A DNA stretch of 64,000 nt from Flavobacteriales bacterium. GTDB lineage: Bacteria > Bacteroidota > Bacteroidia > Flavobacteriales_D > Sanyastnellaceae. This document shows, piece after piece, positions 1 through 64,000 of this stretch (positions are counted from its first letter, which is position 1; each line of letters opens with the position of its first letter). The DNA lies in contig JAWKNK010000002.1 in the NCBI GenBank assembly GCA_041391745.1, forward strand, positions 203,576 to 267,575. Direction: 5' to 3'. The translations under genes and the position numbers were made by a program. Under the pieces are notes generated by a model. That model was not told the DNA's origin. It did not search any database and worked only from the letters and a program-made list of their open reading frames with translations.

Positions 1-913
1 GAAGTTCTTCCCAAGACTGACCTACTTGCGTCATGATTTTTACACCAAGATAATCTCCAGCTTCAAAGCCCTCTGTAAAATAGCGAATGGCCAATGTACC
101 GAGCGGACGTTCGGTTAGTTCAGCGAACTCAAAAGTGAGTGTATGTTCTTGTGCTGAATAGAATTCATTTTCCAGCATTTGAATTTCTAAAATTGGTCTC
201 CGTGAATTGGTTTCTTCCAGCCAATGTATTGACAGGACCCCAAGTGTAAACTCCAGCGTTGTCGTAGTTACTTGGTTCTGGAATAAAGGCCGATTGTCAC
301 CTTCCATTTCAAAGCTGTTTCTAATGTGATTGAAATTTTCAAAGGTGATTGAAGTGACATCACTTTGTGAAGCCATTGCTGCTCCCATTGAAATATCGAT
401 GATAGAGATAGAACCCACAGGATCTACAGAGTAGTCTGCATTTGGTTCACCTTCATTACATACCACAAGTTTGTTGTGGTCATGAGAGATGCCCACCATA
501 TCAGGCAAAGCACCGACATCGAAAATATTGATCATGTTGCCATCTACATCGAAGATCGCCAAAGAACCGTTGTCTTGTTTAGTGAACGCTTCAATTGCCA
601 CGGCCACGTAGCCATCAAAAGCGACTACGCTATTTGCTCCAGCACCAAACAAAGATATATCGATTGAAAAAAGGTATTCAGGAGTTACAGGATTTGGAGA
701 TATTGAGAACATCAATTTGATCCGTTGAACCATTTACCACAAAAGACGCTTCGAACCTGCGTCGTAAGAAGAAATTTCAGCAGTTCCTTCGTCGAAACCA
801 CCTACTAGCTTAGTTGTAGAAATTGGTCTCAGTTGCACCGCAGATGACTGACCAAAGGCAGTCACCGCCGACATCCCTAAAACCGTAATAACAGAACGTA
901 AAAAAGTTTTCAT
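1..913 (-). pseudogene. Choice-of-anchor-I-like secreted beta-propeller protein, 5' part only (runs off the window start). Needs three reading frames, with two apparent 1-nt indels near 688 and 742.
   Basis: ATG at 913 followed by the signal peptide MKTFLRSVITVLGMSAVTAFGQ. The contiguous protein ...GSKRLLVVNGSTDQIDVLNIS-NPVTPEYLF...DNGSLAIFDVDGN...ALPDMVGISHDHNKLVVCNEGEP is only recovered by switching frame at a GG run (~742) and an AAA run (~688). The six-frame track shows no single long ORF here. Confidence 0.5.
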
Positions 914-1032
914 TGAGTAGAATTATTTGCTTGGTGGCAAATAACACTACCTTATATATCTACAATAGAAAGGGGTCTTTATAATTCATTCAGCTAAACG
1001 TTAATTTAGCGCGAACGCGAAACGGGCGTTTG

Positions 1033-1398
1033 TTAACTCTTCGTTTCGTTTGTTAACGCACGAACAAATAGAAATAAGTGTGCGAAGTAAATGATAGCTG
1101 TTCCGATAGCAACTGGTACTTTTTGTTCTTTATTAAAATAAATAAAAATACCAAGGAATGTAGCTGTTACCAGTAGTTTGATCGTAATAGACGCCATAAA
1201 AGCCGTTACAAAACGTCGTGGGCTTTTCTCGTTTGCAGTTAGAATGTTACGATAAAGTAAATAAGACATTACACCGAATCCGATTGCTACAAAGTAAAGT
1301 ACCATTGGAATGGGAATCATCAGGCCAGTAACGTATAGCGCCGATAGAATCACGATGGTAAGAACAAGAATAAAAAGGGTAAAAGATTTTGAGATCAT
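1033..1398 (-). CDS. Hypothetical small integral membrane protein (3-4 TM helices)
   Basis: 121-aa ORF that is hydrophobic throughout. It sits directly downstream of the AtpZ-like gene, with a 4-nt overlap. Confidence 0.45.
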   Translation of the reverse strand: MISKSFTLFILVLTIVILSALYVTGLMIPIPMVLYFVAIGFGVMSYLLYRNILTANEKSPRRFVTAFMASITIKLLVTATFLGIFIYFNKEQKVPVAIGTAIIYFAHLFLFVRALTNETKS

Positions 1399-1586
1399 TT
1401 TTTGAGCAGGTCTTTAATCGTAGTGTACATGGCCACTACCACTGATACGATGGCAAAGGTAAGTGTCCATGCATGAGATTCTATGTGATATTTGTCGTCT
1501 AACCACCTACCAAGCAAAACGCCACCTCCGATAATTACAATCATCTGGGTGGCCATTGCTGAATATTTGAGGAAGTCGTTTTTCAT
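1395..1586 (-). CDS. AtpZ/AtpI-family small membrane protein
   Basis: 63 aa: MKNDFLKYSAMATQMIVIIGGGVLLGRWLDDKY... with two TM helices. This matches the Bacteroidota AtpZ pattern (..YxKYSxxAxQMxxIIxxGxxxGxKLD..). Confidence 0.55.
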   Translation of the reverse strand: MKNDFLKYSAMATQMIVIIGGGVLLGRWLDDKYHIESHAWTLTFAIVSVVVAMYTTIKDLLKK

Positions 1587-1601
1587 GACTTCGTGAGTGT
1601 C

Positions 1602-2018
1602 TTACATTGCTGCGCTAGCAGGCACTTTTTCATCTTTCTTCATGTCTTTCACCTTTGCGCCCATGTTGCACGAGCCAGTGAAAGTAGCACCTGGTTCGAT
1701 GCTCAGTTTATCAGTGAAAATATCACCTTCTACTTTCGCCGAAGCTTTAAGCGTAAGTTGTTGTTGCACCGAAATTTTTCCTTTTACAATACCTTCTACT
1801 TCTGCATGCTGACATGTGATAGTGCCTTCAATGCGTCCGTTTGGACCGATTACTAAACGCCCTTTGGTAGTAAGGTTCCCAACGAATGCTCCATCAATTC
1901 TGATATTCGATTCGCAGCGAATTTCTCCTTCTATTGAAGTTCCTTCCACAATTCTGTTGATCGCCATATCTGGCGCTACTTCTGGTGTTCTTGCCATTGT
2001 TTTAGATTTTGAAAACAT
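1602..2018 (-). CDS. Bactofilin (polymer-forming cytoskeletal protein, CcmA family)
   Basis: 138 aa, rich in beta-helix repeats: ...IRIDGAFVGNLTTKGRLVIGPNGRIEGTITCQHAEVEGIVKGKISVQQQLTLKASAKVEGDIFTDKLSIEPGATFTGSC. Confidence 0.75.
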   Translation of the reverse strand: MFSKSKTMARTPEVAPDMAINRIVEGTSIEGEIRCESNIRIDGAFVGNLTTKGRLVIGPNGRIEGTITCQHAEVEGIVKGKISVQQQLTLKASAKVEGDIFTDKLSIEPGATFTGSCNMGAKVKDMKKDEKVPASAAM

Positions 2019-2020
2019 GG

Positions 2021-4684
2021 TTAATAATAATCTGTAAAGAACTGAAGGTATTCCTCCAAATTCTTGTTTTTGAATAACGCTATATAGTTCGTCTTCGAAA
2101 TTAGGAAGTAAGTGTATCCAGCTTCATTGATATCCTTGAGTGTATTTTGATCTTTTGTAAAGATGTTCATATACGTCTTTCCGTCTTCCGCTCCAGGGAA
2201 GGGTTTCACAAGGATGATGTGATTGTCTTTGTTCAAAAGGTTATTGGTAACCTTGTACCCATTGGATCCAAAGTTGACAGCGTTGTAGTCGCTGATTGTT
2301 GCCTTAGTATTTGAAATATTAGTTCCCTGCACAGGCATTACAATCGCAAAGTAATGTTCGCCTGTCAGATCCAATTTAAACACATTCGTTTTTGGTGCTT
2401 CTTCCGGATCCTTCGGATCGGTTTCATTGTTCGGATCTGAAGGTAATGTTGCTTCTTTATTCAGTGTGTTCAGAATTTCGGTTGCCTTTGCCGCTTCTTC
2501 AGACTCAGGGCAATCTGCCTTTACTGTATTCAATTCTTGAATAAAATTTTCACGAATTCCATATGCTCCATCGGTATAGCCAATACACACCGCTTTTAAG
2601 AAACGATATTTACAGAGCAAATGATTGTCTGGTTCTTCTGTAATCACTCGATTACATTCCGTCAAGGCATCGTAATAATTTCTTCTTGCGTAAACTTTAT
2701 ACGTTTCCTCGTAGGCTTCTTTTTCAGCAGTGCGTTTTACTTCTTGCTCGTCGAGGTATTCTGGGTTGTCGATGAGACGCGCCCATTCGCTATTTGGATA
2801 ACGCTCTCTCACTTGAGATTCCCAATATTTTGAAGAGCATGTTTCGCAGAACGGGTTGGCTTTATAACCGCTCAATTGTTCTTTGTAAAGCCAAGTACGA
2901 TACAATTGATAAAGCGTCATCGGATGGAAATCACTTTCTTCAATGTTCAAGATTTGTTGTTCCCAAATGTCTGTCGCGTTGTCAAAGTCTTCAAGATTTT
3001 CCTTGTACACCACGCCTGCTCGGTAATATGCTTCTGCCAATTCAAGCTGAGAATCTTTCATTTGCTTATCATCGCCACATGGCAGCGAAGCACGCAGTTC
3101 TTCTAGCGTAGGAACTTTATACTTATCAGGCAGCTCCTCTGGATTTGTGGATTCGACCACGCTAATAACAGATTCATCTGGATCGCTGAAGTTCGCATTC
3201 AGCTTCGATTGCAATCTCCAATTGTCTTTTAGTGGTCTGTCTCCCCAATAGTCGATAAAGTTATTTTTTCCTTTATCTCTAAGGTTTTGATTGTACGCCC
3301 AAAAACTTCCAGTGATGGAGTTTGCAGCGTCGGCAGCAGCTTTTGCCGCCAATTCCTCATCTCTTCTTCTCGCTTCATCTGCTGCTCTTTCAGCATCCTT
3401 CACCGCTTTTTTCAAAGCTTTATCCAACTCCTCTTCCGACATCGAACAAAGTGTGTTGATACTGTCATTAAGTTCTATGGTATTCAGGTAGCCAATCAAT
3501 TCAGTTAAGCTTTCCGCGCGCGCTTTCACTTCTCTGAATCGTGGATGCTCGGCTGTAATATTTGTAAGTGTGCTGTCGTAATTCGACTGCGCACTTGCAT
3601 ATTGTCGTTCGTTGAAATAAAGGTCGGCCAGTTTCAAGAAAATTTTTGCGCGCTGTTTTTTATTTTCATCATTTACGCGCAATGCTTCTTCAAAATAATA
3701 AATGGCAAGTGGTCTGTCTTGTTCTTCCAGCGCAAGGTCTCCTAGTGCGTAGTAGATCTGATCGCGGTATTGCTCATTTTTTTCATCCTTGAGCATTTTC
3801 ATCAATTCCTTTTTGATCCCATCAGAGCTACCGCCGCGACGGCTAAATGAAAGCGCTTTATTGATTTTGGCATAGAAAGCCAACTCGTACGGTGGTCTAC
3901 TCTTCAATACCATTTCATAGTTGGTAATGGCCTCCGCACTGCGATTCATGCGTTGGTACATTTGAGCCAAAATGAAATATGGACGTGCGCGATCTTTTTT
4001 CTTTTTGATATACGAAATGGACTTTTCCATTTGCTTGATGGCTTCATTCATATCGCCTTGGCGCATCAAAATATCCGCCATAGCTTTGTGATAGTCAGCC
4101 TTCAATTCATCCTTGTTGTCGGCCTTTGGCTCGAAGCGATTCAGCGCTAAAGTTGCTTTTGAATATTCTCCTTTCTCGGTGTATGTTCTAGCCAGCCAAG
4201 TTGCACTAGAAAGTTGAGTATTGATATCCTTATACTTTCCGTTAACGTATTTGAAAACTTGTTCTGCTTTGAGGTAATTCCTTTTGTAGAAATTGGATTT
4301 TCCGATCACCATATAGTTTTCGTCAATCCATTTATTGAAGACCGGGTGTTTTTTAGAATCCTTGTTTTCCTTTTTCAGTGTATGGCGGTTGATCACTTTC
4401 TCGCTCTTCTCGATGGCTCTTTCCATTTCTGGGAAAGCATCTGGAGCTGTCTCTTCCGAGCCGATTACAAAAATGGGAAGGATGCTATCGTAATCTGCCT
4501 TATAAGCTGTTTGAATTTTTACCAGTCCCTTTTTGATGCTTTCTTCGGCGTTGAAATGGCCGTTAAAGTGCGCAGTCACATTGTGATAGGCTCTATACGA
4601 AAAGCCGTCTTTCTGCGTTGAACACGACGCTCCGAAAACTAAAACACTGATTAATAATAACTTATATATTCTATTTGTGATCAC
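2021..4684 (-). CDS. Large tetratricopeptide-repeat (TPR) lipoprotein. SprE/PorW-like is possible but not established.
   Basis: 887 aa with lipoprotein signal MITNRIYKLLLISVLVFGASCSTQ. Many TPR-like AxxYY/ALxxG/LxxAxxxY repeats, and a charged coiled-coil segment EELDKALKKAVKDAERAADEARRRDEELAAKAAADAAN. Confidence 0.65.
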   Translation of the reverse strand: MITNRIYKLLLISVLVFGASCSTQKDGFSYRAYHNVTAHFNGHFNAEESIKKGLVKIQTAYKADYDSILPIFVIGSEETAPDAFPEMERAIEKSEKVINRHTLKKENKDSKKHPVFNKWIDENYMVIGKSNFYKRNYLKAEQVFKYVNGKYKDINTQLSSATWLARTYTEKGEYSKATLALNRFEPKADNKDELKADYHKAMADILMRQGDMNEAIKQMEKSISYIKKKKDRARPYFILAQMYQRMNRSAEAITNYEMVLKSRPPYELAFYAKINKALSFSRRGGSSDGIKKELMKMLKDEKNEQYRDQIYYALGDLALEEQDRPLAIYYFEEALRVNDENKKQRAKIFLKLADLYFNERQYASAQSNYDSTLTNITAEHPRFREVKARAESLTELIGYLNTIELNDSINTLCSMSEEELDKALKKAVKDAERAADEARRRDEELAAKAAADAANSITGSFWAYNQNLRDKGKNNFIDYWGDRPLKDNWRLQSKLNANFSDPDESVISVVESTNPEELPDKYKVPTLEELRASLPCGDDKQMKDSQLELAEAYYRAGVVYKENLEDFDNATDIWEQQILNIEESDFHPMTLYQLYRTWLYKEQLSGYKANPFCETCSSKYWESQVRERYPNSEWARLIDNPEYLDEQEVKRTAEKEAYEETYKVYARRNYYDALTECNRVITEEPDNHLLCKYRFLKAVCIGYTDGAYGIRENFIQELNTVKADCPESEEAAKATEILNTLNKEATLPSDPNNETDPKDPEEAPKTNVFKLDLTGEHYFAIVMPVQGTNISNTKATISDYNAVNFGSNGYKVTNNLLNKDNHIILVKPFPGAEDGKTYMNIFTKDQNTLKDINEAGYTYFLISKTNYIALFKNKNLEEYLQFFTDYY

Positions 4685-4837
4685 GCAGGCTATTTAGGGT
4701 TTTGGCGGGCTTTAAAAAGGCCGCCCAATAACGGTAAAGTTGCAAAAATATTGGATTTTTCACCGATAAAATGAAAATAATTGAGGATTAGATGCTTCAA
4801 GGTTTTATTTTGCATGCCAGAACCCAAGGACATTCGG

Positions 4838-5707
4838 ATGGCGAAGAAAGAGGAAGTAAAGAGAAAAAAATTGATCAAAAAGCTGAAAAGCCGCTTCAGG
4901 CTTACAGTTTTGAATGAAAAAACCTTTGAGGAAAAGTTCAGTTACTCCCTTACCCCACTGAATTTGATCATCATGTTTGGTGGTTTATTGCTCGTTTTTG
5001 GTTCTCTGATTTATTTGTTGGTGGCTTTCACCCCTCTGAAAGCCTATGTCATTCCAGATTTTACCGACTATTCCTATCGTGAAGACGCCCGTTTGGCGAG
5101 ACTTAAGGCCGACTCACTGCTGATGGTCGCCAAGCAAAACGAGCGCTATTTCGACGATTTGAAAATCATATTGAGTGGCGGAGAAATCTCGATGCCTGGT
5201 GATTCTGCGGCGCGCGAAGCCAGCCAGGTAGCGCTTGACTATCAAGTAAGCGATGTGGATGAGGCTATGCGGTTAAAATTATCGGCAGTAGATCGCTACG
5301 ATCTTGATATGGCGGAAGAAGAACAAAAGGAGAAGCGAGGAACATTGCTTTTCAGACCAGTAACGGGAAGTATTACCAATGATTATGATCCAAAAGCTGG
5401 ACATTATGGCATAGACATGATTGGGCCAAAAAACGATCCCGTGCGCGCCGTGATGGACGGGGTAGTAATGATGTCGTCCTTTACAGCGGAAGATGGCAAC
5501 GTGATTCAAATCCAGCATCCCAACAATTTGGTTTCCGTGTACAAGCACAATTCCGTGTTGCTTAAAAAGCAGGGCGATCGTGTAAAAGCTGGCGAATCAA
5601 TTGCATTTATTGGTGACAGTGGCGACCATAGCGAGGGTCCTCACCTGCATTTTGAACTTTGGATCAATGGTATTCACGTCAATCCAAAAGACTATCTCCG
5701 CGAGTAA
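4838..5707 (+). CDS. M23 family metallopeptidase (LytM domain) with an N-terminal TM anchor
   Basis: Motifs GHYGIDMIGPKNDPVRAVMDGVV and HLHFELWINGIHVNPKDYL. The start is chosen at MAKKEE (4838). The ORF is open from 4781, so the start is uncertain. Confidence 0.8.
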   Translation: MAKKEEVKRKKLIKKLKSRFRLTVLNEKTFEEKFSYSLTPLNLIIMFGGLLLVFGSLIYLLVAFTPLKAYVIPDFTDYSYREDARLARLKADSLLMVAKQNERYFDDLKIILSGGEISMPGDSAAREASQVALDYQVSDVDEAMRLKLSAVDRYDLDMAEEEQKEKRGTLLFRPVTGSITNDYDPKAGHYGIDMIGPKNDPVRAVMDGVVMMSSFTAEDGNVIQIQHPNNLVSVYKHNSVLLKKQGDRVKAGESIAFIGDSGDHSEGPHLHFELWINGIHVNPKDYLRE

Positions 5708-5778
5708 CATCGCATCGTGAAAAACCCTTCGTGATTGATTCATAGGGAATCTTTATTATTCGGATTTTTGTAAAAATA

Positions 5779-6774
5779 ATGATTATGAGAGCATTTATTC
5801 TTGCCGCTTCGGTGGTTGTACTATCTACATCAGGATGTGTTAGTCATAGAAAATATACAGAGTTGGAAACGCGCAAAAACCAATTGGTAAGCGAAGTTGA
5901 TCAGCTCAAAAAAAATAATGAAACACTTGAGGCGACCAACAAAGATTTGATGTCGCAAATCGAAGTGAACAATACGGAAATTGCAGAGCTGAAAGCCGAT
6001 ACAGCAGATATGGGTCGTCAGTATCGCCAGTTAAAAATTCAATACGATAAAATCAACGAGCTCAATGATATTCTTTCAAGAAAGAGTTCGGAGTTGTTGA
6101 GTCAGGCTACAGGTGAAAACCAAAAGTTGGCCATGGAGCTTTCGAAAACACAGGAAGCACTTCAGAAAAAAGAAGATATGCTTAAAGCATTGGAAGCTGA
6201 TTTGAACAAAAAGCAAGCGGATATCGACGCGGCAAACGTTGCCTTGAAAGACCGTGAGGCACGTTTGAATGAGTTGGAAAACCTTCTAGAAGCGCAGCAG
6301 TCTGCATCAGAAGCATTGCGCGCGAAAATTGAAAATGCGCTTCTTGGCTTTAAAGACAAAGGACTTACCGTAACCGAAAAAGACGGAAAAGTTTATGTGA
6401 GCATGGAAGCTAAATTGTTGTTTGCTTCTGGTTCAACCACCGTAGATCCAAATGGTAAAAAAGCGTTGATCGATTTGGCTAAGGCCATCGAAAATGAAGT
6501 GGATATGGAAGTAATCGTAGAAGGGCATACCGATACGGACAAGCTTTCATCACCAACACCTCCACGCGACAACTGGGAATTGAGTGTGCTTCGTGCAACG
6601 GAAGTCATCAAGATTATGACTGCAAATAGCAACATCAAACCAGCGATGTTGAGCGCAGCAGGCCGCAGTGAGTTTCACCCTGTAAGTGAAACCGACAAGT
6701 CGAAGAACAGACGTATTGAGATTATTCTACAACCCAACCTTGGTGAATTGTATAAGTTGATTGAAAACAACTAA
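5779..6774 (+). CDS. OmpA/MotB-family lipoprotein with a long coiled-coil
   Basis: Lipobox LSTSGC. A coiled-coil rich in Q/E/K/L heptads. C-terminal OmpA domain: VIVEGHTDTD...LSVLRATEV...NRRIEII. Confidence 0.75.
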   Translation: MIMRAFILAASVVVLSTSGCVSHRKYTELETRKNQLVSEVDQLKKNNETLEATNKDLMSQIEVNNTEIAELKADTADMGRQYRQLKIQYDKINELNDILSRKSSELLSQATGENQKLAMELSKTQEALQKKEDMLKALEADLNKKQADIDAANVALKDREARLNELENLLEAQQSASEALRAKIENALLGFKDKGLTVTEKDGKVYVSMEAKLLFASGSTTVDPNGKKALIDLAKAIENEVDMEVIVEGHTDTDKLSSPTPPRDNWELSVLRATEVIKIMTANSNIKPAMLSAAGRSEFHPVSETDKSKNRRIEIILQPNLGELYKLIENN

Positions 6775-7541
6775 GCTTTGAATACTTCGTGCAGAATGTC
6801 GAGACTTTTTATTTCTCGAGCATTCTCCAAATGAAGTTGGATATATTGAACCAATAGTTGCAATAGATAATTACGCTCAGCTCCTGACAGGCTGAGCGTA
6901 TTTATTTCTGGAAGTTTCTTATCCAAAAGGTTCAGCCATTTTACTTTCCATTCACCTTCCAAATAGTAGCGGTGAGCGGGACGCAGCGCGCAAGTCTCTC
7001 CGTTCATCATATCAAAATATGAAGTTTCCTCTTCGTTTATTTGAGGATAAAAACCGTAATACTTGGTGAGCTCCATCAAAAACCACAAATGAAAATTGCG
7101 TGTTGATTCGAGTGCATCAAAAGAGAGCAACGCATATTCCAGAAAAGTAAAAAGTCGTTCGTTTTGATAATCGTCGGCGATGGTTTTATAGAGGATTTCA
7201 TCAAGAAAAAGTGCCACTGATGATTTTACCGGGTCGAACGGAATGCTTGCATAAACCGCGTGCAGCTTGATGCTTTTTGGGGTAATTAATTTCTGATTTT
7301 CTTTGAAGTTGGCTGAAATTTCCACGATGTTGAGTGGCTGAATCACAGGCAGCATGTTCGATTTCGGCGTTTTGCCCGATCGAATCAGAAAAGATTTTAA
7401 ACCGAGTTGCTCAGTAAAAATTCGAACAATAAATTGATTATCTTTGAACTTAATACTTTGAAAGACAACTCCTTTTACCTGTAATAACAACTCGCGAAAG
7501 ATTTTATTGAGATGTAAAGATGGCGGATATTTCCTTTCCAC
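6771..7541 (-). CDS. recO: DNA repair protein RecO
   Basis: The pattern KGVVFQSIKFKDNQFIVRIFTEQLGLKSFLIRSGK...VALFLDEIL...FHLWFLMELTKYYGF matches the RecO N-terminal OB fold and helical region. The true start is probably internal (TTG near 7490), which gives about 240 aa. Confidence 0.65.
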   Translation of the reverse strand: MERKYPPSLHLNKIFRELLLQVKGVVFQSIKFKDNQFIVRIFTEQLGLKSFLIRSGKTPKSNMLPVIQPLNIVEISANFKENQKLITPKSIKLHAVYASIPFDPVKSSVALFLDEILYKTIADDYQNERLFTFLEYALLSFDALESTRNFHLWFLMELTKYYGFYPQINEEETSYFDMMNGETCALRPAHRYYLEGEWKVKWLNLLDKKLPEINTLSLSGAERNYLLQLLVQYIQLHLENAREIKSLDILHEVFKA

Positions 7542-7707
7542 AATACATCGTTCAAATCTCTTTTTTAAAGGCGTTGAGTATCAATGATGTCTAATCATCT
7601 TTGAACCGATTCAAATAAGTATAATCGCTTCCTTCGAGGAACTCTATAGATATTGAAAAGTTACATCGTGCGGCAACGTGCGGTGTATGTTTAAAGTTAG
7701 GTTAGGC

Positions 7708-7740
7708 AGGGCAATCTTCGGGTTGCCCTGTTATTTTATA
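7708..7740 (+). terminator. Orphan intrinsic-terminator-like hairpin in + orientation, lying between two minus-strand genes
   Basis: CAGGGCAA-tcttcgg-TTGCCCTG followed by TTATTTTATATT on the + strand. No + strand CDS lies upstream. On the - strand the hairpin is not followed by a U-tract. Confidence 0.35.
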
Positions 7741-7844
7741 TTCATAATTCTTAATTCGCGCTTCGCTTATTCAATATTCTCGATTCCCGATACGTCTTGC
7801 ACCGAGCCAATTCGACAAAATGAATAATAAATTATGAATATTCC

Positions 7845-8966
7845 TCAACTTCTCAGTTGATAGTGGACTTTGACCGAGAGGTCATTTAGGACTAGTTTGG
7901 AATAGGCGTTGCGATGAATATCGTAGTACGCTTCTTCTATGAGTTCCATCAAAGATTCAGCATTGCGCTCATTGATGAATACAGAGAATTTTTGTGAGAA
8001 TTGCGACTCTTGGGCATTCATTCTAGCCAAGTCTTGACCCACATAATTGAGCATTAAATTCTGACGAACTTGATCGAGCGCATACATCAAAAACTCCTTT
8101 TGATCTTCGCGCGATAGTCCGTGCATTTCGTCTGCCCATTTTGTAATTTTCACTACATCTTTTGTGTAGCACATTCTCATCCATTCGATGAATTGAGAAC
8201 TAAAAAACATATTTGGATCTTCCGAGTGTGCGAGCAATTGAGCGCGCCACCAGTTGCCATCAACATAGTGTGTAATACCCTGTGCAATCGACTCTTCCAC
8301 GCCTTCTGAGATCAAAGCGGCTTTCACTATGGCGTCTTCAATTTTTGGAACTACTAATGTTTGTACCCTCGAGATTATCGTGCTCAGCATGCGCTCAATG
8401 TTGTTGGATACAAATAAGAAAATGGTATTTTCTGGTGGTTCCTCAAGTGTCTTCAACAGCTTGTTGGCCGTGTCAGTACTTAGGTATTCAGGTAGCCACA
8501 TGATGAGGATTTTCTTTCCTCCATCATGGCTTTTCAAAGACAATCTTTTTACAATAAAATCTGCTTCATGCACACTCATCTGAAGCACTTTGTTTTCCTT
8601 AGTGATAAGTGTACGCCAATGCTCGATACCTAGATACGTTGACTTTAAAAGTGCTTCTCGAAACTCAGCGGCATAGTGTCCAGAGTTGGTATCATCCAAC
8701 TTTGGTTTTTTAAAATATGGAAAAGAAAAATGCAGGTCTGGATGTTGAAGATTCTTATATCGCTTGCAAGAAATGCACTCCCCGCAGCTGTCGTTTTCTT
8801 GTTTGTTTTGACAATGAATAAACTGTGCGAAAGCCATTGCCAATGCCATGTTCCCACATCCTTCTGGACCGAGAAGCATGATGGCATGTGCGAGGCGCCC
8901 TTGCTTAAAAGAATGAAGCAATTTTGCCTTTACACCCTCTTGACCTATGATTTCTTTAAACTGCAC
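7845..8966 (-). CDS. holB: DNA polymerase III subunit delta-prime (clamp-loader AAA+)
   Basis: MQFKEIIGQEGVKAKLLHSFKQGRLAHAIMLLGPEGCGNMALAMAFAQFIHCQN...CGECISC (zinc module)...ILIMWLPEYLS...SRVQ. Length is 373 aa. Confidence 0.75.
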   Translation of the reverse strand: MQFKEIIGQEGVKAKLLHSFKQGRLAHAIMLLGPEGCGNMALAMAFAQFIHCQNKQENDSCGECISCKRYKNLQHPDLHFSFPYFKKPKLDDTNSGHYAAEFREALLKSTYLGIEHWRTLITKENKVLQMSVHEADFIVKRLSLKSHDGGKKILIMWLPEYLSTDTANKLLKTLEEPPENTIFLFVSNNIERMLSTIISRVQTLVVPKIEDAIVKAALISEGVEESIAQGITHYVDGNWWRAQLLAHSEDPNMFFSSQFIEWMRMCYTKDVVKITKWADEMHGLSREDQKEFLMYALDQVRQNLMLNYVGQDLARMNAQESQFSQKFSVFINERNAESLMELIEEAYYDIHRNAYSKLVLNDLSVKVHYQLRS

Positions 8967-8968
8967 TT

Positions 8969-9442
8969 TTACTTTGGTAATGCCAATCTGAAGCCCACGT
9001 CATAGATTCCTTTGAGGTCGTCTTGACGCATTGCTTGATGAATTTCTAACTTGTAATTTCCTGAAAGTGGAAACTTCTTTCTTTCTCTGAATAAAACGCG
9101 ATTGTCGAAAATGCTTCCTAAACCTGATCCGTACCAGTTGCCCATTGCGTCTGCAAGCGGACACTCCAAAGTGTCGACACTTTTCTTTCCGTTAGGAAAT
9201 TCCATCTCGATAAAGAGATACAAATTGCTGAACGGATATTCTTCTCCATTTCGCAAAGTGACGTAGAAATTATAGAGCTGAAGAGTGTCTTCTACGTTGA
9301 ATTCGAATGTCTTTACGTCATTCAAATTCCACACACCGTTTTCAACGGGGTATGATTGTTCGTACACCACTGCGTTGTCGCACGCCGTGAAAAGCACAGA
9401 CATCGCTGCCAGGAAAATAATGGATAAAAAGGTTTTATTCAT
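8969..9442 (-). CDS. gldH: Gliding-motility lipoprotein GldH
   Basis: 158 aa from the ATG at 9442: MNKTFLSIIFLAAMSVLFTAC (lipobox) ...YPFSNLYLFIEMEFPNGKKSVDTLECPLADAMGNWYGSGLGS...YKLEIHQAMRQDDLKGIYDVGFRLALPK. The start overlaps the PSP1 stop in the sequence ATGAATAA. The longer 286-aa ORF in the track is an artefact of reading through without a stop. Confidence 0.8.
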   Translation of the reverse strand: MNKTFLSIIFLAAMSVLFTACDNAVVYEQSYPVENGVWNLNDVKTFEFNVEDTLQLYNFYVTLRNGEEYPFSNLYLFIEMEFPNGKKSVDTLECPLADAMGNWYGSGLGSIFDNRVLFRERKKFPLSGNYKLEIHQAMRQDDLKGIYDVGFRLALPK

Positions 9443-10910
9443 TGCTTGCAGGAGGTCCTTGAGGTTTTGGTCCTTTATTGTTTCGCGGTCCGCGGTTTCT
9501 ATTGTTTCTGTTCTTGTTAGGTCTTGGTGCACCTTGATTTGGATTTCCGCCTTCTTGATTTTGTGCAGGGGCTTGATCCGGTTTGCCTTGCGGATTATTT
9601 TGAGGTTTGTTTTGAGGACGGTTTTGTTTGTTTTGAGGCTTGTTCGGGTTGTCTTGGTTTCCTTCCTTCTGTCTTTGAGGTTGAGGACCGCCTTGTTTTC
9701 TTGGCCCGTCGTTTCTTTTATTTTCGGGACGGTTGCCGCCAGCAGGACGATTTGGATTCTCGCCTCTATTGTTGTTGTTGCCTCTTCCTCTAGGCTTATT
9801 GCGGCTTTGCTTTCTGCGCTTTTGATCAAAGCGGGTAAGAGAATCCTGACCCACTACTTGAGCGAAATCTGTTTCTTCGATTACCTCTTCTACATCCTCC
9901 ATGAAGTCTTCTACATCTTCGATCTTGATTCCCTTTTTGTTCATCTCAATAATCTCACGAACAGCGTCAACCGACAAAGGGAAAATGGCTTCGCCAGGTT
10001 GGCCTTCATACATGTAGTAGAGCGTTCGTTTGAAAATATCTGTTTTGAAATGAACAGCGGTTCCTTTAGGAAGGTGCAATTTCACAGTGGTACTTGGAAT
10101 ATCCTTTAAGGCTTCTGCGTATTGATCCAATTCATAGTTGAGGCAGCACTTGAGCTTTCCACATTGACCTGCCAGTTTTGACGGATTAAGAGAAAGTTGT
10201 TGGTAGCGCGCTGCGCTTGTAGATACTGCTCTGAAATCGGTGAGCCAACTTGAGCAGCACAATTCGCGACCGCAGGAACCGATACCGCCGAGTCGACCCG
10301 CTTCAACGCGATAGCCAATTTGACGCATTTCGATGCGCACTTTAAAAGATTCAGCGTATTTCTTAATCAACTCACGGAAATCGACGCGATCGTCGGCCGT
10401 GTAGAAGAACGTGGCTTTTGACTTGTCGCCTTGGTATTCTACATCGCTGATTTTCATAGAAAGGTTGAGTTCACGCGCCATGGTACGCGCGCGCATCATG
10501 GTGTCTTGTTCAGACTTGCGCGCTTCTTGCCATTTCTCGATATCCTCTTCTTTTGCCTTTCTGTAGATCTTCTTGATTTCGTAGTTGTCTTTGATGTCCT
10601 TATGCTTCATTTGCATGCGCACGAGTTCACCTGTGATAGAGACCACACCGATATCATGACCTGGAGAGGCTTCCACGGCGACAACGTCGCCTGGGAATAG
10701 TTCTATGTTGCTAGCGTTTCTGTAAAATCCTTTTCTGCTATTTTTAAATCTAACTTCAACAATATCAAAAGGCTTTTGGCCTAGCGGAAGTTCCATTCCT
10801 GCTAGCCAGTCGAATACGTCTAATTTATTGCAGCCATAGGTACCGCAAGCACCGTTATTTTTACATCCACCAGGCAGTCCGCCGTTGGTGGAACAACTTT
10901 TACATCCCAT
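9435..10910 (-). CDS. PSP1 C-terminal-domain protein (RicT/YaaT-like) with a Cys-rich N-terminus and a long N/P/Q/K/R-rich disordered tail
   Basis: MGCKSCSTNGGLPGGCKNNGACGTYGCNKLDV... then the PSP1 core ...FFYTADDRVDFRELIKKYAESFKVRIEMRQIG...GSCGRELCCSSWL...CGKLKCCLNYE. The tail of about 130 aa is low complexity (NKPQNKQNRPQNKPQ...). Gene order is PSP1-gldH-holB on the - strand. Confidence 0.8.
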   Translation of the reverse strand: MGCKSCSTNGGLPGGCKNNGACGTYGCNKLDVFDWLAGMELPLGQKPFDIVEVRFKNSRKGFYRNASNIELFPGDVVAVEASPGHDIGVVSITGELVRMQMKHKDIKDNYEIKKIYRKAKEEDIEKWQEARKSEQDTMMRARTMARELNLSMKISDVEYQGDKSKATFFYTADDRVDFRELIKKYAESFKVRIEMRQIGYRVEAGRLGGIGSCGRELCCSSWLTDFRAVSTSAARYQQLSLNPSKLAGQCGKLKCCLNYELDQYAEALKDIPSTTVKLHLPKGTAVHFKTDIFKRTLYYMYEGQPGEAIFPLSVDAVREIIEMNKKGIKIEDVEDFMEDVEEVIEETDFAQVVGQDSLTRFDQKRRKQSRNKPRGRGNNNNRGENPNRPAGGNRPENKRNDGPRKQGGPQPQRQKEGNQDNPNKPQNKQNRPQNKPQNNPQGKPDQAPAQNQEGGNPNQGAPRPNKNRNNRNRGPRNNKGPKPQGPPASNE

Positions 10911-10957
10911 ACATTCAGTACATTTCGTTCAACACAAGGGTCAAATATAAGGAGAAA

Positions 10958-11335
10958 GGGGACACCTTGCCTCCTCATGATATAGGTTGACAGGGATCGA
11001 GGGGACAATGATTCAAGGATTCGAGGATTCAAGAAACAAGAATTCGAGGATTCAAGGATTCGAGAGGACACCTGTCCCAGGCTCGTCTTGGGAAGGATTT
11101 GGGGGGACAAGAGAGTTTGAAGGTGTGGGAGTGTGAGAGGGATCGTTTTGCAAAACGTGACCCTTCGCTTTGATTTCTTTTTCATGCTTCGCATTTAAAG
11201 AAATCGACGCTCAGGGACCGGGGCTCGAGGAGTAGAATTTGGCGGAGCAGCAAAACTTTGTTTTGCTGCTCCGCGACCATCTTTAGTGCTGCACACGGGC
11301 CCTCGAGCGTAGCGAGAGGTGTTCAGGCTTAGTGC
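10958..11335. repeat. Mosaic intergenic repeat element, copy A: GGATTCRA 8-mer tandems, a conserved two-hairpin core, GTG-rich tracts and a 14-bp perfect hairpin
   Basis: (GGATTCAA/GGATTCGA)n runs at ~11000-11065. The core GGACACCTGTCCCAGGCTCGTCTTGGGAAGGATT (11066-11099) is shared with 25639-25672. GAGTGTGGGAGTGTGAGAGGG follows. The segment ...CTCAGGGACCG... is the reverse complement of 25866-25876. A hairpin GCGGAGCAGCAAAA-cttg-TTTTGCTGCTCCGC lies at 11242-11274. Confidence 0.55.
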
Positions 11336-11845
11336 TTATGAAGTCCAGTGGCGGTGAGGGTCATTGCATAATTCTTTAATTGCGATTGAGCCTGCACTTT
11401 GAAGCTCATTTGCACTACTCCACCGTGGCGATGCACTTGAGCTCGATGGCGATGGGGTGGGTAGAGAGTTGATCTCCACCGTGGTGCGACATGGCTGTGC
11501 ATCTTTGAAATACTCAGCATAAAGCCTGTTGTAGGTATGAAAGTCACGTTTCATATTCACAAGGAAAACAGTAACATCTACCAAGTTTTCCCATTTGCTT
11601 CCGCTTGCTTCTAGAATAGCTTTCACATTTTGAAAAACGCTGCGGCATTGCGCTTCGAAATCAAATTCCACAAAATTGCCGTTTTTATCCAAAACCAACC
11701 CTGGCACTCCACTATCTGTGGCATCACTACCTGCAACTCGAGGTCCAACACCTGACAAGAACAACAAATTGCCAACACGACGAGCGTGTGGGTATAATCC
11801 AACTGGTTTTGGGGCTTTATCTGTAGAAATTTTCGATTCGCTCAT
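11336..11845 (-). CDS. ridA: RidA/YjgF-family enamine/imine deaminase, with an apparent -1 frameshift in a CCCC run about 30 codons from the end
   Basis: RidA motifs are present: ...PVGLYPHARRVGNLLFLSG...RTTVEINSLPTP. The canonical C-terminus PIAIELKCIATVE* sits in the adjacent frame, ending around 11410. It would be restored if cccacccca were cccaccccca. As sequenced, the ORF reads on into an S/P-rich tail, giving 169 aa. Confidence 0.7.
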   Translation of the reverse strand: MSESKISTDKAPKPVGLYPHARRVGNLLFLSGVGPRVAGSDATDSGVPGLVLDKNGNFVEFDFEAQCRSVFQNVKAILEASGSKWENLVDVTVFLVNMKRDFHTYNRLYAEYFKDAQPCRTTVEINSLPTPSPSSSSASPRWSSANELQSAGSIAIKELCNDPHRHWTS

Positions 11846-11848
11846 AAC

Positions 11849-13255
11849 TTATAATTTATACAAAGGTAAACTGTCGATGGTGCCATCGTGCCATTTTATT
11901 TCCATGTTATATGTACCTGGAAAAAGCATGTTTACAAAAATCTGATACACACTTTCTTCATTGGCTAACTCTTGTTTCACCAATTTGCCCGTGTTATTAT
12001 AGATTTTTATTTCACTAATTAATTTACCGTTCGGTGCTGTAATTGTCGTACTCTCATATGTTGGATTAGGCGACACATCAAATGCCTTCGCTAATGATTC
12101 TTCTGTCTCCACGCAGTCATTCAGCCATCGATATGCCCGCGGAAATTCCTCTGCCCAAAACGCTTCACTATGCGACCCTTCGGGCCAATCCATCATGAAT
12201 AGTTGGTTTTCTTGATATCCAATGTCTACCAACAAGTTGTTCATTTTAATCATATCCTGAAGAACCTCACCTCTTCCCTCATTCGTGCCGCAAGCATAAT
12301 AAATCTTAGTATCCACCTTCGGCATGCTGTTCGCAACCATTTTTTCTAGCTCGGGATCCGCCCAATATGCTGGCGATAAGACCATAGCTTTGGAGAACAC
12401 ATCAGGATATTTGATCACTGCTGCCAAGGCCATATTCGCACCCAATGAAGATCCGCCAATACTCGTATTCTTCCGATCCTTTAAGGTGCGAAAATTATAA
12501 TCGATAACCGACTTCAAATTCTTGGTGATGAACTCGAGAATTTCATTTCCTTGCGGTATGTTATGAAGAGAATCGTTGACTCCAAAAGTGTATTCATTCA
12601 ATCGATCATTTCCGCCATTGTCAATACCAACTATGATACTTTTTTGGCATCCTTTCAGCGATGACATCGTTTCGTCAATTTTCCATTCGCCAGCAAACGA
12701 TGTAAATCGATCAAACAAATTCTGACCATCAAGCATATACACTACTGGGTAGTTGACACCACTCACCTGATATTCTTCAGGAAGGTAAACCCAAACTCGT
12801 CTTCGTTTTTTCAACTGAGGAATGAGCATGTCATTATCCAAAATGAGCACTTGTTCATTCATCGTTGTATTAATTGGAATATCCAGCCACTCCGCGACTG
12901 ATATCCCAAAAATACTCCCGTTTTGAATCAATACCTGATGGGTCATCGGTTCGTTCGTCTCGGCATTTCGTTCTGCCGACGCGTCAGATCCACGGTGTAC
13001 TTTTAATGTACACGTCATCCCTTCTGGTTCATCTTCGATTAAAAAATAATAGTGATCATCCTTTTTACGCATTGTTCTTGTAACCGCTTTGCTTGTATCA
13101 TCATCCAACTTATAGGTAACATAAAGCAAATCCAACATTGGCGTATTCTGCGGAACGGACTCCAAGAAAATTGAAGTCTGTGCGCTAGTGCTAAATACAT
13201 TTAAAATCAGGTATGAGCAAATTACCACATACCGAATGATCATTCGGTTTTTCAT
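11849..13255 (-). CDS. Secreted alpha/beta-hydrolase (esterase-family fold) with a type-A T9SS C-terminal sorting domain
   Basis: Signal peptide present. Esterase core ...PVVYMLDGQNLFD...IGGSSLGANMALAAVIKYPDVFSKAMVLSPAYW. C-terminal ~80 aa ...VSPNPTYESTTITAPNGKLISEIKIYNNTGKLVKQ...GTYNMEIKWHDG is typical of a T9SS sorting domain. Confidence 0.75.
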   Translation of the reverse strand: MKNRMIIRYVVICSYLILNVFSTSAQTSIFLESVPQNTPMLDLLYVTYKLDDDTSKAVTRTMRKKDDHYYFLIEDEPEGMTCTLKVHRGSDASAERNAETNEPMTHQVLIQNGSIFGISVAEWLDIPINTTMNEQVLILDNDMLIPQLKKRRRVWVYLPEEYQVSGVNYPVVYMLDGQNLFDRFTSFAGEWKIDETMSSLKGCQKSIIVGIDNGGNDRLNEYTFGVNDSLHNIPQGNEILEFITKNLKSVIDYNFRTLKDRKNTSIGGSSLGANMALAAVIKYPDVFSKAMVLSPAYWADPELEKMVANSMPKVDTKIYYACGTNEGRGEVLQDMIKMNNLLVDIGYQENQLFMMDWPEGSHSEAFWAEEFPRAYRWLNDCVETEESLAKAFDVSPNPTYESTTITAPNGKLISEIKIYNNTGKLVKQELANEESVYQIFVNMLFPGTYNMEIKWHDGTIDSLPLYKL

Positions 13256-16005
13256 TAATGAATTATTTTACCTGTTTTAGTAAGGTTTCCAACACTTAGT
13301 TTATAGATATAAGTTCCTTTCGGCAAATCACTTCCCACCTGCCAGCGAATTTTCTGATCGCCAGCAGTTGCATTTTTCACTGACTTATTCCAAACTTTTT
13401 TACCTGAAATATCATAAACCTCTAGGATAATATTCTCCTGATTACGCGTCTTGAAAGCCCACTGTACCACATCACTAAATGGATTTGGATAAACAGTAAT
13501 ATCACTTTTCAAAACGGCCAACTCATTTACATTCGCCGCTTCTACAGGCTCCACCGATGCTGTATAAATTCCGTTACCGTGTGTGGCTATAGCGATGGTT
13601 CCATCATATGGACGAGCCTTCACCATATTGATCACCACATTTCCAATGGTCTCTGCACCCTCCATTTCCCAAACCGTGTTGTCGCCATCCAGCAATGAAG
13701 TGCTGTACAAACCTGCGCTGGTTCCTGCGAAATAAACTACCGGATCACTTGGATACATTTCTACCCAATACACCGCAGGACCATTTCCAGTTCCGTCAGG
13801 GTTCTCTTCCAAATTACCACTGACATTCTCCCAGGTTTCACCTTTATCAGAACTATGGAAAATGCTTTGAACATTGTAGTTGGAGAAGCTTACCATCACC
13901 TCTTCAACGTTCAAGTCATTGGCTACTATACATGAAGTGTAAGCACCAGTTGGGAATAAATCTGACGTCAAATCAAATCGTGTAGGATTGGTATAAGTGG
14001 TGTCCAATCGATATACATATCCATTTGATGTTCCGTAATAAATGACATCATGATCTATTGGTGCCATGTCTAGCGTAGTGATCGCTCCAACAGATGTTGG
14101 CACTAAACTTTCCGATATATTGTCCCAATATTCATTGGGGAGTTTATTGATATAATTACCTGTAACAGGAATGTCGTTCACATTTGCAAGGTGGCGTATG
14201 GCTCTGTTTCCAGCTATAAAAACATCATTGTGCGTGAAAGGATCCAAAATAAATGGATTGATAAACAAATACTGTGGACCGCTTTGCTGATCAATTCGTT
14301 CTGTACTTAAAAGGTTTCCTTGCTCGTCAATCGTCTTTTTATACATTCTTCCCAATTGCGAGCTCGTGATGATGAAATTTCGTCCTTGAGGAAGCGCACA
14401 AAAAGCACCATCGTCAGCATGCACTTCTTTCCAAGTTTCTTGGTTGTTTGAATTATCTGTAATCCATGTTCCATTGTCTTGCATGCCACCGAATACATAT
14501 TCGGTTTCTGCATAACCTTGCTCCATAGCCACCGTGTAGAATTGAGTTGTAACGTAGCCATTATTCAATGGAGTCCAAAATACAGAATCTGCGAGCGCAT
14601 CATCAGTTCTATAAACACCGCCGTCATTAGCACTAAACATCACCCCCGGGTTGGCTTGACTAAACAGCATCAAATGCTGATCGCTATGGTGATTAGGATA
14701 GCTGTAATTCAAAGGGTTTTCGATGTTGCAACGGTATCCTCCAATCCAGTCTTGATCATCTTGCTCAAATCTTGAGAAACTTCTATGAATATTCACGCCA
14801 CCAATAAAAAGAATGTCTTCTGTTGGGTGGTGAGCGATGCAAAGGTCATAGCTGTTTTGCGAACGGAAGGTTCCAAAATCGAACGTAGTGCCGATTTCCA
14901 ATTCACAAGGATCATCAGGCAAGTTGGCCGACAAGTCGTACCAAACGCCTCCGCCCCCTGTTCCATTACCAGAAAGATATTCGTATCGATATAAAATGTG
15001 ATTGATATCGTTTGCACCATTAGACATTTCTCCAATGAGGTACATTTTAGAATGATCTTGAGGATCGAAACACATCATACATCGTTGTTGATCATACCAT
15101 GCATCAGGAGTAATTTCTGTCCATTCCAATCCGTCATCAGATCTGAAAACACCGCCTTGATTCGCTCCATTGGCAAAAGAAAGCGACGCGTAAACAACTC
15201 CATCATCTGCTACGACCACATCAACATATCTTGAACCTCCTGGGCCAAAACCTAAGACTTGTTCCCAAGAATCCCCTCCATCAGTGCTTCGAATAATTCC
15301 ATTATATACAGCGGCATAAACCTCATCTTCTGTTTCATTTGATGGGTCGATTGCCATTTTTTGTACAAAATCGTAAGAACCGCTTTGTAAAATATTTTGC
15401 GGCGTGTTGCTCGATGTTGATAGTAATGGTGACCATGTCAATCCATTGTCTGTACTCTTATAGACTCCATCCCCACTAAACAAAGAAGTAAAAGACGTAC
15501 CGCTAACAACGCCATAAAATTCTTCACCACTTCCGAAATACCAAGTATCTTGATGACCTTCTCTTGTATCTTGAATGATACATGCCACGCTGTGCATTTG
15601 ATTTGGCGCAGTTGTTTTCGCCCAGGTTTGACCACCGTTTGTGGTGCGCCAAACGCCGCCCGAAACACTTCCCGCAAGCATGATGTTTTCATTTCTAACA
15701 TCATAAGCCAAACTTCTGGTTCGTCCACCTTTATTGAAAGGGCCTCGTGAGGTCCAACTTAAAGAACGATCACTTGAGCGTCTAGGTAATCTTGAGGCAA
15801 ATTCTGCCACAGCACTTTTCATGTGAATTGGAATTTCACCAGTAGCCGGATCCTTCAAACGAGAGTATTCATAGAACTTCCTACTTCCTGGATTCACTCC
15901 AAATCCTTCTTGCTGAGGAGCGGCAGGAGTAACAGGACTTGATTGATTGCATGCTGCAAGACAAGTCACTACAGCAACGAAAAACAAATTGGTCAAGGTT
16001 TTCAT
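13255..16005 (-). CDS. BNR/Asp-box-repeat beta-propeller lipoprotein with a T9SS C-terminal sorting domain
   Basis: Lipobox LAACNQ. Repeated SxDxGxTW motifs (TTNGGQTW, STDNGLTW, STDGGDSW, SDDGLEW, SSDKGETW). C-terminal ...ITVYPNPFSDVVQWAFKTRNQENIILEVYDISGKKV...GTYIYKLSV is a sorting-domain pattern. Confidence 0.7.
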   Translation of the reverse strand: MKTLTNLFFVAVVTCLAACNQSSPVTPAAPQQEGFGVNPGSRKFYEYSRLKDPATGEIPIHMKSAVAEFASRLPRRSSDRSLSWTSRGPFNKGGRTRSLAYDVRNENIMLAGSVSGGVWRTTNGGQTWAKTTAPNQMHSVACIIQDTREGHQDTWYFGSGEEFYGVVSGTSFTSLFSGDGVYKSTDNGLTWSPLLSTSSNTPQNILQSGSYDFVQKMAIDPSNETEDEVYAAVYNGIIRSTDGGDSWEQVLGFGPGGSRYVDVVVADDGVVYASLSFANGANQGGVFRSDDGLEWTEITPDAWYDQQRCMMCFDPQDHSKMYLIGEMSNGANDINHILYRYEYLSGNGTGGGGVWYDLSANLPDDPCELEIGTTFDFGTFRSQNSYDLCIAHHPTEDILFIGGVNIHRSFSRFEQDDQDWIGGYRCNIENPLNYSYPNHHSDQHLMLFSQANPGVMFSANDGGVYRTDDALADSVFWTPLNNGYVTTQFYTVAMEQGYAETEYVFGGMQDNGTWITDNSNNQETWKEVHADDGAFCALPQGRNFIITSSQLGRMYKKTIDEQGNLLSTERIDQQSGPQYLFINPFILDPFTHNDVFIAGNRAIRHLANVNDIPVTGNYINKLPNEYWDNISESLVPTSVGAITTLDMAPIDHDVIYYGTSNGYVYRLDTTYTNPTRFDLTSDLFPTGAYTSCIVANDLNVEEVMVSFSNYNVQSIFHSSDKGETWENVSGNLEENPDGTGNGPAVYWVEMYPSDPVVYFAGTSAGLYSTSLLDGDNTVWEMEGAETIGNVVINMVKARPYDGTIAIATHGNGIYTASVEPVEAANVNELAVLKSDITVYPNPFSDVVQWAFKTRNQENIILEVYDISGKKVWNKSVKNATAGDQKIRWQVGSDLPKGTYIYKLSVGNLTKTGKIIH

Positions 16006-16227
16006 AGCTCAAATATAATCCAAGTCCGGTTAAACAGAGAACCTCCTTGTTCGGCACTATTTTATTCCCATTTAGAATAAAGAATTAGAATAGAATGAAA
16101 ACTACCTTCACCTTTGATAAAAATTCACGCTATGAAAACATAAATTCTCTCGATAGTATAAGTATATAATTTACTTTTTTCTTGTAAAAATGATACAGAA
16201 TTAAATGCCGACAATACGACATCAATT

Positions 16228-16542
16228 TTGCTTGATGGCAATTGGAAAATCACCAATTACATCGATAGCGGCGAAAATGAAACGTATAAATTCAATGGAC
16301 ATACATTCGATTTTGCAAATGGTGGATCAGTGAGTGTTTCTACTGGAAGCGGCACCGTTCAAGGGTCTTGGTCCACAGGAGAAGACGACTCTCACGTAAA
16401 ACTTTACCTGAGCTTTTCTTCTCTTCCACACGAAGACATCAGCGACGATTGGCATGTAGTATCACAAACCAGTTCAAAAATTGAATTGGAAGACATTAGC
16501 GGAGGAAACGGAGGAGCAGATTACCTCACCTTCGAAAGATAA
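16228..16542 (+). CDS. Small hypothetical protein (Gly/Ser-rich beta-type domain). It has no ATG start. A lipobox remnant ..LLFSC lies upstream in the same frame.
   Basis: The frame is open from 16162 (VYNLLFSCKNDTELNADNTTSILLDGNWK...) but has no ATG. The track starts it at TTG 16228. The gene may be 5'-truncated or degenerate. Confidence 0.3.
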   Translation: MLDGNWKITNYIDSGENETYKFNGHTFDFANGGSVSVSTGSGTVQGSWSTGEDDSHVKLYLSFSSLPHEDISDDWHVVSQTSSKIELEDISGGNGGADYLTFER

Positions 16543-16558
16543 CCTGCTTATTTAAATA

Positions 16559-19500
16559 TCATTTGTTTAGGAGAACCCGAACAGCTGCTTCTAGTTGTTC
16601 ATCTCTTCCAGAAGTGGCTGTTTGGGGTCTATTTTCAACTTTCACATCGGGTTCAAGCTGTGTGTTTTCCATAAACTTACCATCATTGGTAATCATTCCA
16701 ACCTGAGGAATTCCAAACACAACTCCATTCTGTAAACCCTCCCACCAAACGGCCGTACCCGTTCCTGGCACTGGCATTCCGATTAATTTACCTACACCTA
16801 ATTCTCTGTATGTAAATGGAAACATGTGTGCATCTGAATAATTACTTTCATTCATTACAACTACAGATGGCTTCGACCATTTGAATTGAGGTTCGCTTCC
16901 CAAATCCTGACCTCTTGGAGAAATGCGGATGTAAGGTTTTCCACCAAGGAAGGTAGCCAAGTCATCGTGCAGCCATCCACCACCATTGAATCGCGTGTCT
17001 ACTACAAGCGCCTTCTTTAATCCGTGCTTACCGAGTGCTTTTTCATAAACTACTCTGAAGCTCGGGTCGTCCATTCCGCGAACATGCACATATCCAATAG
17101 TGCCATTTGACAACGAGTCTACGATGTGCTCGCAGCGCTCCACCCAACGTTGATAAAGCAATTCATTTTCATATCCACGTGAAATAGGTTTCACCACTTC
17201 TTCCCAACGAACGTTTGTTGTTGGGTTGAACAAACTCAACAACGTGTTCTTTCCATCCTTTCTATTTAATAAAGGATAATAATTGAGTTCAGGAGTAATT
17301 TCTACGCCATCAATTTTTTCGATGATAACACCATTTACAATCTTCGAGTCATTTTTTACGATTGGATTTTTGTGAATCACTTCTTTAATTTTCAATCCCT
17401 TTCCAGTGTAAGTATCATCATAGAAAAATCCGAGTGACGCTGTTTGGTCACCTTGAGGTTTTGCATTCCAATAAAAAGCTCCAGTATGCGATGCGTTAAG
17501 CTCTCCAAGCATTTCACCCATCATATCCGCAAAGTCATAATTGTTGTTCACATCTCCCACTTTTTTCGCGTATTCCGCTTTGTAAAAATCCCATTTTACA
17601 CCATGTAGATCTTTCACATAAAACTTCTTTACCACTTGGCGCCAAATGTGTTCAAACAAATAAGCGCGCTCCTCATTGGCGTTCAGAATCATTTCCCCAT
17701 GAACACCAATTGGTTTTGATTCACCGCTAGCCATATCTATTTTATTGATCGATCCATTGGCCACAACAAACAAGAATTTGTCAGTCGAATCAGGGAATAT
17801 ACTTCCGTATCCTGTTCCGAGTTTTGCAAGAATTTTCGTCTCCTTCGTTCTCAAATCTGTTTTCCAAAGGTCCACACCTTTTTCCATTTCAGCCATGTAA
17901 TAAAGCGCGCTGCCATCCTTGCTTACGTAGGCATCCGACAAGTTGGATGAGTGAATTGTAAGGCGAACTTTTCTATCCATGAAACCATCAAGTTCCATTT
18001 TCAATGGTTCGATGCTTTTCTTTTCTTCTTCCTTTTTCTTTGATTTATCGTCCTTCTTTTTTCCCTCTTCAGCCTTCTTTTTTTCCTCTTCTTTTTTCTT
18101 CTTTTCTTCCTGATAAATTTCAAAATCTTCTTTCGACATTTTGAATTCATCAAAAGCTTCTTGCGTCAAAAAGGATGCGTACACATCGGATTGTGCGCCC
18201 CAACTCGCATGATTCTTCAAGCCATTTCTTGATGAAGTCCAAATCACCATTTTTCCATTCATCATCCATCTTGGCATTTCAGCGCCATAGCCTGATTCCG
18301 TTAGGTTAAGCACCGTTCCTTTACCGTCGGAACTCACCAATCCTGCTTGCGAAATCCACTGTGCACCTGGCAAGTAGTTAACTAAAAACCACTTTCCATC
18401 GGGTGACCACTGATAGAACTGATCGCCATCTGCATAAGAATAATTTTTATCGCCAGACACAATTGTTCGAACGGCCTTTGATTCCAAATTGATTACACGC
18501 AAAGTGGTACGCTCTTCCAAAAACGCAATCTCTTTTCCATCGGGTGAATACTGAGGTTGAAACGTCTCCTCTTTGGTAGCGATGATTGTGTCTTCTTTTA
18601 AAACTGTAGATGTATAAAAATACAATTCTTCTTTTCTAGAAATAGATGAACGATAAATGTTCCAAGATCCATTTCTTTCTCCTGAATAAATCAATGCGCG
18701 TCCATCTGGACTGAATTGAATATCCCGTTCTTGTTCGGGTGTGTTGGTGATACGCTTCGTGGTGCCTTCAGCTGTTGAAGCCACAAATACTTCTCCTCTA
18801 TGAATGAATGCAAACTCTTTTCCGTTTGGCGAAAGAGCGAAGTCGCTGACATTGTTTACAGGAATTGTTTCCACTGGAGTGTAGTGTCCGTCAACCGCAA
18901 TTTTCACATCTACTTTTTGTGGTGTTCCTCCTTCACGCAATGTGAAAATTTCACCATGATAGATGTAGCATAAGATACCATCTGAACTCACGCTCAACGA
19001 TCGAACGGGATGTTCCATATAGCTTGTTAAAACGGATGCACCTCTTGCTCCAGGCTCCGTTTTAAAGATATTCATACTACCATCCTGTTCGCTCAAAAAA
19101 TAAATGCTCTTGCCATCTGGAGCCCACACAGGATCAAGGTCTTCACCTCCGAAAGTGCTAACTTTTGTATACTCTTTTGTATTAAAATTATACGTCCAAA
19201 TATCGCGCGTCACCGATGAAGTATGGTGTTTTCTGAATTCATCCTCATAGCCTTTTTGATCTTGGAACACAATCACAGAACCATCGGCATTATAATCCAC
19301 TTCCAATGCAGGTGTTGTCAAAATTTGAATTTCTCTTCCACCAGTAACAGCAACTTTATACAATTCAGGAAATGCCCCAGTCGGATTTTGCTGATAGTTC
19401 GCATTGTCCATTCTAGACGATGAGAAAACTATAAACTTCCCGTCTGGCGTGAAGTCACATGGAGTATCCCCGCTGCTGTGATAGGTGAGGCGCGTGGCTG

Positions 19501-19792
19501 TTCCACCTGTTGCGGGTACTATGAAAACATCGAAGTTTCCGTATCGATCTGAAGCGAATGCAATTGATTTTCCATCGGGCGACCATATTGGATTTTTCTC
19601 ATATGATTCGTCAAGTGTAAGCACCTTCGCCTCACCTCCATCCGATGCTACCACGTACACGTCGCCCTTATAACAGAAGGCGATTTGTGAACCATCAGGA
19701 GAAATCGAAGGAAATCTCATCCATTCTGGAGTTGTCTGAGCTTGAAAAACAAATGCTGCTAATACAGCAACTAGACTTAAAGCGTATTTCAT
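16559..19792 (-). CDS. Tricorn-protease-like S41 peptidase: TolB-like beta-propellers, PDZ and an S41 catalytic domain, 1077 aa
   Basis: Signal peptide present. Repeated ..SPDGKxIAF.. propeller blades. C-terminal S41 region ...VVDTRFNGGGW...SDAHMFPF...GTGTAVWW. A K/E-rich low-complexity insert (EEKKKKEEEKKKAEEGKKKDDKSKKKEEEKK) lies in the middle. Confidence 0.75.
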   Translation of the reverse strand: MKYALSLVAVLAAFVFQAQTTPEWMRFPSISPDGSQIAFCYKGDVYVVASDGGEAKVLTLDESYEKNPIWSPDGKSIAFASDRYGNFDVFIVPATGGTATRLTYHSSGDTPCDFTPDGKFIVFSSSRMDNANYQQNPTGAFPELYKVAVTGGREIQILTTPALEVDYNADGSVIVFQDQKGYEDEFRKHHTSSVTRDIWTYNFNTKEYTKVSTFGGEDLDPVWAPDGKSIYFLSEQDGSMNIFKTEPGARGASVLTSYMEHPVRSLSVSSDGILCYIYHGEIFTLREGGTPQKVDVKIAVDGHYTPVETIPVNNVSDFALSPNGKEFAFIHRGEVFVASTAEGTTKRITNTPEQERDIQFSPDGRALIYSGERNGSWNIYRSSISRKEELYFYTSTVLKEDTIIATKEETFQPQYSPDGKEIAFLEERTTLRVINLESKAVRTIVSGDKNYSYADGDQFYQWSPDGKWFLVNYLPGAQWISQAGLVSSDGKGTVLNLTESGYGAEMPRWMMNGKMVIWTSSRNGLKNHASWGAQSDVYASFLTQEAFDEFKMSKEDFEIYQEEKKKKEEEKKKAEEGKKKDDKSKKKEEEKKSIEPLKMELDGFMDRKVRLTIHSSNLSDAYVSKDGSALYYMAEMEKGVDLWKTDLRTKETKILAKLGTGYGSIFPDSTDKFLFVVANGSINKIDMASGESKPIGVHGEMILNANEERAYLFEHIWRQVVKKFYVKDLHGVKWDFYKAEYAKKVGDVNNNYDFADMMGEMLGELNASHTGAFYWNAKPQGDQTASLGFFYDDTYTGKGLKIKEVIHKNPIVKNDSKIVNGVIIEKIDGVEITPELNYYPLLNRKDGKNTLLSLFNPTTNVRWEEVVKPISRGYENELLYQRWVERCEHIVDSLSNGTIGYVHVRGMDDPSFRVVYEKALGKHGLKKALVVDTRFNGGGWLHDDLATFLGGKPYIRISPRGQDLGSEPQFKWSKPSVVVMNESNYSDAHMFPFTYRELGVGKLIGMPVPGTGTAVWWEGLQNGVVFGIPQVGMITNDGKFMENTQLEPDVKVENRPQTATSGRDEQLEAAVRVLLNK

Positions 19793-19847
19793 AGTAGGGG
19801 TATTTCCGTGCCAATATATTTATTCCACTCCAAAATGACGTGCCGCT

Positions 19848-19877
19848 CATCCTATTTGTTGCAATCCACAAATAGGA
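19848..19877. promoter_or_regulatory. Perfect 10-bp inverted repeat (TCCTATTTGT-N8-ACAAATAGGA) in the divergent promoter region. It is a candidate operator.
   Basis: tcctatttgt tgcaatcc acaaatagga lies between the tricorn-like protease (-) and the SAM-methyltransferase (+). No U-tract follows on either strand. Confidence 0.4.
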
Positions 19878-19911
19878 TCAAATAAAAAATATCGTCTAAA
19901 TTCACCACCCA

Positions 19912-20592
19912 ATGAACACGGAAACAGAAAAAATAAAAGAGCGATACGCCAAAAGAGCGGCAAGTGAAACTGTTCTAAAACACAGTCAGTCGGCGGTGTA
20001 CAATGAGTTTTCTCGCGAAGAAAAGGAGCGAGTTTTCGAACGATTCATACGTCAATATGTAGGTGATCCAGAAAAATTGAGTGTGCTAGAAATTGGAGCA
20101 GGAGGTGGTATAAATATTTCTTTTTTTAAAAATATCGGAGTTCCAGCTCATCAAATCTTCGGAAATGAGCTTTTAGCAGAACGCGTAGAAGACTTGCAAT
20201 TGCGCCATCCCGACATTCACATTATAGCGGGTGATGCACTCCAAATAGATGAAAACACATTTGGTAAAATGGATGTCATTTTTCAAAGCACCGTTTTCAC
20301 TTCCATTTTAGATGATGGTTTTAAAAGCAAATTGGCAGAGAAAATGAAAGCACTTCTTAAGCCAAATGGAATGGTGCTTTGGTATGACTTTGTTTACAAT
20401 AATCCTTCAAATAAAGATGTAAAGGGAGTCCCTGTTGCAGAAGTCCGAACACTGTTTCCAGACTTTGATTTTCATTTTGAAAAAGTAACGCTTGCTCCAC
20501 CTATCGGCCGTCGCGTGGGCAGTATGTATCCCCTTTTCAATGCACTTCCTTTTTTAAGAACACATGTTGTAGGCGCGGGAATTAGACTTTAA
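19912..20592 (+). CDS. Class I SAM-dependent methyltransferase
   Basis: Motif I LEIGAGGGINISFF, with the downstream D/E acidic loop typical of the Rossmann methyltransferase fold. Confidence 0.7.
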   Translation: MNTETEKIKERYAKRAASETVLKHSQSAVYNEFSREEKERVFERFIRQYVGDPEKLSVLEIGAGGGINISFFKNIGVPAHQIFGNELLAERVEDLQLRHPDIHIIAGDALQIDENTFGKMDVIFQSTVFTSILDDGFKSKLAEKMKALLKPNGMVLWYDFVYNNPSNKDVKGVPVAEVRTLFPDFDFHFEKVTLAPPIGRRVGSMYPLFNALPFLRTHVVGAGIRL

Positions 20593-21050
20593 ATTTTCAA
20601 TTGTCTTGAAAATGATTCTTCCAAACTGATCAAGGTTTCAGTTCTTGCTACGCCATCCACTTTTTGAATGCGATCTGAAAGAACATCACGCAAGTGACTT
20701 GTGCCCTTGCATTGCACTTTCAAAAAAAGTGAATATGTTCCTGTAGTGTAATGGCATGAAAGCACTTCGGGGATTTTCTGTAGTTCGCGAACCACCTTGT
20801 AGTACACATCGCTGCTCGCAAGGTACACCCCAATAAAAGCGGTGATATCCCAACCCAAAGCTGCAATGTCGATTTGCAATTGTGGCTTTTTGACAATGCC
20901 AGCTTCCTCCATTTTTTTCATGCGTACGTGCACAGTACCCGCAGCCACGTGCACTTTTTTAGCCACTTCAGTATACGGAGTAAAAGCATCCTGAGAAAGA
21001 ATGTTCAAAATCTTAATATCGATGTTGTCAATTTGATAATTCATCGCCAT
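20589..21050 (-). CDS. Lrp/AsnC-family transcriptional regulator
   Basis: N-terminal HTH (DNIDIKILNILSQDAFTPYTEVAKKVHVAAGTVHVRMKKMEEAGIV) plus a C-terminal RAM domain. Length is 153 aa. Confidence 0.8.
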   Translation of the reverse strand: MAMNYQIDNIDIKILNILSQDAFTPYTEVAKKVHVAAGTVHVRMKKMEEAGIVKKPQLQIDIAALGWDITAFIGVYLASSDVYYKVVRELQKIPEVLSCHYTTGTYSLFLKVQCKGTSHLRDVLSDRIQKVDGVARTETLISLEESFSRQLKI

Positions 21051-21181
21051 AATTTTGATGTAAAATTATCATATTTTTAATAAAAACACTATTTTATTAA
21101 ATTTCATCTAAAAATAATAGTAAAAACGTGCGTTTTTCGTAATAATTCAAGTGTTTAGCATACTTTTGTCATGTCAATCAA

Positions 21182-21325
21182 TCGAAAATACTGTTGGGTG
21201 ATGAAATTGGCAGACATACCCTACTGTCGCTAGGGTGAGGAGTTCGAAATAAAGAGAGAACGAGCTAAATGATGCAGGAAATTTGGTTCGTTTAATCCTA
21301 ATCGCCTCGTGGGGGTTCGAGTCCT
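21182..21325 (+). ncRNA. tRNA-Asp(GUC)-like RNA gene. The acceptor stem, D-loop, anticodon arm and T-arm are split by a ~70-nt insertion at 21231-21300.
   Basis: 5' TGTTGGG pairs with 3' TCCAACA (6 Watson-Crick pairs plus one G-U). D-loop AATTGG. Anticodon stem-loop ACCCTA-CTGTCGC-TAGGGT with GTC at 21216-21218. T-arm GGGGG-TTCGAGT-CCTTC matches the GGTTCGAGTCC of Bacteroidota tRNA-Asp. The total length is 144 nt. No CCA is encoded. Confidence 0.45.
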
Positions 21326-21373
21326 TCTCCAACAGCAATCAAATGTGGTTTGTTTGGTTATACAGAGTTTATC

Positions 21374-21400
21374 TCAGAAAATCAGCGCTCAAACGTGAGC
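21374..21400 (+). terminator. Rho-independent terminator downstream of the tRNA-like RNA
   Basis: AGCGCTCA-aac-GTGAGCGCT followed by TTTTTTTATTT. Confidence 0.7.
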
Positions 21401-21495
21401 GCTTTTTTTATTTATACCCCCGAAATTCAAGAATTTAAGGCTGTAAAGTCTCATGTATTTCATCGTATATTTGCAGGCCTTTTTTCGGCACACAT

Positions 21496-23286
21496 ATGAA
21501 GCACATTCGTAACTTTTGTATCATCGCTCACATCGACCATGGAAAATCAACTTTGGCCGACCGTCTTTTGCAAGTCACTGGCACGGTAGACAACCGTAAG
21601 CTAGTAGCGCAAACTCTTGATGATATGGACCTTGAGAGAGAGAAGGGTATTACCATCAAAGCACACGCTATCCAGATGGAGTACACTCACAAAGGAGAAA
21701 AATACGTTCTCAACCTTATCGATACTCCAGGTCACGTTGACTTTAGCTACGAAGTTTCTCGCTCTATCGCTGCATGCGAAGGAGCATTGCTTATTGTGGA
21801 TGCAACACAAGGGATTCAAGCACAGACCATCTCCAATCTTTACTTAGCATTGGAGCATGATCTTGAAATCATCCCTGTGTTGAACAAGCTCGATCTTGAT
21901 AATGCTGAACCAGAAGTGGTGAAAGATCAAATCGTTGATTTGATCGGTTGCGATAGAGATAGCATCCTTGCTGCATCAGGAAAAACGGGTTTCGGAGTAG
22001 ACACTATTCTTGATGCTATTATTGATAGGGTCCCTTCTCCAAAAGGAGACGTTGATGGGCCACTTCAAGCAATGATCTTCGACTCGATGTTCAACTCGTT
22101 CCGAGGAATCATCGCTTACTACCGTATTCTAAACGGTACTTTGAAAAAGGGAGATAAGGTTAAATTCCTCAGCACCGACCGCACTTATGAGGCAGACGAA
22201 GTAGGTGTATTGGGATTGGACCTCAAACCAAAAAGCGAAGTTCGCGCAGGCGACGTTGGATATATCATCAGTGGTATCAAAACCGCTACGGAGGTTAAGG
22301 TCGGCGACACCATCACTACGGTGGCAAACCCTTGTACCGATGCGGTAAAAGGTTTTGAAGATGTGAAGCCAATGGTATTCGCAGGTGTTTATCCTGTTGA
22401 TACTGAAGATTACGAAGAACTACGCGCATCGATGGAAAAACTCCAATTGAACGATGCTTCTTTGGTATTTGAACCTGAAAGTTCTGCCGCACTTGGATTC
22501 GGTTTCCGCTGCGGATTCTTAGGAATGCTTCACTTGGAAATCATTCAAGAAAGATTGGAGCGCGAGTTCAATATGACTGTAATTACAACCGTTCCAAACG
22601 TTAGTTACTACGCCTACACTTCTCGCGGAGAAAAGCTTGAAATTCATAACCCAAGCGAACTCCCAGATCCTGCAAAATTAGATTACGTAGAAGAACCATA
22701 TATCAAAGCGCAAATCATTACGAAAAGTGAATACACTGGTTCGGTAATGACTTTATGTATTGAAAAAAGAGGAATGTTAATCAATCAGCACTACCTCACT
22801 GCAGACCGCGTGGAGCTTACTTTTGAGATGCCACTTGCAGAAATCGTGTTCGACTTCTATGATCGTTTGAAAACCATTTCAAGAGGTTATGCTTCTTTCG
22901 ACTATTTCCCATTGGGTTATAAAGAAAGTGCCCTTGTGAAAATGGATATTCTCCTCAATGGTGATCAAGTAGATGCCTTGTCGGCATTGATTCACCGCGA
23001 CCACGCATTCGACCTTGGTAAGAAAATTTGTTTGAAGCTAAAAGAATTGATCCCAAGACAACAATTCGAAATTGCGCTTCAAGCAGCCATTGGTGCGAAG
23101 ATCATTGCGCGTGAAACCATTAAGGCGCTCCGTAAAGACGTAACCGCGAAGTGTTACGGTGGTGACATTTCTCGTAAAAGAAAACTTCTTGAAAAACAGA
23201 AAGAAGGTAAAAAGAGAATGCGTCAAGTAGGTAGCGTAGAGGTTCCACAGGAAGCATTCCTAGCCGTATTGAAGCTTAATTCGTAA
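21496..23286 (+). CDS. lepA: Translation elongation factor 4 (LepA)
   Basis: [25 protein letters not shown]...DTPGHVDF...NKLDL. Length is 596 aa. Confidence 0.9.
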
Positions 23287-23287
23287 G

Positions 23288-23782
23288 TTGTATTATCTTC
23301 GGAAAATCATGCTAACGGTTTTTCGAATACTTTCTATCATTGGTTCTGCCGGAATGATCCTGGCTATTTTCTTGCATTTAGCTATGCAGGAAGGAAGCCT
23401 TGAATTTTTCGATTACCTTCAAATGGGAATGGTTGTTTTTCTTTCGGCACAGTTGATTTATGTGCTGTCCACAAGCAAGCTTATATCCGGTAAAAAGTAT
23501 CACGACCTCGAAACGATTGATACCGCCTGGGCTTATGAGGAAAAGGAAAATCAACAAGTCATAAGCAACAATATGTTTCTGATTTCCATGGCGGTCATGG
23601 GTGGGCTCGTTTGGCTTTACTTCCTTTTCGTATTTGCCATTACCATTCGGTACCTACCTGGCCTTGATTACTCAGATACCAAAGCTCAAATATTCCTCGT
23701 CGCCATCGTGTCACAGTTCCTCGGAGCAGTTCCATCAGTAATATACAATGTAAGAACCTGGAATAAAAGCGTTCTTGCATAG
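23288..23782 (+). CDS. Hypothetical membrane protein
   Basis: 164 aa with 4 TM segments. The start may instead be at 23309 (MLTVF...). Confidence 0.4.
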   Translation: MYYLRKIMLTVFRILSIIGSAGMILAIFLHLAMQEGSLEFFDYLQMGMVVFLSAQLIYVLSTSKLISGKKYHDLETIDTAWAYEEKENQQVISNNMFLISMAVMGGLVWLYFLFVFAITIRYLPGLDYSDTKAQIFLVAIVSQFLGAVPSVIYNVRTWNKSVLA

Positions 23783-23857
23783 TCACACACCAACACTTGT
23801 TCATAATCGTTAGCAACGCGCTGCCCATTCGTTGGACAATGATTTTATTTTTAGCCC

Positions 23858-25445
23858 ATGAAATTATTTAGATACTTCCTTTCCATTTCATTGATGCTTC
23901 AGATCTTTTTTGCATCAGCTCAAACCCAGGAATTTCAAGATAAATATCCCAATGGCAACGTGCGAAGCGAGGGTATTTACGAAAGAGGATTTGAAGATGG
24001 TCTTTGGAAATATTATTATGAAGACGGAACTCTGCAAGAAGAAGCCAACTACAAAATGGGAAAGTTTCATGGCAGCGTGTTTCGCTACCATCCAAATGGA
24101 AAATTGATGGTAGAAGGCTACTTCAAAAATGACAAGCAAGACAGCATCCAGCGCACATTCACGGCAGACAGCATCCTTGTGGAGCAAGGCCTTTGGGCAA
24201 AGGGAGTGAAGACCGGAGAATGGGATTATTTCTACGCAAGTGGTGATACCATGATGATAGAAAATCATCTTGACTCTGTGGTAATGATGCTCGAGTATTT
24301 CACTTCATCGGGTGAGCATACTTTGAAAAAAGGCAACGGCACCGTCGCGGATCATTTTGAAAACGGTCGATTAAAATCGATCACGAATTATAAAAATGGT
24401 TTGCCCGACGGAAAATTCGAGGAATACTTTTCAGGTGGTTCCGTTCGCATTTCTGGAAATTATATTCAAGGGAAAAAAGATGGGGAATGGGTCGATTTAT
24501 TTCCAACAGGAAAAACAAAAAAATCACCACTTATAGTCAAGGTATTTTAAATGGAAAAATCGAAGAGTATTATGTGAATGGTCAGCTCAACGTAAAAGGC
24601 AATCACACCAATGGTAAAAAGAATGGACATTGGGAATGGTTTTTAGAAGGTGGTGAAAAAGACATGCAAGGGGACTTTGTAGACGACGTGCAGCAAGGAG
24701 ATTGGATCTATTGGTATAAAAACGGAAACAAGCAGTACTGGGGAGCCTACGAAGATGGCAGATGCATGGCACATGGCAATATCAATATTGGGGAGGAGAA
24801 AAATGGAAGTCGGGCAACTATGCAAAAGGACTGAAAGAAGGAGCTTGGCAATATTGGTTTGAAAATGGAAAATTGTTGATGGAGGAAATTTCAAAAACGA
24901 TTTGGAACAAGGAGTTTGGACGAGTTATTACGATTCGGGAAGATTAAAAGACAAAGGCTCGTACGATAAAGGCAAGCTGAAAGGTGCATGGGAAGGCTAT
25001 TATCCTAATGGAGTGAAAACCTATGTAGGAAGCTGAATGGTGATGTGAAAACAGGAAGTTGGTCATATTGGTCAGACCAAGGAAAATTGGAAAAGAAAGA
25101 AACCTACAACGCTGAGGAGTATTGAATGGTCCAAGCGAAACCTATGGTGAGAATGGAAAGCTTGAAAGCAAGGGTTCATTCAAAAATGGTAAGCCCAATG
25201 GAAAGTGGGAGTACTATTATGGACATGGAGCGCCGCTCAGATTTTGCAGTTTCAAAGAAGGCAAGCTCGATGGTAAGTCAACCATGTATGGAAAGAATGG
25301 AAGAATTGTAGAAGAGTGCGACTACAAAAACAATAAGCGTCACGGTATCTACACCAGCTACGATGAAAAAACGGGCAAGGTTGTTCTCAAGCAAGAATAC
25401 AACGAGGGTGTAGCGGGCAAAGTGCTCGAGGGAAAACCGAAGTAG
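23858..25445 (+). pseudogene. MORN-repeat / YwqK-family (antitoxin-like) repeat protein gene, fragmented by at least five 1-nt frameshifts
   Basis: Signal peptide at 23858. The GxWxxYYENGxLxxEGxYKNGKKxGxW repeats continue through four track ORFs (23858-24550, 24487-24834, 24762-24947, 25122-25445) and two short untracked frames (24950-25120). The shifts are at an A7 run (~24520), ~24770, GG/GGG (~24883), agc(t)tgaatgg (~25033) and tat(t)tgaatgg (~25110). Confidence 0.6.
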
Positions 25446-25890
25446 AAAAGGAGACTAGAGAGTGTGAGGGTTTGGAAGAGTTGGATTATTTGGAGAGATT
25501 GGATTTTTTTGGAATTGTTGGAAGAATTGGAAAGTATGGAAGTCTGAGAATTTTCCAATAGTAGATTCACATTGCTCAAGGATCGAGGATTCAAGGATTC
25601 GAGGATTCGAGGATTCGGATTCGAGGATTCAAGATCGAGGACACTTGTCCCGAGCTCGTCTCGGGAAGGATTGAGGATTGGAGAGACAAAAGAGTGTGAG
25701 AGTTTGGAAGATGGGAGTGTGGGAGTGTGGGAACGTAATGTGAATCCACTGACGAAAACAATTCTCGATGCTCAATTCTCGAATCGAGAATCGGGAATCG
25801 GGAATCGAGAATCGGGAATCGAAAATCCTGCAGATTAAAAGGGCGGTCCCTGAGAGGAGCGCAAGCGAAGTCGAAGGGGGAACCAAAAAA
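25446..25890. repeat. Mosaic intergenic repeat element, copy B: TTGGA-rich tract, GGATTCRA tandems, the conserved core hairpins, GAGTGTGGGAGTG tracts and GAATCGRGAATCGGG tandems
   Basis: The core GGACACTTGTCCCGAGCTCGTCTCGGGAAGGATT (25639-25672) differs from copy A by compensatory changes (CCCGA/TCGGG here, CCCAG/TTGGG in A). CGGTCCCTGAG at 25866-25876 is inverted relative to copy A. The convergent gene ends flank the element. Confidence 0.55.
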
Positions 25891-25912
25891 AAACCGCGTT
25901 TCCGCGGTTTTT
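25884..25912. terminator. Bidirectional intrinsic terminator
   Basis: AAAAAAAAA-CCGCG-tttc-CGCGG-TTTTT. On the - strand it is followed by T9 and terminates the isomerase gene. Confidence 0.7.
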
Positions 25913-25916
25913 GATA

Positions 25917-26900
25917 TTAGATTTTTGCTAGTTCACCTTTGAGGTAGATAATCGCTGGGATAGCCACTGGATCTTCGTTTTTCAACTCCGCCAAGTGAAT
26001 GCTCAACCAGTCACCTACATGGTTCAAATAGAAAGTACGCTCCACGCGATTGCTTCCCTTCGACCAAATTTCAATAATCGTATCGCACTTCTCACCCATC
26101 AACTTTTTACAAAGTTCCATGCGTACTTGTGATCGTTTGTGATCATCTTCATTGCGAAGCATCAACACAGCAACGCGATTGTCGCCACCAGTCCAACCTA
26201 CCAGTTCGTTGTGGTTCATTTCTGGGAACACGTGGTGCCAACATAGCATTTTGCTATTCTCATTGATTTGCTGTCTCCAACGAATAGCAATGCCTTCGTA
26301 TTGAGCTTCTGCATATAGAATTGGAATGCGACTCACAATTTGATCTGCAATGGCCTTTGTGCTCGACTGGATTTCTGCAGCGTCTGCCTCCAATAGAGTA
26401 ATTACGTTTTCAAGTGAAGCTTCAAATGAATTATCGATTAAGCCATAAGCATTCAACACATAAAATTGCTGAACCGCGCTGTAACCAAACATCGCACGTG
26501 GAGGATTTCCTCCAGGAATGATGATACAGTTCAATCCGAATTCTTTGGCAAAACCTGCGATTTTACCACCGCTAGTAATACATGCAATCTCAGCACCTTT
26601 TTCGCGTGCCTCGTGGAAAGCTGCTACTGTTTCTTCAGTATCACCGCTATAACTACTGATGATTACCAAAGTGTCCTGATTTACAAATCCTGGAAGTACA
26701 TAGTCATTGGTACAGATGATTGGAAGCGCGCATGTCTCACCAACAAGTTGAGACACGATTTTACCACCAATTCCTGATCCACCAAGACCAGAGATAACAA
26801 TATTCTTATAAGTTCTATTCGGAATGTTGAATTGCGCAGCACGACCAATTTTAATGGCCTCACGCAAATGTGTTGGAAAAGCTTCTACTAATGCTTTCAT
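25917..26900 (-). CDS. Bifunctional phosphoglucose/phosphomannose isomerase (SIS domain, PGI/PMI family)
   Basis: 327 aa: ...NIVISGLGGSGIGGKIVSQL...LVIISSYSGDTEETV... with the two SIS domains characteristic of archaeal-type PGI/PMI. Confidence 0.7.
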   Translation of the reverse strand: MKALVEAFPTHLREAIKIGRAAQFNIPNRTYKNIVISGLGGSGIGGKIVSQLVGETCALPIICTNDYVLPGFVNQDTLVIISSYSGDTEETVAAFHEAREKGAEIACITSGGKIAGFAKEFGLNCIIIPGGNPPRAMFGYSAVQQFYVLNAYGLIDNSFEASLENVITLLEADAAEIQSSTKAIADQIVSRIPILYAEAQYEGIAIRWRQQINENSKMLCWHHVFPEMNHNELVGWTGGDNRVAVLMLRNEDDHKRSQVRMELCKKLMGEKCDTIIEIWSKGSNRVERTFYLNHVGDWLSIHLAELKNEDPVAIPAIIYLKGELAKI

Positions 26901-26982
26901 TTTAATTATGATTTTGAGACAAATATAGGAGGATATGGCATATACAAAAAACTAAGTGTATTTTTTACACTTAGTTAATATT

Positions 26983-27016
26983 TGAAAAGAAAAAGTCCCG
27001 TCGCAAAACGGGACTT
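26983..27016 (-). terminator. Intrinsic terminator for the DUF3108-like gene. A second palindromic hairpin lies at 26951-26977.
   Basis: - strand: GTCCCGTTTTGCGACGGGAC then TTTTTCTTTTC. The second hairpin is AACTAAGTGT-atttttt-ACACTTAGTT. Confidence 0.6.
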
Positions 27017-27036
27017 CCTCTATAAAAGTGATGAGC

Positions 27037-27858
27037 TTACTTAACCAAGGCCACAGTGTTTGCGAGGCCTTCGTAAGATTGTAATTCCATCTTTATCGAA
27101 CCGACTAAAATTTTTGCTTCGGCAAGGATAGGCAGGTGGTTTTCATCGTCTGTAACCCAGACACTTAGATCTTCTTCTTTCTTAAATACACGACCTTTTT
27201 GCACCACCGGAGCGAAACGGATACACTTGAATTTACCAGCATCCACTTTCACTGTTTCTTTACCTAAATATTTCATTTTCAATGGATAAATCTCCCCATC
27301 TACTATTGTCATAATGGTTATGATGTCTCCTTTCTTTTTCGTAGAATAGTCTATTGTGCGTGCATAGAAGTAGGCGCTAATCATGTCCTGAACAAAGTCT
27401 GGAGTAGCAAATTCTTCGCTTTTCTCGTCCTTATATGCTCGCTTATCTTGGTAGAATGTATAGTCTTGGTTGATTTTGTATCCACCCTCATCTACTTTTC
27501 GAATAAAGCGGTAAGGAAAGACACCTTGCTTATCGATATATGTTTCGTAATGATCACGAACTTTAAAAAACCAGTCAAAAGAACCTAAGCTTTTACCTTT
27601 TCCTACTACGTGATAGGCTTCACGACCACCGAATGTGTATTTACTTTCTTCAACTGAAATTGTAGCTTCACCAGCGTTGATAAAGCCGTAGTGAATGCGG
27701 TAGGTAACCTTTTCACCTGCTTGGAAAGCATTATTAGCCAATGTGCGATAGCCCTTAGAAGTGAGGGTATCTATATCGACTTTTGGTGGCTTTGTTGACT
27801 GAGCAAACAAATGACTCACACCAAAAATCAGAGCGAATATGAGAATGATCTTTTTCAT
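27037..27858 (-). CDS. Secreted hypothetical protein (DUF3108-like beta-rich domain)
   Basis: Signal peptide MKKIILIFALIFGVSHLFAQS. Start set at 27858. The track ORF extends to 27966 without a plausible signal peptide. Confidence 0.5.
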   Translation of the reverse strand: MKKIILIFALIFGVSHLFAQSTKPPKVDIDTLTSKGYRTLANNAFQAGEKVTYRIHYGFINAGEATISVEESKYTFGGREAYHVVGKGKSLGSFDWFFKVRDHYETYIDKQGVFPYRFIRKVDEGGYKINQDYTFYQDKRAYKDEKSEEFATPDFVQDMISAYFYARTIDYSTKKKGDIITIMTIVDGEIYPLKMKYLGKETVKVDAGKFKCIRFAPVVQKGRVFKKEEDLSVWVTDDENHLPILAEAKILVGSIKMELQSYEGLANTVALVK

Positions 27859-27921
27859 GAGTTTTGAATTTCGTATCTCGATAGACAAAAGCCTTGCCAC
27901 AGTTTGAACAACTACCAAGAT

Positions 27922-27950
27922 ATAAAAAAAATCCCGACCGAAGTCGGGAT
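27922..27950 (-). terminator. Intrinsic terminator after the Ig-like T9SS-substrate gene
   Basis: - strand: ATCCCGAC-ttcg-GTCGGGAT followed by TTTTTTTT. Confidence 0.7.
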
Positions 27951-27973
27951 TCAAAATCCAAAACATTCACATA

Positions 27974-29404
27974 CTACTTGACGATAATCAATCGGTCAAA
28001 CTCTACTTTACCATTCTCCAGTGTGCTTTGAAGCATGTACTGTCCAATAGGGAGTTCGCTAAGATCGAGTGATGCGCTCAGCGCGTTTGACTGAACCAAC
28101 TTCACCACTTGACCAATACTATTTATTACTTGTATTGAGTTAATTTTTGAAGGAGCATCAATTCTTACCAATCCATTTGATGGGTTCGGATAAACTGAAA
28201 CGATGTTGTTCGCCAATTCGTTGATGCTTGTATAAACCGCGTTGATTGTGCCAGAAGTTTCACAGCCACTTGGACTTGATGCAGATACTGTGTAAACGCC
28301 AGATGCTTCAATTTCGATTGATTCACCAGTACCCATTAAAATATCATTTAAATACCATTCATAGTTTTCAAAACCCAAAGCTGCAAACAAGGTATTTCCA
28401 TCTTGAACGACAATAATTTCTGGAGTAGGCTCCACGAAAATATTAATAGGGGCTGAACTTGTTCCGCCACACTCATTGTAAGCTGTTACAACATAGATTC
28501 CCGAATTTTGTGGTATTACACCATTCAACGTCAATTCCGGCAATCCTGTGTTAAACACTTCTTGACCATTCAAAGTCCAGTCATATTCTACGATTGTACC
28601 AGAGAAGTATCCGAACATTGTAATGTCGTTTCCGATGCACAGATACTGATCTAAACTTGTTTCTAGAAGCGTCGGTAATGGCATTACATCAAGGGTAAGG
28701 TGGGTTGTAGCAGGACAACCAGATTCCGTTGGAGTTTCATAAGTAAACTCACCTTCTTGGTTGAATGTAAGTCCATCTACAAGATAAGCTTCACCTTGAC
28801 AAATAGAAGCGGTGATGGTAGTCGTCTCGGCTGGCACAACATACACAGTTACCAAATCTGACCAATAAACTCCGCAGTTAGAGAAGATTCCCATTTGATA
28901 AACACCCGCGTCTTCTAAATTACCGCTAAGCATTAATGGAAAACTTGTCCATGGAAAAATTTCACCATCCTTATACCAACTGATGTAATTGAACTCGTTA
29001 ATTTCATTCGGACCGGTAATGGCGGTAGTCACACCTTCACAAACTACGTAAGATGGAGCAAAATTGACATAAGACGTATTGAATTGTACTGTGGCAGTAA
29101 TAGAATTCACCGAACCACATTCGTTCGAAATTTGTACAGAATAAGTGTACACAGCGTCTGGTCCGCCCGTATAAACCAAACTCAAGCTCGACCCTGTTTG
29201 TCCATCCATAGGTTGATTGTCTTCGAACCATTGATACTCTAGAAAGTCTCCAACAACAGCTGGTGCAAGCGTGAAGGTTTCACCATCACACATATACACA
29301 TTTTGAGGAAGATCATAGGTAATGAATGGAGCACATTCATTCTGAGCTGTCGCTGCAAATGCAAGTGCAAACAAAGAAAAAGTTGAAAGTAAATTTTTGA
29401 TCAT
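27974..29404 (-). CDS. Secreted Ig-like/beta-sandwich repeat protein with a T9SS C-terminal sorting domain
   Basis: Signal peptide present. Cys-containing beta-repeat modules. C-terminal ...IVSVYPNPSNGLVRIDAPSKINSIQVINSIGQVVKLVQ...GQYMLQSTLENGKVEFDRLIIVK. Confidence 0.65.
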   Translation of the reverse strand: MIKNLLSTFSLFALAFAATAQNECAPFITYDLPQNVYMCDGETFTLAPAVVGDFLEYQWFEDNQPMDGQTGSSLSLVYTGGPDAVYTYSVQISNECGSVNSITATVQFNTSYVNFAPSYVVCEGVTTAITGPNEINEFNYISWYKDGEIFPWTSFPLMLSGNLEDAGVYQMGIFSNCGVYWSDLVTVYVVPAETTTITASICQGEAYLVDGLTFNQEGEFTYETPTESGCPATTHLTLDVMPLPTLLETSLDQYLCIGNDITMFGYFSGTIVEYDWTLNGQEVFNTGLPELTLNGVIPQNSGIYVVTAYNECGGTSSAPINIFVEPTPEIIVVQDGNTLFAALGFENYEWYLNDILMGTGESIEIEASGVYTVSASSPSGCETSGTINAVYTSINELANNIVSVYPNPSNGLVRIDAPSKINSIQVINSIGQVVKLVQSNALSASLDLSELPIGQYMLQSTLENGKVEFDRLIIVK

Positions 29405-29507
29405 AAAATTGAATTATGCATCAAAACTCTTTCAATCAATTAAAATGACTTTTTCTATTTAGTAGAACAGGGCTGCGACCTAGTGAAACTGGGCTACTTT
29501 TTAATGA

Positions 29508-30218
29508 CTATTTCCATAAGCGCTCTTCGTATCCGAACAACTCACTCATTTTCGCTCTAAGAATTCCTTTTACTTCTTCGATGTCCACCGACCTTCCAAG
29601 TTCAGTGTGCATGCTCGCTACATCTTTATCATCGATGCCGCATGGAACGATGTTTTTAAAGTAATTCAAATCTGTATTGACATTAAAAGCGAAGCCGTGC
29701 ATCGTTACCCAACGACTGCACTTTACCCCAATCGCAGCAATTTTTCTTGCCTTCTTTTCATCCTCAGGGTCTATCCACACACCGGTGAGTCCTTCGATTC
29801 TTCCCGAAGCAATTCCATATTCTTTTAAAGTAAGAATTATAGCTTCTTCCAAGTATCTCAAGTACTTGTGAATATCTGGAAAATAGTGTTCCAAATCAAA
29901 AATGGGATACCCAACGATTTGACCAGGACCATGATAGGTAATATCACCACCACGATTGATCGGGTAGAAAGTTGCATTGGCATTTTTAAGCCCTTCTTCA
30001 TCAAGAAGGAGGTTGGCCAAGTCTCCACTTTTACCAAGGGTATAAACATGAGGGTGCTCCACAAACAAGAGATAATCTTGTGTAGGATTTTCTACGCCAT
30101 CGTTTCGTCGGCGATTATCGAGTTTGATTCCGCAGCTGGCACCGAAGAGTTGTTCTTGAAAGTCCCAACACTCCTTATAGTCCATATTGCCCAAATCCCG
30201 AAAAAGCACCTTATTCAT
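29508..30218 (-). CDS. lipB: Lipoyl(octanoyl) transferase LipB
   Basis: ...NRGGDITYHGPGQIVGYPIFDL...AIGVKCSRWVTMHGFAFNV. Length is 236 aa. Confidence 0.85.
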   Translation of the reverse strand: MNKVLFRDLGNMDYKECWDFQEQLFGASCGIKLDNRRRNDGVENPTQDYLLFVEHPHVYTLGKSGDLANLLLDEEGLKNANATFYPINRGGDITYHGPGQIVGYPIFDLEHYFPDIHKYLRYLEEAIILTLKEYGIASGRIEGLTGVWIDPEDEKKARKIAAIGVKCSRWVTMHGFAFNVNTDLNYFKNIVPCGIDDKDVASMHTELGRSVDIEEVKGILRAKMSELFGYEERLWK

Positions 30219-30237
30219 AGTGCAAATTTACAGCGAA

Positions 30238-31116
30238 TTAAGCCTTAGGTGCAGGTTGATTTACAACCACTTGTGGGAAAGGAATTTCAATACCTTCATT
30301 ATCAAAAGCAATTTTTAAACGCTTTCTCAATTCGCCCGCTGCTCTCCATTGTTCCGAAGATTTCGTTTCGCCCAGAATTTTTACAACTACTGAAGAGTCT
30401 GCAAACTCATCCACACGCAAGAATTGAGGTGGTGATGTGATTACTTCTTTCCATTCGGGATCTTCAGCCAATTCATTTCCAACACGATTCACCACTTCAA
30501 TGACGTGTTCCAATTTTGCGTTGTACGACACTCCGATATTGATGTTGATGCGCGAGAAATACTTGGTCATGTTAGACACTTTGGTAATTTCACCATGAGG
30601 CACGTGATGGACAGTACCATCCAAATCGCGCAAGGTTGTCATGCGAAGGCTGATATCTTCTACCCCTCCACTCACGTCTGCTACACGAATGACATCACCG
30701 ATGCGGTATTGATTTTCTAGAATAATAAAGAACCCTGATATGATATCCTTAATCAGATATTGACCACCAAAACCAACGGCAATACCAATGATACCGGCAC
30801 CAGCAATGATTGGCCCGATTGGTACGCCTAGTTCTTGAAGAATCATAAGAATCACCATCAACCAAAGTACAATGGTGAAAACCCAAGAGAAAATACGAAT
30901 CAATGTGTCCTCTCTTTTCTTTTCTGAAGCTGCAGAAATATGTCTGTCTGTAACTACCGCGATTCGGATGATTTTTTCAATAAAATGATTACCGAGTTTA
31001 TGCACGATAAATGCACCAATGATAATTCCCAGAATTGTAATACCATGACTTAATAACCAAGGAGAGATGACTTCCCACCACTTTTCGAGTGTTTCGTTCA
31101 TAATGAAATTTTTCAT
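30238..31116 (-). CDS. Small-conductance mechanosensitive channel (MscS family)
   Basis: Three TM helices plus the MscS beta-domain: ...IGPIIAGAGIIGIAVGFGGQYLIKDIISGFFIILENQYRIGDVI. Length is 292 aa. Confidence 0.8.
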   Translation of the reverse strand: MKNFIMNETLEKWWEVISPWLLSHGITILGIIIGAFIVHKLGNHFIEKIIRIAVVTDRHISAASEKKREDTLIRIFSWVFTIVLWLMVILMILQELGVPIGPIIAGAGIIGIAVGFGGQYLIKDIISGFFIILENQYRIGDVIRVADVSGGVEDISLRMTTLRDLDGTVHHVPHGEITKVSNMTKYFSRININIGVSYNAKLEHVIEVVNRVGNELAEDPEWKEVITSPPQFLRVDEFADSSVVVKILGETKSSEQWRAAGELRKRLKIAFDNEGIEIPFPQVVVNQPAPKA

Positions 31117-31195
31117 GCCTTAGAACAAGGCAGAATTAATAATACTTGAATTGACGCAAAGATACAAAATTCGAAACCCCTTGTCAAATGAACAG

Positions 31196-31220
31196 AAAAG
31201 GCGCTCTATGAGCGCCTTTT
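31196..31220. terminator. Bidirectional intrinsic terminator between the flotillin operon and mscS
   Basis: AAAAGGCGCTC-tatg-AGCGCCTTTTC. Confidence 0.6.
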
Positions 31221-31243
31221 CAAGTATTTGTAAAACCGAATGT

Positions 31244-32758
31244 TTATTCGGTTTCGTTTGCATCTGTTGTTGGAGTGGTTGTTTCCTTTCCTTCATTCTG
31301 ACCTTTCAAATAAGTTGGAAGGTTTAGACCTGCCATATTGAATAAGTCATTCAATGGTGGAACAGCTTTCATCATTCCGCTTACGAAATTTGCGGTTGAG
31401 CCATTGCCATCAGCGTTGTTTCCAGAATCCCAAACAGTAACTTTATCAATTTTGATATTCTTAACTGCTTCCACTTGTGTTTTAACCAGCTCAGGAAGTT
31501 TTTCAATAAGCAAGAGTTGGAATGCATTTGTAGAATCACCACCAGCAGCCTTAACCACTTGCTCATAACCTTCCGCTTGTTTGGTAAGGATTTCATAAAG
31601 ACCTTTCGCTTCTGCTTCCATCTTTGCATAGATCGCGTCAGCTTCCCCTTTCGCGTTTACGCGAATTCTTTCCGCTTCTGCTTGTGCTTCGATGATGGCT
31701 CTTTGCTTAGCGATTTCCGCAGGTACAACTACGTTTGCGATTTGGGTTGAGCGTTCTCTTTCCGAACGCGCCAATTCCGCCTTTTGTTCTGCTACATAAG
31801 CCGCTTCAAGCGCCAAGGCTTGTTGTACTTTCTCGGCAGCCATTGCAATACGAAGTGCTTCCGCTTCCTTCTCTCTTCTTAATGCTTCGGAAGATGCAAT
31901 AGCAATCTTCGCTTCGTTTTCCCCTTTAATCGCAATCGCATTCGCTTCAGAGGTTTTGATACGCGTATCTCTTTCCGCTTCGGCCTTACCGATAGATTCA
32001 TCTCTACCCGCGGCAGCGATGCTGATTTCTCTGTCTTTTTGCGTAATCGCAATTTTAACGTCACGATCTCTGTGCGTTTCAGCGATAGAGGTGTCCTTTT
32101 CTCTATCAGCCAAAGCCTTTCCTGTTTCCCCGATCTTCTCTTGTTCAGCCACAGAAATCTTAGCTTCGTTGATCGCTTTCGCCGCAGCTTCTTTACCAAG
32201 AGCCTCGATGTAGCCAGATTCGTCCTTGATGTCCGTAACGTTTACGTTAATCAATTTCAACCCGATTTTTTTCAATTCGCTATCGACATTCTTAGAAATA
32301 TTCTCCAAGAATTTATCTCTATCCGAGTTGATTTCTTCGATGGTCATCGTAGCAATTACCAGACGTAATTGACCGAACAAAATATCTTTTGCCAATTCCT
32401 GAATTTGTTCTGAAGACAAACCGAGCAAACGTTCGGCCGCAGTATTCATATTGTCCGCTTCCGTAGAGATGGCAATAGTAAAACGACATGGAACGTCCAC
32501 GCGAATATTCTGCCTGCTCAGTGCATTGGTCAAGTTCGCTTCAATTGAAAGTGGTTTCAAGTCTAGGTATGCATAGTCTTGAATTACGGGCCAAATAAAG
32601 GCACCACCACCATGTATACATTTTGCAGAAGATCCGCCTGTGCGGCCATATACTACAAGTATTTTGTCGGAAGGACATCGCTTATACCTCGCAACAAGTG
32701 CAGAGATTAAGACGAAAAATACAACAGCTCCGACTGCTATAATTAACAACTGATTCAT
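31244..32758 (-). CDS. Flotillin / SPFH (band-7) domain protein
   Basis: N-terminal TM helix, an SPFH domain, and a long A/E/K-rich flotillin coiled-coil. Length is 504 aa. Confidence 0.8.
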   Translation of the reverse strand: MNQLLIIAVGAVVFFVLISALVARYKRCPSDKILVVYGRTGGSSAKCIHGGGAFIWPVIQDYAYLDLKPLSIEANLTNALSRQNIRVDVPCRFTIAISTEADNMNTAAERLLGLSSEQIQELAKDILFGQLRLVIATMTIEEINSDRDKFLENISKNVDSELKKIGLKLINVNVTDIKDESGYIEALGKEAAAKAINEAKISVAEQEKIGETGKALADREKDTSIAETHRDRDVKIAITQKDREISIAAAGRDESIGKAEAERDTRIKTSEANAIAIKGENEAKIAIASSEALRREKEAEALRIAMAAEKVQQALALEAAYVAEQKAELARSERERSTQIANVVVPAEIAKQRAIIEAQAEAERIRVNAKGEADAIYAKMEAEAKGLYEILTKQAEGYEQVVKAAGGDSTNAFQLLLIEKLPELVKTQVEAVKNIKIDKVTVWDSGNNADGNGSTANFVSGMMKAVPPLNDLFNMAGLNLPTYLKGQNEGKETTTPTTDANETE

Positions 32759-32780
32759 AGATAGATTTTGGTTATTTAAA

Positions 32781-33344
32781 TTATAATTTTTCTACAAAAA
32801 GAATTTTATCCACCACAGATTTTACGCGCACCATTGCACTTGTCTCAATTTTCTCTGTATCAGACATGGCGTCCAATTCGTGAGTGCTTCCTCTTACGCT
32901 TATAAGTACTTTTCCTTTTCCTTTCTTTTCTTCAGGAATGGTCAAATACACTTGAGCAGTCAAGCCCACTGTTTCTTCCATGCGGAAAGAATTGTCTTCA
33001 GCCAATTTTGTAAGCTGACGGATAATCACGAAGAAAACTCCGACAAAGAGCACCCCCACCAAAAGTGAAAGTACAATTAGTATCCATTTCGTTTCAATGG
33101 TATCGTAAAACGAAATTCCCATCCAGCTGAATCCGAGCATGAAGTTGATCAAGTTTCTCAAAGAGAAAATTTGAAATCCATGATCGCCGCCAGAAAGGTC
33201 GCCATCAAAATCTGCATCCAGCCCGTCCGTTGCGTCGGCTCCAATAAAGGTCATGATCGACTGGATAATGAAAATTACGCTAGTTGGAATGGCCATGAAC
33301 CAAAAAGTTCGCAACATGGGTTCCATTTCATTAAAGTATTCCAT
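32781..33344 (-). CDS. NfeD-like membrane protein (flotillin partner) with a C-terminal OB fold
   Basis: TM helices plus ...KGKGKVLISVRGSTHELDAMSDTEKIETSAMVRVKSV. It sits immediately upstream of flotillin. Confidence 0.65.
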   Translation of the reverse strand: MEYFNEMEPMLRTFWFMAIPTSVIFIIQSIMTFIGADATDGLDADFDGDLSGGDHGFQIFSLRNLINFMLGFSWMGISFYDTIETKWILIVLSLLVGVLFVGVFFVIIRQLTKLAEDNSFRMEETVGLTAQVYLTIPEEKKGKGKVLISVRGSTHELDAMSDTEKIETSAMVRVKSVVDKILFVEKL

Positions 33345-33429
33345 GGTACTAATTTACATCAAATGCAATGATTTTTAAAGAGAAATCGGATACGCGGTAA
33401 TTTTTATATTTGAATATAACTTTTCGGAA

Positions 33430-34044
33430 ATGGATACTTCGCTAATACTTCATATTATTTCTGGATTCACCGCCCTTGCTAGCGGAACGGCAGCAATGGT
33501 TGTGAAAAAAGGCAATAAAATTCACAAAGCGGCAGGAAAAATTTTCTTCTTTGCGATGCTTGGAGTCGCATTTTCCGGAATGTGGATCAGCTATTTCAAA
33601 AGCAATTTGTTTCTGTTTACCATTTCCATTTTTGCACTCTATCAAAACGTAGCAGGATTTCGTTCTATCAAAAACAAATCGCTTCAACCAAACGCAGTCG
33701 ATTACTTTTTTTTGCTGATTGGTTTCGTGAACGGAGCAATTATGGTTTACACCACCAACATCGTTTTAATTGTGTTTGGCGGAATTCAGTTGATGCTTGT
33801 TCTAGGCGATATACGCACATTTCGAAAGGTGCGCAAGGGAATGATACTTCCGCCATTGTCTTGGCTGCGCCGACATATAGGAATGAAAATAGGAGCTTAC
33901 ATCGCTACAATCACCGCGTTCTTAGTTGTGAATGTCAATAATGTTCAACCGTATTGGGTGGTGTGGTTGGCACCAACCGCTGTGTTTATTCCTTTGATGA
34001 TTTATTGGACTAAAAAACACACACAACCGAAAGTCAGAGCTTAA
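33430..34044 (+). CDS. Hypothetical polytopic membrane protein
   Basis: 204 aa with 5-6 TM helices. Confidence 0.4.
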   Translation: MDTSLILHIISGFTALASGTAAMVVKKGNKIHKAAGKIFFFAMLGVAFSGMWISYFKSNLFLFTISIFALYQNVAGFRSIKNKSLQPNAVDYFFLLIGFVNGAIMVYTTNIVLIVFGGIQLMLVLGDIRTFRKVRKGMILPPLSWLRRHIGMKIGAYIATITAFLVVNVNNVQPYWVVWLAPTAVFIPLMIYWTKKHTQPKVRA

Positions 34045-34505
34045 TCGTTGTGGTAGCTCTCTCCTTTTAAAATGGTATAGGAGCGATAGATTTGTTCGAG
34101 CAAAAACAGACGAATCATTTCGTGTGAAAATGTCATTTTCGAGAAAGAAAGTAATCCATTAGCACGGTCGTACAACTCAGGACTGAAGCCAAAAGCACCA
34201 CCTATCACCAATACCATTTGACGGGTACCCGCATTCATTTTCTTTTGAAAAAAATTAGCCAATTCTCTGGAGGAAGGGTTGTCTCCTTTTTCATCTAGAA
34301 GAAAAACCAAGTCATCGGATTTGATGTGTTTCAAAATCGCTTCACCTTCCTTTTCCTTTTGTCTATCTCTTTCCTTGTAGTGCACATCAGGAATTTCAAT
34401 CAATTCCGTTTTCACGTAATGCTTCAATCTTTTGAAATAAACATCTAACCCTTCCTTGATGTAGGGCGTAGAGGTTTTTCCTATGGCAACTATTTTTATA
34501 TTCAT
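34041..34505 (-). CDS. rlmH: 23S rRNA (pseudouridine1915-N3)-methyltransferase RlmH
   Basis: MNIKIVAIGKT...LVFLLDEKG...MVLVIGGAFGFS. Length is 154 aa. Confidence 0.85.
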   Translation of the reverse strand: MNIKIVAIGKTSTPYIKEGLDVYFKRLKHYVKTELIEIPDVHYKERDRQKEKEGEAILKHIKSDDLVFLLDEKGDNPSSRELANFFQKKMNAGTRQMVLVIGGAFGFSPELYDRANGLLSFSKMTFSHEMIRLFLLEQIYRSYTILKGESYHND

Positions 34506-34541
34506 GAAAAAAAACCGAGCGAATGCTCGGTTTTGATTTTT

Positions 34542-35621
34542 TTATTCTCTGTAATCCTCTTTATCTCTTACATCTTGTCTTTGCAGAGGTTTTGACGCGT
34601 ACTCTTTATACTCTCTTCTCTTCTTGTAAACGTCGCATGCCACGAAAATAGCTGAGCGCAATGAGCCTTCATCTGCCTTTCCCTTTCCTGCGAGATCATA
34701 AGCTGTACCATGGTCTGGAGACGTGCGCACTATTGGTAATCCAGCTGTATAGTTTACTCCATTGTCAAATGCTAACGCTTTGAACGGCGCTAATCCTTGA
34801 TCGTGGTACATGGCTAGCACCGCATCGTACTTTTTATACGCGCCGCTACCAAAGAATCCATCTGCGCCATAGGGACCAAATGTGAGCATTCCATTTTCAG
34901 ATGCTTCTCGAATCGCTGGTGCGATGATTTCCTTTTCTTCTGTGCCCAGCAAGCCATTGTCGCCTGCATGTGGGTTTAAACCTAATACTGCAATTTTTGG
35001 TTTAGGAACTCCGAAGTCTTTCAGAAGACTTTCTTCCATCATCTTCAGTTTCTCCAAAATGCGCTCTTTCGTAATGTTTGCAGCAACATCTTTCAAAGGC
35101 AGATGACCTGTAACAATACCCACTTTCAAAGAGTCGCTCACCAAAAACATCAACACCTTATCGGTTCCAGCAATTTTCGCCAAGTATTCTGTATGTCCTG
35201 GGAAATTGAAATCTTTACTTTGAATCGTGTCTTTGTCAATCGGTGATGTTACTAGTACATCAATCTTGTTTGAAGCTAAATCTTCAGTCGCTTTCTCAAT
35301 GCTTCTAAAAGCAAATTCGCCAGCTTCTTTGCTTGGTTTTCCGATTTCGATGTGGTCTTTAAATTCCTTCCACACGTTTACTAGGTTCACCTTTTTCGGG
35401 TTGGCTTCACTTGCATCATTCACCGAAGTGTATTGAAATTCATCGATGCGACATACTTTTTTATGATGCTTGATGATTTCGGGATGAGCGTAAACTACCG
35501 GAATAATGGAGTCGTGCATGCGTGGATCGGCCAACACTTTCATGATGGTTTCGATACCCACTCCAGCGGGGTCTCCAGAGGTAATACCTACTCTTAATTT
35601 ATCTTCTCTTTTGTCAGACAT
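34542..35621 (-). CDS. pdxA: 4-hydroxythreonine-4-phosphate dehydrogenase PdxA
   Basis: ...GITSGDPAGVGIE...FPGHTEYLA...AGLPIVRTSPDHGTA. Confidence 0.85.
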   Translation of the reverse strand: MSDKREDKLRVGITSGDPAGVGIETIMKVLADPRMHDSIIPVVYAHPEIIKHHKKVCRIDEFQYTSVNDASEANPKKVNLVNVWKEFKDHIEIGKPSKEAGEFAFRSIEKATEDLASNKIDVLVTSPIDKDTIQSKDFNFPGHTEYLAKIAGTDKVLMFLVSDSLKVGIVTGHLPLKDVAANITKERILEKLKMMEESLLKDFGVPKPKIAVLGLNPHAGDNGLLGTEEKEIIAPAIREASENGMLTFGPYGADGFFGSGAYKKYDAVLAMYHDQGLAPFKALAFDNGVNYTAGLPIVRTSPDHGTAYDLAGKGKADEGSLRSAIFVACDVYKKRREYKEYASKPLQRQDVRDKEDYRE

Positions 35622-35637
35622 AAATCAACTGCGAATT

Positions 35638-37080
35638 TTATTTCGCGTAGTTTGTTTTAATAAAATTATAAAGCATTCTCACGCCAACACCTGTACCGCC
35701 TTTCGTGCGGTATGCGCTTGCAGAATTGCTGTATGCAGGTCCTGCGATATCAATGTGAATCCAAGGATAATTGGTAAAGTGCTGCAAGAATTTACCTGCA
35801 GAAATATGTCCACCGTTTCCCCCACCAAGGTTTTTCAAATCGGCTACATCACTTTTTAATTCATCCGCATATTCTTGCCATAAAGGAAATTGAACTACGC
35901 GTTCCCATACCTTGAAAGAGCTTGAGGTGAGTGAGTCCATTACCTTTTGATCGGCGGTACCCATCGTGCAGCTCGCATATGTTCCGATAGCACGAATTGC
36001 CGCTCCGGTAAGCGTTGCAAGATCGATTACTAATTCTGGATTGTATTTTTTAGCGTAGCATAGTGCATCTGCCAAAATCAATCGGCCTTCAGCATCTGTA
36101 TTCAATACTTCCACTGTTGTGCCATCCATCATGTGAAGGATGTCTTGGGGAACGATTGCATTTTGTCCTGGTCTGTTGTCTGTAGCGGGCACAAGACCTA
36201 CTACGTGCACAGGAAGTTTGTTGGATGCCACTGCGAACATTGCTCCAACCACTGCTGCCGCTCCCGCCATGTCGCACTTCATTTCGTCCATTGAGTTTGG
36301 CGTAGGTTTCAAGCTCAATCCACCTGTATCGAATACAACTCCTTTGCCCACTAATACGACTGGTTTTTTATTCTTTGCACCTTTTGGTTTGTATTCCATT
36401 ACAGTGAAAGTTGGAGGGTCGATACTTCCTTTGTTTACACCAAGAAGTCCGCCCATTCCCATGTCTTCAATTTGCTTTTTATTGTAGACCTTGGTGCTAA
36501 AACCTGCGAGCTTACCTGCTTTCTGCATTTCTTTTGAGAACTGAACTGCAGTAAGGTAGGATAATGGCTCATTGATCAAGTCGCGGCAAAGCATTGTTGC
36601 TTCCACCGTATTATGCAATTCAAGCAATGCTTCATCTTTCAAATTCGCATCTTGAACAAAGATTTTTTCCAAAGAGTTTTTGCGATCTTTCTTGTCTTTG
36701 TAGTACTTCAAGAATTGGTAGTTTCCAAGACTTGCTCCTTCTACGAAAGCCAATGTCGCTTCTGGACAATTGATATCGCTAATGATGTGAAGGCTGTCTG
36801 CTTTTGCAGCGCATGCCATATTCTGAAGCTCCTTTCCAAGTGATCTCCACGACTCCAACACGCGGTCATCGCCGGCTTGCTTCGGGTCGATAATGAAGTA
36901 CTTTTGAGTTTGTCCCAAGTGTTGGAACGTAACAGATGCCGAACCTTTTTTAGCCTCCGCCGCTAGGTACGCCAATTGTTCTTTAGAAAGTCCTTTTGAT
37001 TTAGGAGCTGCTTCTTTAGAGGAAATAACCGCGGTAATTACCGCGGTTGAAGTATTTTTCTTTGATTTTTCAATATTCAT
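35638..37080 (-). CDS. pepA: Leucyl aminopeptidase (M17 family)
   Basis: ...VGKGVVFDTGGLSLKP...NTDAEGRLILADAL... Length is 480 aa. Confidence 0.85.
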   Translation of the reverse strand: MNIEKSKKNTSTAVITAVISSKEAAPKSKGLSKEQLAYLAAEAKKGSASVTFQHLGQTQKYFIIDPKQAGDDRVLESWRSLGKELQNMACAAKADSLHIISDINCPEATLAFVEGASLGNYQFLKYYKDKKDRKNSLEKIFVQDANLKDEALLELHNTVEATMLCRDLINEPLSYLTAVQFSKEMQKAGKLAGFSTKVYNKKQIEDMGMGGLLGVNKGSIDPPTFTVMEYKPKGAKNKKPVVLVGKGVVFDTGGLSLKPTPNSMDEMKCDMAGAAAVVGAMFAVASNKLPVHVVGLVPATDNRPGQNAIVPQDILHMMDGTTVEVLNTDAEGRLILADALCYAKKYNPELVIDLATLTGAAIRAIGTYASCTMGTADQKVMDSLTSSSFKVWERVVQFPLWQEYADELKSDVADLKNLGGGNGGHISAGKFLQHFTNYPWIHIDIAGPAYSNSASAYRTKGGTGVGVRMLYNFIKTNYAK

Positions 37081-37119
37081 AGGAGCAAAGATAGGTAAAG
37101 CCTACCATCTTTTTCTCTC

Positions 37120-39210
37120 CTACTCGAATATCACTTTTTGAGCTTTTCTGAAGCCGTTTTTGCTGAAAACGACCATGTACACACCAGCAGATTGGTGAGG
37201 CAATTCCCAAATGTGATTTCCAGCTGCCAATTGTTCGTCTGCAATTACTGCAATACGCTGACCCAAATTGTTGTACATCTCCACTGTAACGCGCTCACTT
37301 CCTACAGAGTTGTATTTGATTAATGCGTTTTCTTTTGCCGGATTTGGGTAGATATTGAAAGTGAAATTGTTCGGCAATTCACTCACACTTTGAATCACCG
37401 CCGAAACGGTGTCAGAAGCTGTAATGTTGATGTCGTCTAGGAAGAAATTATTTCCACCACGACCAGTAAACTCAAATCGAACTCTAAAGCCTTCTGTCAT
37501 CCAATCAGAGTTGGTAAACATCAATGTTTCAGAACTCCATTGACTATCGGTTGTAGGAGTGAATTGCGCATTTGTAGCGTTCGCAGTAGTCAAGGTGTTG
37601 AAACCTGTGCGAGTTCTTCTTGTATTCCAAGTTTGGCCACAATCACCGCTTACTTGAATGCGTAGTCGGTCTTCCGTTTCTGTCAACTTGTTCGCATAAG
37701 CCCAATGATACGTCATGTAGATGGTATCCATTGCACTCATGTCGTAGGTGGTAGAAAGCAACTCATCGTATTTTTCTCCTGTTGATGCGCTGAAGTTTCT
37801 GAGTTTTAAAGAACGGCTTCCAGTTACAGAAGCACTTGGAGTAATTTCCCAAGTTAAATCACCATCCTGGTTGAAAATAACCCAAGCTTCATTTGGCCAA
37901 GCATCTTCAAAACCTTCTGCGAAAGGAGGTAGAGCTGTTTCATAATCCAAAATAGTAATCAGGTTCTCTACGCTGTATGACAATGATGAAGCACTGTTTG
38001 AAACAGTCATTACAACGGTGTAGTTGCCTGCTGTTTCATAAATGTGTGTTGGGTTTTTATAGATTTCAGGATCTGAACCTTCCATTGAGGTACCATCACC
38101 AAAGTTCCATGACCAAAACGTAACGCCGTGATATGAGCGATCGTGGAATTGGATAGGCAAGCCCACACAAGTGCTGTTTTGATCCACAGTGTATTTAGCT
38201 ACGCACAAAGCGGGATCAAGCACTCCTGTTGCTTCAAGGTTTTCCTGTGTAATCAAAGAACTTCTTTCAGCGATATTACTTGTGATTGCTGCTCTCATGC
38301 GGTCTCTTTGACCTAGTGTGAACATTCTCGAGCAGTAGCTATATTCCATGTAGTTTTGCACATTGTCTAATGATCCGCAAGACTCGCCATCCAAGTCACA
38401 TGCAGTATAACCCACTGTGTTAGGAGTGTCGTCTACGTTATCATCAAAGTCGCAATTGCCAGCATCTCCAGGACTGTTTGTTGGTCCCCAAGTGTGACGA
38501 AGGTTGAGCCAGTGACCACACTCGTGAGTAAGTGTGCGGCTGCGGAAAATAGAGCTTGTTCCAATGCTTCCAGTGTAATCGTGACGAAGCACAATTCCAT
38601 CGCTTCCAACACCCCAAGGTCCATTTACTGAATTCGGGGTAAAAGTGTATCCTGCTGTTCCATCGCCAGCATCGGCACATACCCAAACGTTCATATACAT
38701 ATCGCGTGGCCAAATAGAAAGTGCTTTCATTTGATCACCGCCTTCTGTTGTTAATGTGCTCTGAACACGGTTAATTCCCGAATGACAATTTCCGTCTGGA
38801 TCTAATGATGCTAAGCGAAATTCAATTCCGATATCCGCAGTAATACCTGCAAACTCTGGTATAACTACACTAATGTCTTCGTTCAACATTCTGAAGTCTC
38901 TATTCAAAACATTGATGGCATCGTAAACTTGATCGTCGGAAATATTTTCAGGACCATTGTTGTGAATAATGTGAAACACAACTGGAATGATATAAATTTC
39001 TTGGCTACCACCGCGACCTTCGCTAATAAAATCTTGTGTCCATTGCTCCAAATCTTGAGCTGCGATATCGGCTTGGTGAGAACATCCTGGATGATCTTCG
39101 AAAAGTTTGGCTGTGCGACCAACTTGGCCACAATACAATACATTTTCAGATTGACCAAAAGACAAAACGCTCATCACCGCGAATGCGGCTGCTACAAAAA
39201 TATTCTTCAT
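37120..39210 (-). CDS. Secreted M43 (cytophagalysin/pappalysin-type) zinc metalloprotease with a T9SS C-terminal sorting domain
   Basis: Signal peptide MKNIFVAAAFAVMSVLSFGQ (start set at 39210). HECGHWLNLRHTW zinc motif. C-terminal NIYPNPAKENALIKYNSVGSERVTVEMYNNLGQRI...GVYMVVFSK. Confidence 0.75.
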   Translation of the reverse strand: MKNIFVAAAFAVMSVLSFGQSENVLYCGQVGRTAKLFEDHPGCSHQADIAAQDLEQWTQDFISEGRGGSQEIYIIPVVFHIIHNNGPENISDDQVYDAINVLNRDFRMLNEDISVVIPEFAGITADIGIEFRLASLDPDGNCHSGINRVQSTLTTEGGDQMKALSIWPRDMYMNVWVCADAGDGTAGYTFTPNSVNGPWGVGSDGIVLRHDYTGSIGTSSIFRSRTLTHECGHWLNLRHTWGPTNSPGDAGNCDFDDNVDDTPNTVGYTACDLDGESCGSLDNVQNYMEYSYCSRMFTLGQRDRMRAAITSNIAERSSLITQENLEATGVLDPALCVAKYTVDQNSTCVGLPIQFHDRSYHGVTFWSWNFGDGTSMEGSDPEIYKNPTHIYETAGNYTVVMTVSNSASSLSYSVENLITILDYETALPPFAEGFEDAWPNEAWVIFNQDGDLTWEITPSASVTGSRSLKLRNFSASTGEKYDELLSTTYDMSAMDTIYMTYHWAYANKLTETEDRLRIQVSGDCGQTWNTRRTRTGFNTLTTANATNAQFTPTTDSQWSSETLMFTNSDWMTEGFRVRFEFTGRGGNNFFLDDINITASDTVSAVIQSVSELPNNFTFNIYPNPAKENALIKYNSVGSERVTVEMYNNLGQRIAVIADEQLAAGNHIWELPHQSAGVYMVVFSKNGFRKAQKVIFE

Positions 39211-39311
39211 CACAGGTTTAAAAATTTTAAAACGAGGCGCTAATTTACTCCTCAAAGCGATAGAAATACCTCTACAAACTAATTTACCCTACCCTTTTGG
39301 GATTCCAAGCA

Positions 39312-40823
39312 TTAATTGTAGTTGATGTCCTCTTCGTCATCCGAGAAAAGTTGGTTCATAACGTCCGAAAACTCAATAGATGAATCCATTACACTTTTGC
39401 CAATTAAGCTATATTCAGCTAATCCATGTAAGATAAACTCCATCATTAACAGCTTCTCATTGTCGTCGCTACCTGGGCAATATTTATTGACGATTTCATT
39501 GAGCATGGGTACAGCATAAAGCTTAGCCCCCCATTCTTTTGATGAAATATTTCGTTCCAACTCAACTTGATTCTGACCAAACCACTCAATAATTGGGTCG
39601 TATGGACTTGGTAATCGCTTTCTTTTGAATGTGTCTGGATTCGGAAAAATTTGCGGAAACTTCTTTCTAATGCTTTGACCCAAAAGGCGCATGGCTACGA
39701 ACTGTGGACCTTCTTGCTCGCCTTCATAAACAAGTTCTACTTTGCCCGTTACCGCTGGTATCACTGAAAGCAAATCGTTGATGCGCGCGGTAGTTGTTTT
39801 TTCTCCGTTGATTAAAGCTCGAAGTTCTGCGCCGCTTACCAAGTTTTCGTATGCCGAAATAGTCAACCTTGCCGACACCCCGCTTTTATGATCTACGTAT
39901 TCCGACTCGCGTGCTTCAAAAGCTATCATTTCGATCAACTCCGCAAGAATTGGTGGAATCACTACGCGCTTCTTTTGCTCTTCTGTCACATTTGCTTCTT
40001 GTTGGGTAATAGATTGCGATATTTCAATCGACTTTGGATAGTGCGTTAGAATTTGCGATTGAATGCGGTCTTTCAACGGAGTGATAATGCTACCGCGGTT
40101 GGTATAGTCTTCCGGGTTTGCGGTAAACACAAATTGAATATCCAGTTCGAGTCGCAACTGAAAACCTCTGATTTGGATGTCTCCTTCTTGCAAAATATTG
40201 AACAGTGCAACTTGAATCCTTGGTTGCAAATCGGGCAATTCATTGATCACAAAAATGCATCGATTGCTTCGAGGAACTAACCCAAAGTGAATTACTCGTT
40301 CGTCGCTGTAGTTCAATTTCAAATTGGCTGCCTTAATAGGATCCACATCCCCAATCAAATCAGCTATGGTAACATCCGGTGTTGCCAGTTTTTCTACATA
40401 TCTATTCGATCTATGCAGCCAATCAATTGGAGTTTTGTTGCCCATTTCAGCAATCAAATCTTTCGCAAATCGACTGATTGGATTCAACGGATCATCGTTG
40501 AGTTCGCTTCCTTTTACAATTGGAATGTACTCATCCAAAAGGGTGGTAAGTGCTCGGGCAATTCTCGTTTTTGCTTGTCCACGGAGTCCAAGTAAATTCA
40601 TACTATGACCACTCAAGATGGCACGTTGAATATCTGGAATTACCGTTTCTTCATATCCTAAAATGCCTGGGAAAATTTCTTCGCCACTTTGCAATTTTGA
40701 AATCAAATTTTTTCTCAATTCTTCAGCGATTGATTGAGAGGTGTATTTCGATTTTTTAAGTTCTCCGAGAGTACTTGGTTTGCTCATATTATCTTCTTCT
40801 TTTCCGATTTCTTTCATAGTCAA
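39312..40823 (-). CDS. MoxR/ChlI-like AAA+ ATPase, 503 aa
   Basis: ...AILSGHSMNLLGLRGQAKTRIARAL resembles the MoxR Walker-A region. The sensor/arginine-finger region follows. The 5' end overlaps the vWA gene by 35 nt. An alternative start lies at 40787. Confidence 0.65.
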   Translation of the reverse strand: MTMKEIGKEEDNMSKPSTLGELKKSKYTSQSIAEELRKNLISKLQSGEEIFPGILGYEETVIPDIQRAILSGHSMNLLGLRGQAKTRIARALTTLLDEYIPIVKGSELNDDPLNPISRFAKDLIAEMGNKTPIDWLHRSNRYVEKLATPDVTIADLIGDVDPIKAANLKLNYSDERVIHFGLVPRSNRCIFVINELPDLQPRIQVALFNILQEGDIQIRGFQLRLELDIQFVFTANPEDYTNRGSIITPLKDRIQSQILTHYPKSIEISQSITQQEANVTEEQKKRVVIPPILAELIEMIAFEARESEYVDHKSGVSARLTISAYENLVSGAELRALINGEKTTTARINDLLSVIPAVTGKVELVYEGEQEGPQFVAMRLLGQSIRKKFPQIFPNPDTFKRKRLPSPYDPIIEWFGQNQVELERNISSKEWGAKLYAVPMLNEIVNKYCPGSDDNEKLLMMEFILHGLAEYSLIGKSVMDSSIEFSDVMNQLFSDDEEDINYN

Positions 40824-41892
40824 TTAAAATTCCATCTCCTAGCCCAGAAAGCCCTGTGAATAAAGCTTTGCCATTATTTGCTTCCGTAAAGTCATCTACA
40901 AATTGTTGCAAATAGGGATCGTCTGTTAGCATGAATGTGGTGATAGGAATACTCGCTTTTCTGCACATGCGAGCGAGGTTCAAACATTTGCCTACAATGT
41001 ATGGATCGAGGCCAAATGAATTTTTATAGTACTCACCTCCTTCTTTCAAACAAGAAGGTTTACCATCGGTGATCATAAATATTTGTTTGTTTGAAGACTT
41101 TCTTCTTCTCAGAATATCCATTGCCAATTCCAAGCCCGCCACGGTATTGGTGTGGAATGGCCCCACTTGCAAATAAGGCAAATCTTTGACCTGTATAGGC
41201 CACGCATCATTGCCAAACACCACGATATCTAAAGTGTCCTTTGGGTATCGCTTCATGATCAATTCAGAAAGCGCCATTGCCACTTTCTTGGCAGGAGTGA
41301 TACGATCTTCGCCGTACAGAATCATGGAGTGTGATATATCAATCATCAACACCGTGGAAGCTTGTGATTTGTTTTCCGTTTCATACACTTCCAGGTCAGC
41401 CTCTGTTAAAATAAACTCGTCCGCACCGTTATTGATTTGTGCATTTCGAAGCGATTCACTCATCAAGATTTGCTCCGGCTTATCGCCAAATACAAACGGT
41501 CTTGTCATTTCCGTTGCTTCATCACCTCCACCAGTAAACTTCGTTTTGTGGCCACTTTTGCCCGCCTTTTTCATTTTACCAAAAAGCTGTTCTAAAGCTC
41601 TCTGACGAATGGCTTGCTCTGCCTTTCCGGTAATTTTTATACCACCAACACTCCCTTTTTTAAATTCCTCTTTTATAAAACCTTTACGCAACAACTCTTG
41701 CTCAAAGTCTGTGCGTGAATAATTTTCAGGGAAAATGGGTTGTTGCTTATCAATTTCCTCCATCCAATCTAGGGTGTCTAGCGGGTCACCGTTGGTATAG
41801 TTGAGCAATTCGAGAAATAATGGCAAAAGTCTTTCGAAGGGAGATCTCTTATCTTCCTCTGGAATAAATTCTGAAAAACGAAATCCTATCAT
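40789..41892 (-). CDS. von Willebrand factor A (vWA) domain protein, partner of the AAA ATPase
   Basis: MIDAS motif ...VLMIDISHSMIL...TD... and ...IFMITDGKPS. Length is 367 aa. Confidence 0.7.
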   Translation of the reverse strand: MIGFRFSEFIPEEDKRSPFERLLPLFLELLNYTNGDPLDTLDWMEEIDKQQPIFPENYSRTDFEQELLRKGFIKEEFKKGSVGGIKITGKAEQAIRQRALEQLFGKMKKAGKSGHKTKFTGGGDEATEMTRPFVFGDKPEQILMSESLRNAQINNGADEFILTEADLEVYETENKSQASTVLMIDISHSMILYGEDRITPAKKVAMALSELIMKRYPKDTLDIVVFGNDAWPIQVKDLPYLQVGPFHTNTVAGLELAMDILRRRKSSNKQIFMITDGKPSCLKEGGEYYKNSFGLDPYIVGKCLNLARMCRKASIPITTFMLTDDPYLQQFVDDFTEANNGKALFTGLSGLGDGILIDYERNRKRRR

Positions 41893-41942
41893 GTTGAGCT
41901 GTGAGGCGGTCGAAAGTAATTCAAACCTCGAAGAGAAACTAA

Positions 41943-43481
41943 TTGTTCACGTTTATTCACACATTAAGCTTTCATTATATTAGCCACGTGAACTTATACA
42001 GCAATAAGCAACGTTGGAAAATCTTCTTGTTTACAATAGCGATGGTTATTGTAGGCATTACGCTATGGTACAGCAATCACATTGCCGAGCGCATCAGAGA
42101 AGGTGAAAGGGAAAAAGTAAAACTGTGGAGTGAGGCTATCGAACGACGTGCAGAGCTGGTGTCGTTTACTGAAGAGCTTTTCGACAATCTTCGAGATGAA
42201 GAAAGAAAAAAGGCAAATCTCCTTGCAAAGGCGTATCAAATTTTGAGCGACCCTACCGATCAAAATGATTTGACTTTTGTAACAGATTTCATTTGGGGCA
42301 ATTCGACCATTCCTATTTTAATTTATGATGAAAAGGGAAGGTTGAGCAACTCTGCAAACATTCCCGAAAACAGAGCCAATGACAACGACTATATTGATTC
42401 GCTTTATCAGGTAATGAAAACCAAATACGAGCCTATCAAATTTCCTGAAGTTGGTTTGAAAGTGTATTACAACGACAGTTATATTTTCATGGAGTTGCAG
42501 CACACTATGGATGACTTGATCAATAGTTTTATTTCTGAAACTGTAATCAATTCGGCGAGTGTACCAGTGATTGTAACCGATAGCACTCAAAAGAATATTC
42601 TGCGATTTGGGAATATCGATACACTCGCTTTTTCTACGCACGATTTGCGATTGAATAAAATCGCTTCTATGAAAAATGACAATCCGCCCATCGAGATCAA
42701 TCTTCCTGGTCAGGGTAAGCAATTCATTTTTTATGAAGACTCTGAAGTGCTTAAGCAATTGCAAAATTTCCCGATTTTACAGTTGATTTTAATTGGTGTT
42801 TTCTTGGTGGTAGCCTATCTCATTTTTTCTACTTTCAGAAAAGCAGAACAGAATCAAGTTTGGGTTGGTATGGCGAAAGAAACGGCTCACCAATTGGGAA
42901 CTCCGCTATCATCATTGATGGCTTGGAGTTCACTGCTTGAGGCGCAGGGAGTGGACCAGAGCACGATGGTCGAGTTGAATAAAGACATTGAACGACTGAA
43001 TACAATAACCGATCGTTTTTCTAAAATTGGTAGTGTCCCGGAACTTCAAAACACCGATTTGTATGATGCTGTGAAGGGCGCGTTCGACTATTTAGAAGGA
43101 CGTGTAAGCCGCAGGGTAAGCTTTAGTATCCTCAATGAAACGCCGACGACTATCGCAGCACTTAACCTTCCTTTGTTCGGATGGGTGATTGAAAATCTTG
43201 TAAAAAATGCCGTAGATGCAATGGACGGTGAGGGTTCGCTAACTGCTCGCGTGTTTACAGAAAATGGTTCTCCTATAGTAGAGATTACAGATACAGGTAA
43301 AGGTGTTCCAAAGAATAAATGGAAAACCATATTCCAACCGGGCTATACCACCAAAAAACGCGGATGGGGATTGGGCTTGAGTTTGGTAAAACGTATTATT
43401 GAAAATTACCACAATGGCCGCATTTTCATCAAACATAGTGAAGCCAACGTGGGAACTACTTTTCGCATTGAGTTAACGTAA
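41943..43481 (+). CDS. Sensor histidine kinase (two TM helices, periplasmic domain, HisKA + HATPase_c). No cognate response regulator is in the window.
   Basis: H-box AHQLGTPLSSLMAWSSLLE. N, G1 and G2 boxes ...NLVKNAVDAM...GKGVPKN...GWGLGLSLV. The start is uncertain (41943 to ~41990). Confidence 0.75.
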   Translation: MFTFIHTLSFHYISHVNLYSNKQRWKIFLFTIAMVIVGITLWYSNHIAERIREGEREKVKLWSEAIERRAELVSFTEELFDNLRDEERKKANLLAKAYQILSDPTDQNDLTFVTDFIWGNSTIPILIYDEKGRLSNSANIPENRANDNDYIDSLYQVMKTKYEPIKFPEVGLKVYYNDSYIFMELQHTMDDLINSFISETVINSASVPVIVTDSTQKNILRFGNIDTLAFSTHDLRLNKIASMKNDNPPIEINLPGQGKQFIFYEDSEVLKQLQNFPILQLILIGVFLVVAYLIFSTFRKAEQNQVWVGMAKETAHQLGTPLSSLMAWSSLLEAQGVDQSTMVELNKDIERLNTITDRFSKIGSVPELQNTDLYDAVKGAFDYLEGRVSRRVSFSILNETPTTIAALNLPLFGWVIENLVKNAVDAMDGEGSLTARVFTENGSPIVEITDTGKGVPKNKWKTIFQPGYTTKKRGWGLGLSLVKRIIENYHNGRIFIKHSEANVGTTFRIELT

Positions 43482-43483
43482 AA

Positions 43484-43530
43484 CGACAAGGATTCAAGTA
43501 GACAAGGATTCAATTCTCAATTCTCGAAGG
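43484..43530. repeat. Short member (copy C) of the GGATTCAA / CTCAATTCTCGAA repeat family, between convergent genes
   Basis: GACAAGGATTCAAgtaGACAAGGATTCAATTCTCAATTCTCGAAGG shares its modules with copies A and B. Confidence 0.4.
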
Positions 43531-44035
43531 ATGAATAAGGAATTTGGAATGTCATTATATAATCATTCATGTAATATCCATTGCCGATGTGTACATCGAC
43601 TTCTTCAACTACTTTGAACTGCATTCGATCATAGAAAGTTTTGGCTTTGTTGAATCGATTTACATTAAGTGATAAGGACTTTCCGTTTTGCTTTTTTACC
43701 TCCGAAATAACATTCTCAAGAAGTGATTTTCCCGCTCCTATGCCTTGAATAGTAGGGAGGACGTAAATCTTATGCAGTTTAAATTCGTGAGGTTCAATTT
43801 CAGAATATGAGGCAAAACCAATAGGTGTATTTCCATCATACATCAAAATGAAAACACATCCTTCCTCTTCCATCTGACGCTTCAATGATGCTTCACTATA
43901 CATCATTTCCAACATGTAATTGATTTGTTCTTCGCTTAAAATTTCACGATAGGTTTGCGGCCAAACTTGCAAATTCAATTCTTGAATTAGAGGAATGTCA
44001 GAAGTATTCGCAAATCGGAATTTGAAATTAGCCAT
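43517..44035 (-). CDS. GNAT-family N-acetyltransferase
   Basis: ...IQGIGAGKSLLENVISEV... acetyl-CoA-binding motif. Length is 172 aa. Confidence 0.75.
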   Translation of the reverse strand: MANFKFRFANTSDIPLIQELNLQVWPQTYREILSEEQINYMLEMMYSEASLKRQMEEEGCVFILMYDGNTPIGFASYSEIEPHEFKLHKIYVLPTIQGIGAGKSLLENVISEVKKQNGKSLSLNVNRFNKAKTFYDRMQFKVVEEVDVHIGNGYYMNDYIMTFQIPYSSFEN

Positions 44036-44627
44036 GCATCGTTTCTTTTTTCCCGTACTTTTCCATCAATGACGCTTCGAAATCAAGAAACTCATTCCAT
44101 CGTTTATCCACATCTACACCCGTTCCATATTTGCGGGCATAGCCCAGAAAAGTGGTATAATGTTCGGCCTCAGAAGCCATTAGATCATAGTAAAAACCGC
44201 GTAAGTTTTCGTCTGCAATGTTTTCAGAAAGCAACCGAAAACGTTCGCAACTTCTTGCTTCGATCATCGCTGCAAACAGCATGCGATCTACAAAAATTTG
44301 ATGTTTATTTCCGCCCTGCATTATAAATGAAGCAAGGTCGTGAACGTATGTATCTTTACGTTCACGACCTAATTGCATTCCTCTTTTAATTAGCTCTTGG
44401 TGCACCATTCCGAAGTGTTCCATTTCTTCTTGAGAAATGCGAACCATATCGTCCACCAAGTCGGGATATTCAGGGTATCTCACTATCGTAGAAATAGCAT
44501 TGCTCGCTGCTTTTTGTTCGCAGTAGGCGTGATCCGTAAGGATTTCTTCAATGTTTTTTTCTACAATGTTTACCCATCTAGGGTCAGTAGCCAAGCGCAA
44601 GCCGAGCATTACTTTTTTCTTTTCCAT
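44028..44627 (-). CDS. miaE: tRNA-(ms2io6A)-hydroxylase MiaE (ferritin-like diiron)
   Basis: ...DHAYCEQKAASNAI...EEMEHFGMVHQEL...EARSCERF...SEAEHY. Length is 199 aa. Confidence 0.75.
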   Translation of the reverse strand: MEKKKVMLGLRLATDPRWVNIVEKNIEEILTDHAYCEQKAASNAISTIVRYPEYPDLVDDMVRISQEEMEHFGMVHQELIKRGMQLGRERKDTYVHDLASFIMQGGNKHQIFVDRMLFAAMIEARSCERFRLLSENIADENLRGFYYDLMASEAEHYTTFLGYARKYGTGVDVDKRWNEFLDFEASLMEKYGKKETMHG

Positions 44628-44633
44628 AAAAAA

Positions 44634-45179
44634 TTATAACCAGAAACTAACTCCAAGTCTACCAGCACTCATTACAGTTCCACCAGCGAGTTGAAGATTC
44701 AAAGATAACTTACCTGGCTTTACGTGATAGCGGCCCCCGATTAATCCGGAAATTCCTGCGCCACCCAAGCCAGATCCGCTGTACTCAACGGTACCATATT
44801 TATTATCCACAAGTCTTGTACGCCAAACATAGTATTCCGCTTGAATACCAGCATATAAGTCAAAATCACTTGGGAGGTCAATGAGGTTGTCGAAATAATA
44901 ATTCCCCGCGATTTGCAATCCGAGGATATTATGTCTCCACCCTATTCTCTGGCCTGGTAAGTAATAATACCTTTCTACACGGGATTGATAAGACCCACCT
45001 ACGGATAAGGTAAAATCATTGGCAATTGGAAATTCGAAGTTGGCATAAATCGGCACACCCCATCCAGAAAGTCCTACTCCAGCATTGAGAAATTTCTGAT
45101 CTGGTCCACCTTGAGCTAACAAATTGTTTGAGGAGATCCCTAATACAATTAGGGCGATAAAGAGCACTAACTTTTTCAT
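44634..45179 (-). CDS. Outer-membrane beta-barrel (OmpW/porin-like) protein
   Basis: Signal peptide MKKLVLFIALIVLGISSNNLLAQ (start 45179). Alternating amphipathic beta-strands. C-terminal ...GVSFWL. Confidence 0.6.
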   Translation of the reverse strand: MKKLVLFIALIVLGISSNNLLAQGGPDQKFLNAGVGLSGWGVPIYANFEFPIANDFTLSVGGSYQSRVERYYYLPGQRIGWRHNILGLQIAGNYYFDNLIDLPSDFDLYAGIQAEYYVWRTRLVDNKYGTVEYSGSGLGGAGISGLIGGRYHVKPGKLSLNLQLAGGTVMSAGRLGVSFWL

Positions 45180-45338
45180 AACGTGAGGGTTTTTGAGGTT
45201 GTACAAATGTAACCATAATATAGCCAAAATATTCTGTAAAGCGCATCTAACGCGGTTTTAAAAAAAGTTAATTGACCAATAAGCAACTTTACTTCAGACC
45301 AAATTTTCCTTACTCCAATCATCCCTATCTTTGCTCCA

Positions 45339-47588
45339 ATGGCAAAAAAGAAGAAAAAAGGCTATGGCTCTTTTAAAGAAGAGCTTCGCAAAGAAATCAT
45401 TCATGTATTTCAGAAATCCGGTCAGAAAGCACTCAACTATAAACAAGTGGCTTCTGAATTGGACATTTCTGACAGTGGGATCAGAATGCTCATTCACGAC
45501 ATTCTGGAAGCGGAGGTGATGGATGGTACATTGAAGGAAGTAGAGAGAGGAAAGTATATTCTCACAAAACAGTCGGTATTTAGTGTTCAAGGGACGATTG
45601 AAATCAATCGCTTTGAAAAAGGATATGTCACAGTAGAAGGTGAAGCACGCGACATCGAAATTCCAAAAGGAAAAACTGGTTTTGCCCTCAATGGAGATTT
45701 GGTTGAAATTACATTTAATCCTCATGCTAGAAGAAAGCAAGGTGAAGTGATTCGCGTGGTTCAAAGATCGAAGCACCAATTTGTTGGAGTATTAAAGCAA
45801 GAGTCCGTTGGAATGTTTATGATTCCTAGCGACAAGAAAGTCCACGTTCATTTTTTCATCTCAAAAGAACAAATGAATGGAGGAAAAGATGGCGATAAAG
45901 TTTTGGTAAAAATTCTCGATTGGGACAGACCAGGATCTAGCCCTTTCGGTAGAGTGGAAGAAGTATTTGGAAGACCTGGAGATCACAAAGCTGAGATGCA
46001 TTCTATCATTGCTGAGTTTGAACTTCCTTATCATTTTCCAAAACATCTTGAAGAAATTGCTAATCGAATTGATAGTGGTATTACTCCAAAAGAAATTTCG
46101 AGAAGACGAGACTTTAGAGAAATTACAACTTTCACCATAGACCCGTTTGATGCAAAGGATTTTGATGATGCGTTGAGCATTCAAAAATTGGATAATGGAA
46201 ATTACGAGGTAGGTGTTCACATTGCCGATGTGAGTTTTTACCTCACTCCAAATAGTCCACTTGAACCAGAGGCTTTTGATCGTGCAACATCGGTTTACCT
46301 TGTGGATCGCACCATTCCAATGCTTCCGGAGCGGCTGTCCAACTTCTTGTGCTCGTTGAGACCGCATGAAGAAAAGCTTTGTTTCAGTGCCGTTTTTGAA
46401 TTGAATGAAGAAGCAGAAGTGGTTTCTGAATGGTACGGAAGAACAGTAATCTTCAGTGATCGCCGATTCACATACGAAGAAGCACAAGCAATTATTGAAG
46501 GTGAAGAAGGCGATTTCAAAGAGGAAATCCTGACGCTCGATCGACTTGCCAAAAAAATGCGTGCGGATCGCTTCGACAACGGAGCCGTTGATTTCAGCAG
46601 CGAAGAAGTGAAATTTAATTTGGACGACAATGGTGTGCCAACTGGGGTGTACATCAAAAAGATGAAAGATTCCAATCAATTGATTGAAGAGTTTATGTTG
46701 TTGGCCAACAAAAAAGTGGCTGCCTTTATTGGCGACACGAGTTTGCCATTCAATCATACATCAAAGCCAAAAACTTTTGTTTATCGTGTGCACGATGAAC
46801 CTCAGGAAGACAAAATTGAACAACTCAGAAAGTTTGTAAAACAATTGGGTTATAAATTGGGTAAGCCTTCTGGCAAAGGCAATGGCGCTGTAATCAAAGA
46901 TTTACTCAAAGCAGTAGAGGGTCAACCAGAAGAAAGTGTGATTCAAACGATGGCGATTCGTTCGATGGCCAAAGCTGAATACAGCACACACAATGTGGGA
47001 CACTTTGGATTGGCATTCGATTTTTACACCCACTTTACCTCACCTATTCGAAGATATCCGGATGTGATGGTGCATCGATTGTTGCAGCATTATCTCGACA
47101 AAGGAAAGCCTGTTGATGAAGGAGAGTATGAAATGAAGTGTCGCCATAGCAGTGCAATGGAAAAGCGCGCAGCTGAGGCCGAGCGCGCTTCTATAAAGTA
47201 CAAGCAAGTAGAATATATGTTAGCTCGCAAGGGTCAAGTGTTTGAAGGTGTTATTTCTGGTCTTGCCGATTGGGGAATTTATGTGGAAGAAAAGGAAAGC
47301 AAGTGCGAAGGACTGGTGTCTCTGAATACATTGGAAAACGACTATTACAGCTTCGATCCTGATCGTTATGTGGTGTACGGCGCACGCACCAAACAGGAGT
47401 ATCACATGGGCGATGAAATCATGTTTGTGATGGTGGATGGAGATATTCAACAGCGCACATTGGATTATGAAATTGCTGACAACCGCAAAACATTCAAGTC
47501 ACAGCGCCCAGAAAACAAACGCAGCAGTGGTCCTAAAAAGACATTTTCTCAGAAAGCACGAGGCAATTCGAAGAAAAAGCGTCGATGA
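45339..47588 (+). CDS. rnr: Ribonuclease R
   Basis: MAKKKKKGYGSF... winged-helix N-terminus, cold-shock domain, RNB catalytic domain (...DFDDALS...), S1 domain and a K/R-rich tail. Length is 749 aa. Confidence 0.85.
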   Translation: MAKKKKKGYGSFKEELRKEIIHVFQKSGQKALNYKQVASELDISDSGIRMLIHDILEAEVMDGTLKEVERGKYILTKQSVFSVQGTIEINRFEKGYVTVEGEARDIEIPKGKTGFALNGDLVEITFNPHARRKQGEVIRVVQRSKHQFVGVLKQESVGMFMIPSDKKVHVHFFISKEQMNGGKDGDKVLVKILDWDRPGSSPFGRVEEVFGRPGDHKAEMHSIIAEFELPYHFPKHLEEIANRIDSGITPKEISRRRDFREITTFTIDPFDAKDFDDALSIQKLDNGNYEVGVHIADVSFYLTPNSPLEPEAFDRATSVYLVDRTIPMLPERLSNFLCSLRPHEEKLCFSAVFELNEEAEVVSEWYGRTVIFSDRRFTYEEAQAIIEGEEGDFKEEILTLDRLAKKMRADRFDNGAVDFSSEEVKFNLDDNGVPTGVYIKKMKDSNQLIEEFMLLANKKVAAFIGDTSLPFNHTSKPKTFVYRVHDEPQEDKIEQLRKFVKQLGYKLGKPSGKGNGAVIKDLLKAVEGQPEESVIQTMAIRSMAKAEYSTHNVGHFGLAFDFYTHFTSPIRRYPDVMVHRLLQHYLDKGKPVDEGEYEMKCRHSSAMEKRAAEAERASIKYKQVEYMLARKGQVFEGVISGLADWGIYVEEKESKCEGLVSLNTLENDYYSFDPDRYVVYGARTKQEYHMGDEIMFVMVDGDIQQRTLDYEIADNRKTFKSQRPENKRSSGPKKTFSQKARGNSKKKRR

Positions 47589-47639
47589 ATTGCAATATTT
47601 AACAAAGGCATATTACATTTGCCGCCCCATTAAGGGATT

Positions 47640-47713
47640 GCGCCTATAGCTCAGTCGGTTAGAGCAACAGACTCATAATCTGTGGGTCCCTGGTTCGAGC
47701 CCAGGTGGGCGCA
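47640..47713 (+). tRNA. tRNA with CAU anticodon: elongator tRNA-Met or tRNA-Ile2 (lysidine)
   Basis: GCGCCTA-TA-GCTC-AGTCGGTTA-GAGC-A-ACAGA-CTCATAA-TCTGT-GGGTC-CCTGG-TTCGAGC-CCAGG-TGGGCGC-A. G1-C72 rules out an initiator. No CCA is encoded. Confidence 0.85.
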
Positions 47714-47718
47714 CTTGA

Positions 47719-47757
47719 AGACCGTTTCCAATTGCAAAATGGAAACGGTCTTTTTTT
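47719..47757 (+). terminator. Intrinsic terminator after the tRNA
   Basis: GACCGTTTCCATT-gcaa-AATGGAAACGGTC followed by TTTTTTT. Confidence 0.75.
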
Positions 47758-47776
47758 ATCTTCTTATATTTGAAGT

Positions 47777-48874
47777 ATGAAAACATTAATACTACTGATA
47801 GCAGCAATAGCTTTGACCGCCAATGGCTTTTCTCAAAATGATAAAGTCACAGAGGCGCTTTTTAAAACACCAAATATTGTGATTCAAGAAATCACGACAC
47901 AACACGGCGAGGGTGTTCAAACAGCCCAATCTGCCCTGGTTTTCGGTGAAGAGAATGACTTCGAAAAATTCTGGAAAAAATTTGCGAAGAGTAATTATGC
48001 CGTAGATGGGAAGCGAGAAAGCGGATATTATGCATCAACCAATTTTGTGTCGCCAAAACTTTCCCCAGATTCTCTTTCATTTTATTATAAAGTAGAAAAG
48101 GATGGCGACTTCTGCAGAATCACTTCACTAACGAAGCAAAAAGGGGCGTACTTATCATCTGGTGCTACCTATGAAAATGTGCGCGCGATGATGGAAAAGG
48201 GTATTTATGAATATTATGTAAGCCTATATGATGAAAAAATAAGTGTGCTTCAAAAAAACTACGATCGCCAAGTGAAGGACGCTGAAAAACTGGAGAAGCA
48301 GGGAGAGCGTTTGCAGCGTGATAAAGATGATCACGAAAAGTCGATCAATAAATTGAATGGAGATATTTCAAGTTTGAGATCTTCCATGGATAAAACGAAC
48401 AGTGATAAAAAAGCTTTAGATAACGAAGTGGAAATTCTGAAGCGTGAATTAGAGCAGCAGAAAAAAGAAATCAAGCGTGCAGAGGATGACTTGAAGGTAG
48501 CAGAGTTAGATTACAACACCAAGCTAGCGGCAGGCGACCTTTCAGAAAAAAAGGCTGAAAAAGGATTGAAGGATATTACTAAAAGAAGAGAGAGCATTTC
48601 GAAGCTTCAGGGTAAGTTGACCGATAAGAATACCAAGGTTACTGAGACCGAAAATAAATTGATCAATGCCGACCGCAAGCTTTCTGAGACACAAAATAAT
48701 TTGGAGAAAAAGGAAGCCGAAGTTTCTAACCATCGAAGCGATATTGAAAGATTGAATAAAGAAATCAATGCGAATAAAGACAACATCAACGAAGAAAAAC
48801 TACAAGTTGAAAATGCGAAAGGCGACTTGGAGAAGTTGAAAATGGCGAAAGGCGGACTTACGATTTTACAATAA
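47777..48874 (+). CDS. Secreted coiled-coil protein, hypothetical
   Basis: Signal peptide MKTLILLIAAIALTANGFSQ, an N-terminal globular part of about 150 aa, then about 200 aa of K/E/L/N-rich coiled coil. Confidence 0.5.
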   Translation: MKTLILLIAAIALTANGFSQNDKVTEALFKTPNIVIQEITTQHGEGVQTAQSALVFGEENDFEKFWKKFAKSNYAVDGKRESGYYASTNFVSPKLSPDSLSFYYKVEKDGDFCRITSLTKQKGAYLSSGATYENVRAMMEKGIYEYYVSLYDEKISVLQKNYDRQVKDAEKLEKQGERLQRDKDDHEKSINKLNGDISSLRSSMDKTNSDKKALDNEVEILKRELEQQKKEIKRAEDDLKVAELDYNTKLAAGDLSEKKAEKGLKDITKRRESISKLQGKLTDKNTKVTETENKLINADRKLSETQNNLEKKEAEVSNHRSDIERLNKEINANKDNINEEKLQVENAKGDLEKLKMAKGGLTILQ

Positions 48875-48880
48875 TAATTT

Positions 48881-49117
48881 ATGCACTTTTTACTCTCTGT
48901 TTTTCCCCATGAGCCGGTAGATTTGGTGGGGTATGCTGCCTCACTTTTGGTTTTAATTTCCTTCTTGATGAAGGACATTAAGAAGTTAAGGACAATAAAC
49001 AGCATCGGATGCCTGCTTTTTGTGGCTTACGGCGTCATGCTAAACTACTCAATACCAATCATTTTAACTAACGCCGCGATACTTGGCATCAATATCAACG
49101 CGTTAAGAAAGAAATGA
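48881..49117 (+). CDS. Small membrane protein, hypothetical
   Basis: 78 aa with two TM helices. It starts 7 nt after the upstream stop. Confidence 0.35.
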   Translation: MHFLLSVFPHEPVDLVGYAASLLVLISFLMKDIKKLRTINSIGCLLFVAYGVMLNYSIPIILTNAAILGININALRKK

Positions 49118-49148
49118 TATACAACGTGAGATACTTTTTCTTAATGTT

Positions 49149-50471
49149 GTGCCCGATTTTGAAACAACCGTTTTATTAATTCCTGCAAACCGAATGGGAA
49201 ACAATGCACCTGTTAGGCAGTCGATGTACGAAAGTGTGAAATATCAGTTCGACAAAGCTGCAGACAAGATGGGACTTGACGAGGGAGTTCGCAAGATTCT
49301 TTCCATCACAAACAATGAAATTGTAGTAAACTTTCCTGTAAAAATGGACGATGGTCGCATCGAATGTTTTACAGGTTACCGTGTGCAGCACAACAATGCA
49401 CTTGGTCCTTACAAAGGTGGTCTTCGCTATCACCCAACTGTGGATATAGATGCTGCCAGAGCTTTGGCAACATGGATGACTTGGAAAACTTCACTTGCTG
49501 GTTTGCCTTACGGCGGCGGAAAGGGTGGTATTCAAATCGATCCGAAGAAGTACTCTCAAACTGAATTGGAACGTATTACTCGTCGTTTTACGTTTTCATT
49601 GGGAGACAACATTGGTCCTGAACTAGACATTCCTGCACCAGACGTAAATACCAACGCACAAATGATGGCTTGGATTGCGGATACTTACATGCAAACAAAG
49701 CCAGCAGCAGAGCGCTCAGCTTTCAAGCACGTAGTAACAGGAAAACCTGTTGGTTCGGGCGGACTAGAAGGTCGCGACCGTGCAACTGGATTTGGTGTGG
49801 TAACCACAATCAAAGAGTGGGCTAAGCACAGAGGAAAGTCTTTGAGAGGTATGAAATATATCGTTCAAGGGTTTGGTAATGTTGGATACTGGGCTTCTCA
49901 CTTCATGCATTCTGAAGGTGCAATTTTGATTGCTGTTCAAGATGCAAGTGGAACTATTTTCAACGCTAATGGTATCGATCCTGAGCGTTTGAATGATTAT
50001 GCAACGCCGAACTTCCATGGAGTAGTTGACTTCCCAGGAACTGAAAGCATCGATAGCTCTTCATTCTACGGATTGGAGTGTGATATCGTTATTCCTGCCG
50101 CATTAGGTAATCAAATCACTGAAGAAAACGCAAACGACATCAAAGCGCAATTGGTAGCAGAAGGGGCTAATGGTCCTGTAGATCCAAAAGGAGATGCTAT
50201 TTTGATTGAACGTGGTATCGATGTGATTCCAGATATTCTTTGCAACAGTGGTGGTGTAATCGGAAGCTATTTTGAGTGGTTACAAAACCGTCAAGGTGAG
50301 CTTTGGGAAATGGACGAAGTGATCAGCAAGCTTGAAGCGAAGATGACGAAGTCTTTCAACCAAGTGATTGCTTGTGCGAACAACTACCAAACCGATTGGC
50401 GTACGGCTGCATATATTGAAGCTATCAGCAGAATTGATTTGGCTTATAAGCAAAGAGGTATTTTCCCTTGA
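49149..50471 (+). CDS. Glutamate dehydrogenase (Glu/Leu/Phe/Val dehydrogenase family)
   Basis: ...LPYGGGKGGIQIDP... catalytic Lys-Gly motif. NAD(P) Rossmann ...VQGFGNVG. The start may be at 49194. Confidence 0.85.
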   Translation: MPDFETTVLLIPANRMGNNAPVRQSMYESVKYQFDKAADKMGLDEGVRKILSITNNEIVVNFPVKMDDGRIECFTGYRVQHNNALGPYKGGLRYHPTVDIDAARALATWMTWKTSLAGLPYGGGKGGIQIDPKKYSQTELERITRRFTFSLGDNIGPELDIPAPDVNTNAQMMAWIADTYMQTKPAAERSAFKHVVTGKPVGSGGLEGRDRATGFGVVTTIKEWAKHRGKSLRGMKYIVQGFGNVGYWASHFMHSEGAILIAVQDASGTIFNANGIDPERLNDYATPNFHGVVDFPGTESIDSSSFYGLECDIVIPAALGNQITEENANDIKAQLVAEGANGPVDPKGDAILIERGIDVIPDILCNSGGVIGSYFEWLQNRQGELWEMDEVISKLEAKMTKSFNQVIACANNYQTDWRTAAYIEAISRIDLAYKQRGIFP

Positions 50472-50497
50472 TATCCAATTATCTCGATTCAAAATAT

Positions 50498-50529
50498 AAA
50501 ATCCCGACAGTTGTCGGGATTTTTTTTTC
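50498..50529 (+). terminator. Intrinsic terminator after the GDH gene
   Basis: ATCCCGACAG-TTGTCGGGAT followed by TTTTTTTTT. Confidence 0.75.
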
Positions 50530-50591
50530 TGACAATAATCATGTTATTTCGTTGTGAATCACACTATTATTGAGAGAGATAAACCTTAACC

Positions 50592-50930
50592 ATGTCACAA
50601 CACCACATTCCAGATGGACTCTTCCATGAGGTATGGCAATTGTATGAAACAGGCCATAGTTCAGATGAAATACTCGCTCGTTTAATAAAGCGTGGCACCG
50701 ACTTGGACGTTGCCGAAGCCGTTATGTCTAAAGTAAAACACATGCGCACTTCTAAGAAGCGCGCACGAGGTTTTTATTTCTTTTTGGCCGGTGGTTTGAC
50801 TTTAGTGGCGGCGTTTATGACCACTTTTCTACTTTATCAAACCAATTCGGATACAGGTATCGCCTTATATGGTCTCACCTCCGTTGGAATCACCTTACTG
50901 TTTATAGGTATGGTGCATTACTTCAGCTGA
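50592..50930 (+). CDS. Small membrane protein, hypothetical
   Basis: 112 aa with an N-terminal soluble part and two C-terminal TM helices. A convergent hairpin ACCGAACG-aa-CGTTCGGT lies at 50930-50947. Confidence 0.4.
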   Translation: MSQHHIPDGLFHEVWQLYETGHSSDEILARLIKRGTDLDVAEAVMSKVKHMRTSKKRARGFYFFLAGGLTLVAAFMTTFLLYQTNSDTGIALYGLTSVGITLLFIGMVHYFS

Positions 50931-50950
50931 CCGAACGAACGTTCGGTAGT

Positions 50951-52108
50951 CTACTTATTCAGCCAATGTAATGGAACTACCTTATAATAAAACTTGGTTA
51001 ATGGCTCAATAAACCGAACCATTAAAACAAAAATTAAAATGAAAGAAAGGCTTATTAGTCCTGATGAAAGAGGATCGAAATTTCTGTTCAATAAAAGTGG
51101 TTTTAGTCCAAAACCAAAAATCCCTTCATACAAAATAATGACGTGTACGATGTAAATAGAGAGTGTATTTCGACCCATTTTTAGGAAAAGGGATTCTTTT
51201 ATTTTAAAGTATTTATCGATCACAATGAGCAGTGAAATAAATATTAAAATAACGCCGAAGCTTTTTAAAGGATAGGTATTTGTAGCCTGCACTTTTGCAT
51301 CGGTCCAACCAAGATACATTGATAGTTTATCAATTCCTCTAAAGAAGTATTTAATGAGCGCTAAAATCAATACACCCGTTCCAGCAACTATTCCGATAAA
51401 TGACCAATTGAAAACCTTGTCTTCGTATTTGCGAATGATACTGCCTAGCATTCCGCCTAGAACAGTATAGCCTGTAAATCGGAGTATGCTGAATTCAGAG
51501 TATTGTCCATAAACAATGTTTTGAATGAATTTTGGAGCACCTTCAGGCCAATATCTTTTCGCTTGTAAAATGCCTTCGCTAATCAACTGTTTGTCTACAT
51601 CAATTCTATGATTGAGCCATCCATTGAATCCAAAGAAAATAATTGCGGCTATCAAATAATACCAATGCAACTCGATTTTACCAATCCATTTATATAAACC
51701 ATAAAATACAAGCAACATCAATATTCCAAACCCAATGCCCTGTAGTACGTGAAAAGCTTGCAGCCAATCCGCATCGTATGAACTACCATGAAAAATGGTA
51801 TAATAAAGCGCCTTTAAATTAATTTGTATCAGGTAACCCCAAAACAACAATTGAAGAACCCGCTTATATCCTTTTCTTACGCGAACATTTTTCCAATAAG
51901 CAAATTCATTGTGAGCAGATAGAAGGTAGGTAAAAATCACACCAGAAACAGTGAAGAATAGCACCGATGTCCATCCGTGAATCTGACCCCATATGGCATA
52001 TCCAAGGTACTCCTTATTTCGATATTGATCGGCAAGAGCTGCGCCTGTGCAGTGCCCTTCAAGCATCAAAATAATAGCCACGGACCTTGCCATATCAATG
52101 AATTTCAA
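50951..52108 (-). CDS. Acyltransferase-3 / DUF1624-type polytopic membrane protein
   Basis: 385 aa with about 10 TM helices. N-terminal MKFIDMARSVAIILMLEGHC pattern. Confidence 0.5.
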   Translation of the reverse strand: MKFIDMARSVAIILMLEGHCTGAALADQYRNKEYLGYAIWGQIHGWTSVLFFTVSGVIFTYLLSAHNEFAYWKNVRVRKGYKRVLQLLFWGYLIQINLKALYYTIFHGSSYDADWLQAFHVLQGIGFGILMLLVFYGLYKWIGKIELHWYYLIAAIIFFGFNGWLNHRIDVDKQLISEGILQAKRYWPEGAPKFIQNIVYGQYSEFSILRFTGYTVLGGMLGSIIRKYEDKVFNWSFIGIVAGTGVLILALIKYFFRGIDKLSMYLGWTDAKVQATNTYPLKSFGVILIFISLLIVIDKYFKIKESLFLKMGRNTLSIYIVHVIILYEGIFGFGLKPLLLNRNFDPLSSGLISLSFILIFVLMVRFIEPLTKFYYKVVPLHWLNK

Positions 52109-52168
52109 TCGAGGCCTTTTATCTATGTGGGTAACCTTGCTCAGTGCGAAATTTTTTGCTAAGATAAT

Positions 52169-53569
52169 TTAATCGTGAAATATCGGAGAAAGGATATTCC
52201 CGGGAAGCACTGTTATTCCTGAAGGTGGCAAGTTAAGTGTTGTCGTGCAAGGAGGTGCACCTGGTAATGTAACTTCCAAAACATCAATTACTATATCAGA
52301 AGTAACTGGGCCGACATTCACTATTGCTTCACCATTTGCGTCGAACTGGACGGTTTGTTCTATTCCTCCATCAATAGTATATGAAACTGTTGCGTTTGGA
52401 GTACCCGTGAAAATCACCTCAGAAAACTCACCCGAACAAACATTCGGTTCTGGAATTTCAAAGCTTGCTACTGGTGCGTCAATTACTGCAATTGTTGTGG
52501 TACTTGATGCATAGCATGGAGGATTCCCGATTTCATAAAGAATATCGTAAGTACCGATTCCTGCATCTGACGGATCGAATATTCCATCTATTGTTGTTGA
52601 CTGGCCTGTCCACGATCCCCCCATATCGCTGGCTTGCAGCTGCACCGGTCCTGACGATTCACAAAAGGGTCCTGCATTTAACAGTACTGGACTCGGGGGG
52701 CCACTTTGAGCATTTGGCGGAGGGCCTAATGACAACGTGAATTCCGAAGATTCGCCATCTTGCCAGTCTTCCACTATAATCATAATTGTTTGCCCCGCCA
52801 CGACATTAGGAGAAGGGACACTTGATGTGCATGGGTAGAACGTTCCGAATTGGTTGCAGCCATCCCAAAAATCGGCATAGTTACAGCCAATTTCATTATT
52901 CAAATCTTGAATGGCGTCGCAAGGATCGATTCCTTCAGGAATATCAAAAACAGAAACGTCTAAATAACCCGTAGTTCCGTTTCCATCAATCAGTAAACTC
53001 AAAGGACCTGAGGTCGTAATGTTTACCATGATGTATGTGAATTGTGAATTGGAAAACCAATCGAGACAAGAACTCACAGGTGGGCCTGGAGGTCCAAAAG
53101 AAAATGGACCGGCAGAATTTTGACATAATATCACATCTGTATTACAGCCGTCACCATCCCCATTCCATAGACCACAACTCACAGTTAAATCCATGCACTC
53201 ATCCAAGTCTTCACAAGGAAATTCGTCGAGCATTACAAACACAATTCCCGTGTAATCTGCTGTCCAGGTGATAGAAGATTGCAGTCCACAAAAATCATCG
53301 TTGTAATCAATGAAAAATCCAAATTCATCATACAAAGTTATTTGCGAATCGAAGAAGCCTCCACCACAAGTTGAAAATGTATATTCAATTCCTTCTACCA
53401 CATCCACTTCTACATATTCACCACCATACATGCAGAAAGCAGTTTCGCTTCCCGGACATGAAGGAGAAAGCCAAGTATAGTAGTTGTTGTCAAAATCACA
53501 CTGCGCAAGAACTCGATTTTCGAAAATGAAAATAGTAACTAAAGAAAATATGAGTAGCCGAATAGGCAA
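52169..53569 (-). CDS. Secreted Cys/Pro/Gly-rich beta-sandwich protein, hypothetical
   Basis: Signal peptide MPIRLLIFSLVTIFIFENRVLAQ. Many Cys residues and GPPGPP/GPPSP stretches. No recognisable T9SS sorting domain. Confidence 0.45.
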   Translation of the reverse strand: MPIRLLIFSLVTIFIFENRVLAQCDFDNNYYTWLSPSCPGSETAFCMYGGEYVEVDVVEGIEYTFSTCGGGFFDSQITLYDEFGFFIDYNDDFCGLQSSITWTADYTGIVFVMLDEFPCEDLDECMDLTVSCGLWNGDGDGCNTDVILCQNSAGPFSFGPPGPPVSSCLDWFSNSQFTYIMVNITTSGPLSLLIDGNGTTGYLDVSVFDIPEGIDPCDAIQDLNNEIGCNYADFWDGCNQFGTFYPCTSSVPSPNVVAGQTIMIIVEDWQDGESSEFTLSLGPPPNAQSGPPSPVLLNAGPFCESSGPVQLQASDMGGSWTGQSTTIDGIFDPSDAGIGTYDILYEIGNPPCYASSTTTIAVIDAPVASFEIPEPNVCSGEFSEVIFTGTPNATVSYTIDGGIEQTVQFDANGEAIVNVGPVTSDIVIDVLEVTLPGAPPCTTTLNLPPSGITVLPGNILSPIFHD

Positions 53570-53600
53570 GGTTTAGGAGTTGAAGAACGAAGATAATATT

Positions 53601-54581
53601 TTAATGTAAAGAATGCATTTTTACATCTAATATTATTCTCTCTGCAGGTGTATTCTGCCCCCCTTCCGTGCTCATCAATATACGATGAACTAATTTGGAA
53701 GCGGCTAATTTTCCAATTTCGAATCCACTATGATAAAAGTATTTCAGTGGAAAATTGACGATTTCTGGAATCATTCCATCACTGATGCCAACAACCAAAC
53801 AACCCTTTCCACTTAATGGTTGAGATGCCGCTGCCATCAGCTCATCACTCATCAAAAACATACCATCAGGATGATGTGAAGACAAGTAATCTGCCAATGC
53901 GATTTGTGCTTTATTAAAACTCTCAGCGTACACAAACGTAGCCTCTACATTGGCATTCACTAGCGCTAAACGAGCACCACGCTCTCTTCTTTTTGTAATC
54001 AGCAAATTCTCATTTCCTAGTATAATGGCGATATTTTTACATCCTTCATGAACTAAGTTTTTTACAGCTTGAAAAGCGACATCCTCATCATCAATTACTA
54101 CTTCATCAAATGGTGAGTTTTCGATACTCTTATCGAAAAAAACAACAGGTATTCCCGATGCAGGGAGGTTTATAAGGTGATCAATATTGCTCGTCTTGTT
54201 GCTTAGTGAAATTAGAATACCTTCCACGGAATGATCAAGACACATTTGAATATTTCGCTTTTCATGTTCAAGATCATCATTGCTTTGCAATACCAGTAAT
54301 TGATATCCATTTTCTCTCGCCACTTCTTCCACACCTTTAATCACTGAAGGAAAAAAGAACATCGAAATTTCAGGAATGATTAGAGCAATAATTTTACTAC
54401 TTCTCTTTCTAAGTCCTGCCGCGATATGATTTGGATGATAATTAAGTTCCTTAGCCTTGTCTTTGATCAACTGACACATATCCTTGCTAATATCAGGATG
54501 ATCTCTCAACCCTCTTGAAACAGTGCTTACAGAGATATCAAGTGCTTTCGCGATGTCTTTTATAGTAGCTCTTTTTTGCAT
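53601..54581 (-). CDS. LacI-family transcriptional regulator
   Basis: HTH ATIKDIAKALDISVSTVSRGLRD plus a periplasmic-binding-fold domain. Start set at MQKRAT (54581). Confidence 0.8.
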   Translation of the reverse strand: MQKRATIKDIAKALDISVSTVSRGLRDHPDISKDMCQLIKDKAKELNYHPNHIAAGLRKRSSKIIALIIPEISMFFFPSVIKGVEEVARENGYQLLVLQSNDDLEHEKRNIQMCLDHSVEGILISLSNKTSNIDHLINLPASGIPVVFFDKSIENSPFDEVVIDDEDVAFQAVKNLVHEGCKNIAIILGNENLLITKRRERGARLALVNANVEATFVYAESFNKAQIALADYLSSHHPDGMFLMSDELMAAASQPLSGKGCLVVGISDGMIPEIVNFPLKYFYHSGFEIGKLAASKLVHRILMSTEGGQNTPAERIILDVKMHSLH

Positions 54582-54640
54582 AAAAATTTCGGATTGCAAT
54601 AACGTTCATCAGTGAATGTTCGAAGATAGTATTTTTTAAC

Positions 54641-54664
54641 CGCAAACGATTGCGCAAACGATTG
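54641..54664. promoter_or_regulatory. Tandem CGCAAACGATTG repeats, a candidate LacI-family operator, upstream of the invertase gene
   Basis: cgCAAACGATTGcgCAAACGATTG. Each unit is a near-palindrome centred on CG (TGxAAxCGxTTxCA-like). A hairpin ACTGCCTG-N13-CAGGCAGT followed by TTGGTTTTT lies at 54776-54815 in the leader. Confidence 0.45.
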
Positions 54665-54867
54665 TTATTGTTAAATGCCTTTATTCATAAGTGTTTCGGT
54701 GCAAAAACTGAATTATTTTGTTTCTCCTTAACCAAAACAAACATATACGAGTGAAAAATCTCATTTAGAGAAAATCGACTGCCTGTAATCTCTTCCTGCA
54801 GGCAGTTGGTTTTTCACTCGGATAAAAGCTTTCACCTTCAACATAGCATTTATACTTCTATCATGTC

Positions 54868-56044
54868 ATGATTTTTTTAGAATCTGCATACGTTCTGCTA
54901 CATAACTGCATCACCGAAAACGGTTATGTTGCCTCGCCAATCAAGCACGATAACTATAATCGTGTGTGGGCGAGAGATAGCGCTATTGCTGGACTTGCGG
55001 CTCTTTGTGTGAATGATGAAAAAGGCATAAATGCACTCATCAGAAGTACCGTTCATTTGTCGCGCCACCAAGCTGACTAACGGACAAATTCCAAGTAATG
55101 TGAGTACTGATGGAAAGGTAAGTTTTGGCGGTACTGCCGGCAGAATTGACGCTACTACATGGTGGATTGTTGCGGCATGTTGGGCATTGAATCTGGATTA
55201 TTCTTTAGAAGATTATTTACTCCCAAAAATTAAAAAGGCCATGGCCGTTACCAAGGCCTGGGAGTACAATCAGAAAGGGTTTGTATACACACCGTTGGGT
55301 GGTAACTGGGCAGACGAGTATATCTCAAGTGGATACACATTATATGATCAAGCGTTACGCTACTGGGGAATGCGATCATTGGGCTCGGTGATTCAGGATA
55401 CTCAGATCCTCGAAGAAGCCAACGAACTTCGTCAAAATATTATTCACAACTTCAGCTTTAGTCATAAACCTGACGGCAGTGAATATCACCCTGTTGCGTA
55501 CAAAGAAGCATACAAAAAAATGGACTTCTGGCCGAGTACTTTTTCTCCCGCAGGATACGATAGCCGCTGGGATTTAGCGGCAAATGCTTTGGCACTACTC
55601 GTTGGCCTTAACAATAATGTGAATGAACTGGCGAACTATGTGAACCAGTTTTTTGAGATGAATAGTTCGCAAATGCTTCCCGTATTTTTTCCGATCATCC
55701 AACCAGAAGATGATGAATGGAAATTATTGAGTCATAATTATAGTTATTCCTTCAAAAATTACCCATATCAATTCCATAATGGAGGCAGCTGGCCCGTGTT
55801 CAATGGACTATTGGCCTTAGCGTTCACCCTCAATGGCAGAGATGATATTTCTAAAAACATCCTCGCATCTCATCATGATAATTTCACTGGAAATGATGCT
55901 TCTAAAATGTTTAGTGAGTACTGGGATGTACGCAGTGGTGAACCAAAAGGTGTGAGTCAACTTTGCTTCTCTGCAGCAGGTTATATCATGATGAATACCA
56001 CCCCAAAAGAAATTAGGGATGTAAAAAATAAAATTTTATGCTAG
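54868..56044 (+). pseudogene. GH100-family neutral/alkaline invertase homolog, split by one frameshift between about 54990 and 55060
   Basis: N-terminal fragment ...HDNYNRVWARDSAIAGLAAL... (GH100 NYDxVFxRDFxPSA motif). C-terminal frame ...GRIDATTWWIVAACWAL...GYTLYDQALRYWGMRSLG...YQFHNGGSWPVFNGLLALAF is collinear with cyanobacterial and plant invertases. Confidence 0.6.
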
Positions 56045-56679
56045 GAGATATTATTACCATAAAAGATGAGTTTTTTCAAACTTCAAAATCGATTGTACAA
56101 CAACTTTCGAAACGAAATTTTTGGAATAATAAATTCGTAATTGCCATTGCGGGAGAATCTGGAAGTGGAAAGTCAGTTACCGCAACTTGCTTGCAACAAG
56201 AACTTCTTTTTGAAAATAAAAAAGCATTGGTTCTTCACTTAGATGATTACTTCAAGCTTCCTCCCAAAACCAATCATGAAGCGCGTGAGAAGGATATTTC
56301 ACGAGTAGGCGTTCAAGAGATACGACTAGGTCTCGTGCAATTACACATCAATGAGTTTTTAGAAAATAAATCTGAAATATTAAAACCAATCGTTCACTAC
56401 AAAGAAAATAAAATACTCGCCGAACAAGTCGATATTGAGAAATATGATTGTATCATCGTAGAAGGTACATACTCCTTTTTTCTTGAAAACTTGAATTTTA
56501 AAATTTTTCTCGATAGTACATTTCAAGAATCGAAAAAAAGAAGAGACGCAAGAGGCAGAGAAAAGTCCAGCTTATTTATTGAATCTGTCCTAAAAATCGA
56601 ACAAGCTATTATTCGTTCTAGAAGAATTCAATCCAATTTGATTTTTGATCACAATTATAATCTTATCTTGACCCAGTAG
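56038..56679 (+). CDS. P-loop nucleoside/sugar kinase (uridine-kinase/PRK-like fold)
   Basis: Walker A AIAGESGSGKSVTA. Length is 213 aa. It overlaps the invertase stop. Confidence 0.55.
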   Translation: MLGDIITIKDEFFQTSKSIVQQLSKRNFWNNKFVIAIAGESGSGKSVTATCLQQELLFENKKALVLHLDDYFKLPPKTNHEAREKDISRVGVQEIRLGLVQLHINEFLENKSEILKPIVHYKENKILAEQVDIEKYDCIIVEGTYSFFLENLNFKIFLDSTFQESKKRRDARGREKSSLFIESVLKIEQAIIRSRRIQSNLIFDHNYNLILTQ

Positions 56680-56680
56680 A

Positions 56681-57961
56681 ATGGCGAAAGAAAGATTGAA
56701 TTTTTGGCAAATATGGAACATGAGCTTCGGGTTTCTCGGAGTACAATATGCCTTTGGCCTTCAGCAGGCCAACATGAGTCCCATATACCGATACCTCGGA
56801 GCCGATGAGTCGCAGATACCTTGGCTGTGGCTAGCCGGGCCGATTACGGGGTTAGTTGTACAGCCAATTATTGGCGCCATGAGTGATCGCACATGGCATA
56901 AAAGATGGGGTCGACGACGACCATATTTTATTGTTGGTGCATTACTTACGTCCATCGCATTAATTCTTATGCCTTTTTCATCCGAGCTGTGGATGGCAGC
57001 AGGGTTGCTCTGGCTTCTCGATGGTGCTGCAAATGTTACCATGGAACCTTTTCGCGCATTAATTGCAGATAAACTGCCCGATGATCAACGAACATTGGGG
57101 TATAGCGTTCAAAGTTTTTTTGTGGGCTTAGGGCAAACACTGGCCAATCTAATGCCCATCCTTCTTGCCTCCATGGGAGTGGCCACTGTTGTAGCTTCGG
57201 GAAGCATAGAAAAGATTCCAGACTTTGTAAAACTTAGTTTTATGTTCGGTGCAGTTGCAATAATTCTATCGATTGCTATTACCGTTATTACCACAAAAGA
57301 AAATCCACCAACCACAGAAATTAAAAAGCGCTCTTTCAAAGATTCTATCGCTGAAATTCTAGTTGCGTTTAAAGAAATGCCAAGTGAAATGAAACAACTT
57401 TGGTGGGTAAAATTCTTTACGTGGTTTGGTCTTCCATTGATGTGGCAATACTTGTCCCTATCCATCGCGCATCACTGTTTCAATGCAACCGATGCAGTTG
57501 ACATCGGTTTTACAGATGGAATCAAGTTTGGAAACTTGGGTCTCGCCATTTTTAATATCCTTTGTTTTGTCTTTGCGCTATTGCTACCTTTTCTAAGCAA
57601 GTTTCTTTCTTCAAAAAAAATACATGCTTTTGCATTAATGCTCGGGGGAATTGCATTTATCTCTATGAAATTTCAAACCGAAACATTGGGCTATATGATC
57701 GCGATGGGAGTGGTTGGAATTTCTTGGGCGAGCATAATGTCTATGCCTTACGTAATGCTTTCTAAATCAGTGCCCGCAGAAAGAATGGGTGTGTATATGG
57801 GCATATTCAATATGTTTATTGTGATACCACAAATTGTAAGCATGATTGTTGTTCCATTTATCTATACTAGCATTCTTCAAAACGATCCTGTCAATGCACT
57901 TGTACTTGCTGGAGTGAGTTTAATACTTGGAGCTATTGCGAGTTGGCGTCTTAAGTTTTAG
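56681..57961 (+). CDS. Sucrose/H+ symporter-like MFS transporter (GPH / plant SUT / SLC45 family)
   Basis: ...LGVQYAFGLQQANMSPIYRYLGADESQIPWLWLAGPITGLVVQPIIGAMSDRTWHKRWGRRRPYFIVGALL matches the signature of plant SUC transporters. 12 TM helices. Confidence 0.75.
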   Translation: MAKERLNFWQIWNMSFGFLGVQYAFGLQQANMSPIYRYLGADESQIPWLWLAGPITGLVVQPIIGAMSDRTWHKRWGRRRPYFIVGALLTSIALILMPFSSELWMAAGLLWLLDGAANVTMEPFRALIADKLPDDQRTLGYSVQSFFVGLGQTLANLMPILLASMGVATVVASGSIEKIPDFVKLSFMFGAVAIILSIAITVITTKENPPTTEIKKRSFKDSIAEILVAFKEMPSEMKQLWWVKFFTWFGLPLMWQYLSLSIAHHCFNATDAVDIGFTDGIKFGNLGLAIFNILCFVFALLLPFLSKFLSSKKIHAFALMLGGIAFISMKFQTETLGYMIAMGVVGISWASIMSMPYVMLSKSVPAERMGVYMGIFNMFIVIPQIVSMIVVPFIYTSILQNDPVNALVLAGVSLILGAIASWRLKF

Positions 57962-58056
57962 ATGACTGTTATTGATGCTTAACTAGACAAAAGAAGGGCA
58001 TGAAATTTCACGTGTTTCTGTGCAACAGACTTAGCTTGCGCGCACACTAGCCTACC

Positions 58057-58308
58057 ATGAAATTCTCTCTCGAATTAAATCAGGCAAAAAATGCGATAGC
58101 CATTTCAATATCGGATTTCACGCCTTCCAAATACATCTGTGAAATAAGAAATTCACAAGGAATAAGATTAAGCTCATTGGTACTCAACGAACCTTTCTCA
58201 ATGATTGATTTAACGCTTTATCCTAAACAAGAATTGATATTAAATTTTTTCGAGAATTCGCAATTAATAAAGTCTTTTAAAATCAAGTCTTGTTGGGTCG
58301 AGGGGTAG
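58057..58308 (+). CDS. Hypothetical small protein
   Basis: 83-aa ORF with no recognisable motifs. Confidence 0.3.
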   Translation: MKFSLELNQAKNAIAISISDFTPSKYICEIRNSQGIRLSSLVLNEPFSMIDLTLYPKQELILNFFENSQLIKSFKIKSCWVEG

Positions 58309-58387
58309 TGAGAATGCGGGTTCTCTTCAGTTTACAGACTGTTTTTTAAATATTTGGTATATTTGCAACCTAAACCTATACTAAGTA

Positions 58388-59674
58388 ATGAAAAACATCC
58401 TGAGATCATTATTTTTAATTCAAGTGTATTCGTTTGGGATAATGGCCACATTATCTTGTTCTAAAAACGAGCCTGAAATCGCTGACAACTCCTCCACCGC
58501 AACTTCGGAATTTGCATTTTACCAGTATCTTCAAGTTCCTGGAAGTGACCCAGACAATGGATTGGTTGCAAAACAAGTTGACAATACCACAGGTGATGAA
58601 ATTTTCTACTATGGGTCTTTCGATGAAGATGGACTTCCACAATCACCCAAGTCTATTGTTGTCAAAAAATTCTCTACCGATACTATGATGAATGTTTTCG
58701 TAGATGAATACATGCGACCAACGATGGTTTATTTTTCACACACAAATGGAGAAAAATACTCGACATTATGGACATATGAATGGAGTTCAGACAATACATT
58801 TTTATTCAGAAAATTCACTTACGATTGGGCACCGGAAACAGACAATCTCGACTATGAGTCATTTGTGACATACACCGATGGCCAGTATTATTTCGAAGAT
58901 AATTTTGTGAGATCATTGCATACTGAACTCGATGTTCCAGCAATGTTTGAAGAAAATATGAACTACAGAGGTGGAACTGCCTTTTGGACTAGTGTTGCTA
59001 GCAATGTAGTTACAGGCATCGGAGTAGTTGCAGCGGTTGGCGTAGGCATTTACGGTGCGGTTACCTTCGGAACTGTGTATGGTGTGGTTGGTGCCCTTAC
59101 CATCCTTACTGGTGTATTGATGGGAACGGCTAATGCTAGCGAACCACCTATCAACAACAACAATAATAACACGCCACCCAATCCGAACAATACTCCAAAT
59201 CCGAATCCGGTAAGTAATGTAAATAATCCTACCAACCTGACTACCACAACGGGAACCACAGGTACTACGGGCACAACAGGTACTACAGGATCTGACGGAA
59301 CTACCACAGGAACCACGGGAACAACGGGAACAACAGGAACGACGAGTACTTCTGGAACCGACGGAACAACAAGTACAACGAGTACTACTGGAACTGACGG
59401 AACTACAGGAACTACAAGCACAACAGGTACAACAGGTACAACGAGCACAACAGGTTCTGATGGAACAACTACTGGTACTACGGGTACTACGGGAACTACT
59501 GGCACTACAAGTACAACGAGCACCTCAGGAACAGATGGTACTACGGGCACCACTAGTACAAATAGTACAACAGTGACAACTAACGACACCATTATCGGAA
59601 TGACGATAGATCAACAAAAACTTAACAATCAATTGCGTCGTGAGTTGTTCAATAATCGCCGAGGTAAGAACTAA
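58388..59674 (+). CDS. Lipoprotein with an N-terminal globular domain, a glycine-zipper TM segment and a long Thr/Gly-rich repeat region
   Basis: Lipobox ATLSCSK. GIGVVAAVGVGIYGAVTFGTVYGVVGALTILTGVLMG. About 120 aa of (TTG)n/TST repeats. Confidence 0.55.
   Translation: MKNILRSLFLIQVYSFGIMATLSCSKNEPEIADNSSTATSEFAFYQYLQVPGSDPDNGLVAKQVDNTTGDEIFYYGSFDEDGLPQSPKSIVVKKFSTDTMMNVFVDEYMRPTMVYFSHTNGEKYSTLWTYEWSSDNTFLFRKFTYDWAPETDNLDYESFVTYTDGQYYFEDNFVRSLHTELDVPAMFEENMNYRGGTAFWTSVASNVVTGIGVVAAVGVGIYGAVTFGTVYGVVGALTILTGVLMGTANASEPPINNNNNNTPPNPNNTPNPNPVSNVNNPTNLTTTTGTTGTTGTTGTTGSDGTTTGTTGTTGTTGTTSTSGTDGTTSTTSTTGTDGTTGTTSTTGTTGTTSTTGSDGTTTGTTGTTGTTGTTSTTSTSGTDGTTGTTSTNSTTVTTNDTIIGMTIDQQKLNNQLRRELFNNRRGKN
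59221..59580 (+). repeat. Tandem 9-nt (ACN-ACN-GGN) repeats encoding the Thr/Gly-rich tract
   Basis: Imperfect repeats actacgggt/actacagga/acaacgagc. They lie inside the coding sequence with no spacer architecture. Confidence 0.6.
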
Positions 59675-59698
59675 TTTTTTGAAATGATAATTTAAATA

Positions 59699-59730
59699 AA
59701 GGCCTGTACTATGTGCAGGCCTTTATCTTT
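59699..59730 (+). terminator. Intrinsic terminator
   Basis: AGGCCTG-tactatgtg-CAGGCCT followed by TTATCTTTC. Confidence 0.55.
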
Positions 59731-59735
59731 CAAAG

Positions 59736-61187
59736 ATGAATTTATTTCAACGCACTTTCTCCCTCGACATGAGGTCTCTCGCTTTAATGAGAATAGCGAT
59801 TGGCATTATATTGATATTTGATTTAGGCGTTAGATTCTCAGACTACGTCGCTTTCTATAGCGACTATGGCGTACTTCCAAGAGAAGCACTTATCATGCTC
59901 CTCAATCAAAAGGATTTTCTTTCACTACATCTTGTTTCTGGGCAGCCCTATTTTATCGCATTTTTATTTGCTCTTGCTTTGTGGTCTGCCATTCATTTTC
60001 TCATTGGAAAACAAACAAGACTCTACACTATTCTATCCTGGATATTACTATTATCTATTCAAAATAGAAATACCTTAATCGGTCAAGGTGGTGATGACGT
60101 TTTGAGATTAGCACTGATGTGGAGTATCTTTTTACCAATAAACAAATATTATTCATTAGATGCGCTTCGTGCAATTAAGCCAGAAAAAAATGAATATTTC
60201 GGTTGGGCTGGAGTAGGTTTAACCCTTTTGATTTTTTCCCTTTACTTTTTCTCTGCTTGCATGAAAACCGCACCAGAGTGGACCACTGACTACACTGCTG
60301 TCTATTATGCATTAAGTCTCGATCAGATCGCACTACCATTAGGAAAATCACTTTTACAATATCCTTTCATTTTAAAAATTATCACAGCGTCGGTTTATTA
60401 TATCGAACTTCTCGGTCCGTTTCTACTTTTTATTCCTTGGAAGAAAAACCTCTTCAGAACATCATTTGTGGTGATGTTTTTTTGCTTTCATTTAGGTCTC
60501 GCGTTTACCATGTTTATAGGTTTTTTTCCCGCTATTGTGATGGCGGTATTGTTAGGTTTCCTCCCAACATCTATCATGAATAAAATAGATGCTTCTATAT
60601 CGAAACTAACCCGAAATGTAAAATGGACAGCGAATAAACATGTTCATATGCTGCAAGGTGAAGCCATTATTTCTGGATGGAAAAAACACATCAGTGCGGC
60701 TGCGCTAATCTTAATAGTTATCCATCAATTGGCCTGGAATTTTGGCACAGTCAGCTGGATTCCATCTAAATTCATTCCTCTAAAAACCTTGGCTTTCAAC
60801 CTCCGGTTGGATCAAAGTTGGGGTATGTTTGCTCCTGGGGTATTCAAAGAAGATGGCTGGTTCATTTTTGAAGGAATAACCAAAGACAACAAGATCATTG
60901 ATATTTCCCGAGATGGAAAAGCTGTGAGATATGGAAAACCCAAGTTAGTCTCCGCAATGTTCAAAAACGATAGATGGAGAAAGTACACTGAGAATATGTT
61001 GCTTCGACGTCTTCATGAACTTCGGTTTTACTACGCCAGTTACCTCTATTCAAGATGGACAGAGCAACATCCAGAAACGCCAATAAAAGAAATTAGGCTC
61101 ATCTACATGAAGGAGATGACCTTGCCAGACAACCAATTTTCTGAACCGAAAAGGGAGGTTTTGATCGATTGGGTTCACAGTGAGTAA
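59736..61187 (+). CDS. HTTM-domain (vitamin-K-dependent gamma-carboxylase-like) integral membrane protein
   Basis: ...RSLALMRIAIGIILIFDLGVRFSDYVAFYSDYGVLPREAL... is the HTTM signature. 483 aa, polytopic. Confidence 0.7.
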   Translation: MNLFQRTFSLDMRSLALMRIAIGIILIFDLGVRFSDYVAFYSDYGVLPREALIMLLNQKDFLSLHLVSGQPYFIAFLFALALWSAIHFLIGKQTRLYTILSWILLLSIQNRNTLIGQGGDDVLRLALMWSIFLPINKYYSLDALRAIKPEKNEYFGWAGVGLTLLIFSLYFFSACMKTAPEWTTDYTAVYYALSLDQIALPLGKSLLQYPFILKIITASVYYIELLGPFLLFIPWKKNLFRTSFVVMFFCFHLGLAFTMFIGFFPAIVMAVLLGFLPTSIMNKIDASISKLTRNVKWTANKHVHMLQGEAIISGWKKHISAAALILIVIHQLAWNFGTVSWIPSKFIPLKTLAFNLRLDQSWGMFAPGVFKEDGWFIFEGITKDNKIIDISRDGKAVRYGKPKLVSAMFKNDRWRKYTENMLLRRLHELRFYYASYLYSRWTEQHPETPIKEIRLIYMKEMTLPDNQFSEPKREVLIDWVHSE

Positions 61188-61251
61188 AATGAAACCTATT
61201 TCCTAATACTTCGTATAAATACTCATCACCTATACACCTAACTATACTACG

Positions 61252-61539
61252 ATGAGTACAATGGTATTTCATGGTAATACAACTTTCGAAGAAGTATTCC
61301 ATAAAAACGCTCTAGCCATTTACGAAGCTGTGCTAGAAAAAATCAAGAAAAATATTCATGCCCGCTCGAAAGAGATTATTCGGATTGCCACTATAAGGTT
61401 GAATAATTTGGAATATAACATAGACATTCCTGCGTCAAATTTCTGCGATGTTCTTCAACGCGCTTCTCAAGTCTTTAAGGAATATAATAAGCCTAATAAA
61501 AGTGTTGAGTGTTTGGAATTACTAAAGGAAATGAGATAG
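61252..61539 (+). CDS. Hypothetical small protein
   Basis: 95-aa ORF with no recognisable motifs. Confidence 0.3.
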   Translation: MSTMVFHGNTTFEEVFHKNALAIYEAVLEKIKKNIHARSKEIIRIATIRLNNLEYNIDIPASNFCDVLQRASQVFKEYNKPNKSVECLELLKEMR

Positions 61540-61542
61540 TTT

Positions 61543-62620
61543 CTATTCCTCTATTTTTCTATAAAAACCTTCATGCAAAACTTGATCGTCAGATTTGAGT
61601 TCAATGCGATAGAGGTTTGGTGATAGATTGCTCAAATCCACTATCTTTTTTGACGTAAAAATGCGGTCATGATGAATGTGTTCTCCGGCCAGAGAAGTAA
61701 TAATCATATCTACAGGAAAAGACTCCACCTCGCCTAATTCTGCGATGATGATATCTATGAATGGGTTCGGAGAAAGTTTCATTTCGCAAAAATTAAAGAG
61801 CTACATCTATAACCAATGGAAAGTGGTCGGACAACTCTCTACCTGCTTTCGTCTTTGGAGTCAATATTTGAAAATTTGAATACGATTTTATACTCTTAGA
61901 TAAAAAGATGTAATCAATATGCTTCAGTGTATCTCCTTGACGATAAAAGCCATTATAGGTAGGAACAGACAGAAGACTATCAGGACATGTGCCATGAAGC
62001 GCTGTCTCAAGATTTTTAATACTCAAATTTTCTGGCTCAGCATTCAGATCTCCAACTAAAATAACCTCGGCATTTTGATCTTGAATAGTAGAAATATAAT
62101 TCAAAATCAGTTCTGCTGAGTTCTCACGTGCCGTTTGACTCATGTGATCCCAGTGAGTATTAATTACAACAAATTTCTTATGCGAATTTTTTTCTTCTAA
62201 GAATAAAATTGTGGCCAATCGCTCACAAGCAGCGTCCCATCCTTTTCCAGGAATTTCAGGATTCTCCGACAGCCAAAATGTTGAGTCGGACAGTAAGTTG
62301 AATTTCTCTTTTTTATAAAAAACTGGACAATACTCTCCCCTTTCCTTTCCATCTTCTCTACCCACACCGTAAACCGAATAAACATTCGGTTTAGTATTGA
62401 TATCGTCTAATTGAGATTTCAAGACTTCCTGCAAACAAAAAATATCTGGCTGCAGGCTATCTATAAATGTGTGAAAGTCATCTTTTCGATTGATCCACGC
62501 GTCCTCTCCATCTCCAGGGTTACTATACCTAATGTTATACGTACAAATTTTTATAGCCTGCGCATACATGCTCTCACCACCTATCATTAAAGCTAATATT
62601 AAAAATATTCTAATCATCAT
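61543..62620 (-). pseudogene. Endonuclease/exonuclease/phosphatase (EEP) family secreted protein, separated by a stop plus frameshift (~61790-61800) from a type-A T9SS C-terminal sorting domain
   Basis: EEP: signal peptide MMIRIFLILALMIGGESMYAQA ...CLQEV...GDLNAEPE...SDHFPLVIDVAL*. The other frame is open from 61800 and encodes LFNFCEMKLSPNPFIDIIIAELGEVESFPVDMI...LYRIELKSDDQVLHEGFYRKIEE, a T9SS sorting-domain pattern. Confidence 0.55.
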
Positions 62621-62626
62621 ATATAG

Positions 62627-62699
62627 TACCCCCACCGCGACTCGAACACGGATTGGCTGTTTAGGAAACGGCTGTTCTATCCTGTTGAACTATGGGGGC
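62627..62699 (-). tRNA. tRNA-Arg (anticodon CCU)
   Basis: - strand: GCCCCCA-TA-GTTC-AACAGGATA-GAAC-A-GCCGT-TTCCTAA-ACAGC-CAAT-CCGTG-TTCGAGT-CGCGG-TGGGGGT-A. The 1-72 pair is G-U. There is one mismatch in the anticodon stem. No CCA is encoded. Confidence 0.7.
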
Positions 62700-62762
62700 A
62701 AAAAAAATAGAAGGCAAAAATAGTGGAATTTTTGCCTTCTATAAATTTGCAAATGCTACAAC

Positions 62763-63368
62763 TTATGCTAATTCTCGCTTGTATAAATGCCAGAAAAAGA
62801 CAGGTACAAATATCAGCGTAAGTATTCCCATTCCAGAAACAAACAGTATACCACCAGATACAATATGTTGCACTTTGAAAGCAACACCGAGTCCTAGTAG
62901 TAATCCGCCGAAAGCACCAGTGAGAACGCGAAATTTATCATTAGCCTTGTATTGATCCGCGTTCATAAATACGCTCGCAATCAAGACCAACATAGCAACC
63001 ACTAAGGCTGCGGCTCCAGATACCTGAGTAATATTAGCAAATGGCCACCGCATCATTTTCATGGTTTGACCAGCCATTGTAAGAAAAGTAGCTAAAAAGC
63101 CAAAGACATACAATATTCGTTTCATTGTTTTTTGTGTTTTTGATTGTAAAACATAGATTAATTCAGCCTCAATTTTGTGCAGACCATCTGGAGACAAGAA
63201 GTTCACCGATCGCTTGAACTCCTCATGAAAATCACTGTGCTCATCCATGGTGGTTTCTAACTGACAACAGCAATGGTCGATCAACTCCAATTGCAACTGC
63301 TCGTTGGAAACACAGGCCCGAATGTGGGCACAGATCAAATCATATTCCTGATCTGATAGATCACGCAT
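62763..63368 (-). CDS. Membrane protein encoded downstream of PadR, hypothetical
   Basis: 201 aa. N-terminal Cys/His-containing soluble part (CAHIRAC...HCCCQ) plus 4 TM helices. An 8-nt overlap with padR suggests an operon. Confidence 0.45.
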   Translation of the reverse strand: MRDLSDQEYDLICAHIRACVSNEQLQLELIDHCCCQLETTMDEHSDFHEEFKRSVNFLSPDGLHKIEAELIYVLQSKTQKTMKRILYVFGFLATFLTMAGQTMKMMRWPFANITQVSGAAALVVAMLVLIASVFMNADQYKANDKFRVLTGAFGGLLLGLGVAFKVQHIVSGGILFVSGMGILTLIFVPVFFWHLYKRELA

Positions 63369-63705
63369 TTAAAAGTGGCTTATCGTTGAGTATAAGTGTT
63401 TGAATGGTATCAAAAAATGAAAGCAATTCAGAAACCTTTTCAGTGGTTTTCGAAATACCCATTTCGGTCAATCGATAATAAATGCGCTTACGCTTTCCAA
63501 TTGACTCCTCTTCACTTTGAATAAGTCCTTCTTGAAGAAGTTTATGTAATGCAGGATAAAGTGAGCCTTCTTTTAAGAGTATCTTTCCAGAAGTTCTCTC
63601 TTTAACTGCTTTGGAAATATCATACCCATACATTCTACCATTCTCTTTTAATAGTTTTAAAATGATGGTAGAAAGGGTGCCTTTTATTAATTCGTTTGAA
63701 TGCAT
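63361..63705 (-). CDS. PadR-family transcriptional regulator
   Basis: ...LKGTLSTIILKLLKENGRMYGYDISKAVKERTSGKILLKEGSLYPALHKLLQEGLI... winged HTH. Length is 114 aa. Confidence 0.8.
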   Translation of the reverse strand: MHSNELIKGTLSTIILKLLKENGRMYGYDISKAVKERTSGKILLKEGSLYPALHKLLQEGLIQSEEESIGKRKRIYYRLTEMGISKTTEKVSELLSFFDTIQTLILNDKPLLNA

Positions 63706-63713
63706 AGGACAAA

Positions 63714-63736
63714 TATACGTAGAACTTCTATGTATC
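63714..63736. promoter_or_regulatory. Imperfect palindrome ATACGTAGAA-c-TTCTATGTAT upstream of padR, a candidate PadR operator
   Basis: 10-1-10 inverted repeat with one mismatch, about 10-30 nt upstream of the padR start. An intrinsic terminator for the upstream methyltransferase gene lies at 63757-63790. Confidence 0.35.
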
Positions 63737-63827
63737 GCATAACGAGGTATATAAAATAATATTGCCCCGTGAGTATTTCACGAGGCAATACATTTATACT
63801 TAATGGGTTAAACTCAGAATTTAATGG

Positions 63828-64000
63828 TCTGTTTTCACTATATAGCAAGGAGTCATTGCGAAAGGAAACTTCTTAATTTCTACATTCTTATCCTTGAAAT
63901 ATTCATCAACTGCCTTAGTTTCACCAGGAAACGTACCGTAGTCATCAAGTATAAGAACACCTCCCTTCACAATTCGGGGCCAAAGATGTTCGAGTATGGC
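63828..64000 (-). CDS. C-terminal fragment of a class I SAM-dependent (TylF/MycF-like) methyltransferase. The gene continues beyond the window end.
   Basis: ...AILEHLWPRIVKGGVLILDDYGTFPGETKAVDEYFKDKNVEIKKFPFAMTPCYIVKTDH*. Confidence 0.55.

What the first reader, a model, noticed from the sequence alone, without database searches (positions are those of the whole stretch)
53601..57961. Plant/cyanobacterial-type sucrose module: LacI regulator, GH100 neutral invertase, P-loop kinase and SUT/SLC45-like sucrose:H+ symporter
The transporter carries the hallmark N-terminal signature of plant SUC/SUT and animal SLC45 sucrose symporters (...LAGPITGLVVQPIIGAMSDR...GRRRPYF...).

The hydrolase is a GH100 alkaline/neutral-invertase homolog. 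GH100 is a family centred in cyanobacteria and plants and is uncommon in Bacteroidota.

A small uridine-kinase-fold P-loop kinase is inserted between them, overlapping both neighbours. This is not the usual ROK or PfkB fructokinase.

The arrangement suggests a horizontally acquired, LacI-controlled sucrose uptake and cleavage cassette with an atypical sugar kinase. The invertase carries a frameshift in this assembly.
Basis: partly seen in the sequence, partly recalled or inferred. Interest (0 to 1): 0.55.

Follow-up and report, generated by a model that had tools for sequence, protein, structure and literature searches.

The report
Sucrose cassette with AgaSK-type sugar kinase
This is a repressor-controlled gene set for importing and breaking down sucrose. 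It is common in Bacteroidota. Its small kinase is related to the only known "sucrose kinase" rather than to uridine kinases, which points to a little-studied route that phosphorylates sucrose before cleaving it.

Summary
They are a LacI repressor (53601-54599, minus strand), a GH100-like hydrolase split by one extra base at 55075, a 213-aa P-loop kinase (56038-56679) and a SUT/SLC45-like MFS transporter (56681-57961).

- The cassette is not rare in Bacteroidota.
- It is not visibly foreign in composition.

LacI<-|(TonB receptor)-GH100-like-kinase-MFS recurs in Chryseobacterium, Epilithonimonas, Saprospiraceae and other Flavobacteriales, with a conserved tandem operator.

The main new result concerns the kinase. 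Its family matches the sucrose-kinase domain of AgaSK from gut Firmicutes (hhalign probability 99.6%). Across about ten phyla it sits next to, or is fused with:
- GH100-like hydrolases
- sucrose 6F-phosphate phosphorylases of the TtSPP type
- sucrose-phosphate-synthase-like GT4 enzymes
- a TreC-like phospho-alpha-glucosidase

My best reading (confidence 0.5) is that sucrose is imported, phosphorylated by the kinase, and then cleaved by the GH100-like enzyme. The main rival (0.3) is cleavage by an invertase followed by an unusual fructokinase. Either way this is a new variant of a known kind. The copy in this window is frameshifted.

The parts
53601..54599 (-). LacI-family transcriptional repressor, transcribed divergently from the operon. 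The ATG start is probably at 54581.
   Evidence: Pfam LacI HTH (43 bits) and Peripla_BP_1 (73.7 bits). The closest NCBIfam models are Cra/FruR and the fructose/sucrose repressor subfamily TIGR02417, both far below their cut-offs. A divergent LacI gene is present in the 14 Bacteroidota loci that carry the separate-gene cassette.
54642..54665 (.). Tandem 12-bp operator-like sites, GCAAACGATTGC and GCAAACGATTGT. These are the probable LacI binding sites at the divergent promoter.
   Evidence: The same tandem GCAAACGWTTGC motif lies in the LacI-cassette intergenic region of L001, L003, L005, L008, L009, L057, L004, L067 and L069. That LacI binds it is an inference.
54748..54820 (+). Conserved structured 5' leader. 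A long hairpin is followed by a T-run and enclosed by an outer helix, GAGTGAAAAA...TTTTTCACTC.
   Evidence: MFE -38.6 kcal/mol, z = -4.95 against shuffles. The sequence is nearly invariant in L001 and L069, while the flanking intergenic sequence and the start of the coding sequence carry many substitutions and indels. Three one-sided changes in L069 keep their base pairs. There is no Rfam match. Its function is unknown.
54868..56044 (+). GH100-like (alpha/alpha)6 glycoside hydrolase. One extra base at 55075 interrupts it, giving frame 1 for 54868-55074 and frame 2 for 55076-56044.
   Evidence: Pfam PF12899 scores 44 bits against a cut-off of 23.6, covering the C-terminal part only. A family profile matches InvB, InvA and AtCINV1 at E 3e-14 to 1e-11. 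The AF2 model of homologue P0002 has pLDDT 92.9, and its top 28 PDB fold hits are all GH100. The frameshift is shown.
56038..56679 (+). 213-aa P-loop kinase of the PRK/uridine-kinase fold, homologous to the AgaSK sucrose-kinase domain.
   Evidence: Pfam PRK scores 39 bits, while the udk equivalog scores 55 against a cut-off of 220. The AF2 model has pLDDT 90.8. hhalign against the Agathobacter rectalis AgaSK kinase domain gives probability 99.6%, E 1.6e-24. Signature residues are shared. The gene is adjacent to, or fused with, the GH100-like gene in every Bacteroidota locus examined.
56681..57961 (+). SUT/SLC45-like MFS proton symporter, the probable sucrose importer.
   Evidence: The only PDB hits are Arabidopsis SUC1 (E 2e-17) and human SLC45A4 (E 2.5e-12). 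The best NCBIfam model is the sucrose/proton symporter TIGR01301, at 103 bits, below its cut-off of 511. Homologues that are 58-60% identical lie next to a PfkB kinase in Spirosoma and Larkinella, with a GH32 enzyme as well in Larkinella.

Best explanation
This is a LacI-repressed operon for sucrose uptake and catabolism.

Proposed steps:
1. The SUT/SLC45-like MFS carries sucrose across the inner membrane. In most relatives a TonB-dependent receptor encoded at the head of the operon carries it across the outer membrane. That gene is absent from this lineage.
2. The P-loop kinase belongs to the same family as the sucrose-kinase domain of AgaSK. It phosphorylates the imported sucrose with ATP, most likely on the fructose 6-position.
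3. The divergent GH100-like alpha-glucosidase cleaves the sucrose phosphate into glucose and fructose 6-phosphate.
4. LacI binds the tandem GCAAACGATTGC operators between the divergent genes.

In this assembly the hydrolase is broken by a one-base insertion. The cassette is therefore either inactive in this organism or the insertion is an assembly error.

Shown by tool results: gene identities, fold and family relationships, conservation of the cassette, homology to AgaSK, and the family's neighbours.
Inferred: the substrate, the phosphorylation position, the order of the two enzymatic steps, and the operator function.
For: 1. Sucrose link of the transporter. The only PDB relatives are SUC1 and SLC45A4. 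Close homologues pair with a PfkB kinase, plus a GH32 invertase-family enzyme in Larkinella.

2. The hydrolase is closest to GH100 invertases in sequence and fold and keeps the catalytic Asp and Glu. The catalytic residues are taken from PMC6995568.

3. Kinase homology to AgaSK.
- tblastn hit the A. rectalis AgaSK orthologue at E 1e-10, against 1e-4 to 1e-5 for true udk genes.
- That protein scores 1401 bits against R. gnavus AgaSK, PDB 2YFN.
- hhalign of the family against its kinase domain gives 99.6%, E 1.6e-24 over 182 columns.
- D69, Y71, P76, N79, R83, G91, E94, E142, R169, R172, R174 and E188 are shared.
- RgSK phosphorylates sucrose with a Km of 1 mM (PMC7688924).

4. Partner enzymes act on phosphorylated disaccharides.
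- In six Chloroflexota loci the gene just downstream is a GH13_18 enzyme. The one tested against the PDB (L042) scores 698 bits to TtSPP against 315 to sucrose phosphorylase, and the other five are 57-76% identical to it. The six fructose-6-phosphate-binding residues of TtSPP are kept in five of the loci, and the sixth has Phe for Tyr201 (residues from PMC6720575). This mirrors the AgaSK-SPP pairing in Firmicutes.
- SPS-like GT4 enzymes lie adjacent or are fused.
- One fusion joins the kinase to a TreC-like phospho-alpha-glucosidase.

5. GH100-like and kinase are fused in L006, L007 and L012 and in several cluster representatives. The kinase was adjacent in 5 of 5 look-ups that started from the hydrolase.

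6. About 29 kinase positions are at least 90% conserved across all contexts. This suggests a single substrate class.

7. The GH100-like family replaces Arg430 of InvA/InvB with an invariant Leu. This fits an altered active site.
Against: - No enzyme of this subfamily has been assayed.
- Identity to the AgaSK kinase domain is only 26-32%. Parts of the presumed substrate region differ, for example EGTY against EWTH and the loss of P117.
- The AgaSK product is reported as sucrose-6(glucose)-phosphate, not the 6F-phosphate that the partner enzymes would need (PMC7688924).
- All characterised GH100 enzymes act on free sucrose.
- In Spirosoma and Larkinella the homologous transporter pairs with a PfkB kinase, classically a fructokinase. 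This fits a simple fructokinase replacement.
- TtSPP is promiscuous and can also phosphorolyse free sucrose (PMC6720575).
- Kinase-SPS fusions and the paralogue fused to TPS-TPP also fit hexose kinases that feed synthases.
Confidence: 0.5

Rival explanations
1. Cleave first, then phosphorylate. The GH100-like enzyme is an ordinary neutral invertase that splits imported sucrose into glucose and fructose. The P-loop kinase is a non-orthologous fructokinase that makes fructose 6-phosphate, replacing the usual PfkB or ROK enzyme.
For: - All characterised GH100 enzymes hydrolyse free sucrose, and the catalytic residues are conserved here.
- Transporter homologues 58-60% identical to the window's are followed by a PfkB kinase, with a GH32 enzyme nearby in Larkinella. 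This looks like a module swap of GH32+PfkB for GH100-like+P-loop kinase.
- Fructose or fructose 6-phosphate is also a common metabolite of invertase, sucrose phosphorylase and SPS contexts.
- Kinase-SPS-like fusions would channel fructose to fructose 6-phosphate and on to sucrose phosphate.
- The 6-OH of fructofuranose resembles the ribose 5'-OH that uridine kinases attack. This last point is inference.
Against: - The only characterised relative is a sucrose kinase (PMC7688924).
- The GH13_18 partners keep the phosphate-binding residues of a sucrose 6F-phosphate phosphorylase, whose products include no free fructose.
- Three of those loci already carry a ROK kinase whose best match is the fructokinase ScrK model, at 262 bits, below the cut-off of 400.
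- The TreC-like fusion partner belongs to a phospho-disaccharide hydrolase family.
Confidence: 0.3
2. The cassette handles a different alpha-glucoside, such as trehalose, glucosylglycerate, glucosylglycerol or a sucrose-containing trisaccharide. The kinase then phosphorylates that compound or its aglycone, for example glycerate, as plant GLYK-type P-loop kinases do.
For: - Trehalase genes flank the GH100-like-kinase pair in Gemmatimonadota loci.
- A paralogous kinase is fused to GT20-TPP, and another family member is fused to a TreC-like enzyme.
- The hydrolase gives a weak NCBIfam hit to glucosylglycerate hydrolase (18 bits), and GH63 enzymes are the next-best fold matches.
- JGI names the transporter homologues 'maltose/maltooligosaccharide transporter'.
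Against: - The GH63 fold matches are much weaker than GH100 (E 1e-8 against 1e-14, TM 0.62 against 0.75).
- The GH13_18 partners are of the TtSPP type, not the glucosylglycerate or glucosylglycerol phosphorylase type.
- The GT4 partners score best against SPS models.
- No GLYK-like structure appears among the top fold hits for the kinase.
- The transporter's closest contexts are sucrose- or fructoside-type, not starch-type.
Confidence: 0.12
3. The kinase is a true uridine/cytidine kinase, or a zeta-toxin-like protein as NCBI and JGI name it, and lies in the operon by chance.
For: - Source names are 'uridine kinase' and 'zeta toxin family protein'.
- Pfam Zeta_toxin scores 24.2 bits against a cut-off of 22.3, and the udk models are the best NCBIfam hits.
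Against: - The udk equivalog scores 55 bits against a cut-off of 220.
- The uridine-kinase NYDHPDAFD motif is replaced by a family-specific VG..E motif.
- The kinase is obligately adjacent to, or fused with, sugar enzymes in about ten phyla.
- No antitoxin partner is present.
Confidence: 0.03

Closest known systems
AgaSK (alpha-galactosidase/sucrose kinase) with RgSPP, in the Ruminococcus gnavus / Agathobacter rectalis aga1 locus
   Same: - The kinase is homologous to the roughly 212-aa C-terminal sucrose-kinase domain (hhalign 99.6%).
- Both have a uridine-kinase-like fold.
- In both, the kinase is coupled or fused to a glycoside hydrolase.
- Elsewhere in the family the kinase sits directly upstream of a sucrose 6F-phosphate phosphorylase, behind a regulator and a sugar importer, as in aga1.
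   Different: - Here the kinase is a stand-alone gene.
- It is paired with a GH100-like hydrolase, not a GH36 alpha-galactosidase.
- There is no SPP in this cassette.
- Uptake is by an MFS transporter, not an ABC transporter.
- The regulator is LacI, not AraC.
- Identity is only about 30%.
- The AgaSK papers describe the kinase as confined to a few gut Firmicutes (PMC7688924). This family spans about ten phyla.
Xanthomonas sux locus (SuxR LacI repressor, SuxA TonB-dependent receptor, SuxC MFS symporter, SuxB GH13_4 sucrose hydrolase)
   Same: [quoted passage not shown]
   Different: - The hydrolase is GH100-like, not GH13_4.
- A kinase is added to the operon.
- The receptor gene is missing from the window's lineage.
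- Homology of the transporter to SuxC was not tested.
GH100 alkaline/neutral invertases (Anabaena InvA and InvB, plant CINV)
   Same: - The (alpha/alpha)6 fold is shared, and GH100 enzymes are the best structural and sequence matches.
- Equivalents of the catalytic Asp188 and Glu414 are invariant.
   Different: - Identity is about 20%.
- The proteins are roughly 390 aa, against 460-550 aa.
- Pfam matches only part of the model.
- The Arg430 equivalent is Leu.
- These genes are always paired with the kinase.
- The substrate has not been tested.
Plant SUC/SUT and animal SLC45 sucrose/H+ symporters
   Same: - These are the only PDB relatives.
- The TM2-3 signature is shared.
- NCBI names a 59%-identical homologue 'SLC45 family MFS transporter'.
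   Different: - The protein is bacterial and shorter, at 426 aa.
- It scores 103 bits against a cut-off of 511 on the curated GPH_sucrose model.
- The substrate is inferred from gene context only.
TtSPP-type sucrose 6F-phosphate phosphorylase operons (GH13_18)
   Same: - Family members of this kinase lie directly upstream of TtSPP-type genes that keep the fructose-6-phosphate-binding residues, apart from Tyr201 to Phe in one locus.
- This offers a source for the enzyme's substrate.
   Different: - This link is absent from the window.
- In Thermoanaerobacterium itself the neighbouring kinase is described as a putative phosphofructokinase (PMC12703740).

Membership tests
GH100 (alkaline/neutral invertase) | Match to Pfam PF12899 above the gathering score | tested here: met
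   44 bits against a cut-off of 23.6, but only model positions 281-411 of 435 are matched. The family profile matches InvB at E 2.7e-14 with both N- and C-terminal stretches.
GH100 (alkaline/neutral invertase) | (alpha/alpha)6-barrel fold closest to solved GH100 structures | tested here: met
   The AF2 model of P0002 (77% identical to the repaired window protein) has pLDDT 92.9. Its top 28 Foldseek PDB hits are InvA, InvB or AtCINV, with TM about 0.75 and E about 1e-14. GH63 follows at E about 1e-8.
GH100 (alkaline/neutral invertase) | Catalytic Asp188 and Glu414 (InvA numbering; PMC6995568) | tested here: met
   The invariant D149 (WADEY) aligns with InvB Asp189. The invariant E350 (SEYW) aligns with InvB Glu415.
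GH100 (alkaline/neutral invertase) | Arg430, associated with catalysis in InvA and InvB (PMC6995568) | tested here: not met
   In the HMM alignment Arg430 aligns with the invariant Leu365 of the family, next to a 3-residue insertion in InvB. The alignment in this loop is less certain.
GH100 (alkaline/neutral invertase) | Hydrolysis of sucrose to glucose and fructose | not testable with these tools
   This needs an enzyme assay.
AgaSK-type sucrose kinase | Sequence homology to the characterised SK domain | tested here: met
   hhalign of A3 against the A. rectalis AgaSK C-terminal domain gives probability 99.6%, E 1.6e-24 and 29% identity over 182 columns. BLAST E-values to all locus kinases run from 1e-13 to 2e-23 among those printed. 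Orthology of that protein to R. gnavus AgaSK rests on 1401 bits to 2YFN.
AgaSK-type sucrose kinase | Walker A loop and the conserved Asp/Arg residues shared with the SK domain | tested here: met
   GESGSGKS against GGSGSGKT. D69, Y71, N79, R83, E94, E142, R169, R172, R174 and E188 are shared. E40, P75, P117, G143 and Y145 differ.
AgaSK-type sucrose kinase | Fusion to a GH36 alpha-galactosidase | tested here: not met
   The window gene stands alone at 213 aa. Relatives are fused to GH100-like, GT4 or GH13 domains instead.
AgaSK-type sucrose kinase | Genomic coupling to a sucrose 6F-phosphate phosphorylase | tested here: not met
   There is no GH13_18 gene in the window cassette. The feature is met for other family members in six Chloroflexota loci.
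AgaSK-type sucrose kinase | ATP-dependent phosphorylation of sucrose | not testable with these tools
   This needs an enzyme assay.
Uridine kinase (udk) | Score above the NCBIfam equivalog cut-off | tested here: not met
   TIGR00235 scores 55.2 bits against a cut-off of 220.3. NF004018 scores 54.3 against 180.
Zeta toxin | Pfam PF06414 as the best-fitting family, plus an antitoxin partner | tested here: not met
   PF06414 scores 24.2 bits, just above its cut-off of 22.3, but PRK scores higher at 39 bits. The neighbours are sugar genes, not an antitoxin.
SUT/SLC45 (GPH_sucrose) symporters | Score above the curated TIGR01301 cut-off | tested here: not met
   103.2 bits against a cut-off of 511. 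It is nevertheless the top model.
SUT/SLC45 (GPH_sucrose) symporters | Closest characterised relatives are SUC/SUT and SLC45 proteins | tested here: met
   The only PDB hits at E<1 are AtSUC1 (2.1e-17, nearly full length) and SLC45A4 (2.5e-12).
LacI/GalR repressors | N-terminal LacI HTH plus a periplasmic-binding-protein-like sugar domain | tested here: met
   PF00356 covers residues 12-57 and PF00532 covers residues 71-275.
sux-type sucrose utilisation locus | LacI repressor, TonB-dependent receptor, MFS symporter and GH13_4 sucrose hydrolase | tested here: not met
   The repressor and MFS are present. The receptor is present only in relatives. The hydrolase is GH100-like, not GH13_4. The resemblance is one of logic, not membership.

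The most novel reading that the evidence does not exclude
The kinase family is a widespread stand-alone sucrose 6F-kinase, with 228 clusters at 50% identity at E<=1e-30 across about ten phyla. Its GH100-like partner is then a previously unrecognised sucrose-6F-phosphate hydrolase. Together they would define a non-PTS 'phosphorylate, then cleave' route for sucrose. The same kinase would supply the long-sought physiological substrate of sucrose 6F-phosphate phosphorylases.
Probability: 0.4. Interest if true: 0.7.

Novelty: new variant of a known kind. Interest (0 to 1): 0.55.

Why it matters
- Source of sucrose 6F-phosphate. These phosphorylases have been characterised biochemically, but reviews say the source of their substrate is unknown (PMC7178133). 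The only known sucrose kinase is described as confined to a few gut Firmicutes (PMC7688924). A large family of homologous kinases sits beside or is fused to enzymes that make or break sucrose phosphate, across many phyla. That turns the question into a simple set of enzyme assays.
- Annotation. Hundreds of genes now labelled 'uridine kinase' or 'zeta toxin' would be re-annotated.
- GH100 activity. A divergent GH100 branch may have a new activity.
- Ecology. The cassette describes how many soil and water Bacteroidota probably take up sucrose, a major plant and algal exudate.

Tried and rejected
1. Glycerate kinase paired with a glucosylglycerate hydrolase. I set this aside for three reasons. 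GH63 and glucosylglycerate-hydrolase matches are far weaker than GH100. The GH13_18 partners are of the TtSPP type, not glucosylglycerate phosphorylases. No GLYK-like structure appears among the top kinase fold hits.

2. FrcK of Sinorhizobium as a precedent. The relationship is at fold level only (3c8u), and FrcK's own substrate is still unknown (PMC10433430).

3. Recent horizontal transfer. No block-wide compositional deviation was found, and synteny with relatives is conserved.

4. Programmed frameshift at 55075. There is no slippery or homopolymer context, and both close relatives lack the extra base. I treat it as a mutation or an assembly error.

5. An Rfam family for the structured leader. 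None was found, at an E-value limit of 10.

6. Searches that could not be completed.
- The afdb50 fold library was unavailable.
- The two key papers, Bruel 2011 and Xie 2016, are not held. The sugar-binding residues of InvA and the substrate panel tested on AgaSK could therefore not be checked.
- The PDB entry for AgaSK lacks the kinase domain.

7. The 700-aa family next to the kinase in spirochaetes. No Pfam or NCBIfam match was found, only a weak GH13-like PDB hit. It remains unassigned.

Full report
**Observation**

The region holds five ORFs that make four genes.
- LacI-family regulator: 53601-54599, minus strand. It has a LacI HTH and Peripla_BP_1 domain.
- Hydrolase: split between 54868-55080 and 55031-56044.
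- P-loop kinase: 213 aa, 56038-56679.
- MFS transporter: 426 aa, 56681-57961.

The kinase start overlaps the hydrolase stop by 7 nt. The transporter starts one base after the kinase stop, so the three genes form one translationally coupled operon.

Alignment with two relatives that carry intact 391-aa hydrolase genes, L001 and L069, shows one extra base in the window at 55075. Deleting it restores a 391-aa protein that is 77% identical to P0002. There is no homopolymer or slippery context, so this is either a real inactivating mutation or an assembly error. The window comes from a 307-kb contig of a Flavobacteriales MAG.

**The hydrolase**

Pfam places it in Glyco_hydro_100 above threshold, though only over the C-terminal third.

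A profile of 35 full-length homologues matches Anabaena InvB and InvA and Arabidopsis CINV1 at E 3e-14 to 1e-11. The next hit, a GDE-type amylo-1,6-glucosidase, follows at 8e-5.

An AlphaFold model of P0002 has pLDDT 92.9. Its 28 best PDB fold matches are all GH100 enzymes, at TM about 0.75 and 20% identity. GH63 enzymes come next at TM about 0.62.

The catalytic residues of InvA and InvB are Asp188/189 and Glu414/415 (PMC6995568). They align with invariant D149 and E350 of the family. Arg430, also tied to catalysis, aligns with an invariant Leu.

The enzyme is therefore a divergent GH100 branch of about 390 aa. It is not a typical cyanobacterial or plant invertase.

**The transporter**

Its only solved relatives are Arabidopsis SUC1 (E 2e-17, nearly full length) and human SLC45A4. 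The top NCBIfam model is the sucrose/proton symporter subfamily, far below its cut-off.

The family is very large in Bacteroidota, with at least 8000 hits. JGI labels many of them 'maltose/maltooligosaccharide transporter', so homology alone does not fix the substrate.

Gene context helps. Homologues 58-60% identical to the window protein in Spirosoma aureum and Larkinella rosea are each followed by a PfkB kinase, and Larkinella also has a GH32 enzyme nearby. That is a classical sucrose set.

**The cassette is common, not exotic**

- Five of five look-ups that started from hydrolase homologues returned the same arrangement. Four of them had a TonB-dependent receptor as the first gene.
- The genome scan added Chryseobacterium taeanense, C. 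hagamense, C. balustinum, Epilithonimonas pallida and Saprospiraceae loci.
- The window, L001 and L069 lack the receptor.
- A tandem operator-like motif, GCAAACGWTTGC repeated twice (window 54642-54665), is conserved in the LacI-operon intergenic region of window, L001, L003, L005, L008, L009, L057 and L069, with variant forms in L004, L067 and L068.
- Hydrolase and transporter GC (0.416 and 0.418) equal the window mean of 0.413 +/- 0.023. Only the short kinase gene is AT-richer, at 0.329.

The claims of rarity in Bacteroidota and of recent horizontal acquisition are not supported.

**The kinase**

It belongs to the PRK/uridine-kinase fold. Pfam PRK scores 39 bits, and the model has pLDDT 90.8 with fold hits to PanK, UCK2, PRK and an FrcK-like protein. 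It fails the uridine-kinase equivalog, scoring 55 bits against a cut-off of 220.

A profile search of 1.84 billion cluster representatives found 228 clusters at E<=1e-30.

A scan of species-representative genomes found the family in the following groups:
- Bacteroidota
- Gemmatimonadota
- Balneolaceae
- Gammaproteobacteria (Wenzhouxiangella)
- Alphaproteobacteria
- Spirochaetota
- Chloroflexota
- Acidimicrobiia
- Nitrospiraceae
- Thermotogae
- Bdellovibrionales

Its neighbours are consistently enzymes of non-reducing alpha-glucoside metabolism:
- GH100-like hydrolases, fused to the kinase in L006, L007, L012 and several cluster representatives.
- GT4 enzymes whose best models are sucrose-phosphate synthase, either adjacent or fused. 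These often occur with GlgC and a DUF4922 protein.
- GH13_18 phosphorylases.
- A fused TreC-like phospho-alpha-glucosidase. The NF008183 model scores 594 bits against a cut-off of 535.
- Trehalases.
- An unassigned GH13-like family of about 700 aa.

About 29 residues are at least 90% conserved across all of these contexts.

**Link to a characterised enzyme**

A tblastn of the window kinase against plasmid records hit a gene annotated 'alpha-galactosidase' in Agathobacter rectalis at E 1e-10. True udk genes scored 1e-4 to 1e-5 in the same search.

That 946-aa protein lies behind an AraC regulator and an ABC importer and ahead of a GH13_18 gene. Its first 719 residues score 1401 bits to the R. 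gnavus AgaSK structure 2YFN. It is therefore the AgaSK orthologue described in PMC6521584 and PMC7688924.

Its C-terminal domain aligns with the kinase family at hhalign probability 99.6%, E 1.6e-24 and 29% identity over 182 columns. It shares D69, Y71, P76, N79, R83, G91, E94, E142, R169, R172, R174 and E188.

The isolated R. gnavus domain phosphorylates sucrose with a Km of 1 mM and a kcat of 2.4 per second (PMC7688924).

**Which step comes first?**

Two readings fit the cassette: (a) kinase then hydrolase, with sucrose phosphate as the intermediate, or (b) invertase then fructokinase.

Evidence for (a):
- The only assayed relative is a sucrose kinase.
- In six Chloroflexota loci the gene directly downstream of the kinase is a GH13_18 enzyme. 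The one tested against the PDB (L042) scores 698 bits to TtSPP, 433 to glucosylglycerol phosphorylase and 315 to Bifidobacterium sucrose phosphorylase. The other five are 57-76% identical to it.
- Those enzymes keep Arg134, Arg195, His344, Gln345 and Arg399, which bind the fructose 6-phosphate moiety in TtSPP. Tyr201 is kept in five loci and is Phe in one (PMC6720575). The products of that enzyme include no free fructose.
- This repeats, with a different SPP clade, the kinase-then-SPP order seen in Firmicutes.
- The SPS-like and TreC-like partners also belong to families that handle phosphorylated disaccharides.
- Three of the loci already hold a ROK kinase resembling the fructokinase ScrK, though below that model's cut-off.

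Evidence for (b):
- All known GH100 enzymes use free sucrose.
- The transporter's homologues pair with PfkB kinases elsewhere.
- TtSPP is promiscuous.
- Kinase-synthase fusions also suit a hexose kinase.
- The AgaSK product is reported as the glucose-6 ester rather than the fructose-6 ester (PMC7688924), a mismatch that the literature itself leaves open.

I put (a) at about 0.5, (b) at about 0.3, another alpha-glucoside at about 0.12, and a true nucleoside kinase or toxin at about 0.03.

**Comparison with known systems**

In logic the cassette resembles the Xanthomonas sux locus, which has a LacI repressor, a TonB-dependent receptor, an MFS symporter and a cytoplasmic sucrose hydrolase (PMC12798719, PMC1790865). 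The differences are a GH100-like hydrolase in place of GH13_4 and an added kinase.

In its kinase it resembles the aga1 locus of gut Firmicutes. The differences are that the kinase is free-standing, is paired with another glycoside hydrolase family, and belongs to a far wider family than the AgaSK papers describe.

I found no paper in the held library that describes a GH100-plus-kinase cassette.

**Verdict**

The finding is a new variant of a known kind. The copy in this window is probably defective. The family it belongs to gives a direct experimental handle on where sucrose 6F-phosphate comes from in bacteria.

Noticed in passing
window 54748-54820 (+), with L001:7886-7958 and L069:~933-1014: A structured RNA-like element of about 73 nt lies in the operon leader: a long hairpin plus T-run inside an outer helix. 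It is almost invariant among three relatives, whereas the flanking intergenic sequence and the start of the coding sequence are much more variable. z = -4.95, three substitutions keep their base pairs, and there is no Rfam match. Its 5' part recurs upstream of the TonB receptor gene in L067. It may be a remnant leader plus inter-cistronic hairpin left after loss of the receptor gene.
   Followed up: partly
window 54600-54867 compared with L067:3013-5911 and L068:2938-5962: The window, L001 and L069 lack the TonB-dependent receptor gene that heads the operon in most other Bacteroidota loci. The receptor appears to have been lost in this lineage.
   Followed up: partly
L031:9642-11729, L018:4914-7049, L020:9617-11614, L025:9642-11870, L033:3432-5489 and others: A conserved family of about 700 aa lies directly downstream of the kinase in Spirochaetota, Acidimicrobiia and Chloroflexota. 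It has no Pfam or NCBIfam match. Its motifs look GH13-like (DVIPHTDRFS, FDFMRGDMSH, YFAETF), and it gives a weak PDB hit to Thermotoga maltodextrin glycosyltransferase. It may be an undescribed sucrose- or sucrose-phosphate-active enzyme.
   Followed up: partly
L054:4832-7666; also L039:7273-7911 and L042:5625-6329: A paralogous kinase branch, about 27% identical to the window kinase, is fused to a GT20 trehalose-phosphate-synthase-like domain and a trehalose phosphatase in a Kiritimatiellae MAG. In Chloroflexota the same branch sits beside GT20 genes.
   Followed up: no
L013, L014, L015, L019, L026: A recurrent cluster comprises a divergently transcribed DUF4922 gene (L013-L015; a different upstream gene in L019 and L026), the kinase, an SPS-like GT4 enzyme and GlgC on the opposite strand (not seen in the short L015 contig). 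It occurs in Wenzhouxiangella and another Gammaproteobacteria MAG, Longimicrobiales and an Alphaproteobacteria MAG. No sucrose-phosphate phosphatase was seen, so the direction of the pathway (synthesis or breakdown) is unclear.
   Followed up: no
L064:8001-10419 and L065:4716-10296: In Spirosoma aureum and Larkinella rosea, close homologues of the window transporter are followed by a PfkB kinase, with a GH32 enzyme as well in Larkinella. This looks like an alternative sucrose module built on the same transporter.
   Followed up: partly
literature (PMC7688924, PMC6521584): The published AgaSK product is sucrose-6(glucose)-phosphate. The phosphorylase encoded just downstream is selective for sucrose-6(fructose)-phosphate. 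This inconsistency is unresolved in the papers, and the wider family association found here makes it worth re-testing.
   Followed up: no
window 58388-59674 (+): A 428-aa ORF has a long Thr/Gly/Ser-rich tandem repeat (TTGTTGTTGS/DG...) after an N-terminal signal-like segment. It may be a surface or mucin-like protein.
   Followed up: no
window 56038-56679: The kinase gene has GC 0.329 and GC3 0.28, about 3.6 sd below the window's gene mean, while its two operon neighbours are average.
   Followed up: no
L063 (Gemmatirosa kalamazoonensis plasmid 2, 871946-886485): A cultured Gemmatimonadota strain carries a family member that is 39% identical on its 1-Mb replicon. The PLSDB record has no annotation. 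The strain could serve as an experimental host.
   Followed up: no
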